The notes beneath the pieces were generated by a model. The model made no database searches, was not told the DNA's origin, and saw nothing but the letters and a program-made list of their open reading frames with translations. Positions 1-32,000 of a stretch of DNA of 32,000 bases are shown one piece after another (position 1 is the first letter of the stretch; every line of letters begins with the position of its first letter). Source of the stretch: Candidatus Iainarchaeum sp. (GTDB lineage: Archaea > Iainarchaeota > Iainarchaeia > Iainarchaeales > VGJJ01). The stretch covers positions 180,001 to 212,000 of the forward strand of contig JAUYHT010000002.1 of assembly GCA_030688545.1 (NCBI GenBank), read 5' to 3'. The translations under genes and the position numbers were made by a program.

Positions 1-1
1 C

Positions 2-517
2 CGTTCCTCCGTCGCCATCAACCTGGCTTTTTCAGCGATCATCCTGAATGATAAGGAATTGGCGGAGGATGTCATTGCCATTGAACACCAGATGAATGAA
101 TTGAAAGTGGAACTGGAAAAACGGGTTATTTCCTCCCGCGTCCCCGCGGAGGAAGTGGAAAGTATGGCCGGCGTCCTCGAAGTGGCCCACGCGACGGAAC
201 AGATTACCAATAATGCCCGCACCATCGCGGCCTTTACGGCCTCGGATAGAAAACATCATCCCATTCTCACCAAAGCCCTTTCGCACCCCAACAAACAGGT
301 GTATAAGGTGGCCATCAAGAAAGGAAGCACGGTGGACGGGAAACTGCTGGGGGAAGCGCACATCGAGGATTTGAGCGGGGTGAGCCTCGTAGCGGTCAAG
401 CAGAAAAAACAATGGCTCCGCTCCCACCTGGTGGAAGGAACGTTGAGTGCGGGGGATTTACTCTTGGTCAGCGGCACGGAGGAGCAGTTCAAAAAGCTCG
501 AAAAAATGGTGCACTGA
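2..517 (+). CDS. PhoU-like + TrkA-C (RCK_C) domain protein, 5'-truncated by window edge (COG3273-like architecture)
   Basis: The frame is open from nt 2 to the TGA at 515-517. The track's TTG at 59 is internal, since upstream codons read ..AINLAFSAIILNDKELAEDV. The C-terminal part (YKVAIKKGSTVDGKLLGE...SAGDLLLVSGTEEQFKKL) looks like a TrkA-C/RCK_C domain. The N-terminal part is a helical PhoU-like repeat. Confidence 0.7.
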   Translation, partial: RSSVAINLAFSAIILNDKELAEDVIAIEHQMNELKVELEKRVISSRVPAEEVESMAGVLEVAHATEQITNNARTIAAFTASDRKHHPILTKALSHPNKQVYKVAIKKGSTVDGKLLGEAHIEDLSGVSLVAVKQKKQWLRSHLVEGTLSAGDLLLVSGTEEQFKKLEKMVH

Positions 518-539
518 CCGCACACAGGGGGAAAAGCAT

Positions 540-884
540 ATGTTGGAACAAGGACCCATGTCCGTGGAAAAATGGAAAGAAACCATGCATGCGGGTATAC
601 GTCGGTGGAAAGGGGTCACGCAGGAACGGAAGGGGTTGGGGGACATCTTCCATGTGAATGGGAAGGTATTCGCCGAGACGCATGACACCATGCGCCTCAT
701 CCAGATGCGCGTGCGCTTACCTAAGACGCATCAAGGACGGGCAATCCAATTAGGGATGGCCGAACCCTCTCGAAATCCCATAGCTGCCAAGGAGGGATGG
801 GTGGAGATCGAAGTGGATTCCGATACCGCCCTCCAGAACGCCCTCACCCTGGCCCGGCAAGGGTACATGGGGGTGGCGCGATAA
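540..884 (+). CDS. hypothetical protein (114 aa)
   Basis: The in-frame ATG at 540 is preceded by AGGGGG (525-530) 9 nt upstream. The longer 447 start would overlap the previous gene. I recognise no family with confidence. Confidence 0.5.
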   Translation: MLEQGPMSVEKWKETMHAGIRRWKGVTQERKGLGDIFHVNGKVFAETHDTMRLIQMRVRLPKTHQGRAIQLGMAEPSRNPIAAKEGWVEIEVDSDTALQNALTLARQGYMGVAR

Positions 885-980
885 GCTAACGGTGAAATAA
901 ATAATTAGGTTTCAAAACCAAAAATAATATTTCCGAGAAAGAAGAAAACAGTTCCAATGGCTGTCCAACTTTCATTGGCC

Positions 981-1436
981 TCAATCCGGTAGCTCGTATT
1001 CCACATAGGGTTGTTCGGACGAATAGATGGATTCCAGCCACGTCGAGGTGAGGGGCCCGATGCCCCGGAAGGTTTGGAAGCATTCCCTCAGGTCGGGAGC
1101 TAATACGGGTGATTTTTTGATTTCCTCCTTCGCGTGAGCGATCCAGTTCAAGACCGTTTCATGGTTGTCCCTCAGTTCCGCGCATTTCCTGGCATTGATG
1201 AGGACAGAATGAATCTTCCATGGGTTTTTTATCATTCCGGGAGCGCGGAGGAAGGGTTCGAGGTCATTCTCATCCATTTTGGATAATCTATCGATATTGA
1301 AATGAAAGAATGCCTTCTCAATCTGCGGCCATTTCGCCTCCACCACTTTGTAGTTGAACCGCACCACGAACACGATGAATGACACCTGATTCAGGAAGTT
1401 ATCATCGGTCTTCGCTTTGTAGGCGCGCTTTTTCAT
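981..1436 (-). CDS. DNA-3-methyladenine glycosylase I (Tag)-like HhH protein, short form
   Basis: The core FLNQVSF..KWPQIEKAFFHFNIDRLSKMDENDLEPFLRAPGMIKNPWKIHSVLINARK resembles the Tag-family helix-hairpin-helix core. The ATG at 1436 lies 23 nt from a TATA-like element, so the 1496 start in the track is unlikely. Confidence 0.5.
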   Translation of the reverse strand: MKKRAYKAKTDDNFLNQVSFIVFVVRFNYKVVEAKWPQIEKAFFHFNIDRLSKMDENDLEPFLRAPGMIKNPWKIHSVLINARKCAELRDNHETVLNWIAHAKEEIKKSPVLAPDLRECFQTFRGIGPLTSTWLESIYSSEQPYVEYELPD

Positions 1437-1458
1437 ACGATCATTCCGCCAAAGACCC

Positions 1459-1466
1459 CTTTTAAC
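1459..1466 (-). promoter_or_regulatory. TATA-like box (GTTAAAAG on minus) for Tag-like gene
   Basis: An A/T octamer lies 23 nt upstream of the ATG at 1436. Confidence 0.45.
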
Positions 1467-1500
1467 TCGAACGAGGGCGCGCCGCCGCGATCCCAAAGGA

Positions 1501-1508
1501 TTTTATAT
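1501..1508 (+). promoter_or_regulatory. TATA box TTTTATAT
   Basis: It lies 21 nt upstream of the ATG at 1529. Confidence 0.55.
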
Positions 1509-1528
1509 CCGCCCCCCCTTTCCCCAGA

Positions 1529-1816
1529 ATGGCATCTAATCCACCCCCCCGACGCCCAGATTTGGAAAGGTTGAAAGAAGGGTGGAATGCGTTTGTGAAA
1601 GCAAACGGTGGAAAAGAGACGAGGAAATTGTTGATCAAATGGTACCAACATTGTGGGTTTTCCAAAGCTGAAGCTGAGGTGGCAGTCAGACTTCATAAAA
1701 TCGAAATCGCCCGGGCCGAGATGGCTGAACGCATGAGGAAAGAACATGAACGCATCAATCCCCCAAAACCCTCTAAGCCCCCCAAACCCCCCAGGCGTCG
1801 CCCGGGTTCCCGTTGA
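1529..1816 (+). CDS. small basic protein with Pro/Lys/Arg-rich C-terminal tail (PPKPSKPPKPPRRRP)
   Basis: The ATG at 1529 lies 21 nt downstream of TTTTATAT (1501-1508). The 95-aa ORF competes with an antisense ORF (1433-1747) that has no such signal. Confidence 0.55.
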   Translation: MASNPPPRRPDLERLKEGWNAFVKANGGKETRKLLIKWYQHCGFSKAEAEVAVRLHKIEIARAEMAERMRKEHERINPPKPSKPPKPPRRRPGSR

Positions 1817-1835
1817 ACCTTTTTTCAGGGAAGGC

Positions 1836-1842
1836 TTTTAAT
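1836..1842 (+). promoter_or_regulatory. TATA-like TTTTAAT for trpS
   Basis: It lies 24 nt upstream of the ATG at 1866. Confidence 0.45.
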
Positions 1843-1865
1843 CGGCTTCCCGCCCCATGCAGGAC

Positions 1866-2963
1866 ATGACCACACCCTTCTTGGATCCCTGGGGGGATAA
1901 TCTCATCGCGGATTATTCCAGGGTGGCCACGCATTTCGGTTTGGAACCATTCGACGCCAAACTATTCCCCCAGCCCAACCGACTCATGCGCCGGGGCATC
2001 GTTTTCGCCGGGCGGGATCTGAAACGCATCGCCGATGCCATCAAGGGAAAAAAACCCTTCTATGTGCTAACGGGCATCATGCCCACGGCGGAACGCCTGC
2101 ATTTTGGGAACAAGAGCGTGGTGGAGAATGTGGCCTACTTCCAAAAACAGGGAGGACAAACTTACGTCCTCGTGGCGGATCTGGAGAGCGCGGCCGCCCG
2201 CGGGGTAAAAATAAGCGAGGCAAGGGAACGCGCCTTAGAATTCCACATCCCCGCCTACCTGGCATTGGGATTGGACATCAAAAAAACCCATTTTTATTTC
2301 CAGAGCGAAAACCGAACCGTTTCTAAATTAGCCTTTGAGGCCGGGCAGCGCATCACCCTCAATGAATTCAAAGGAGTATATGGGAACGCCGAACCCGGAC
2401 GCATCATGTCGGCCGTAACCCAGATCGGGGACATGATTTATCCTCAGGAAAGAGAAGGCCACCCCCTCCCCGGTATTATTCCGGTGGGGATTGACCAGGA
2501 ACCCCATATCCGGTTGTGTCGGGATTATTTGCACAAGATAGAATCCCAAAAAAGGTTTACTCCCATCTCCTCCATCTACCACCAATTCCTCCCCTCTCTC
2601 GATGGAAAAATAAAGATGTCCAAGTCCAACCCCAAAGGAAACATATCCATCCCGGAAGATCCTTCCATCGCTGAAAAAGCCATCCGCTCCGCGGTCACGG
2701 GTGGAAGAAAAACCATTCTGGAACACCGCCAACTGGGGGCCGAAATAGAGAAAGATATGGTTTATGAATTATTGAAACACCACCTGGTGGAGAACGATAA
2801 CGAGCTGAAGAAAATCCATGATGATTATGCAAGTGGAAAAATGCTATCCGGGGAATTGAAACAGATAGCCGTAGAGAAGATGACTGCGTTCCTCCAAACA
2901 TTCGAGGCAAATATAAACAAATGCAGAAAAAAGATGGATCGGGTCAATTTCGTGTCGGAATAA
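1866..2963 (+). CDS. trpS: tryptophanyl-tRNA synthetase, archaeal/eukaryal type
   Basis: Class I aaRS motifs are present: HFGN (HIGH variant) and KMSKS. GIDQEPHIRLCRDY matches the TrpRS-type IDQDPYFR block. The N-terminal LDPWG..DYSRV..FGLEPF is typical of archaeal TrpRS. The ATG at 1866 is 24 nt from the TATA at 1836-1842. The in-frame ATG at 1857 is only 15 nt away, so it is the less likely alternative. Confidence 0.9.
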   Translation: MTTPFLDPWGDNLIADYSRVATHFGLEPFDAKLFPQPNRLMRRGIVFAGRDLKRIADAIKGKKPFYVLTGIMPTAERLHFGNKSVVENVAYFQKQGGQTYVLVADLESAAARGVKISEARERALEFHIPAYLALGLDIKKTHFYFQSENRTVSKLAFEAGQRITLNEFKGVYGNAEPGRIMSAVTQIGDMIYPQEREGHPLPGIIPVGIDQEPHIRLCRDYLHKIESQKRFTPISSIYHQFLPSLDGKIKMSKSNPKGNISIPEDPSIAEKAIRSAVTGGRKTILEHRQLGAEIEKDMVYELLKHHLVENDNELKKIHDDYASGKMLSGELKQIAVEKMTAFLQTFEANINKCRKKMDRVNFVSE

Positions 2964-3351
2964 TTTCTTTACCTTCAACAATACGGATGGGGATGCGAGT
3001 GGATTGACTCATATCTTTTACCAGCTGATGGATGGATAATTCCCCTTCCGGGTTATGCACCACTATTTCCCCCACCTGCTTCATCTCTGCTATTTGAGCT
3101 ATTTTTTCAATGGTGGGACCCCATTCCAGAATATCGTGGCATAACTTCTTCTTCCCTTTCACCTGCTCTTTGATAGAATCCACGACCACGCGCCCTTTCA
3201 TGATGTCACTGGTCTTGAATCCAAACCCCCCGCGGGAGGAAGAGGAATCGAGAACCAATAACACATACACCACACTCCCCTTCGCCACCGCCTTATCCAC
3301 GAAATGGGGGGAATGATCCTTCACTGATAGCACGGGCATAAGAATCTTCAT
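2944..3351 (-). CDS. universal stress protein (UspA)-like alpha/beta protein
   Basis: The product starts MKILMPVLSVKDHSPHFVDKAVA...VYVLLVLD, a USP-like first strand and helix. The ATG at 3351 is 1 nt downstream of the upstream gene's stop (3353-3355). The 3' end overlaps the trpS 3' end by 20 nt in convergent orientation. The canonical USP ATP-binding Gly motif is not evident. Confidence 0.45.
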   Translation of the reverse strand: MKILMPVLSVKDHSPHFVDKAVAKGSVVYVLLVLDSSSSRGGFGFKTSDIMKGRVVVDSIKEQVKGKKKLCHDILEWGPTIEKIAQIAEMKQVGEIVVHNPEGELSIHQLVKDMSQSTRIPIRIVEGKEIIPTRN

Positions 3352-3352
3352 G

Positions 3353-4141
3353 TCAACCCACCCACTGATATAAATCTTTTTTTGGCTCGATGACCAACCC
3401 ATCCTCTTTGGCGAATTCCATGGCGATCCGCACCAAGACACGTGGACCCTTTACCCCATCCGCCAGGGAGGATAAATCCATTTTTTTATTGGCCCGCATA
3501 ACGGCCATCACGTTTCTCAGATGCTTCTCCAGGAGAGAGGACTCGATGATATAATAGAAACCGTCGAACGAACGAATACCTTTGATTTCCCCTGATTTGA
3601 TGCGGGATGCCAAATCATAGGAAGCCATTTTGGCCGCGCCCTCGGAACGCAACACTACAAACCCATCGGTGGGAAGGGAATACTCCTCCGCCTCCCGCTC
3701 AGGAATAGGGGGCTGAACCTTAATGGAAGGGGATGCCACTTCTTCTCCTGGCCGGGGTTCGGCATACAGGGCTTTGGAAAATTTCTCAGATGACTTGCGG
3801 GTTATGATCTTCCCTTCCCGCCGCAACTCATCAAAAGCTACCTTCTCCTCCTCCGTGAGGAATTTTTGGAAACGCCCCTCGATGAGATCGGGGGCTTTAT
3901 GCGTGCGCAGGAGCTTCAACACCTTGTGGTGAATGGGCTTCATCTCCCATCCGGGGGGTGGGGGGATGAAGGTTAGGGTGAGTTGGTCTCCATTACGGGA
4001 TATTTCCCATTCCCCTTCTCGGGGGAGGGATAGAATGTCGCTCTGGGATTCATCCAGGGCACGCCGCAAAGAGGAGGCTTGGATACGGAGGGGGGGCATA
4101 CCCATCACGTACTGGGAATGAGATAAAAGGGTAGCGCTCAA
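3353..4141 (-). CDS. hypothetical protein, possibly two winged-helix-like segments
   Basis: The 262-aa ORF is the middle gene of a tight minus-strand operon. The start is uncertain: TTG at 4141 with GGGGA upstream, or ATG at 4105 or 4099. The C-terminal segment DLSSLADGVKGPRVLVRIAMEFAKEDGLVIEPKK looks wHTH-like. This is a guess. Confidence 0.55.
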   Translation of the reverse strand: MSATLLSHSQYVMGMPPLRIQASSLRRALDESQSDILSLPREGEWEISRNGDQLTLTFIPPPPGWEMKPIHHKVLKLLRTHKAPDLIEGRFQKFLTEEEKVAFDELRREGKIITRKSSEKFSKALYAEPRPGEEVASPSIKVQPPIPEREAEEYSLPTDGFVVLRSEGAAKMASYDLASRIKSGEIKGIRSFDGFYYIIESSLLEKHLRNVMAVMRANKKMDLSSLADGVKGPRVLVRIAMEFAKEDGLVIEPKKDLYQWVG

Positions 4142-4174
4142 TTACCCATTCCCCATTCAAAAGAAACCCGCCCT

Positions 4175-5002
4175 CTATTGAGGCACTTTGATAGTCAATC
4201 CCTGCTTGGTGAAAAGCATCTCCGCGACCCCATTATAGTGGTCGGTTCCCCGCATCTTCAAAATCTCGATCGTGTGCCTCCGTTTGAAGGATCCTAAATC
4301 ATCCTCGCTCCGAGAATACGAGAAGGAAACGATTCCATCCGTCAGGAAACCTATTTCCCCCGCCCGCGCATCCACGACTCCCGTGAGCTGCTCCGCGATG
4401 ATGAGGGAGGTGCACCCCCACTTCACGAGCATCTCGAAAAACAGGAGCAGGGCTTCTCTCTGCTTGTAATCATCCCGGAACAACAACCCATACGCGGTAA
4501 TGGAATCGATGACCAGACGTTTCGCCCCAATCTCCGCGATGGTATCACGTACCGTCCCCCCGCCTTCCTCCAAGAGTTTGTTTACTTGGTGGGCCTTGTA
4601 GTAGAGGTGACGCACCATGTTCTGTTTTTCAAGCGCATAAAAGTCCCATCCGAAACTATTGCAATGGCGGTAGATGGATTCCTTGCTCTCGGCGAAACTC
4701 AAATAGACCCCGGGTTCATCCCAGAGAGTGATGCCATTGTAAAGAAACTGCATTGAAAAAGTGGTTTTCCCAGTACCCGCATACCCCGCGAGCAACGTAT
4801 TGGTGCGCTCCTCAAAACCCCCTTCGATCAATTCATCAAAGCCAGGTATGCCGGTTGGAACCCGATTGGGACGAGTGCTCTTATCGCCCGACTTGGATAC
4901 GGGAGCCACCTCCCTTACCCCTTGAGGACGGGAAGCGATGAATGCGGGCTCCCTCAATTCGAACGAGGGCGCGGCATCGGGGGGGGCACGCACATCTACC
5001 AT
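4175..5002 (-). CDS. KaiC-like / RecA-superfamily ATPase (single domain) with about 50-aa low-complexity N-terminal extension
   Basis: VPTGIPGFDELIEGGF..LLAGYAGTGKTTFSMQFLYNG carries a Walker A motif, and RLVIDSI is a Walker B motif. FAESKESI and GWDF blocks are typical of the KaiC family. The ATG at 5002 is 22 nt from the TATA at 5024-5031. Confidence 0.85.
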   Translation of the reverse strand: MVDVRAPPDAAPSFELREPAFIASRPQGVREVAPVSKSGDKSTRPNRVPTGIPGFDELIEGGFEERTNTLLAGYAGTGKTTFSMQFLYNGITLWDEPGVYLSFAESKESIYRHCNSFGWDFYALEKQNMVRHLYYKAHQVNKLLEEGGGTVRDTIAEIGAKRLVIDSITAYGLLFRDDYKQREALLLFFEMLVKWGCTSLIIAEQLTGVVDARAGEIGFLTDGIVSFSYSRSEDDLGSFKRRHTIEILKMRGTDHYNGVAEMLFTKQGLTIKVPQ

Positions 5003-5023
5003 CCCGAGGGCACGGAATTCTCC

Positions 5024-5031
5024 TATTTAAA
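5024..5031 (-). promoter_or_regulatory. TATA box (TTTAAATA on minus) for KaiC-like operon
   Basis: It lies 22 nt upstream of the ATG at 5002. It is flanked by CACGGAATTC (5011-5020) and CACGAATTC (5035-5043). Confidence 0.55.
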
Positions 5032-5067
5032 CCGCACGAATTCATCGGCGATGGGGTGGGAACAGCG

Positions 5068-5074
5068 TTATAAT
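5068..5074 (+). promoter_or_regulatory. TATA-like TTATAAT for xpd
   Basis: It lies 26 nt upstream of the ATG at 5100. Confidence 0.45.
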
Positions 5075-5099
5075 CCTGTTTCCCGTGGTTCCTCCCACC

Positions 5100-7004
5100 A
5101 TGCTCTCCTCCACCCTTCCTTTCCGGTTTGACACCCCCCGCGAAGGGCAGGAACAACTCATCCGCGACGCCCACACGGCCTTCCGAGAAAGGAAAATATT
5201 CCTGGCGCACGCCGAAACCGGGTTGGGAAAAACGGATGCCAGCCTTAGCGCCGCGCTGGAAGTCGCCTTAACCAGCGACCCCCGAAAAACCATTCTCTTC
5301 CTCACGCCTAAAAATTCCCAGCATGCCATTGCCGTGGAGGCCTTACGGGGGATCAAGGAAAAATATTCCCTCGATTTACGCGTCATTGACCTCGTGGGAA
5401 AGAAACACGTGTGTGTGGAAGAGAGTGTGATGCACAAAGAAGGGAGGGCGTTCTACGAGGCCTGCGCTAAAAAGAAGGAGATGGAGGGTTGCGGGTTCTT
5501 TGCGAATGCCCGAGGGTACAACCCCCTACAGCGGGAGAAAGCAGGGCTGTACCGGAAGGCCTTCCAGGAACAAGTCCAAGGGGTGCACGCGGCCATGGCT
5601 ATCAAGGAAGCGGCCGCCACCTTTTCGGTGAATGGAAACGCGTGCGGATTATGCCCGTATGAGATGTCCATGGACCTGGCCAAACGCGCGGATGTGATCA
5701 TCGCGGACTATTACCATGTGTTCTCCCCCGGAGTCGCCGAGTTAGTTCTCCCCAAGCTGGGGAAGAAACCTGACAACTGCATCCTCATCGTGGATGAAGC
5801 GCACAACCTTCCCGAGCGGGTGAGGAATTTACTCTCCGCCACCCTCACCACGCGCCAGGTGCAAAAAGCCAAGGAGGAAGCCCTCTTCCTGGGGAAGGAT
5901 GATCTCGCGTCCCGGCTGCAAGCCATCGACGACGCGCTTATGGCCCGCGGGAATGGTATTGAGGCCCCTGAAGCATTAGTGAACGACCAATTTTTTTCAT
6001 CTATTTTTCCTGGGGAAGACCTGAATATGTTTTCTCTGGAATGCGAAGCGGGAGGCGCGGATTATTTGGAAAAATCGGGACGCGAAAACGCCGCCCTCAT
6101 CCAAGTGGGGGAATTCATGGAACGCTGGGCCGCCCCATCTGAAGGAAACGCGCGCATCCTCAAGCGGCGGGGAAGCACTGATGTGTCGCTCGCGGTGAAA
6201 GCCCTGGATCCCAAACCCCTCACCCAACCGGTGCTCGAGAAGATGCACGCCTGCATGCTCATGTCAGGCACCCTGCACCCACTGGACATGTATGCGGATC
6301 TTTTGGGCATTTCACCACAACGATTAGCCACCGGATTCTACCCCTCCCCCTTTCCCAAGGAAAATCGCCTTTCCCTGATCGCCCCCATCGGCACCACCAA
6401 ATACACGGCCCGCTCCGAGGAGGCGTTCGAGCACATGGCCGCGCGCCTTGGAAGCATCGTGAATGCCATCCCGGGGAACACAGTAGTATTTTTCCCATCA
6501 TTCAAACTGCTCGAGAACATGGGAAACAAGCTCCGCGATTATACCCCACGCGTATTATTATTCCAGCATGAAAACATGAAGGTGCACCAGACGAATGAAT
6601 TGGTGAAAAAATTCCGCCAGTATGCCCATGGGTTTGGCGGGGTGCTCCTCGCGTGTGCCAATGGAAGTTTAGCCGAAGGAATGGATTTTCCTGGAAATGA
6701 ATTATTGGGCGTCGTTATCGTAGGAATCCCCCTCGCGGAGATGAATATGGAGACACGGGCGCTCGTGGACTACTATGAAAAAAAGTTCCACCGGGGTTGG
6801 CACTATGGTTACATCTTCCCCGCCATGGGAAAAGCGGTGCAGGCCGCCGGAAGGGTCATCCGCTCCCCCACGGACAAAGGGGTTATCGTCTACCTCGACA
6901 CGCGCTACCTCCAGGAAAACTACAAAACCTGCCTGCCCCCCACCCAAACCTATGAGGTGACAAAATACCCGGAAGAACGGGTGAAGGGATTCTGGAAGGA
7001 TTAA
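5100..7004 (+). CDS. xpd: XPD/Rad3-family (DinG-like) SF2 DNA helicase
   Basis: Helicase motifs are AHAETGLGKT (motif I), VDEAHNL (DEAH box) and QAAGRVIRS (motif VI). Five Cys lie between motifs I and II (HVC, EAC, EGC, NACGLC), compatible with the FeS domain. The ATG at 5100 is 26 nt from TTATAAT (5068-5074). The track's GTG at 5085 is only 11 nt from it. Confidence 0.85.
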   Translation: MLSSTLPFRFDTPREGQEQLIRDAHTAFRERKIFLAHAETGLGKTDASLSAALEVALTSDPRKTILFLTPKNSQHAIAVEALRGIKEKYSLDLRVIDLVGKKHVCVEESVMHKEGRAFYEACAKKKEMEGCGFFANARGYNPLQREKAGLYRKAFQEQVQGVHAAMAIKEAAATFSVNGNACGLCPYEMSMDLAKRADVIIADYYHVFSPGVAELVLPKLGKKPDNCILIVDEAHNLPERVRNLLSATLTTRQVQKAKEEALFLGKDDLASRLQAIDDALMARGNGIEAPEALVNDQFFSSIFPGEDLNMFSLECEAGGADYLEKSGRENAALIQVGEFMERWAAPSEGNARILKRRGSTDVSLAVKALDPKPLTQPVLEKMHACMLMSGTLHPLDMYADLLGISPQRLATGFYPSPFPKENRLSLIAPIGTTKYTARSEEAFEHMAARLGSIVNAIPGNTVVFFPSFKLLENMGNKLRDYTPRVLLFQHENMKVHQTNELVKKFRQYAHGFGGVLLACANGSLAEGMDFPGNELLGVVIVGIPLAEMNMETRALVDYYEKKFHRGWHYGYIFPAMGKAVQAAGRVIRSPTDKGVIVYLDTRYLQENYKTCLPPTQTYEVTKYPEERVKGFWKD

Positions 7005-7008
7005 ATAT
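7001..7008 (+). promoter_or_regulatory. TATA box TTAAATAT (overlaps xpd stop codon)
   Basis: It lies 21 nt upstream of the ATG at 7029. Confidence 0.5.
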
Positions 7009-7028
7009 CTCCTCTCCCTCTCGCGGAT

Positions 7029-7802
7029 ATGCCACGCGCCACTAGGAAACCCTATGCCGGAACGAAAATAGGTTTTGATCGAGGCCCTGGTCGATCTGTC
7101 ACTAAACCCAAGGCCCCCACCCTTGTCCCTGCACTCGGCCGCACACGTCTCTGGATCCGCCGCTGGATGCACCCTTTCAAATCCCAACGTCAAAGGGCGC
7201 GTGCCATTTTGGCCACGCAGAAGAATGACCGCCTGAAAGCTAATCCCTATGGAAAAACCGCCATCGCCCGGGCCGAAGGGAAGGTAACTCGTATCAAAGA
7301 AAAGAGAGATACGCGAGCGAGTCAATGGTCCATCGCCCACGCACGGAAAAAAACATCCATCTTACTCAAACCCTTCTGGGTCGCGCGGGTGGCCTTTCTG
7401 ACCCGCCGCCACCGGCGCTTAAGCAAGCTGGCGGAGGCCATGACGGGGTATGCTCGTAATGTGAAGAAACGCTATGATTTGAAAACCAAAATAGCCATGC
7501 GCCGGAATACGACGCGCCGGGATAAGGCATTCCACTATTTGGAAACGTTCAAAGAGAAGATCCGATTGGACCTGCTCGGAAAAACAAGAACAGTGATAGC
7601 CAACATGGGAACCACTACCAAACAGAAAAAACGAATAACCCAAAATACTCGCGCCGGCACCCAATTGCTCCTGACCTTCAATCAAACGGCCTCCTTGATC
7701 GAATACGAGACCATCCTCCTTGCCATGGAACACGCCATTCAAAAAGACGATTTGACGCTCGCTGAAGGACTTTCTACCCTGCTCCTGGATATCCAGGATT
7801 GA
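7029..7802 (+). CDS. highly basic (Lys/Arg-rich) hypothetical protein
   Basis: The ATG at 7029 is 21 nt downstream of TTAAATAT (7001-7008). The 257-aa ORF has long K/R-rich stretches and no recognisable family. Confidence 0.55.
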   Translation: MPRATRKPYAGTKIGFDRGPGRSVTKPKAPTLVPALGRTRLWIRRWMHPFKSQRQRARAILATQKNDRLKANPYGKTAIARAEGKVTRIKEKRDTRASQWSIAHARKKTSILLKPFWVARVAFLTRRHRRLSKLAEAMTGYARNVKKRYDLKTKIAMRRNTTRRDKAFHYLETFKEKIRLDLLGKTRTVIANMGTTTKQKKRITQNTRAGTQLLLTFNQTASLIEYETILLAMEHAIQKDDLTLAEGLSTLLLDIQD

Positions 7803-7815
7803 TCCAGGCCCAAAG

Positions 7816-7823
7816 TATATAAA
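7816..7823 (+). promoter_or_regulatory. TATA box TATATAAA
   Basis: It lies 23 nt upstream of the ATG at 7846. Confidence 0.55.
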
Positions 7824-7845
7824 CCCAAAAATGCCTCCTGGGAGG

Positions 7846-9486
7846 ATGCAACCCACCCATTGGGTCATCATCGGAATATTTCTCCTCGCGGGAGCGCTGG
7901 TGGCTATTCTCCCGGGAACAGAAGCTCAGGTCCAAACCACTTCCTCCTATTTCGCCCCTATCCCGCCGGAGGTGGAGGGAAAATTCCTTGTCACCCGCCC
8001 GGGAACGCCAATTTATGATGTCCTATTGGCTATGACCCAACCCACCTACAAGGGAGCGGGATTCTTAGGCTACACCTCTTCCGGAAAACTGTTTGCGGTT
8101 GTGCATAATGGCGAAAAGTTGATTGGCTTGGACGTGTTAACCCCCATTATTCGGCCCACTGCCTATGTTTACGAATATGCTCCCGAATCCAATACGTTCT
8201 GGGAACTCGATTGTTCACTTGGAGGAACACATGGACGAATCATACTCGTCACGGAACAAACGAAGCATGCATTTACAGGCCCAGCCACCATCACCCCCGG
8301 CATGACATTAGACACCCTCATCCAACAGAAATGCACCGATTCGGCTGGCGCCCTGGACCGGGAAGCCGAATATTCTTTCAATGAGGACCTGTATTATATC
8401 GGTGAACAATATTTCAAGGATGCCCTACCCATCGGGAATCGTATTTTCTCAGATCTTATCGCGCAAGGAAAACTTTCCACTACTCATCTCACGTCCGAAT
8501 CCCTGATCGTAACCAATGCGATCATCACGGATGTCATCAAAGATGTCCCCAAAACCCTCAATTGCCCGACCCCGAAGATAATGGCGGGTGGTCAGGGCGG
8601 AATTTGGACCATTACGGCTACTTCCAATGCAGAACATACGCCAGCCAATGCTTTTTGTATTCAAGCCGATGGAAATCCCGCGTATTTGTTGGAAGTGTGG
8701 CGGTATGCCCCTTTTGAAACCAACCAGCCGCAAGTTGATTATTTCAAAGTGGGTATGCGATTGTACACCCGCACCGGAGGCCAATGGAGCAATATTTGGA
8801 GTGATGCTATTTTCACAGAACGTTATTCAATTATCGGGGGAAACCCTGTACTCGCATCCCTAGACCCCAATGTCATTCAAACGGTGCCGGTAAACCAGCC
8901 AGTCCTGGTCCAGCCTGGAAATCGTTTCGTCCGATTCGTAAATCAAGAGAGGGGGGACGTGAATATTTCATATTCCATTAATCCGACGACCGGTATTTCC
9001 ATTACAAAAATAGACGCATCCGAACGATTGTCGCAAACTACGTCCAATACGGTTTTCCGTTTCAAATTCGAATCTCAAAGTGAAGCCCTAATCAGGGAAA
9101 TATTGGACCTTCCGACCTATGATATCTATGGGGACCCGGAAAATAAGATGGCGGTGTACCTCCAAAAAACCAGCACCACCCGCGAATCCGAAAAAGACAA
9201 GATGATTTCTGCGACGGTTGATGGCGTTCCTCATTTCGTGACCAATAAAGACATTACTATAGGAAAATACACGCTCATCATTCAAGTAACCGGAGCGAAA
9301 GAAACCAAGATCACTGAAATAGGGATTGGGGAAAATGATTTATCCCCATTGACAGGGGCCCTAACCAGCGATATCCATATCCTCTCCCTGCTTGAGCCAC
9401 TGACCCCAGACCCTTGTGGGAAGTGTGACAGTCTATTAGCCTGCTTTGCGTGCGTGAATGCCAAAGTGGTGGAAGAATACGAGTGA
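7846..9486 (+). CDS. secreted hypothetical protein with Cys-rich C-terminus
   Basis: The N-terminal hydrophobic segment HWVIIGIFLLAGALVAILPGTEAQ looks like a signal peptide. The C-terminus is CGKCDSLLACFACVNAK. The ATG at 7846 is 23 nt from TATATAAA (7816-7823). The in-frame ATG at 7831 is only 8 nt from it. Confidence 0.65.
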   Translation: MQPTHWVIIGIFLLAGALVAILPGTEAQVQTTSSYFAPIPPEVEGKFLVTRPGTPIYDVLLAMTQPTYKGAGFLGYTSSGKLFAVVHNGEKLIGLDVLTPIIRPTAYVYEYAPESNTFWELDCSLGGTHGRIILVTEQTKHAFTGPATITPGMTLDTLIQQKCTDSAGALDREAEYSFNEDLYYIGEQYFKDALPIGNRIFSDLIAQGKLSTTHLTSESLIVTNAIITDVIKDVPKTLNCPTPKIMAGGQGGIWTITATSNAEHTPANAFCIQADGNPAYLLEVWRYAPFETNQPQVDYFKVGMRLYTRTGGQWSNIWSDAIFTERYSIIGGNPVLASLDPNVIQTVPVNQPVLVQPGNRFVRFVNQERGDVNISYSINPTTGISITKIDASERLSQTTSNTVFRFKFESQSEALIREILDLPTYDIYGDPENKMAVYLQKTSTTRESEKDKMISATVDGVPHFVTNKDITIGKYTLIIQVTGAKETKITEIGIGENDLSPLTGALTSDIHILSLLEPLTPDPCGKCDSLLACFACVNAKVVEEYE

Positions 9487-9517
9487 CCCTAAAATATCCT
9501 GAATAGGCGAGGGCCCT

Positions 9518-9526
9518 AAAAAAAAA
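9518..9526 (-). terminator. oligo-T (T9 on minus) terminator for the surface-protein operon
   Basis: An A9 run on the plus strand lies about 55 nt downstream of the stop at 9580. Confidence 0.5.
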
Positions 9527-9548
9527 TTATTTGGATACCCTAACACGA

Positions 9549-9555
9549 TTTTTTT
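9549..9555 (+). terminator. oligo-T (T7) terminator for the 7846-9486 gene
   Basis: The T7 run lies 63 nt downstream of the stop, in a convergent intergenic region. Confidence 0.45.
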
Positions 9556-9579
9556 CAAATTTTATTTGTGGACGTAAAT

Positions 9580-11274
9580 TTACCGCTTTCTCTTCTTCCG
9601 AACAATCTTTGGCCCTTTTTCTTCCTCTTCTGTGGGCAGTAGGGTTGTGCTGTCGTCGGCTTCCTTTTTTTCTTCAATCTCTTTCATGTCCGGTCCGCCT
9701 TCTTCCAGGGGACGGATGTGGTGCTGCTGGATGGTTTTGTCCACTTTCTCGTCGCGCACCCGGATACCAGAAGAAGGGGATCGGTATAGCTTTGCCCTAA
9801 CAAAATCCCGCACGCGAGAGGAGAAGATGAGCACGAGGAGGATAAGCAGCAATATACCCAAGAATATGGGACCCGGGGTCAAAACGAAAAGTCCTGAAAA
9901 GGGATCCCGCTCTTCCCCTTGGAATTCAATGGGAACCCGGTCCACTTCCACGCCATCGTTAAACACCTGAAGGTCGAACGACCCGGATTCCCCTTCGGGG
10001 CGGATGACGTCAATGGTGACATTCACTCCGGATTGGAAGGGAATAGAGGTCCGGGTTGGAGATATGCGAACGTCCCATCCTTGCGGAATAGAGGTGGGAA
10101 TAATGAACACATTCCCCCAGGGTGAATCCGTGGCATTGGATATGAGTATCGTTTGGGTCACGCGTTCTGTTTCTCCCGGAATGATTTTGGTTGGAATAGT
10201 TTGCACCGTGAAATGCACTTGCGCATCGAAATCCGGGGACACGATGAATAAGGATTCACTTCTCAGGCCTGGGGAATCGGATCCAAAAATAGTGATAGGA
10301 ATGCTCAAACTGGATTTGGGAGGAACCCGGATGGAGGGAGACGAGACTTTAATGCGGGGAGAGGAAGTGGTAATCAGCACATCCAATTCATTCCATTCGG
10401 TGTTCTCAATGGTGATATAGGATGCCACGGTTCCCTGTTCTTCCACTTCATACAGGAGAGTGGGTAAGGCCACCAAGGCATGGGACACTTTATCCACGCG
10501 CACCAAAACAGTGCCCAGGAAAGTCGTATCTTGCGTTACCAGGTTCCGCGCGCGAAGGGAAAGGGAGTAGGTGTCGAAAGGGGTTCGGGTATCCGTGGAA
10601 ACCTCAATCACGGACTGCACCCTTTCCCCGGGTTGCACGAAGCGATGCACTCCCCCCTGAATGCGGGCTTTAAAATGGACAGGTTGCTCGGTGAATTCAA
10701 TACGATAATCCGTGGCCGACCCCTGGTTCACGAATGAAACACTAAACAGCTCGGTATCGTTCCGATTTAACTCGATGTCCTGTTCCGAAAACACGATTTG
10801 GGTGATGAAAGGGGCTAATGTGGAGTCAGGGGTGGTGCGGAATTCAGTAAAACCGGAAGGCATTACCTTAACCGCATACGTTTGGGGAAACGCATACCGT
10901 GCGCCCCCGATAAACGCCTCCACGAATAAGGTAATGGTGTGGTCCCCCGGAGGGGCGTTGGGGGCTGCTTTGATAGTCAGATGCCGGGTGAATGAAAAAG
11001 GACTCGTGATGGGGTGCAACTGACCATCCAATTGGAGAAAGGGGTGGGCTTGCGGGGTGAAAGAAAGAGTTACGGCTTCATCCCCCTGAATAACTATGCT
11101 CACGTCAATGGGTAACGAGGTGCCGGGCTTCAACTGGAAAGCATGGGAAGACGAGGACACATCCACGAATGCAGTGGCCTGGACTTGGGGGGCCATCATG
11201 AGGAGGAGGATTCCCACTCCCACTAATGCCACGCGGAGGGGGTGATATTTTATCCATTTGAAAAAAGATTTCAT
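9580..11274 (-). CDS. type-I membrane surface protein (beta-sandwich repeats, CARDB/NEW3-like by eye) with charged cytoplasmic tail
   Basis: The ATG at 11274 has GGAG 5 nt upstream. The signal-like N-terminus is MKSFFKWIKYHPLRVALVGVGILLLMMAPQVQATA. The C-terminal TM is GPIFLGILLLILLVLIF, followed by a Lys/Glu-rich tail ending KKRKR. It is the third gene of the operon. Confidence 0.7.
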   Translation of the reverse strand: MKSFFKWIKYHPLRVALVGVGILLLMMAPQVQATAFVDVSSSSHAFQLKPGTSLPIDVSIVIQGDEAVTLSFTPQAHPFLQLDGQLHPITSPFSFTRHLTIKAAPNAPPGDHTITLFVEAFIGGARYAFPQTYAVKVMPSGFTEFRTTPDSTLAPFITQIVFSEQDIELNRNDTELFSVSFVNQGSATDYRIEFTEQPVHFKARIQGGVHRFVQPGERVQSVIEVSTDTRTPFDTYSLSLRARNLVTQDTTFLGTVLVRVDKVSHALVALPTLLYEVEEQGTVASYITIENTEWNELDVLITTSSPRIKVSSPSIRVPPKSSLSIPITIFGSDSPGLRSESLFIVSPDFDAQVHFTVQTIPTKIIPGETERVTQTILISNATDSPWGNVFIIPTSIPQGWDVRISPTRTSIPFQSGVNVTIDVIRPEGESGSFDLQVFNDGVEVDRVPIEFQGEERDPFSGLFVLTPGPIFLGILLLILLVLIFSSRVRDFVRAKLYRSPSSGIRVRDEKVDKTIQQHHIRPLEEGGPDMKEIEEKKEADDSTTLLPTEEEEKGPKIVRKKRKR

Positions 11275-11305
11275 TCTTTCTCCAACCCAGAAGGAAGAAA
11301 CTATT

Positions 11306-13144
11306 TTAGTCCGAAATGAGGAATGCATCCGGTTCCCCCCGCCCCTTCCGCACCCACACGGGTTGCGGCCCTTGGGTACGTTTCCCTAGCCAATAGATTC
11401 CCAATAATATCAGGATGAGCCCGCCCAACCAAATCCCCCGCTCTCCTACGAAGGCCACGAGGCCACTCAGGAAGCCCGTAAATCCAGCATCGGTATGGAT
11501 GCGCAATGGCACCCGTTGGGTCCCGGCCTGGGAATGGAGGGCTAACTGACGCTCAACCACTCCGGTAACTGGGGAATCGGCCTCGCGGAACAAGGTTACC
11601 TCCATGGTTTTAGTTTCCAGGGGCTGAATGATGGTGGCGGCACCACGGGGAACCAAGAAGATTCCTTCACGCGCATCCCCGGGAAGGGTGAAGCGCACCT
11701 CGGAAACGGCCGTGGAATTAGGGTTATGGACGGAAATGCTGATGGTGCGGGTTTCCCCCTGTTGAAGGGAAACATCAATGGGATAACTCACGACCTGCAA
11801 GGGTTCCAACGGGGGTCCTCGGGCGGGTTCCACCATGAAGCTCAGGGGGATGGTGGCCGTCACGGATCCTTGGGCCTGAATAAAAGTGGTAACTTGACGC
11901 ACGGGGGTGTCGATTTGGGCTTCTACTCCCACCAAAACGAGGAGGCTATTTCCTTTAGTGAGGATGAACTGTTGCGGGACAAACGTAACAGTGATACCAG
12001 GAATGGCATCGGCGACCATCATGGAGACGGACTGGTCTATATCCCCATCATTAACCACGAGAAGTTGGAGGAAGGCCTGTTCCCCTTTCCGAATATGGGT
12101 AAAGCCTTCTATTTGTTCCATTGTCAATCGCGAGAGGGGCAATACATCCACTTCCAATACCACCGTCTGGGAATACGTGGAAGTCATTCCCGTGATTTCC
12201 ACGCGCTGGCGACCGGGTTCCACGTGTTTACCCGGGGTTAGGGCCAACTGGAGCGTCGCTTTCTGCCTCGGTCCTATTTGGACTTTCACGTTATCTGCGG
12301 CCACCACCGAAATAGGGATGAGCGTGACATCCTGGGGAACATCGGTGAGATTCTCCACCGTAATAGGTACGAAGGTGGTCTCCAATTTTGGAAGCTGTGG
12401 AACTCTAGTTGGAAGGGAAATGGAAATGGTTTTGATGACGGGCGCGGGGCAATCGCTCACGTTCACCATGAAGGGACGCTGGACCCAGATGTCATTCGTT
12501 TGAACGAATAAACGCCCCTCATAATCTCCTTCCTGGGAGGGCGCCACGTTCAATACAATGGATACGAATTCCCTTTCTCCTCCCGTGAGACGGATCTCCG
12601 GAGGGTTCACTTGAGGCATGAGCAAAGGGTGCGAGGCGGAGATATTGGCATCGACGATGCGCCCGGTGCGGTTCTGGATCTCCGCGGAAATCGTTCCCAC
12701 ATAGTCATTGGCGCACACGCTTTTCTCGAACGGATTCACGATCAGGAAAGGATTGCTTCCCACGTAAACGGTAAAAGGGATGCGGGTGATCTGACCTTCC
12801 GCGTCCAGGATTATTTCGGCATCATACGTGCCAGAGCGGGCATCCTCGGTGGCAATAAGCTCAACCCCAAAACGGAATTGCTCGTAGGGAGATACATTCA
12901 CTCGGGTGAAGGCGGGTTTCAACTGGATGAATGGCGAAGACGTGTCCACCCGGATACGCACGTCATGAGAACGAAAATCCACATTGTCGATAACCAAAGG
13001 AACGCTCATACGGTCTCCGGAGAGCAAAGAGAAATTAGAGGGACTCTCGATGAATCCACGGAAAGGAAAGGCGTGGGCGGTTCCCGCTATTAGAATGAAG
13101 GCGAAAAGCCCAAGGATGATCCATCTAAAAAAATTGTTTGTCAT
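11306..13144 (-). CDS. type-I membrane surface protein (beta-sandwich repeats, CARDB/NEW3-like by eye)
   Basis: The signal peptide is MTNNFFRWIILGLFAFILIAGTAHA. The C-terminal TM is IWLGGLILILLGIYWLG. G-x-Y..I/V..V.V strand motifs recur (SGTYDAEIILDAEGQITRIPFTVYV; GDYEGRLFVQT..PFMVNV). The start is 4 nt after the upstream stop. Confidence 0.75.
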   Translation of the reverse strand: MTNNFFRWIILGLFAFILIAGTAHAFPFRGFIESPSNFSLLSGDRMSVPLVIDNVDFRSHDVRIRVDTSSPFIQLKPAFTRVNVSPYEQFRFGVELIATEDARSGTYDAEIILDAEGQITRIPFTVYVGSNPFLIVNPFEKSVCANDYVGTISAEIQNRTGRIVDANISASHPLLMPQVNPPEIRLTGGEREFVSIVLNVAPSQEGDYEGRLFVQTNDIWVQRPFMVNVSDCPAPVIKTISISLPTRVPQLPKLETTFVPITVENLTDVPQDVTLIPISVVAADNVKVQIGPRQKATLQLALTPGKHVEPGRQRVEITGMTSTYSQTVVLEVDVLPLSRLTMEQIEGFTHIRKGEQAFLQLLVVNDGDIDQSVSMMVADAIPGITVTFVPQQFILTKGNSLLVLVGVEAQIDTPVRQVTTFIQAQGSVTATIPLSFMVEPARGPPLEPLQVVSYPIDVSLQQGETRTISISVHNPNSTAVSEVRFTLPGDAREGIFLVPRGAATIIQPLETKTMEVTLFREADSPVTGVVERQLALHSQAGTQRVPLRIHTDAGFTGFLSGLVAFVGERGIWLGGLILILLGIYWLGKRTQGPQPVWVRKGRGEPDAFLISD

Positions 13145-13148
13145 GGGT

Positions 13149-13688
13149 TCACATCCGGTTCCGCAAGCGGAATATCAATGAAATGCCTAATACGATGACG
13201 ATGAGTATGAGGAGGGCATCCACTATTTGCGCCCCGTCACCTAACGAAAGAGCAGCCAAACCGGCAAAGGGGGAAATAGGGGTATCCTCTTTGGACGCCT
13301 GAATGATGATTTCGCGTGAATCGTCCCCGGCTATTACCCGAATACGGCCGAAGTACGTATCGCCTTCCCGCAAGCCCTCATTGGGGAATAAGGAGAACTG
13401 GATGACCTTCAATTCCCTCGGGGCCACGTGGATGGAGGTAGGGTCACCTGCGAAGGCGAGTGAAAAAGGGCCATCGGCGATGAAACTAGGTTGGATGGAT
13501 TCCGTCCCGGTATTGGTTACGGCAATGGGATAAGGAAAAGGCTCATTTCCCGTGAAAACAACCGTCGAGGGGGCATTGACCTCGAATCCCCGCACAAAAG
13601 TAAGGGCGAGAAAGAAGGCTAAGACGATGAGGACCAATTTCAGCTCATTAGGGATGAGGGCTTTTCTCTTGGGCATGGGAGTATTCAC
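13149..13688 (-). CDS. small type-I membrane surface protein (single beta-sandwich-like domain)
   Basis: The signal/anchor is LKLVLIVLAFFLALTFVRG and the C-terminal TM is IVDALLILIVIVLGISLIF. The motif GDTYFGRIRVIAGDDSREIIIQA resembles those in the two downstream genes. The start is either GTG at 13688 or ATG at 13676. Confidence 0.65.
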   Translation of the reverse strand: MNTPMPKRKALIPNELKLVLIVLAFFLALTFVRGFEVNAPSTVVFTGNEPFPYPIAVTNTGTESIQPSFIADGPFSLAFAGDPTSIHVAPRELKVIQFSLFPNEGLREGDTYFGRIRVIAGDDSREIIIQASKEDTPISPFAGLAALSLGDGAQIVDALLILIVIVLGISLIFRLRNRM

Positions 13689-13745
13689 TTATTCATGTGA
13701 ATAACTTAAATAGGTATTCTGTTCCTTATAAATGGGGTAGATTCC

Positions 13746-13753
13746 TTAAAAAA
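13746..13753 (+). promoter_or_regulatory. TATA-like TTAAAAAA for ybaK-like gene
   Basis: It lies 23 nt upstream of the ATG at 13776. Confidence 0.5.
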
Positions 13754-13775
13754 GCCTATTTTTCCCCTTTTGCCT

Positions 13776-14225
13776 ATGCTCGACCTCTTTATTGCCTCCA
13801 ATGACATCCTTGCCCAAATCATTCATTTCGATGAAGACGTCTCGCATTCCCACCAAGCGGCCGGGCTGGAAAAAACCTATCCTATCGTGAAGACGATTGT
13901 CTGTTATACGGGGGGAAAAGACCCTTTGATCTTGGCTATCCTCGAAGCCACCCAAAAGGTTGATTTCCAAAAAATAAAAGCCCTTCTCGGGGTCTCCGAG
14001 GTTCGGCTCGCGACCCCGGAAGAGGTGCTTAACGCGACAGGGTATGAAGTAGGTGGGGTGCCGCCCATCAGCATCTATGGCAGCCCCACTCTAATAGACC
14101 CGGGAGTATTGACGCATCCCTGGGTCGCCTGCGGGGGAGGGGACACCCACTCCCTGCTCAAGATCCAGAGCGCGGACATCCTGAAATGGGCATTCGAACC
14201 CCGCGTCGAACCTATTGCGAAATGA
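13776..14225 (+). CDS. YbaK/ProX-type aminoacyl-tRNA deacylase (trans-editing domain)
   Basis: KTIVCYTGGKDPLILAIL..KVDFQKIKALLGVSEVRLATPEEVLNATGYEVGGVPPI..ACGGG matches the YbaK/prolyl-tRNA editing domain pattern. The ATG at 13776 is 23 nt from TTAAAAAA (13746-13753). Confidence 0.75.
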   Translation: MLDLFIASNDILAQIIHFDEDVSHSHQAAGLEKTYPIVKTIVCYTGGKDPLILAILEATQKVDFQKIKALLGVSEVRLATPEEVLNATGYEVGGVPPISIYGSPTLIDPGVLTHPWVACGGGDTHSLLKIQSADILKWAFEPRVEPIAK

Positions 14226-14365
14226 CTTGTCTTCCGCAGAAAAATGTAGAATATCCCCGTATTTTATTGAACATTTTTATTGTACTTATTTTTCTATTAA
14301 TTTTCACCAACAGATTGAATGAAACGAATTCTTGCCTGCTGGGATGTAGAAAAGCAATCCGTTTC

Positions 14366-14728
14366 TCAACGTCCATAATATCCATAATACTGAAATGACG
14401 GGGTCGTGGTGTGAATGGGAACGGGGGCATATCCTGCCACATAGTGACCCGGATAGGACGCGCCGTACGCATAGGAAGTTCCATACGGGGCATAAGAAGG
14501 ATACATATTGTACGAGGGATACGCATAGATCCGCCCGCCCCCGAGAGTGGGATAGCCCAGATGATTGTACATCGGGTACACCCAGTTACCATAGGCGGCG
14601 GGCCGGGAGTAGGCGCTCACCAGAACCTGGTTGGAATTCCAGGTATCAGTATAATAGAATCCCCAGGCCCACGCCGAGCTGGCTAGGGTGAGGAAGACGA
14701 GGACTACTATGGCGATGCGCAGGTGCAT
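14366..14728 (-). CDS. small secreted Tyr/Gly/Pro/Ala-rich low-complexity protein
   Basis: The signal peptide is MHLRIAIVVLVFLTLASSAWA. The mature part is rich in Tyr (YAYPSYNMYPSYAPYGTSYAYGASYPGHY..YYGYYGR). The ATG at 14728 is 24 nt from the TATA at 14752-14759. Confidence 0.6.
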   Translation of the reverse strand: MHLRIAIVVLVFLTLASSAWAWGFYYTDTWNSNQVLVSAYSRPAAYGNWVYPMYNHLGYPTLGGGRIYAYPSYNMYPSYAPYGTSYAYGASYPGHYVAGYAPVPIHTTTPSFQYYGYYGR

Positions 14729-14751
14729 GAGTATATTCGTACGCACTAGCA

Positions 14752-14759
14752 TTTAATTA
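14752..14759 (-). promoter_or_regulatory. TATA-like (TAATTAAA on minus) for Tyr-rich protein gene
   Basis: It lies 24 nt upstream of the ATG at 14728. Confidence 0.45.
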
Positions 14760-14797
14760 TGTAGGAAAAAGATCCATGAAAAACCGTCGATGCGAGT

Positions 14798-14803
14798 AAA
14801 AAA
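14798..14803 (-). terminator. oligo-T (T6 on minus) downstream of histone-fold gene and its two 3' hairpins
   Basis: An A6 run on the plus strand lies about 100 nt downstream of the stop at 14902. Confidence 0.4.
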
Positions 14804-14846
14804 GGATAATTCTGAATGATGGACTGACCAGGAGGGCCCGGCCGCC

Positions 14847-14900
14847 GGGGGATTCGAAGAATCCCCCTCGTCCATCGGGGCGCACGATCGAAATCGTGCG
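14847..14900 (-). other. two perfect stem-loops in the 3' region of the DUF1931-like gene
   Basis: The first is GGGGGATTC-GAA-GAATCCCCC (14847-14867, 9 bp). The second is CGCACGAT-CGAA-ATCGTGCG (14881-14900, 8 bp; loop UUCG on the mRNA strand), starting 2 nt after the stop codon. Confidence 0.6.
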
Positions 14901-14901
14901 A

Positions 14902-15078
14902 CTAAAAGTCGAATGGCTTCACCGTCTTCCGCCCGCCCTGCGAGCAGCGTCCAATGGCGCGCTTCAACATCTCCTGAACTTGTTCATTCAACGCATCATA
15001 GGCGTCGGATGACATCATCATATCCTTTCCGCGAATAAAATCCGCGACTTTGCTCTTCACAATATAGGTTTCGGCCAT
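14902..15078 (-). CDS. small histone-fold-like protein (DUF1931-like)
   Basis: MAETYIVKSKVADFIRGKDMMMSSDAYDALNEQVQEMLKRAIGRCSQGGRKTVKPFDF follows the helix-loop-long helix-..GRKTV pattern of histone-fold and DUF1931 proteins. GGGAGGA lies about 10 nt upstream of the ATG at 15078. Confidence 0.55.
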   Translation of the reverse strand: MAETYIVKSKVADFIRGKDMMMSSDAYDALNEQVQEMLKRAIGRCSQGGRKTVKPFDF

Positions 15079-15326
15079 ATCAACCAATCCTCCCAATATA
15101 TCGGCCTTGAGGCCGATTTAGGAAAGTCCTCCCCTTCAAACTATATAAAAGCACCCGCCCAGATTCTCAAAAAAGGCCGTTATTCGGCGAATTAAAGGGG
15201 TTTATTGGGATTGTCGAACTGGTATCGCCTATCTCAAAACTCAAAAAAAATGCGAGATCACCGTCGGCACGCCCATCACTCATCATGGTTCAGGAATGGG
15301 TTTCTCGTCATCCGGTGTGGATGATT

Positions 15327-18300
15327 TCAATCCCCTGATCGTCTATTAAACGCATTCTTTGGGGGGACGATTTTAGCATAGCCCACGTGTTCCCAATACT
15401 GGAGCATCTTCACCAAATACGTGGCGCCGATGAACCCCGCGAACTCGATGATGGCGAAAATGAACCCCATGGCAAGAGAGAGAAATAACCCAATGAACAA
15501 GGGCAATCCCATGAAGATGCCCGCGAGCACGGTGCGGATGACCCGCTCGCGCTGCTGCTGCGAAAAGGGTATCACCCCCTGCTGATGGACTTGGCGATAC
15601 AGATTATCCGATCCTATTCCAGCCAGGGCGCAGAATGCGATGAAGATGGCAAACGCCATGGGCCCGGCGATGGCGATAAGATTGGAGGTAAATAGCACGA
15701 GCGCACGAATCCCGCCGAAGATGGCATCCACCACCGTCCGGGGAATGTATAGGGGGGTGCCCACAAGGACAAGGTTGCCTTCCTCATCAAAACGGAACAC
15801 GCCCGAGAATATTGGTCGCTCGGATGGAGGGGGGGTGGTCACGCTCCCCCCAGGTAGGCTAAATGAAAAGGTGTGCGTGCGCTCATTTCCTAACCCATCC
15901 ATGGTTTCCACCACTAATTCCCCTCCCGTGGTGGGGGTGGATAAGGGAATGGTGCAGAGAATTGAGGGTTTGTCTCCCCCGCCCTCCACGCAGGAAGACG
16001 ATAACGCACTCCCCCCCATCCGCACCGTTTGAAGTTGGGGAATGGAAAAATCCGTCAAAGTGAATGAGAGCGACGTCACGGGTGATTCGATAACGCCACT
16101 CGGAAAAGGATTCACTATTTCCGGGCCAATATAATCCAGCACCACGTCTTCCAATAATTGCACGGCATTCTCGCGTCCATCCTCGCGCGCCGTAACCACT
16201 AAATCATACTTCCCTTCTTTCAGATCGGGGGAAGGGGTAAAGGGGATGGTGCATGAGTAAAGGGACCGCGTGCCCGTGCAACCTGTTTTCACCCCGCGAT
16301 GATCGGCGACGGGAAAGGATGCCAATTCAAATGGGTGTCCATCTGGTGAAAAAAATGCCACCATCACATCCAATGTTCCAGCAAAGGACGAATCAAATAG
16401 GCTCATCCGGAATGAATGGGGATTAGTTCCCCCCCATGACGAATTAGGTAAAGGATCATGAACCTGCAGACTGAGGGCGCTCACATCCAAGCGGATAGGG
16501 TTGGCACTCGAATCGATGGATTCCCCACCATCGCTATCTTGTAGGCGCATCACCACATAGTATTCCCCATCCGGGGCCACGGCGCCCGAGGAGGGGGCAT
16601 ACAACGTTACATCCACGCGGCAGGGTTGGGAAATGGAAAAATCTGTTCCCGCACAAATCCCTAATCCCCCGGAATTCTGCCAATGGGATAAAGGGGCGTG
16701 TTCGATCAGGGGGTATGTCAGTTCCCCCGGGTTGGGAGAAAGGAAGATGGAGACATACCCCTCCTCGGAGTCCCCATCCTGGGCGAGGAAAGAGACGTTT
16801 TCATTGTATGTGGTTGTAATATCCCCGGGTCGCACCCACTGCGCGGGCGATGCGGGATGCGTGACGGTTACCCGGGGTTGAACATTGGTTTCGTCCAGGG
16901 CATCACTTGAATACAGGTAGGCAATCCCATCCCGGTGAGCGGTGAAAAAGAATGTTTCATCCCCACTTGAAGCTGTCATCCCATCTGAGAGGCCAGTGAG
17001 AATCAGGGCTTGCGCATCCGGCCCGCTGATTGAACGGGGAGAAATGACAGTATTCTGCCCATCCAAGGAAGCGAAAATACTCATGGGATTCCGATCGGAA
17101 GGCTTGCCGGTTAACAGGTGCAAGCGCGTCCGTGAATTTGGATGAGTCACCAAACCATGGATAGCTACTTCTTCCAATCCTTCCCCATATGCCTGGGCGA
17201 CTCCATTCCAAATGGTGCGGGTGCAGTTGGATGCGCATTCCCATCCCACCGCATTATTTCCTTGGCGCGCGCCCATGAACCATACGCCCCCTCCAAAATC
17301 CAAAATGGGCTCGACAAAATTCCCGCTAGCTGGGAGAATCGCATGAGGGATTGTCCATTCATTGGCGGCGGGATCAAACTGCGCGAAATACAACATCGTG
17401 GACCCCACCCCTCCCGGAACGGGATAATCCACCCACCCCGCGACCAATGCCCCATCCGAGGATAATGCTAGCGTGGGCGAACGCGGATTACCATTACCTC
17501 CCCCCACTAGGATATCGGGACCATCCGATGGGGGTATCCAATTCACATGGGTGGCGGTGCAGTCCGCGAACGCGGCGCACGCATAATGAAATATTCCCTG
17601 GAGTCGCGTGACCAGGTTGGATTGTGCATCGTCGAACATCACATGCAACGCGTCCCCCCGAACCACCAGTTTAGGTTGCGAAAAGGAATAACGCCATCTC
17701 CCATTCTCGGTGGCGACAAGGGGATTTACGATACTAATGGCTTTGGACCAATCAGACCCCGAGGTGCAAGCACGGGAGGAAGGACATTGGCTGTAATAGA
17801 TGGCTGACTTCCCATTAGTATTATCGACGAGGGAAAACACCAGATGACTATTTCCATTAGGCGTTCGGGCCAGGGCGGGATGACGAGGAGTAACCGAACC
17901 TAATTCTAGATTCGCAGGCAACGCATCTTTGGTAATAAGCGTTGACAGGGGAAAGGGCGGGGAGAAAGAAGCCCCTCCATCATCAGTACGACGGAGCATC
18001 GCTCCTTGAGTCGTCTCATAGGCCACAAGTAAGCTCCCGCTCCCCAAATGGATTACCTTGGATTGGCGGAAATCCTGATCCGGCAAAACCATGGTGCCCC
18101 CACTCACGAGATACTGTTCGAATCCCACCACGCGAGAAGAATTAGGAAGAGGAGCACACGTGCCGGTAGCGAGGTTACAACACGCCCCATACACGGGGGC
18201 CCACCCCAAGTGCGCGGGAGTCGCGGGGCCGCTGCAGGAAAGGATGGGGGATAACGATCCTCCCGAGGTGCAAAGCGAGGACGTCGTACGCGAGCAGGGA

Positions 18301-18482
18301 AGGGAATCACAGACCACTAATGTTTGGAACGCCCCCTCCTCCGGGCAAACGGCTTGGAAAGAAGTAAACCCCCCCATTGGGGAAGGAGAATCGTTAGTAA
18401 AGCTACCGGATTGGCCAAATACCCCAGGGGTTAATAGAAGAATAACGATGAGACCAAACCCCCATTTTCCCCAGCCACGCAT
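15327..18482 (-). CDS. large (1051 aa) secreted/membrane protein: signal peptide, Cys-rich module, putative beta-propeller region, Ig-like region, polytopic C-terminal membrane domain
   Basis: The signal peptide is MRGWGKWGFGLIVILLLTPGVFGQ. Eight Cys lie within about 70 aa near the N-terminus. RTDDGGASFS is one Asp-box-like motif. The last roughly 170 aa contain 3-4 hydrophobic helices (LVLFTSNLIAIAGPMAFAIFIAFCALAGI; VLAGIFMGLPLFIGLFLSLAMGFIFAIIEFAGFIGATYLV). The ATG at 18482 is 21 nt from the TATA at 18503-18511. Confidence 0.75.
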   Translation of the reverse strand: MRGWGKWGFGLIVILLLTPGVFGQSGSFTNDSPSPMGGFTSFQAVCPEEGAFQTLVVCDSLPCSRTTSSLCTSGGSLSPILSCSGPATPAHLGWAPVYGACCNLATGTCAPLPNSSRVVGFEQYLVSGGTMVLPDQDFRQSKVIHLGSGSLLVAYETTQGAMLRRTDDGGASFSPPFPLSTLITKDALPANLELGSVTPRHPALARTPNGNSHLVFSLVDNTNGKSAIYYSQCPSSRACTSGSDWSKAISIVNPLVATENGRWRYSFSQPKLVVRGDALHVMFDDAQSNLVTRLQGIFHYACAAFADCTATHVNWIPPSDGPDILVGGGNGNPRSPTLALSSDGALVAGWVDYPVPGGVGSTMLYFAQFDPAANEWTIPHAILPASGNFVEPILDFGGGVWFMGARQGNNAVGWECASNCTRTIWNGVAQAYGEGLEEVAIHGLVTHPNSRTRLHLLTGKPSDRNPMSIFASLDGQNTVISPRSISGPDAQALILTGLSDGMTASSGDETFFFTAHRDGIAYLYSSDALDETNVQPRVTVTHPASPAQWVRPGDITTTYNENVSFLAQDGDSEEGYVSIFLSPNPGELTYPLIEHAPLSHWQNSGGLGICAGTDFSISQPCRVDVTLYAPSSGAVAPDGEYYVVMRLQDSDGGESIDSSANPIRLDVSALSLQVHDPLPNSSWGGTNPHSFRMSLFDSSFAGTLDVMVAFFSPDGHPFELASFPVADHRGVKTGCTGTRSLYSCTIPFTPSPDLKEGKYDLVVTAREDGRENAVQLLEDVVLDYIGPEIVNPFPSGVIESPVTSLSFTLTDFSIPQLQTVRMGGSALSSSCVEGGGDKPSILCTIPLSTPTTGGELVVETMDGLGNERTHTFSFSLPGGSVTTPPPSERPIFSGVFRFDEEGNLVLVGTPLYIPRTVVDAIFGGIRALVLFTSNLIAIAGPMAFAIFIAFCALAGIGSDNLYRQVHQQGVIPFSQQQRERVIRTVLAGIFMGLPLFIGLFLSLAMGFIFAIIEFAGFIGATYLVKMLQYWEHVGYAKIVPPKNAFNRRSGD

Positions 18483-18502
18483 GTCTTCACGAGGCGCGCC
18501 CG

Positions 18503-18511
18503 ATTAAAAAA
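18503..18511 (-). promoter_or_regulatory. TATA-like (TTTTTTAAT on minus) for 1051-aa protein gene
   Basis: It lies 21 nt upstream of the ATG at 18482. Confidence 0.5.
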
Positions 18512-18712
18512 GGCTCCGGCCCGATCCGTTGGGCCGCTTTCGATCGGTCGCTCCGAACCCGGATTATTTACGATACCCCTGGAGAAATATTTGAATCCCC
18601 CTCACGAACTCGAGTAAAGAGATTCTTTTGGATTCCAATTCTCCTTGAGGTCTCAGGTGGGAATCTGAACTCATCCAAATACCTTTATCGGCACAGATCG
18701 ATTATCCAGTGA

Positions 18713-18721
18713 ATATTAAAA
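18713..18721 (+). promoter_or_regulatory. TATA-like ATATTAAAA for methyltransferase gene
   Basis: It lies 23 nt upstream of the ATG at 18744. Confidence 0.5.
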
Positions 18722-18743
18722 GGCACATCCGTCTTTTTTCTTC

Positions 18744-19532
18744 ATGGAGAAAAAGAAACTTTGGTGGCGGATTCGAGGACTTTCAGAATTGAATGTCCGA
18801 TTTGATTCTAATATCGAACGTGTTGTCGAATCTCAATTGAAAAAATCAGGTAAAATACGAATTTTAGAAATTGGATTTGGAGAAGGTCGATTGCTCCTGG
18901 ATTTGCAAACCTTATTTCCTAAAAATTTGGAATTATTTGGAATTAATTTTACAAAAGAACACGGAATGCACCAGCGAAGCGATTTTGCCAAGAATGCCAA
19001 AATATTTGGATTAAAACCCATCAAAAAATTACCTAAACCATTTTTTTATGATGCGGGGCAAGGATTACATTTCAAAAATAGATCCATTGATGTTGTTCTA
19101 AGCCAGGTTGCCTTTCATTATGTCTCAGATAAAGCCCGCTTGTTAGAAGAAATTTGGAGAGTGCTCACGGTTGGCGGTATCGCTTTTGTCCACATTGAAA
19201 CAGTCGGAAATGATGATACGTTGCCCGATTTTATGGAAATTTCTCACGAAACGCCCCGTTTTGTAATCTACAAAAAAGGAAAAATAGTTAAATTATCTTC
19301 GATCATTAAACAATGCCGGAAAAAAGGGTTTGATATCAAATTTATTCGTCCAAAAGGGCATGAACGAAAACCAAACCTGATAATGAGAAAGAACACCATC
19401 AAGCCATTGAAGCTGAATCTCACGTTTGACCCGATTTCAACATTCAATTTGACTAAAATAAGAGGCGAAGACAAGCACAAAACAACCGGGAACGGCTGGT
19501 GGGGAACTCGAAGCGTTTACCATACAAAATGA
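18744..19532 (+). CDS. class I SAM-dependent methyltransferase
   Basis: Motif I is ILEIGFGEGRLLLDL. A post-I acidic residue and VLTVGGIAFV (motif IV/V-like) are present. The ATG at 18744 is 23 nt from ATATTAAAA (18713-18721). The gene is clearly AT-rich relative to its flanks. Confidence 0.8.
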   Translation: MEKKKLWWRIRGLSELNVRFDSNIERVVESQLKKSGKIRILEIGFGEGRLLLDLQTLFPKNLELFGINFTKEHGMHQRSDFAKNAKIFGLKPIKKLPKPFFYDAGQGLHFKNRSIDVVLSQVAFHYVSDKARLLEEIWRVLTVGGIAFVHIETVGNDDTLPDFMEISHETPRFVIYKKGKIVKLSSIIKQCRKKGFDIKFIRPKGHERKPNLIMRKNTIKPLKLNLTFDPISTFNLTKIRGEDKHKTTGNGWWGTRSVYHTK

Positions 19533-19803
19533 ATGGGAATGGTAACAATTGAATGACAATACGAGACTAAATGTTAAGTTGAAAAAAAAGGATCAACCCC
19601 ATCGTGGGAAGCATTAGGGGGGTGAATAGGAGAAAAAAGACCATCCCCGCTTTCCAGGGGAAAAAAACCGCTCTCTGGAAAAATAGATACTTAGGGGCCC
19701 TAATCAATAGGGTACGAAGAGGGAGGGTCTTTTGAAGGGGCACGTTGCCTTTAAAACTGGATTTACCCTATAGAAAGACTATAGACGGGGGTTGGATAAT
19801 CTT

Positions 19804-20211
19804 ATGGCCGATGACGAGACAATGGAATCAGAAACACCTACTCCTGAAGAGGCACCTTCAACGGTTCTTTCGGAAGAGGAAGGGACGATGGAGGAGAGCA
19901 AACTCCCCTTCCCCCGCGCCACCGTTACCAATATGATGCGCCAATACATGGACTCTGGAAAGCAGATCAAGGGACAAGTGAAAGACGAGATGAATATCTG
20001 GCTGGGAAAGATGGTGGAACGCATCTCCAAGAAGATGAATGCACACCCCTACACGTATGTCGATTTCGGGATGCTCCGCGAGGCCATCGACCCCTATGAA
20101 AGGATCCAGGACGTGGAACTCGAGAAGGAACACATCATCAAGCAATTGGAAGCCGTGAAAAGCCAATGCGATGTGCTCATCCGCGAAGTGGACCGGAAAT
20201 TCACCCTGTGA
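19804..20211 (+). CDS. histone-fold-like protein with acidic N-terminal tail and C-terminal coiled-coil-like helix
   Basis: LPFPRATVTNMMRQYM..KQIKGQVKDEMNIWLGKMVERISKKMNAHPYTYVDFGMLREAI parallels the archaeal histone / NF-Y layout LP.a.v.Ri.k...vs.da...l.......i...A...A...gRKTi...Di. The start is taken as ATG 19804, with TTG 19792 as an alternative. Confidence 0.5.
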   Translation: MADDETMESETPTPEEAPSTVLSEEEGTMEESKLPFPRATVTNMMRQYMDSGKQIKGQVKDEMNIWLGKMVERISKKMNAHPYTYVDFGMLREAIDPYERIQDVELEKEHIIKQLEAVKSQCDVLIREVDRKFTL

Positions 20212-20247
20212 CAATCAATTTCCGGTTGGTGAGATTACCATTATCAT

Positions 20248-20742
20248 TCAGCGGGCCGGCTCGAGTACCGGAACATTAAATCTCCCCACTTGCGGGAGGA
20301 CTTTCAATCCAAAACGCGCGAGACCAAAAAACACCCATAAGGACGCGTAGTCCACCAAAAAGTCCCTCACCGAGAACGCGAGGGACGGATGAGATGCGGT
20401 CAACCAATACCCGATGTTGTGAAGCACGACCGCGACCAGGAACAAGAGAGCGAGGTTCTTCCACTCTATTTTCCGGATGTGCTTCGCCAGGAGAAAAACC
20501 CACACGAAGATGAGGGCATGCATGAGTTGATGAAAAATGTAGTCGAATACGTGGATAGGGTTCCCGAAGACAGGTATGCCGATGAAGGGTAAGTCGAGCC
20601 ACATGGGTTGGCCGGCATACGAGACGCCATGGCCGAGGAAGATATAGAAGAGGATCACCTTGATGAAAATGAGAACCTGCAACGCCACATAAAAATTCCA
20701 GTGCCGCCTGAACAACGAATGATGGCGGTAGCCGACGTGCAT
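20248..20742 (-). CDS. polytopic integral membrane protein, His-rich loops, function unknown
   Basis: Four to five hydrophobic segments are visible. The ATG at 20742 is 24 nt from TATAAAAAT (20766-20774). Confidence 0.6.
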   Translation of the reverse strand: MHVGYRHHSLFRRHWNFYVALQVLIFIKVILFYIFLGHGVSYAGQPMWLDLPFIGIPVFGNPIHVFDYIFHQLMHALIFVWVFLLAKHIRKIEWKNLALLFLVAVVLHNIGYWLTASHPSLAFSVRDFLVDYASLWVFFGLARFGLKVLPQVGRFNVPVLEPAR

Positions 20743-20765
20743 GGGTTGCTCTTACAGGCTTGTGC

Positions 20766-20774
20766 TATAAAAAT
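20766..20774 (-). promoter_or_regulatory. TATA box (ATTTTTATA on minus) for membrane protein gene
   Basis: It lies 24 nt upstream of the ATG at 20742. Confidence 0.5.
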
Positions 20775-20864
20775 GGCATCCCCAATCTCTCATTAGAAAA
20801 AAGCGAAGTTTCGATCATTCTTTGTCCAAAGAATTGAGGCAGTCGAATTCTCTGCTGCCATACG

Positions 20865-20871
20865 TTTAATA
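20865..20871 (+). promoter_or_regulatory. TATA-like TTTAATA for basic HTH protein gene
   Basis: It lies 23 nt upstream of the ATG at 20894. Confidence 0.5.
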
Positions 20872-20893
20872 GGATAAAGAACGAGTCTCGGTC

Positions 20894-21865
20894 ATGGTTA
20901 AAGGTAAACCCGGTCAAAAACCAAGGTCGACTGCTACCCGCACCCGCCGCCGGTTCAATAGATTTTCACTCGGGCGAGCAGCGGTGCTCTATAAACGCGG
21001 AATGCCACGCCACCTCGTATTAGAACACTACTTCCGCACCTACGCCAAAAAATGGGGCATTCGGGACTACTTCGAAATGTATCGTTATCTTTTTGAAAAG
21101 CGCCCTGGTCCAAGTCCCAATCTTGCAGAGCTGTTCGAGGGAAAATCAGAGGACCAGATTAGAGATGCATTTATAGTTTGGCGACAAAGAAGTTTGAAGT
21201 TCTCAAATCACGCTTCAAAACAATTGAAGAAATTATATGAAGAAGCAAAAAAAGACCCAGAAAGAGCCAAAAGATTCGGAGACGCATCAAGGGCCAACCT
21301 CGAAATAGCGAGAGCAAAACATGAAAGCCTCAGAGAAACAAACCCAGAATACCGCGAAAGCGTCAGAGACAAAGCAAGAGTCACCATCGTAAATGCAAGA
21401 GCAAAAGCAAAAAGACTCAGAAAAACAGACCCAAAATACGTAGAAAGAATCAGCGACCGAACGAAAGCGCTATGGAAAGACTCCGAATGGCGTGCCAATC
21501 AGACCGAACTCATCCGATCCGGCCTTCAACGTTATTGGTCATTGGTGAGAAAAGGATTACTGACAGAATTCCGGGGACGAGGACTCATCAAATCTACTGA
21601 TAATCGTGCCGAAAAAGGAGAAAAACTAATCGCTGGAACAACTAAAACCCCTCAATCGGAAGCCATAGAAAGAGAACGAAAAGAGCAAGTGGAAATAGCG
21701 ATCCAAAGACTCAAACCCGAAGAAGCAGAAGCGATTACATCAACCTTTTTTGAGGGAAACGACCTGTCAACTACCGCCGAAAACATGGGGATAACCCTAA
21801 CCCAGCTGAACAAAATATTAGATAATGCCTATCGAAAACTCGTCAAGGAACTGCGCAACATTTAA
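20894..21865 (+). CDS. highly basic protein with three 29-aa repeats and C-terminal sigma-70 region 4-like HTH
   Basis: The C-terminus LKPEEAEAITSTFFEGNDLSTTAENMGITLTQLNKILDNAYRKLVKEL fits the sigma-70 r4 / ECF pattern (L.p..r.v..l.y.eg.s..EIAe.lgis.gtVk.rl.rA..kL). The repeats start at DPERAK (aa 121), NPEYRE (aa 150) and DPKYVE (aa 179). The ATG at 20894 is 23 nt from TTTAATA (20865-20871). Confidence 0.65.
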   Translation: MVKGKPGQKPRSTATRTRRRFNRFSLGRAAVLYKRGMPRHLVLEHYFRTYAKKWGIRDYFEMYRYLFEKRPGPSPNLAELFEGKSEDQIRDAFIVWRQRSLKFSNHASKQLKKLYEEAKKDPERAKRFGDASRANLEIARAKHESLRETNPEYRESVRDKARVTIVNARAKAKRLRKTDPKYVERISDRTKALWKDSEWRANQTELIRSGLQRYWSLVRKGLLTEFRGRGLIKSTDNRAEKGEKLIAGTTKTPQSEAIERERKEQVEIAIQRLKPEEAEAITSTFFEGNDLSTTAENMGITLTQLNKILDNAYRKLVKELRNI

Positions 21866-21871
21866 TTTTGG

Positions 21872-21880
21872 AAAAAAAAA
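21872..21880 (-). terminator. oligo-T (T9 on minus) terminator for kinase-like gene
   Basis: An A9 run on the plus strand lies 15 nt downstream of the stop at 21895. Confidence 0.5.
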
Positions 21881-21894
21881 CCTTGCCGGGAAGA

Positions 21895-22473
21895 TTATAC
21901 AATCCCCAGACGCTCGCGCACGCGCAATGAGTATTGGGTTTTCCCGCTTAGCAACACATGATGGAGCTTGGACACGTTGTGCGGGCGTTCTTTCCAGACG
22001 GCTTTCTCAAAATCGAGGATACACGGGCGGCCATCAGGTCGTATGAGGATGTTATGGAGCTTCCCGCCCAGTTGACCATGGTCCAATCCCATCGTGTCCA
22101 ACTGATGCGCTTGCGTGAACAGATCCCGCAGAACTGGGTGCCATTCCCATTCAGGAGCGTCTCTGTCTAACCACTCCCCCAATGGAATGCCATCCACCCA
22201 TTCCATGAGAAGGATACGGGAGGAAGGGTCATGCGCCCGGAGACGAGGTCCTATTCCTTTGGCATTCGCGGCCCGGAGGTTTTCAGCCTCCCGCTCCACC
22301 ATTCGGGGACGCGTGGATAACGCGTGCTCGGCCTTGGCCGCCAAAAAATGGTTGTCCACCTGAACGCGCCAGATGCCCGCGCTCTTCCCGCGTGCATGAA
22401 AAAGGAATTGGGTGCCTCCTTTTTCCGCCAACCAGGCTTCCTGGGCTATGTTGAGCGTGGGCTGGAATATCAT
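21895..22473 (-). CDS. small protein-kinase-fold protein (RIO/Bud32-like, COG2112-like)
   Basis: The layout is a Gly-rich N-lobe, then LLMEWVDGIPL (hinge), LDHGQLGGKLHNILIRPDGRPCILDFEKA (catalytic loop HG.L...N + DFE in place of DFG). AGGAGGG lies 10-16 nt upstream of the ATG at 22473. Confidence 0.6.
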   Translation of the reverse strand: MIFQPTLNIAQEAWLAEKGGTQFLFHARGKSAGIWRVQVDNHFLAAKAEHALSTRPRMVEREAENLRAANAKGIGPRLRAHDPSSRILLMEWVDGIPLGEWLDRDAPEWEWHPVLRDLFTQAHQLDTMGLDHGQLGGKLHNILIRPDGRPCILDFEKAVWKERPHNVSKLHHVLLSGKTQYSLRVRERLGIV

Positions 22474-22664
22474 ACCTTTTTTCCCTCCTATTCAGCCAAA
22501 AACCCCACTCTTAATTTAACAGCCATATCCAGCGAAAAAATTCACTTTTTAAACTATTACTGATGGTATTGGGAATAGTATGGCGCCAGGAGACCCATCA
22601 AATAGGGTTTTGGCTCCAAAATTCACGATAAAAGACGAAAAATCTTATTTGGAGGGATAGCATA

Positions 22665-24305
22665 ATGGCAGACAATCGACAGATGAACCAACCCATGGTG
22701 TTTTTACCCGAGGGCAGCAAACGGGTGTTAGGGAGGGATGCCCAGCGCATCAATATCCTCATCGCCAAAGCCGTGGCGAACGCGGTGAAATCAACATTAG
22801 GGCCCAAGGGCATGGATAAAATGCTCGTGGATGATTTAGGGGATGTCACCATCTCCAATGATGGCGCCACCATCCTGGGGGAGATGCAAATAGACCACCC
22901 CGCCGGGAAGATGATGGTGGAAGTGGCCAAAACCCAGGACCATGAAGTGGGGGATGGAACGACCACCGCCGTTGTACTGGCTGGGGCGCTCCTGCAGAAA
23001 GCCGAAGCCATGCTGGATGATGATATCCACCCGAGCATTATTATCAATGGTTATCGAATGGCCGAGAGGAAAGCCAAAGAGATCGCTGCGAGCATCGCGG
23101 ATGACATCACATTCGAGGACGCGCGCACGCTCAAGAAAATCGCCATGACATCCATGACAGGAAAGTCGGCGGAATCCGAGGCTAGCCTGTCTGATCTGGT
23201 GGTTGAAGCCGTGCGAACGGTCGCGGAGAAAGAGGAAGGAAAATATTCAATTGATTCTTCCTACGTGAAGCTCGAGAAAAAAACCGGTGGAAGTTTACAT
23301 GAATCCGAATTGATCAAGGGAATCGTTCTGGACAAGGAAGTGGTTCACCCCGGCATGCCCCGGCAGATCGAGAACGCCAAGATCGCTCTCATCGATACGG
23401 CCCTCGAGATAAAAGAAACAGAGACCGATGCCAAGATCGAAATTACCTCGCCCGACCAATTGCAGGCCTTCCTGGACCAGGAAGAGGGCATGTTGAGGAA
23501 GATGGTGGAAAGCATCCAGAAGACGGGCGCTAATGTCGTGGTCTGCCAGAAGGGCATTGACGATCTAGCCCAACATTTCCTATCCAAGGAAGGTATTTTA
23601 GCCGTGCGCCGCGTGAAGCAGAGCGACCTCCAGAAGCTCGCCAAGAGCACCGGGGGAAAAATCGTCTCACGCCTCCATGACATCTCCAAAGAAGATTTAG
23701 GACACGCCAAGATCGTGCGCGAGAAAAAGATCTCGGGAGATAATATGGTTTTCGTGGAAGGATGCAAAAACCCGAAGGCCGTTACTATCCTCATCCGAGG
23801 GGGTTCCCAACATGTCGTGGACGAAGCCGAACGCGCCGTCAACGATGCATTAGGCTCGGTGAGCACCTCCATCAAAGACGGAAAAATTGTCTCAGGAGGA
23901 GGAAGCACGGAAATAGAAATCGCCATGCAGCTCAAGGAATTCGCTAAAGGAGTGGGGGGACGAGAACAGTTGGCCATCCACGCCTTCGCGGAAGCCATGG
24001 AAATAATCCCCAAGACGTTGGCGGAGACCGCGGGCATGGACTCCATCGACACACTGGTCGGGTTGCGCGCCCGGCACAAGGGGAAGGAAGGCAAGTATAT
24101 GGGAGTGAATGTCTACGATGCCAAAATTGATGATATGCGCAAGCTGAATGTCATCGAACCCCTGCGCATCAAAACGCAGGCCATCACCTCCGCCTCGGAA
24201 GTGGCCCAAATGATCCTCCGCATCGACGACATCATTGCCGCCACCTCCTCGGGAAGAGGAGCCCCGCCCGGCGGAATGCCGGACATGGGCGGCATGGATA
24301 TGTAA
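22665..24305 (+). CDS. ths: thermosome subunit (group II chaperonin)
   Basis: Family blocks present are [12 protein letters not shown], the [15 protein letters not shown] motif and [15 protein letters not shown]. The C-terminal tail is [17 protein letters not shown] lies 8 nt upstream of the ATG. Confidence 0.97.
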
Positions 24306-24355
24306 AGGCCTTTTTAGAAAAAAGGCCTGCGAAAAAAAGGAATAACCTCTTTTTT
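24306..24355 (+). terminator. hairpin AGGCCTTTTT-AGA-AAAAAGGCCT (24306-24328) plus T6 (24350-24355) after thermosome gene
   Basis: A perfect 10-bp stem begins directly after the stop. On the minus strand, a T7 tract (the A-run at 24332-24338) could serve the convergent gene. Confidence 0.55.
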
Positions 24356-24373
24356 GGGGGGAGAAATTCCCCC

Positions 24374-24916
24374 TCAACCTTTCATTTTAAGCGTGAAAAA
24401 CCCATTCTTATCGATATAATATCCCATCCCAAGGATCCATTTCCGGGTGGTGGGAAAAGGAATCCGGAGCGCGATGGATAAATCCACGACTCGAAGATCC
24501 TTTTTCCGTTGCCGTTGCTTCGCCGCCCACGCATGAAGAGACGCTACCAACCCCCCATACGTGGCATGGGCCCATATCAAATCTTCCTTCGAGAGCTTAA
24601 GTTCGTCAGCCAACCTCCATTCCGGCCAATCAAAGTGTTGGCTCGCCAGTAACCCATAATCGATCACACGGGAAGCATATTCCTTTCGGGATTTTCGGTT
24701 GAGGGGTTGGATCTTCCCGCGCACGAACAAAGCATGTTCCCTAATGCTGTCTTCCAATTCCTTTTTCCGTTGGGCCAACTTTTCTCTTGCTAATTTCATG
24801 GCCATTCGAACTTCACTCTTCGTGGCGTTTGGCCCTAGACGGGGGATTCGAACATACCTTCCGTTCTCAATGACATAGTGTTTCAACCGAAATGGCTCGG
24901 GTTTGCGAGCAGGCAT
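24374..24916 (-). CDS. basic hypothetical protein (180 aa)
   Basis: The ATG at 24916 (MPARKPEPFRLKHYV..) is 21 nt from the TATA at 24937-24944. The track's longer ORF to 25051 runs through the tRNA-like repeat and hairpin region and is unlikely to be coding. Confidence 0.5.
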   Translation of the reverse strand: MPARKPEPFRLKHYVIENGRYVRIPRLGPNATKSEVRMAMKLAREKLAQRKKELEDSIREHALFVRGKIQPLNRKSRKEYASRVIDYGLLASQHFDWPEWRLADELKLSKEDLIWAHATYGGLVASLHAWAAKQRQRKKDLRVVDLSIALRIPFPTTRKWILGMGYYIDKNGFFTLKMKG

Positions 24917-24936
24917 CCCTGAAAAAGGGCACGTGG

Positions 24937-24944
24937 CTATAAAA
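24937..24944 (-). promoter_or_regulatory. TATA box (TTTTATAG on minus)
   Basis: It lies 21 nt upstream of the ATG at 24916. On the plus strand it is also 33 nt upstream of the first tRNA-like 5' copy. Confidence 0.45.
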
Positions 24945-24976
24945 CCCATTCCTTCTCCAGCATGGTATACCAATAC

Positions 24977-24988
24977 GGACCCGCAGCT
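24977..24988 (+). repeat. degenerate copy of tRNA-Ile 5' end (GGACCCGCAGCT; 11 of the first 12 nt identical)
   Basis: Direct comparison with the tRNA at 25159-25170. No T-arm or 3' acceptor strand follows. Confidence 0.6.
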
Positions 24989-25061
24989 GGCCCGTTTCGG
25001 CGGGCCGCAGCGACGGTCTACCGAGGGATTTACAATCCCTCGATAAATCAAATAAAATAAC

Positions 25062-25080
25062 GGACCCGTAGCTCAGCCTG
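25062..25080 (+). repeat. exact 19-nt copy of tRNA-Ile 5' end (acceptor strand + D-stem/loop start)
   Basis: GGACCCGTAGCTCAGCCTG is identical to 25159-25177. The sequence diverges afterwards and no T-arm or 3' acceptor strand follows. Confidence 0.9.
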
Positions 25081-25158
25081 CACGCTTTCGCGCGTGCGGG
25101 ACGAGGGACTACGTTGGGGGTTTATCAACCCCCAGTAGGCCTGAATTAGATTAGTGAT

Positions 25159-25232
25159 GGACCCGTAGCTCAGCCTGGTAGAGCAGCGTTCTTATACAGC
25201 GAAGGTCGGAGGTTCAAATCCTCCCGGGTCCA
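25159..25232 (+). tRNA. tRNA-Ile, anticodon TAT (UAU)
   Basis: Manual cloverleaf: acceptor GGACCCG/CGGGTCC, D-arm GCTC-AGCCTGGTA-GAGC. The anticodon arm is GCGTT-CTTATAC-AGCGA (4 bp plus a G27.A43 mismatch, with T33 and A37). The variable loop is AGGTC, the T-arm GGAGG-TTCAAAT-CCTCC, and the discriminator A. No CCA is encoded. A T6 tract lies 22 nt downstream. Confidence 0.85.
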
Positions 25233-25240
25233 CTGCTGCC

Positions 25241-25250
25241 ATTAAATTAT
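25241..25250 (+). promoter_or_regulatory. TATA-like ATTAAATTAT for HD-domain gene
   Basis: It lies about 21 nt upstream of the ATG at 25270. Confidence 0.45.
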
Positions 25251-25253
25251 CTA

Positions 25254-25259
25254 TTTTTT
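25254..25259 (+). terminator. oligo-T (T6) downstream of tRNA-Ile
   Basis: The T6 run lies 22 nt after the tRNA 3' end. Confidence 0.45.
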
Positions 25260-25269
25260 ACATCCTAGT

Positions 25270-26004
25270 ATGGCCTATCTGCCAAGCAGGAAAAGAAAAC
25301 GGATGCCCGGAGGTATCAATCGGAAAACGCGAAATCAGATTCGGGAAAATGAATTACATCTCAGAAAAAACCTACGCCAGAAACGGATCGCGACTCTGCT
25401 TGAAGGACGAGCAGCCAAATTATATGGCGAATTACCCTTTCACAATTGGAACCACGCCCGTTCCCGTATGAAAAAAGGAATGGCCATTGCCCGGCAATGC
25501 GTACGTGAGGGCATTCGCGTAAATTTGGAAGTAGTGAAATGGGCGCTGCTCTTCCATGATGCCGGTTACCACCACGATCACCGCAAAATTGGATATCCTA
25601 CCAAAGAGGCCCACTCGGCCGCGCTTGCCCGAAAAGAAATGGAACGTCTCAACATGGATCCCATGTTGATTCGAGACGTGGAGAAAGCCATTCTCAGTAC
25701 GCACCGGGATGCGCCCTTCCAAACGGTAGAAGAGAAAATCGTTCGTGCTGCTGACCTGGCGGGAATGGCTGGCCCCTACTCCGCATTCCTCCGAGATAAC
25801 CGCCTACTGAAGAAAGAACAAGAGCTGATGCATGGGAATTCCATTTCATGGGAGGAATGGAAAAAACAATCTGAGGAGATAATTGGATTCTACTTGAGCC
25901 AGAATATTCAAGTGACGACCCAGTACCGGGACGCGGCTGGGAAATCAGTCTTCCATACCCGCGTTCGAGACAATCTAGCCCGAATGATGAGGGAACAGGG
26001 ATGA
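25270..26004 (+). CDS. HD-domain phosphohydrolase with basic N-terminal tail
   Basis: FHNWNHARS...ALLFHDAGYHHD gives the H...HD signature. The ATG at 25270 is about 21 nt from the TATA at 25241-25250. Confidence 0.65.
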   Translation: MAYLPSRKRKRMPGGINRKTRNQIRENELHLRKNLRQKRIATLLEGRAAKLYGELPFHNWNHARSRMKKGMAIARQCVREGIRVNLEVVKWALLFHDAGYHHDHRKIGYPTKEAHSAALARKEMERLNMDPMLIRDVEKAILSTHRDAPFQTVEEKIVRAADLAGMAGPYSAFLRDNRLLKKEQELMHGNSISWEEWKKQSEEIIGFYLSQNIQVTTQYRDAAGKSVFHTRVRDNLARMMREQG

Positions 26005-26152
26005 GTGGTTTCCATCAATGGGATATCCCAGTAGCCATTTTCTTCGATCGTCTAAAGCCCTTACGACGAATTGAGTAAAGTATCCTTTTATGGTCGGAAA
26101 CCCTAGTGCTGGCCTTCGCTCCGGCAATAGGCGGCGAAGGAGGTTGGTCGGA

Positions 26153-26311
26153 ATGAAATTGAGAAGGGCTATCTGCGAAAGGGGTTGTGGCTTCATGGTA
26201 CAGAGCTACAACGAAAATGAACTCCTAAAGTATGCCTTGACTCATGCCAAAAACGTGCACCACTACAGTGGGGAAAATTATCAAATCGAGCAGGTGATGC
26301 AAATCGTCTGA
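26153..26311 (+). CDS. DUF1059-like small protein
   Basis: MKLRRAICERGCGFMVQSYNENELLKYALTHAKNVHH matches the DUF1059 pattern (C..CGF.....deeel...v..H....H). AGGAGG lies 8-13 nt upstream of the ATG at 26153, and the track's 26090 start lacks such a signal. Confidence 0.6.
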   Translation: MKLRRAICERGCGFMVQSYNENELLKYALTHAKNVHHYSGENYQIEQVMQIV

Positions 26312-26378
26312 ATGGCTACAAGACGCACGCCTGAAATAATCTTCCCCCACGCTCTTTCTCCCAATATGGACGTGGGAC

Positions 26379-27218
26379 TTATTTTATTTCCTCTATCAAT
26401 TGGTTCACGAAATAAATGGGGCCATCATGGAGGATGAGAACGTCGTATACGCGGGAAAAAGATTCCCTCAAGTCATCCACATGGTCGTTGAGAAATCCCA
26501 CCTTGATTACCGTGTCGTAATCGAACTCCGCAAGCATCTTCACATCATCGAAATTATCACCTAACAGGATTACATTCCGCCGCCCCCGAATCATCCCCTC
26601 ATACGGGGTGCCTTTCACCACTGCCTCACTCTTATTGAGGGAATGGATAATTTTCCCTTTATACCCCATCACCCTACCAGAATCGTCGTAGGCTAACTGA
26701 TTGGCGACCACATGGATGTTGGCCCTCCACAACCCTTCCTTCTTCAACAACCCTTCGATAAAATCGGAGTTTCCTGCCGAGAGGATGAGGAGGGGAATGT
26801 TTTTCTGGTTCAGGGTGTCCAAGAATGGGCCCAAACCAGGTCGAGCGTTCAGGGGTTGCTCCCTCACAATTCGTTCCACTATTTCCCTATTTAGGCCATA
26901 ATGGCTCATGCGTTTAACGTGAGTAGTCCACCACTCCAGCATTTTGGATTTCTTGGTTTGAAGGTCCAATGTCAAATCGATTTCCATCGGATGGTATTTC
27001 TCGTACAACCCATAGGCTTCTGAGACGTATTCCGGGGACAAATACTTGTACTTTCGAATAATCTCCACGAGGGAATTCCTTTTCTCCCCATTATGGAAGG
27101 CCGTGGTGAGCGTTTTATCGAAATCCGCGACCACGTGGAGTTGCCGCGCGCCTCCATGCATCAACGCTTTTTTCTTCCTCTCGAAATCAGTAGGATTTAC
27201 AACTAGATCATTTTCCAT
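26379..27218 (-). CDS. pyrimidine 5'-nucleotidase, NT5C3/UMPH-1 family (HAD superfamily)
   Basis: The sequence is collinear with family blocks as I recall them. These are DFDKTLT (DxDxT), KYHPMEID, LEWW, IPLLILSAGNSDFIEG, HVVANQLAYDDSGRVMGYKGKIIHSLNK, VILLGDNFDDVKM and VGFLNDHVD. The ATG at 27218 is 23 nt from the TATA at 27241-27249. Confidence 0.85.
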   Translation of the reverse strand: MENDLVVNPTDFERKKKALMHGGARQLHVVADFDKTLTTAFHNGEKRNSLVEIIRKYKYLSPEYVSEAYGLYEKYHPMEIDLTLDLQTKKSKMLEWWTTHVKRMSHYGLNREIVERIVREQPLNARPGLGPFLDTLNQKNIPLLILSAGNSDFIEGLLKKEGLWRANIHVVANQLAYDDSGRVMGYKGKIIHSLNKSEAVVKGTPYEGMIRGRRNVILLGDNFDDVKMLAEFDYDTVIKVGFLNDHVDDLRESFSRVYDVLILHDGPIYFVNQLIEEIK

Positions 27219-27240
27219 CTATTATGAAGGGAGAATTCAT

Positions 27241-27249
27241 TATTTAAAA
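27241..27249 (-). promoter_or_regulatory. TATA box (TTTTAAATA on minus) for NT5C3-like gene
   Basis: It lies 23 nt upstream of the ATG at 27218. Confidence 0.55.
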
Positions 27250-27269
27250 TCCATTTTAATCCATCCACG

Positions 27270-27277
27270 TTTAAATA
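27270..27277 (+). promoter_or_regulatory. TATA box TTTAAATA for YfbR-like gene
   Basis: It lies 22 nt upstream of the ATG at 27299. Confidence 0.55.
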
Positions 27278-27298
27278 GAAGGCGACTTGGTAGTAGTC

Positions 27299-27934
27299 AT
27301 GAAAGCCCTCCCCCTTTTGTTCAAATTGATGCAGACCACGCGGTTCCAACCCCAGTACGGGTATTCGTTAGCGGAGGCATACAAGTCTGACATCAGCGAT
27401 CTGGCCCAACATCATTACCTGGTCACATTCACCGCTTGGCGATTGTCACGTCTCTTACATCATGCCAATGTTTCCATCAGTGTCGAACGTGTCCTCGAAA
27501 TATCGCTTATCCATGACTTGGGTGAATTATTTGGGGGAGACATCAATTTCTATTATCAGCGCGCCAATCCCGAAGCAAAAAAGCACGCGAAGGAATTCGA
27601 GGCGGCGAACAATATGTTTCTATCTCGTTTTTTTGGGGATGAGAAAGAGCAGTATCTCGCTCTTATTCAGGAGATGAAAGAGGGAAAAACGGTTGAGGCC
27701 CTCGTGGCCAAGATTTCAGACATCATCGAATGCGTGCACTACAAGAAAGTAATCCACCGGTTATCTTCCCTTGATGTGGAAGCGAATTCAGCTTATTTAG
27801 GTAAACTCATTGACGCATTACCCGAACCCCGCGCCAAGGAAGTGATGCACCGTTTTCTTGAAGGATGGAAGAAAGAAATCATTGACGATCGGGGGGCGGT
27901 GGATATCATCCAAATGCCTCCTTCCCATGATTAG
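27299..27934 (+). CDS. HD-domain 5'-deoxynucleotidase, YfbR/HDDC2-like
   Basis: RFQPQYG.....SDLAQHHYLVTFTAWRL....VERVLEISLIHDLGELFGGDI fits the YfbR-type pattern (R......es.aeHs..va..a..l....r.l..al.HDl.E...GDi). The ATG at 27299 is 22 nt from TTTAAATA (27270-27277). Confidence 0.7.
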   Translation: MKALPLLFKLMQTTRFQPQYGYSLAEAYKSDISDLAQHHYLVTFTAWRLSRLLHHANVSISVERVLEISLIHDLGELFGGDINFYYQRANPEAKKHAKEFEAANNMFLSRFFGDEKEQYLALIQEMKEGKTVEALVAKISDIIECVHYKKVIHRLSSLDVEANSAYLGKLIDALPEPRAKEVMHRFLEGWKKEIIDDRGAVDIIQMPPSHD

Positions 27935-27985
27935 TACCAAATGATTTTTATCATGGGATCCTATAGCTGACTCACCGAATTTGTC

Positions 27986-28297
27986 TCAAGGCGAAGCGGG
28001 AACATATCTCCAACCGGGTTCGAGCGGCCCAATGAATCCGGGGTCGACTTCTTTTGGAGGTTGAGGTGGTATGGGCGGAGCCGGAGGCCCGTATGGGGGT
28101 TCAGGTGGTAAAGAAGATGGGGGAGTAATAATCCAAATCATTCGATTCTTATGAAAATGCGGGGGGTGTAAATCGCAACAATCCTGGGCAACCACCAAAC
28201 CCGTAAACGCCAAAAGGAATATCGAAGTAAAAATAATGAAACCATTTCTCCCTGCTTTCGAGTAAATAGGCCCTTGATAGGAATCATTTCCAACCAT
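27986..28297 (-). CDS. small membrane-anchored Pro-rich protein
   Basis: It has one hydrophobic segment (GFIIFTSIFLLAFTGLVVA), a CC pair and a Pro-rich C-terminus (PPEPPYGPPAPPIPPQPP). The ATG at 28297 is 23 nt from the shared TATA at 28320-28326. The track's start at 28315 is only 5 nt from it. Confidence 0.45.
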   Translation of the reverse strand: MVGNDSYQGPIYSKAGRNGFIIFTSIFLLAFTGLVVAQDCCDLHPPHFHKNRMIWIITPPSSLPPEPPYGPPAPPIPPQPPKEVDPGFIGPLEPGWRYVPASP

Positions 28298-28319
28298 ATT
28301 TAGATTACCCATCATACCC

Positions 28320-28326
28320 TTAAAAA
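28320..28326. promoter_or_regulatory. single A/T box TTAAAAA placed symmetrically between two divergent ATGs
   Basis: It is 23 nt from the ileS ATG at 28349 and 23 nt from the minus-strand ATG at 28297. Confidence 0.45.
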
Positions 28327-28348
28327 CAGTCTCTAGCCCATTCTAGTG

Positions 28349-31198
28349 ATGTATAGCCCTAAGAATGAGGAGAAGTGGCTGGATTTCTGGGAGGAGGGGA
28401 AGATTTTCGAGAAGAGCGTGAAGCAGCGCTCGCCCGAGAAGCCCTACATCTTCTATGATGGCCCCCCTTTCGCCACCGGCTTGCCGCACCATGGGCACAT
28501 TTTGGGGTTGACCATCAAGGACCTTTATCCGCGATATTTCACCATGAAAGGGTATCGGGTGGAACGCCAGTGGGGGTGGGATTGTCACGGACTCCCCGTC
28601 GAGACAAAAGTGGAGGAATTGAAAGGAATCAAAAACAAGAAGCAGATCGAAGAAATGGGGGTGACGGCATTCAATGCCGCGTGCGCGGAGCAAGTGTTGG
28701 AATTTGCGCACGAATGGGGGAAAACCGTTAGACGCATGGGAAAATGGATCGATTTCGAGAACGCCTACAAAACAATGGATCCATCCTACATGGAGAGTGT
28801 GTGGTGGGTGTTCAAGGAGTTGTATGACAAAGGTCACATTTACGAGGGAAAAAAAATACTCATGTATTGCCCAAGATGCCAAACCCCATTAGCCAAGGCC
28901 GAGATCGCCATGGACCATTCCTACAAGAATATCACGGAACCCGCGGCGTATGTGAAGTTTCCCCTGAAAGGGGAGGAAAACATCTATCTCCTGGCGTGGA
29001 CCACGACCCCCTGGACATTAATAGGAAATGCGGCGCTCGCGGTGAACCCGGAAATGATCTATGTGAAGGTGCAACAAGGAAAAGACACCCTCATTCTTGC
29101 CCAGGCGCTCCTGAAAGTACTCACCGGGGACTATACAAAAATGGCCGAATTCAAGGGAAAGGAATTGCTGGGGAAAAAATACAATCCACTATACCATCTC
29201 GACTCGGAAAAAGAAGGGCATTATGTGGTGGATGGCGGGGAGAATGTGAGTGCCGAAGAGGGAACAGGAATCGTGCACATCGCCTCCTACGGGGAATTCG
29301 ATTACGAGCTCATTACTAAATATGACTTACCCCTGTTCACGCATGTACAGGAAAATGGAACCCTTCACGGGGGCCACGCCGATTGGCATGGGCTGTGGTT
29401 CAAGAAAGCCGACCCCCTCATCCTGAAGGAATTAACCGAAAGGGGATTGGTGTACAAGCAGGAGCCCCATTCGCATACCTATCCATTCTGCTACCGCTGT
29501 GAGACCCCTCTTTTTTACCGACCCATGGACTCCTGGTTTGTCCGCATCCAAGCATCCAAGGAACGCATTCTGGCTCGAGCAGAAACTATCCAATGGCACC
29601 CACAAGAAATTGCCAAAACCCGATATTCGTATATCGTAGAAACCATGCCCGACTGGAACATCTCCCGCAATAGGTATTGGGCCACCGCTATTCCCGTATG
29701 GAAATGCTCATCCTGCGGGGAGATGAAGGTTATAGGAAGCATCGCTGAACTGGAAAAATATGCCATCGAACCATTACCCAAAGACATTGATCTGCACAAG
29801 CATGTAGTGGACACCATCCACCTGTTATGCGTCTGCGGGAAAAACATGAGTCGGATTCCCGAAGTCCTCGACTGCTGGTTCGAATCGGGGGCCATGCCCT
29901 ATGCCGCGCGGCATTATCCATTCGAGAACAAGGAAAACCTTTCCACCTTTTTCCCCGCGGAATTTGTATCGGAGTACGTGGCCCAAATACGGGCGTGGTT
30001 CAATTATATGCACGTGTTGGGGGTACTCCTCCTCGATCACGCGCCCTTCAAACACGCCGTGGTGAGTGGAAACATATTGGCTTCCGACGGAAGCAAGATG
30101 TCCAAATCGAAAAAGAATTTCACCGACCCCTTCACCATTTTTGACACCTATGGAGCAGATGCCTTGCGCTTTTACCTGATGCAATCCCCCGTGACGCAAG
30201 CGCAAGATATCCATTTCAAGGATGAGGGAGTGCAGGAAGTGTATCGAAAGGTCATCCTGCCCGCGGCCAACACATTGGATTTCTATCGGATGTATGCCGC
30301 TCAAAAAACTAAATTGGAAAACCCCCATTCCCCTCACATTTTAGACAAATGGATTATCGCGCGCCTCCACCAGACCCTTTCCCGCGTGACGGAAGGGTTG
30401 GATGGATATGATACTATTACTCCCTGCCAGGCCTTATCCAGCTTCATCAGCGATCTTTCCACGTGGTATCTCCGCCGGAGCCGGGAACGCGTCAAAGGAA
30501 CGAATGACCAGGATAAAATGGACGCCATTCGTACCTTGGCTTATGTCCTCCACCAATTGAGTCACCTGCTCGCCCCAATTACTCCCTTCCTCGCGGAAGA
30601 AATTTTCCAAACACTCAAGAAAATGCATCCCGGGATGAAAGAAAGCGTGCACCTCGAAGACTGGCCCCGCGCGGATGAAAAAATGATTGATCCAATCATC
30701 CTCCAGAACATGGACGCCTGCCGGGAAGCCGTGCGCCTCGCCCTTGACCAGAGGGAACGCCATAAAATACCGATTCGGCAGCCCTTGTCAAAAGCCACGC
30801 TCTATGGGATTACTTTAAACGACGCTATGTCATCCATTTTCAAGGATGAATTACATGTGAAGGAAGTGTCCTTCGCGGAGGCCGGAAAAGACGGGGTGCG
30901 GGTGGAACTGGACACCACACTCACTCCCACCCTCCTCGCGGAAGGCGCGGCGCGGGAACTCATGCGGGCCATCCAGGATTTGAGGAAGAAGGCCAATATG
31001 CAGCCCCAGGAAGAAGTGGAGGTGTTCCTGGAATCCTCTCCCCAATTCCAAAAAATGATTTCTCCTCATTCGGAGGAGGTGAAAGCCAAGGTGCGGGCCC
31101 GCACCATCACTTATAGTAAGGCCACTAATCCATTGCAGGAAACCAATATCATCATCAAAGAGGAACCCCTTACCATACAACTCCAGAAAAGGACGTGA
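28349..31198 (+). CDS. ileS: isoleucyl-tRNA synthetase (archaeal/eukaryal type), relatively short
   Basis: FYDGPPFATGLPHHGHIL carries the HIGH region and KMSKSKKN is the KMSKS motif. WNISRNRYWATAIPVW is also present. The ATG at 28349 is 23 nt from the TATA at 28320-28326. Confidence 0.93.
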   Translation: MYSPKNEEKWLDFWEEGKIFEKSVKQRSPEKPYIFYDGPPFATGLPHHGHILGLTIKDLYPRYFTMKGYRVERQWGWDCHGLPVETKVEELKGIKNKKQIEEMGVTAFNAACAEQVLEFAHEWGKTVRRMGKWIDFENAYKTMDPSYMESVWWVFKELYDKGHIYEGKKILMYCPRCQTPLAKAEIAMDHSYKNITEPAAYVKFPLKGEENIYLLAWTTTPWTLIGNAALAVNPEMIYVKVQQGKDTLILAQALLKVLTGDYTKMAEFKGKELLGKKYNPLYHLDSEKEGHYVVDGGENVSAEEGTGIVHIASYGEFDYELITKYDLPLFTHVQENGTLHGGHADWHGLWFKKADPLILKELTERGLVYKQEPHSHTYPFCYRCETPLFYRPMDSWFVRIQASKERILARAETIQWHPQEIAKTRYSYIVETMPDWNISRNRYWATAIPVWKCSSCGEMKVIGSIAELEKYAIEPLPKDIDLHKHVVDTIHLLCVCGKNMSRIPEVLDCWFESGAMPYAARHYPFENKENLSTFFPAEFVSEYVAQIRAWFNYMHVLGVLLLDHAPFKHAVVSGNILASDGSKMSKSKKNFTDPFTIFDTYGADALRFYLMQSPVTQAQDIHFKDEGVQEVYRKVILPAANTLDFYRMYAAQKTKLENPHSPHILDKWIIARLHQTLSRVTEGLDGYDTITPCQALSSFISDLSTWYLRRSRERVKGTNDQDKMDAIRTLAYVLHQLSHLLAPITPFLAEEIFQTLKKMHPGMKESVHLEDWPRADEKMIDPIILQNMDACREAVRLALDQRERHKIPIRQPLSKATLYGITLNDAMSSIFKDELHVKEVSFAEAGKDGVRVELDTTLTPTLLAEGAARELMRAIQDLRKKANMQPQEEVEVFLESSPQFQKMISPHSEEVKAKVRARTITYSKATNPLQETNIIIKEEPLTIQLQKRT

Positions 31199-31207
31199 AA
31201 CCCATCT

Positions 31208-32000
31208 ATGCCCCGAGAGATACTCCCCACCCCCAACCCATCCTTCAAGCGCAAACAGACCCAGAAGAGCATTGATCCTAACAAGCTCCGCGAGATCCGG
31301 GGATTTGAATTTTCCCCCCAGATGAGCGTGAAGGAATTCGTGGGCTACTACCAGCATATGGGATTCCAGGCCTCCCACCTCACGCAGGGAATGGAGATCA
31401 TCAAGGAAGCCCGAGAGGACCACTGCGAGATATTCCTGTCATGCACCTCTAACATGGGAAGCTCCGGCCTGCGAGAACTTATTGCTCAACTCATTCGGGA
31501 CAAGAAGATTAGCTGCCTCATCACCACCACCGGATTGATTGAGGAGGACGTTATAAAAACATTCAATGCATTCCGTTTAGGGGAATTCGATGTCTCGGAT
31601 GAAGAGGTGAAGGCCAATAAGCTCAACCGCATCGGCAACATCTACGTGCCGGATGCGCATTACGTGCAGTTCGAATCCTGGCACAACGAATTCATGCAAA
31701 CCCTGTACAAGGAAAAGAAGATCTGGCCCGCGCACGAATACATTTTACGCATGGGCCAGAAATTAAAGGATGAGCACTCCATATTGTATTGGGCCGCCAA
31801 ACGGGGCGTCCCAATAATTGTCCCCGGATTCGTGGATGGGGCGATGGGGGACCACTGGTATTTTTTCAATCAAAACAAAAAGCCGGAGGAACGCCTGATC
31901 ATCGACCAAACGGCCACGCTGAAAGTATTTTACGACCAAATACTCGCAGCCGACAAGACCTGCGGCGTCATCCTGGGGGGAGGGATTGCCAAGCACCACC
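31208..32000 (+). CDS. dys: deoxyhypusine synthase, 3'-truncated by window edge
   Basis: It is not in the ORF track because no stop is reached. My translation from the ATG at 31208 is open to the window end. It reads MPREILPTPNPSFKRKQ..FLSCTSNMGSSGLRELIAQLIRDKKISCLITTTGLIEEDVIK..NRIGNIYVP..VPGFVDGAMGD..VILGGGIAKHH, which matches DHS family blocks. It starts 9 nt after the ileS stop. Confidence 0.88.
   Translation, partial: MPREILPTPNPSFKRKQTQKSIDPNKLREIRGFEFSPQMSVKEFVGYYQHMGFQASHLTQGMEIIKEAREDHCEIFLSCTSNMGSSGLRELIAQLIRDKKISCLITTTGLIEEDVIKTFNAFRLGEFDVSDEEVKANKLNRIGNIYVPDAHYVQFESWHNEFMQTLYKEKKIWPAHEYILRMGQKLKDEHSILYWAAKRGVPIIVPGFVDGAMGDHWYFFNQNKKPEERLIIDQTATLKVFYDQILAADKTCGVILGGGIAKHH

Follow-up and report, generated by a model that had tools for sequence, protein, structure and literature searches.

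Integration commonly leaves partial tRNA genes behind as relics (PMC9897764), and recombination that involves the 5′-distal part of a tRNA gene, although rarer, has been documented in archaea, with one site being re-used to build arrays (PMC6563490). In bacteria, decayed elements that have kept both attL and attR (CIMEs) and the tandem accretion of such elements have been described (PMC5704250, PMC3146451). Two further systems come close to parts of the arrangement reported below, namely the hairpin and T-run trailers located downstream of tRNA genes, and the split and tri-split tRNAs of Nanoarchaeum and Caldivirga (PMC3218864 for context).

The locus analyzed here, a tRNA-Ile(UAU) gene preceded by two units that each begin with a copy of its 5′ end, shares several features with the att relics of tyrosine recombinases (PMC9897764; Williams 2002 as cited there), specifically a repeat of one tRNA end beside the complete gene, a relic at the ancestral position, and relatives that have a partial repeat and a recombinase remnant. 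It differs from them in that the repeats derive from the 5′ end, a rarer situation (PMC6563490), in that they bracket 73–78 nt and not kilobases, in the lack of an integrase or cargo, and in the nature of the bracketed DNA, a module that in relatives comes after the tRNA 3′ end. Accretion arrays and CIMEs (PMC5704250), as well as the ssrA 3′ repeats of Dehalococcoides (PMC3146451), offer a second parallel, in that one target appears to have been re-used, att-like repeats are arranged head to tail with what may be decayed elements between them, and, as for accretion arrays and CIMEs, copy number varies between related genomes. Those arrays are bacterial, sit at the 3′ end of the gene and involve kilobase islands, whereas the present one is archaeal, sits at the 5′ end and has units of <100 nt. 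Most likely, it is a scar of an ordinary kind in an unusual miniature, 5′-end form, at a tRNA integration hotspot of a DPANN archaeon.

The window, that is, the whole stretch of 32 kb that was analyzed, comes from a DPANN archaeon close to Iainarchaeia. In a scan of species-representative genomes, the 25-mer of the tRNA anticodon arm had matches in seven uncultured archaea, one of which was Candidatus Iainarchaeum. Genes in the window were ordered as RIO kinase (minus strand), thermosome (plus strand), an orphan 180-aa ORF (minus strand, ATG at 24916), and the two units with the tRNA, beyond which were an HD-domain gene (plus strand, ATG at 25270), a UMPH-1 nucleotidase, a second HD-domain gene (HD_3) and IleRS. 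Synteny was retained around the locus in relatives, comprising the RIO kinase, thermosome, small ORF, tRNA and HD gene, and the closest syntenic relative was L002 (the same contig as L008), in which the thermosome shares 85% identity and the HD protein 57% identity with the window counterparts. Over the locus, contig L001 (Logan SRR13727534), assembled separately, had an identical sequence, and the same reads possibly underlie both. The orphan 180-aa ORF had no homologue other than itself, and its similarity to the equivalently placed ORF of L002 was not significant (E = 0.22). Two protein leads were dropped: the distant HD-protein homologues P0011 and P0007 had bacterial contexts, and two small L022 ORFs considered as RelE-like toxin-antitoxin genes had no Pfam support.

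A single tRNA was called by ARAGORN in the window, a contiguous tRNA-Ile(UAU) gene of 74 nt with a score of 65.3 bits against the Rfam tRNA model (Table 1). Its first 19 nt, GGACCCGTAGCTCAGCCTG, had two exact occurrences within the 32 kb, one at 25062 and the other at 25159, with shuffled sequences giving 0.01 matches, while its 5′ 12-mer, with one mismatch allowed, was found at three sites (24977, 25062 and 25159), a count that 0/100 shuffles reached. Direct repeats of one tRNA end (19/19 and 11/12 positions identical) were therefore present beside the intact gene at a level far above chance, forming three head-to-tail GGACCCG starts with spacings of 85 and 97 nt. The 3′ acceptor CGGGTCC and the T arm had one occurrence in the locus, at 25208–25231. 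Neither ARAGORN nor Rfam in permissive E-value mode (24850–25300) matched a tRNA in the upstream units, in which no cloverleaf and no complementary 3′ acceptor strand were detected. The first-pass annotation, made from the letters of the DNA, had reported the exact 19-nt recurrence, a third copy with 11 of 12 positions identical, and a single 3′ acceptor and T arm that left the upstream copies incomplete; all of this was recovered by our searches, and the ARAGORN and Infernal/Rfam runs it had proposed yielded one tRNA, with no unit matched. A 14/16 match to the tRNA 3′ end at 14095–14110 (minus strand) was set aside, having no tRNA-like context and being within chance expectation.

Table 1. 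Features of the tRNA-Ile(UAU) locus, with positions counted from the first letter of the window.
Feature	Position	Strand	Basis or remark
Native TATA box, CTATAAAA on plus, TTTTATAG on minus	24937–24944		Conserved upstream of the complete tRNA in L002, L007 and L011
Unit 1, tRNA 5′-end remnant GGACCCGCAGCT, 11/12, at the ancestral tRNA start	24977–24988	+	12-mer search; comparison with relatives
Unit 1, hairpin H1, GGCCCG-TTTCGG-CGGGCC	24989–25006	+	Aligned by covariance model R1 to H1 of relatives; H1 loop of L012 is the same
Unit 1, spacer GCAGCGACGGTCTAC	25007–25021	+	Partly complementary to the 5′ fragment; contains CAGCGACGGTC
Unit 1, hairpin H2, CGAGGGAT-TTACA-ATCCCTCG	25022–25042	+	Folding; covariance model
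Unit 1, A/T-rich H2 centre, TTTACAAT	25029–25036	+	Ends 25 nt before unit 2
Unit 1, A/T-rich spacer S1, no run of >=4 T	25043–25061	+	Sequence
Unit 2, tRNA 5′-end copy, 19/19	25062–25080	+	19-mer search
Unit 2, hairpin H1, CACGC-TTTCGC-GCGTG	25081–25096	+	Folding; stem reaches into the tRNA-derived CCTG
Unit 2, hairpin H2, TTGGGGGT-TTATCA-ACCCCCAG	25114–25135	+	Folding
Unit 2, H2 centre, TTTATCAA	25121–25128	+	Ends 30 nt before the tRNA
Unit 2, spacer S2, TAGGCCTGAATTAGATTAGTGAT	25136–25158	+	Its GGCCTGA equals the sequence 3′ of H2 in L012
Only complete tRNA-Ile(UAU) gene	25159–25232 (ARAGORN: 25159–25233)	+	ARAGORN; Rfam tRNA model
T6 run, presumed terminator	25254–25259	+	Only run of >=4 T on the plus strand in 24917–25270; overlaps the HD gene promoter region

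Repetition restricted to the 5′ end, together with a single 3′ acceptor strand, is the one feature in favor of a possibility raised in the first-pass annotation, that of alternative 5′ pieces of a split or tri-split tRNA; such pieces would be joined in trans or in cis to the one 3′ part. As in Nanoarchaeum and Caldivirga, there are several tRNA 5′ segments in a single genome of a reduced-genome archaeal lineage. The downstream gene, with its score of 65.3 bits, is complete and contiguous, and the fragments are short (12 or 19 nt), containing neither a complete D arm nor an anticodon 5′ half, and, being identical to the tRNA, they would encode nothing new. By eye, there was no bulge-helix-bulge and no leader complementary to the 3′ half, nor a complementary leader/trailer pair, and the predicted folds were self-contained hairpins within each unit. 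We therefore reject the split-tRNA proposal as extremely improbable.

Folding and alignment placed the four hairpins where the first-pass annotation had drawn them, with one layout in both units (Table 1). The whole-unit folds had energies of −40.6 kcal/mol for unit 1 (z −5.7) and −42.4 kcal/mol for unit 2 (z −3.95). Outside of the tRNA-derived cores, local alignment of the two units gave a score of 33, compared with 15.8 ± 3.2 in shuffles (0/2000 as high) and with random window segments, 4/2960 of which were as high. The modules were ~70% identical over the 49 locally aligned columns, and their cores matched at 19/19 and 11/12 positions; in spite of this divergence, the hairpins remained perfectly paired in both units, which suggests selection or a recent origin and not decay. 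Of the old, retained duplication that had been put forward in the first-pass annotation, the homology of the units thus stands, but the disparity between nearly invariant cores and diverged modules is better accounted for by stepwise events, or by late loss from copies that were once functional, than by one old neutral duplication.

Several structural interpretations of the units were tried and rejected. Pairing of the 5′ fragments with the spacers in a long stem was not convincing, with p = 0.026 for unit 1 and p = 0.31 for unit 2, so that neither unit clearly exceeded chance. The modules were also not recognizable as tRNA bodies: the CAGCGACGGTC motif in the unit 1 spacer resembles the tRNA at 25197–25207, with collinear similarity to the tRNA body that was marginal (p ~0.03), and nothing was seen for unit 2 or for the modules of three relatives. 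Finally, C/D-box, integron attC and IS200/IS605-type hairpin-end readings were discarded, as no box motifs, R′/R″ sites or associated genes were seen by eye, and also because the direct repeats misfit those mechanisms.

In relatives, a two-hairpin module follows the complete tRNA, specifically in L002, L006/L015, L007, L009, L010, L012 and L022, representing at least seven related species. The linker between the tRNA 3′ end and the module is 1–5 nt in length (CTT, CTG or T), and the module consists of H1 (a stem of 5–6 bp and a loop of 6–10 nt), a spacer of ~10 nt, and a GC-rich H2 (a stem of 8–11 bp), after which there is usually a T-rich run within 1–9 nt. The H2 of relatives thereby resembles the hairpin and T-run trailers known downstream of tRNA genes, with a putative terminator role, whereas the units in the window have no T-run and are upstream of the tRNA. 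The L012 module, GGCCAG-TTTCGG-CTGGCC-ACTGCGACGTTT-GAGGGATAGC-TCG-GCTATCCCTC-GGCCTGACG, corresponds plainly to unit 1, with a GGCCTGA tail that matches unit 2. Module number varied, with one in L009, two each in L002, L010 and L022, and none in L011, and an H2-like hairpin was located immediately upstream of the HD gene in L005. In L023, the interval from the tRNA to the HD gene contained no module, and the 3′ end of the tRNA directly adjoins the HD promoter; the same holds for the window, where no module was found downstream of the tRNA. Relatives have the module attached at the tRNA 3′ end, and the window has it at the tRNA 5′ end.

Across ten modules of relatives, H2 showed strong covariation, with 7/9 pairs changed on both sides and 98.9% of cells paired, and none of the shuffle and slid controls of the module alignment came near these values. 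A covariance model (R1) built solely from these ten modules was run with filters off over the 32-kb window, in which unit 1 was the sole significant match (24986–25050, full length, 22.9 bits, E = 1e-4). Unit 2 was not recognized by this model, and its homology to the module follows from its similarity to unit 1. Taken together, these comparisons show that the two-hairpin module of the window is homologous to the module located after tRNA-Ile(UAU) in relatives. Within ~95 kb of related sequence, there were no further module matches with E below ~0.03 away from the tRNA-Ile locus, and we therefore consider the module to be locus-specific and not a dispersed repeat. Searches against Rfam 15 matched the tRNA, with nothing credible over the modules of either the window or its relatives.

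The position of unit 1 could be compared with that of the intact gene. A GCTATAAAA box directly precedes the complete tRNA in L002, L007 and L011 and precedes unit 1 in the window, where this native TATA box is common to the divergent 180-aa ORF and, in relatives, the tRNA, and ends 32 nt before unit 1. In L002, the complete tRNA starts 26 nt after the box, which also adjoins the start of the divergent small ORF. Given that the tRNA of relatives is located directly behind the box that here precedes unit 1, unit 1 corresponds to the original tRNA start, and, by this comparison, the working tRNA has been displaced 182 nt downstream of it. L002, L007 and L011 carry the complete tRNA on the flank that holds the fragment in the window, and in none of the seven related species was a tRNA 5′ fragment found upstream of the tRNA. 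Relative to this empty state, the window has 182 nt inserted after approximately position 12 of the tRNA, in the form of two module-plus-spacer blocks (73 and 78 nt), each of which finishes with the tRNA 5′ end copied anew. Two junctions can be predicted (slashes mark the joints): that of an empty site, with the native promoter leading onto the full tRNA, would read ...ATACCAATAC/GGACCCGTAGCTCAGCCTGGTAGAGC, and that of a circle, which is absent from the chromosome, would read ...ATTAGATTAGTGAT/GGACCCGTAGCTCAGCCTG/CACGCTTTCG.

A purely local tandem duplication of the promoter and the tRNA 5′ end, through slippage or unequal crossing-over and with later divergence, would involve no foreign element and would account for the three evenly oriented GGACCCG starts at their spacings, the A/T-rich box at a similar distance before each start, and the homology of the two units. 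We nevertheless find this origin decidedly unlikely. The DNA after the first fragment is unrelated to the native upstream region and homologous to the module of relatives, there is no module downstream of the tRNA in the window that could have been the source, as is also the case in L023, and a core of 19/19 positions beside much more divergent flanks misfits one neutral duplication. The version proposed in the first-pass annotation, in which the promoter and the 5′ end were duplicated together, is upheld insofar as the H2 loops are at promoter distance, but it fails for the body of the units, which derives from a trailer-type module and not from the native promoter.

Relatives also showed instability at this locus. 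In L002/L008, an exact 16-nt repeat of the tRNA 3′ end was located 120 nt downstream, with the tRNA and the repeat each being followed by a module, and L010 and L022 had further decayed versions of this arrangement. In L015, a module and a T/A hairpin were followed by an open frame that matched Pfam Phage_integrase (PF00589; 39.4 bits, profile positions 97–141) and that is a tyrosine recombinase without its N-terminal two-thirds, although this fragment is possibly part of a different element, one with a nearby hairpin as its target, and not of the module. Judging from these arrangements, the tRNA-Ile(UAU) locus seems to be recombinationally active in relatives.

In the window itself, the search of the neighborhood for an integrase that the first-pass annotation had recommended was carried out with Pfam, on 10 ORFs, and with tblastn, and exposed no integrase and no other element gene. 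Accordingly, no integrase lies within or beside the bracketed DNA of the window, the sole PF00589 fragment being that of L015. The bracketed DNA, at 73–78 nt per unit, is too short for a composition test, and its homologues are the modules found beside this tRNA in relatives. The 19-mer bounded no large element in the window; in the first-pass annotation, the bounding of an integrated element had been named as a finding that would favor recombination scars. Scans of viral contigs with the anticodon-arm 25-mer, a 21-mer 3′ of the module, the 5′ 19-mer and the 3′ 16-mer yielded no viral or episomal form of the locus, the matches being unrelated phage tRNA clusters and coding matches. Of nine metagenome matches, seven were marine-phage tRNA clusters that shared the anticodon-arm 25-mer and were unrelated to the locus, and an integrase-fragment match pursued as a lead (P0078) was a bacterial XerC/D-type gene.

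Such an insert, with the gene restored on one side and a fragment left behind on the other, is the signature of recombination inside a tRNA gene. With moderate confidence, we take the units most likely to be non-functional remnants of DNA that was twice inserted or accreted through recombination within the tRNA-Ile(UAU) gene, and of the four possibilities that the first-pass annotation raised without a choice it is that of scars from repeated site-specific recombination which we favor, based on the position of unit 1, the homology of the module, and the partial repeat and recombinase fragment in relatives. Under this scenario, the gene would originally have been directly behind the native TATA box. 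Each event would then have stranded the old tRNA 5′ end upstream (now 12 and 19 nt in length), joined it to a two-hairpin module of ~75 nt, of the type that flanks the same tRNA in Iainarchaeia-like relatives, and rebuilt the complete tRNA further downstream, beside the HD gene. The element interiors would have been lost, or the elements might have been miniature from the start, with a result similar to a decayed, CIME-like array.

Two variants of these events can be envisaged. In the first, the inserted DNA would have borne just the tRNA 5′ end as its attachment core. In the second, it would have borne the whole tRNA, linker and module, as found in relatives, with the upstream tRNA bodies lost later through deletion of redundant copies between CT or CTG microhomologies of 2–3 nt. 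The junctions AGCT/G and CCTG/C can be read either as tRNA positions 11–12 and 17–19 or as the CT(T/G) linker, and the present tRNA is itself followed by CTG, such that microhomology deletions would yield exactly the joints observed. The first variant needs the module to have exchanged its neighbor, the tRNA 3′ end, for the 5′ end; the second needs two extra deletions, and neither of the two is favored here.

Other observations weigh against relics. That both units decayed independently to one tiny, collinear size is improbable, unless the elements were miniature or one unit copied the other. A scar formed at att sites also needs the core to have switched, since the module of relatives is joined to the tRNA 3′ end, and, as reported above, there was no integrase in the window, no episomal or viral form was found, and unit 2 was missed by the model built from relatives. 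In another interpretation, which we consider unlikely, the module is a new miniature non-autonomous element or recombination site, or, equivalently, a tRNA-linked structured RNA family, specific to tRNA-Ile(UAU) in Iainarchaeia-like DPANN. Such an element would be ~75–135 nt in length, conserved in structure and variable in sequence, would multiply in tandem at either end of the gene, and would take a copy of the tRNA end each time, being moved in trans by a tyrosine recombinase. As a structured RNA, the module would sit as a trailer or as a leader, with its own TATA box.

Whether relics or not, the units lie between a promoter and a tRNA. Other genes in the window had TTTTATAG or TTTAAATA boxes with the 3′ end 20–22 nt before the ATG, and the TATA-like octamers in the H2 loops ended 25 and 30 nt before the next GGACCCG. 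The first-pass annotation had placed the A/T loops 27–38 nt upstream of that motif; the end positions of the octamers are a small correction to this, and the loops do lie at promoter distance. The H2 centres of relatives were mostly GC-rich or mixed and none was TATA-like, this property being found in the window modules alone. In the textbook view, oligo-T is generally all that is needed for transcription to terminate in archaea. The units in the window have no run of at least four T and so do not form a hairpin and T-run terminator, the first such run being the T6 located beyond the tRNA (Table 1). With no T-run between the native promoter and the tRNA end, transcription should read through both units into the tRNA, which would give a structured leader of ~190 nt for removal by RNase P, while the H2 loops may add transcription starts of their own, the predicted starts lying near 24966, 25058 and 25150. 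A discrete unit RNA, as in the tRNA-derived small RNAs considered in the first-pass annotation, would need processing, there being no T-run terminator inside. From this arrangement, the units probably now act as a tRNA 5′ leader, as substitute promoters, or as both.

In a rival reading, the units are a selected, functional cis-element or small RNA, with the module serving as a trailer in relatives and as a leader here, which could take the form of TATA boxes within palindromes, acting as regulated promoters, combined with a structured leader removed by RNase P, or of released RNAs of 80–100 nt. The covariation of H2 across relatives, the hairpins kept intact in both units despite sequence divergence, and the confinement of the module to this locus are in keeping with selection, as are the TATA-like H2 centres at promoter distance, which are particular to the window, and the absence here of the T-runs that follow H2 in relatives, making read-through to the tRNA possible. 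However, the tRNA has no need of the module, given its absence from L011 and, in the interval from the tRNA to the HD gene, from L023; moreover, the upstream arrangement was found in no other sampled genome, the module matched no Rfam family, and the pairing between 5′ fragments and spacers was not clearly above chance. We consider selected function unlikely, and it can be compatible with a recombinational origin.

The two-hairpin module at tRNA-Ile(UAU) is the part of this locus most worth follow-up, being conserved, covarying, tied to one tRNA gene and not in Rfam, with terminator, recombination site and small RNA as candidate roles. The TATA-like hairpin loops suggest that inserted DNA was co-opted as a promoter for the displaced gene. 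For annotators, the locus is a warning that fragments of this type are not split tRNAs. If the units are indeed relics, a rare 5′-end tRNA scar would be added to the known examples, and the locus would form a compact record of an essential, single-copy tRNA gene, on which AUA decoding presumably depends, that suffered repeated hits and was rebuilt each time within a reduced DPANN genome.

The AUA codon appears to be decoded by a tRNA-Ile whose anticodon is UAU in the genome and not CAU. In the window, the isoleucyl-tRNA synthetase (IleRS) gene (28346-31198) lies about 3 kb from the tRNA-Ile(UAU) gene (25159-25232), and in the related archaeal locus L005 (2128-5034) the HD-domain gene is followed by nucleotidase and IleRS genes; this contig starts just upstream of the HD-domain gene, leaving the tRNA itself outside view. 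The top pair of the tRNA-Ile anticodon stem is a G-A mismatch, the same in all relatives. Additionally, marine phage-like metagenome contigs matched by the anticodon-arm 25-mer (L013, L014 and L017-L021) encode a tRNA-Ile(UAU) that matches the archaeal gene exactly over this 25-nt region and differs from it elsewhere.

Tyrosine-recombinase fragments were present in the related locus L015 and in L025, and began at the identical first residue, with in-frame stops just upstream in both and left-hand contexts unrelated to each other. A perfect 10-bp T/A hairpin, CTTTTCTTTT-CTC-AAAAGAAAAG, was located at the break point in L015, and the same hairpin occurred in the related loci L002 and L012 without an integrase. 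The fragments look like parts of an SSV-type integrase that its own integration has split, the T/A hairpin being the putative attB.

Recombinase fragments and the ORF beside the window's upstream units
Feature	Location	Strand	Motif
Tyrosine-recombinase fragment	L015:848-1069		LFSK[E/D]K..[9 protein letters not shown]..HTLRH
Tyrosine-recombinase fragment	L025:120-400		LFSK[E/D]K..[9 protein letters not shown]..HTLRH
180-aa ORF	window 24374-24916	-	

The 180-aa ORF shares a TATA box with the tRNA locus. It had no homologue but itself in a search of 5.8 billion proteins, and its similarity to the small ORF that occupies this position in L002 was not significant (E = 0.22); it is a fast-evolving or orphan gene. 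In the related locus L022 (200-830), about 650 nt with small ORFs of unassigned function were inserted between the modules and the HD-domain gene. No Pfam family was found for these ORFs, and an initial impression of a RelE-like toxin was unsupported by Pfam.

Elsewhere in the window, a 14/16 match to the tRNA 3' end (AATACTCCCGGGTCTA, 14095-14110, - strand) fell inside a coding-like region; it was rejected, given surroundings that are not tRNA-like and a match within chance expectation.

In L002, the tRNA-Ile 3' end formed a 16-nt exact direct repeat (4664-4679 and 4799-4814), the copy lying 120 nt downstream of the gene, as likewise in L008 on the same contig; the same repeat is probable in L012, where it is masked by N. 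The complete L002 tRNA was followed by a module of 'GGAGG..CCTC GGCTGGACGTTTTC' type and the repeat copy by one of 'GGTG..CACC TCTT' type. At the 3' end, this array corresponds to the one at the 5' end in the window. Across L002, L007, L009, L010, L012, L015, L022 and the window (25022-25042 and 25114-25135), the outer 4-5 bp of the second module hairpin, H2, were similar to the T-stem of these tRNAs, which comes in two variants (GGTGG/CCACC or GGAGG/CCTCC). Moreover, the first upstream unit of the window was collinear with the tRNA body, having CAGCGACGGTC followed by a hairpin that resembles a T-arm (p about 0.03). In origin, the modules may be 3' portions of tRNAs that have been remodelled.
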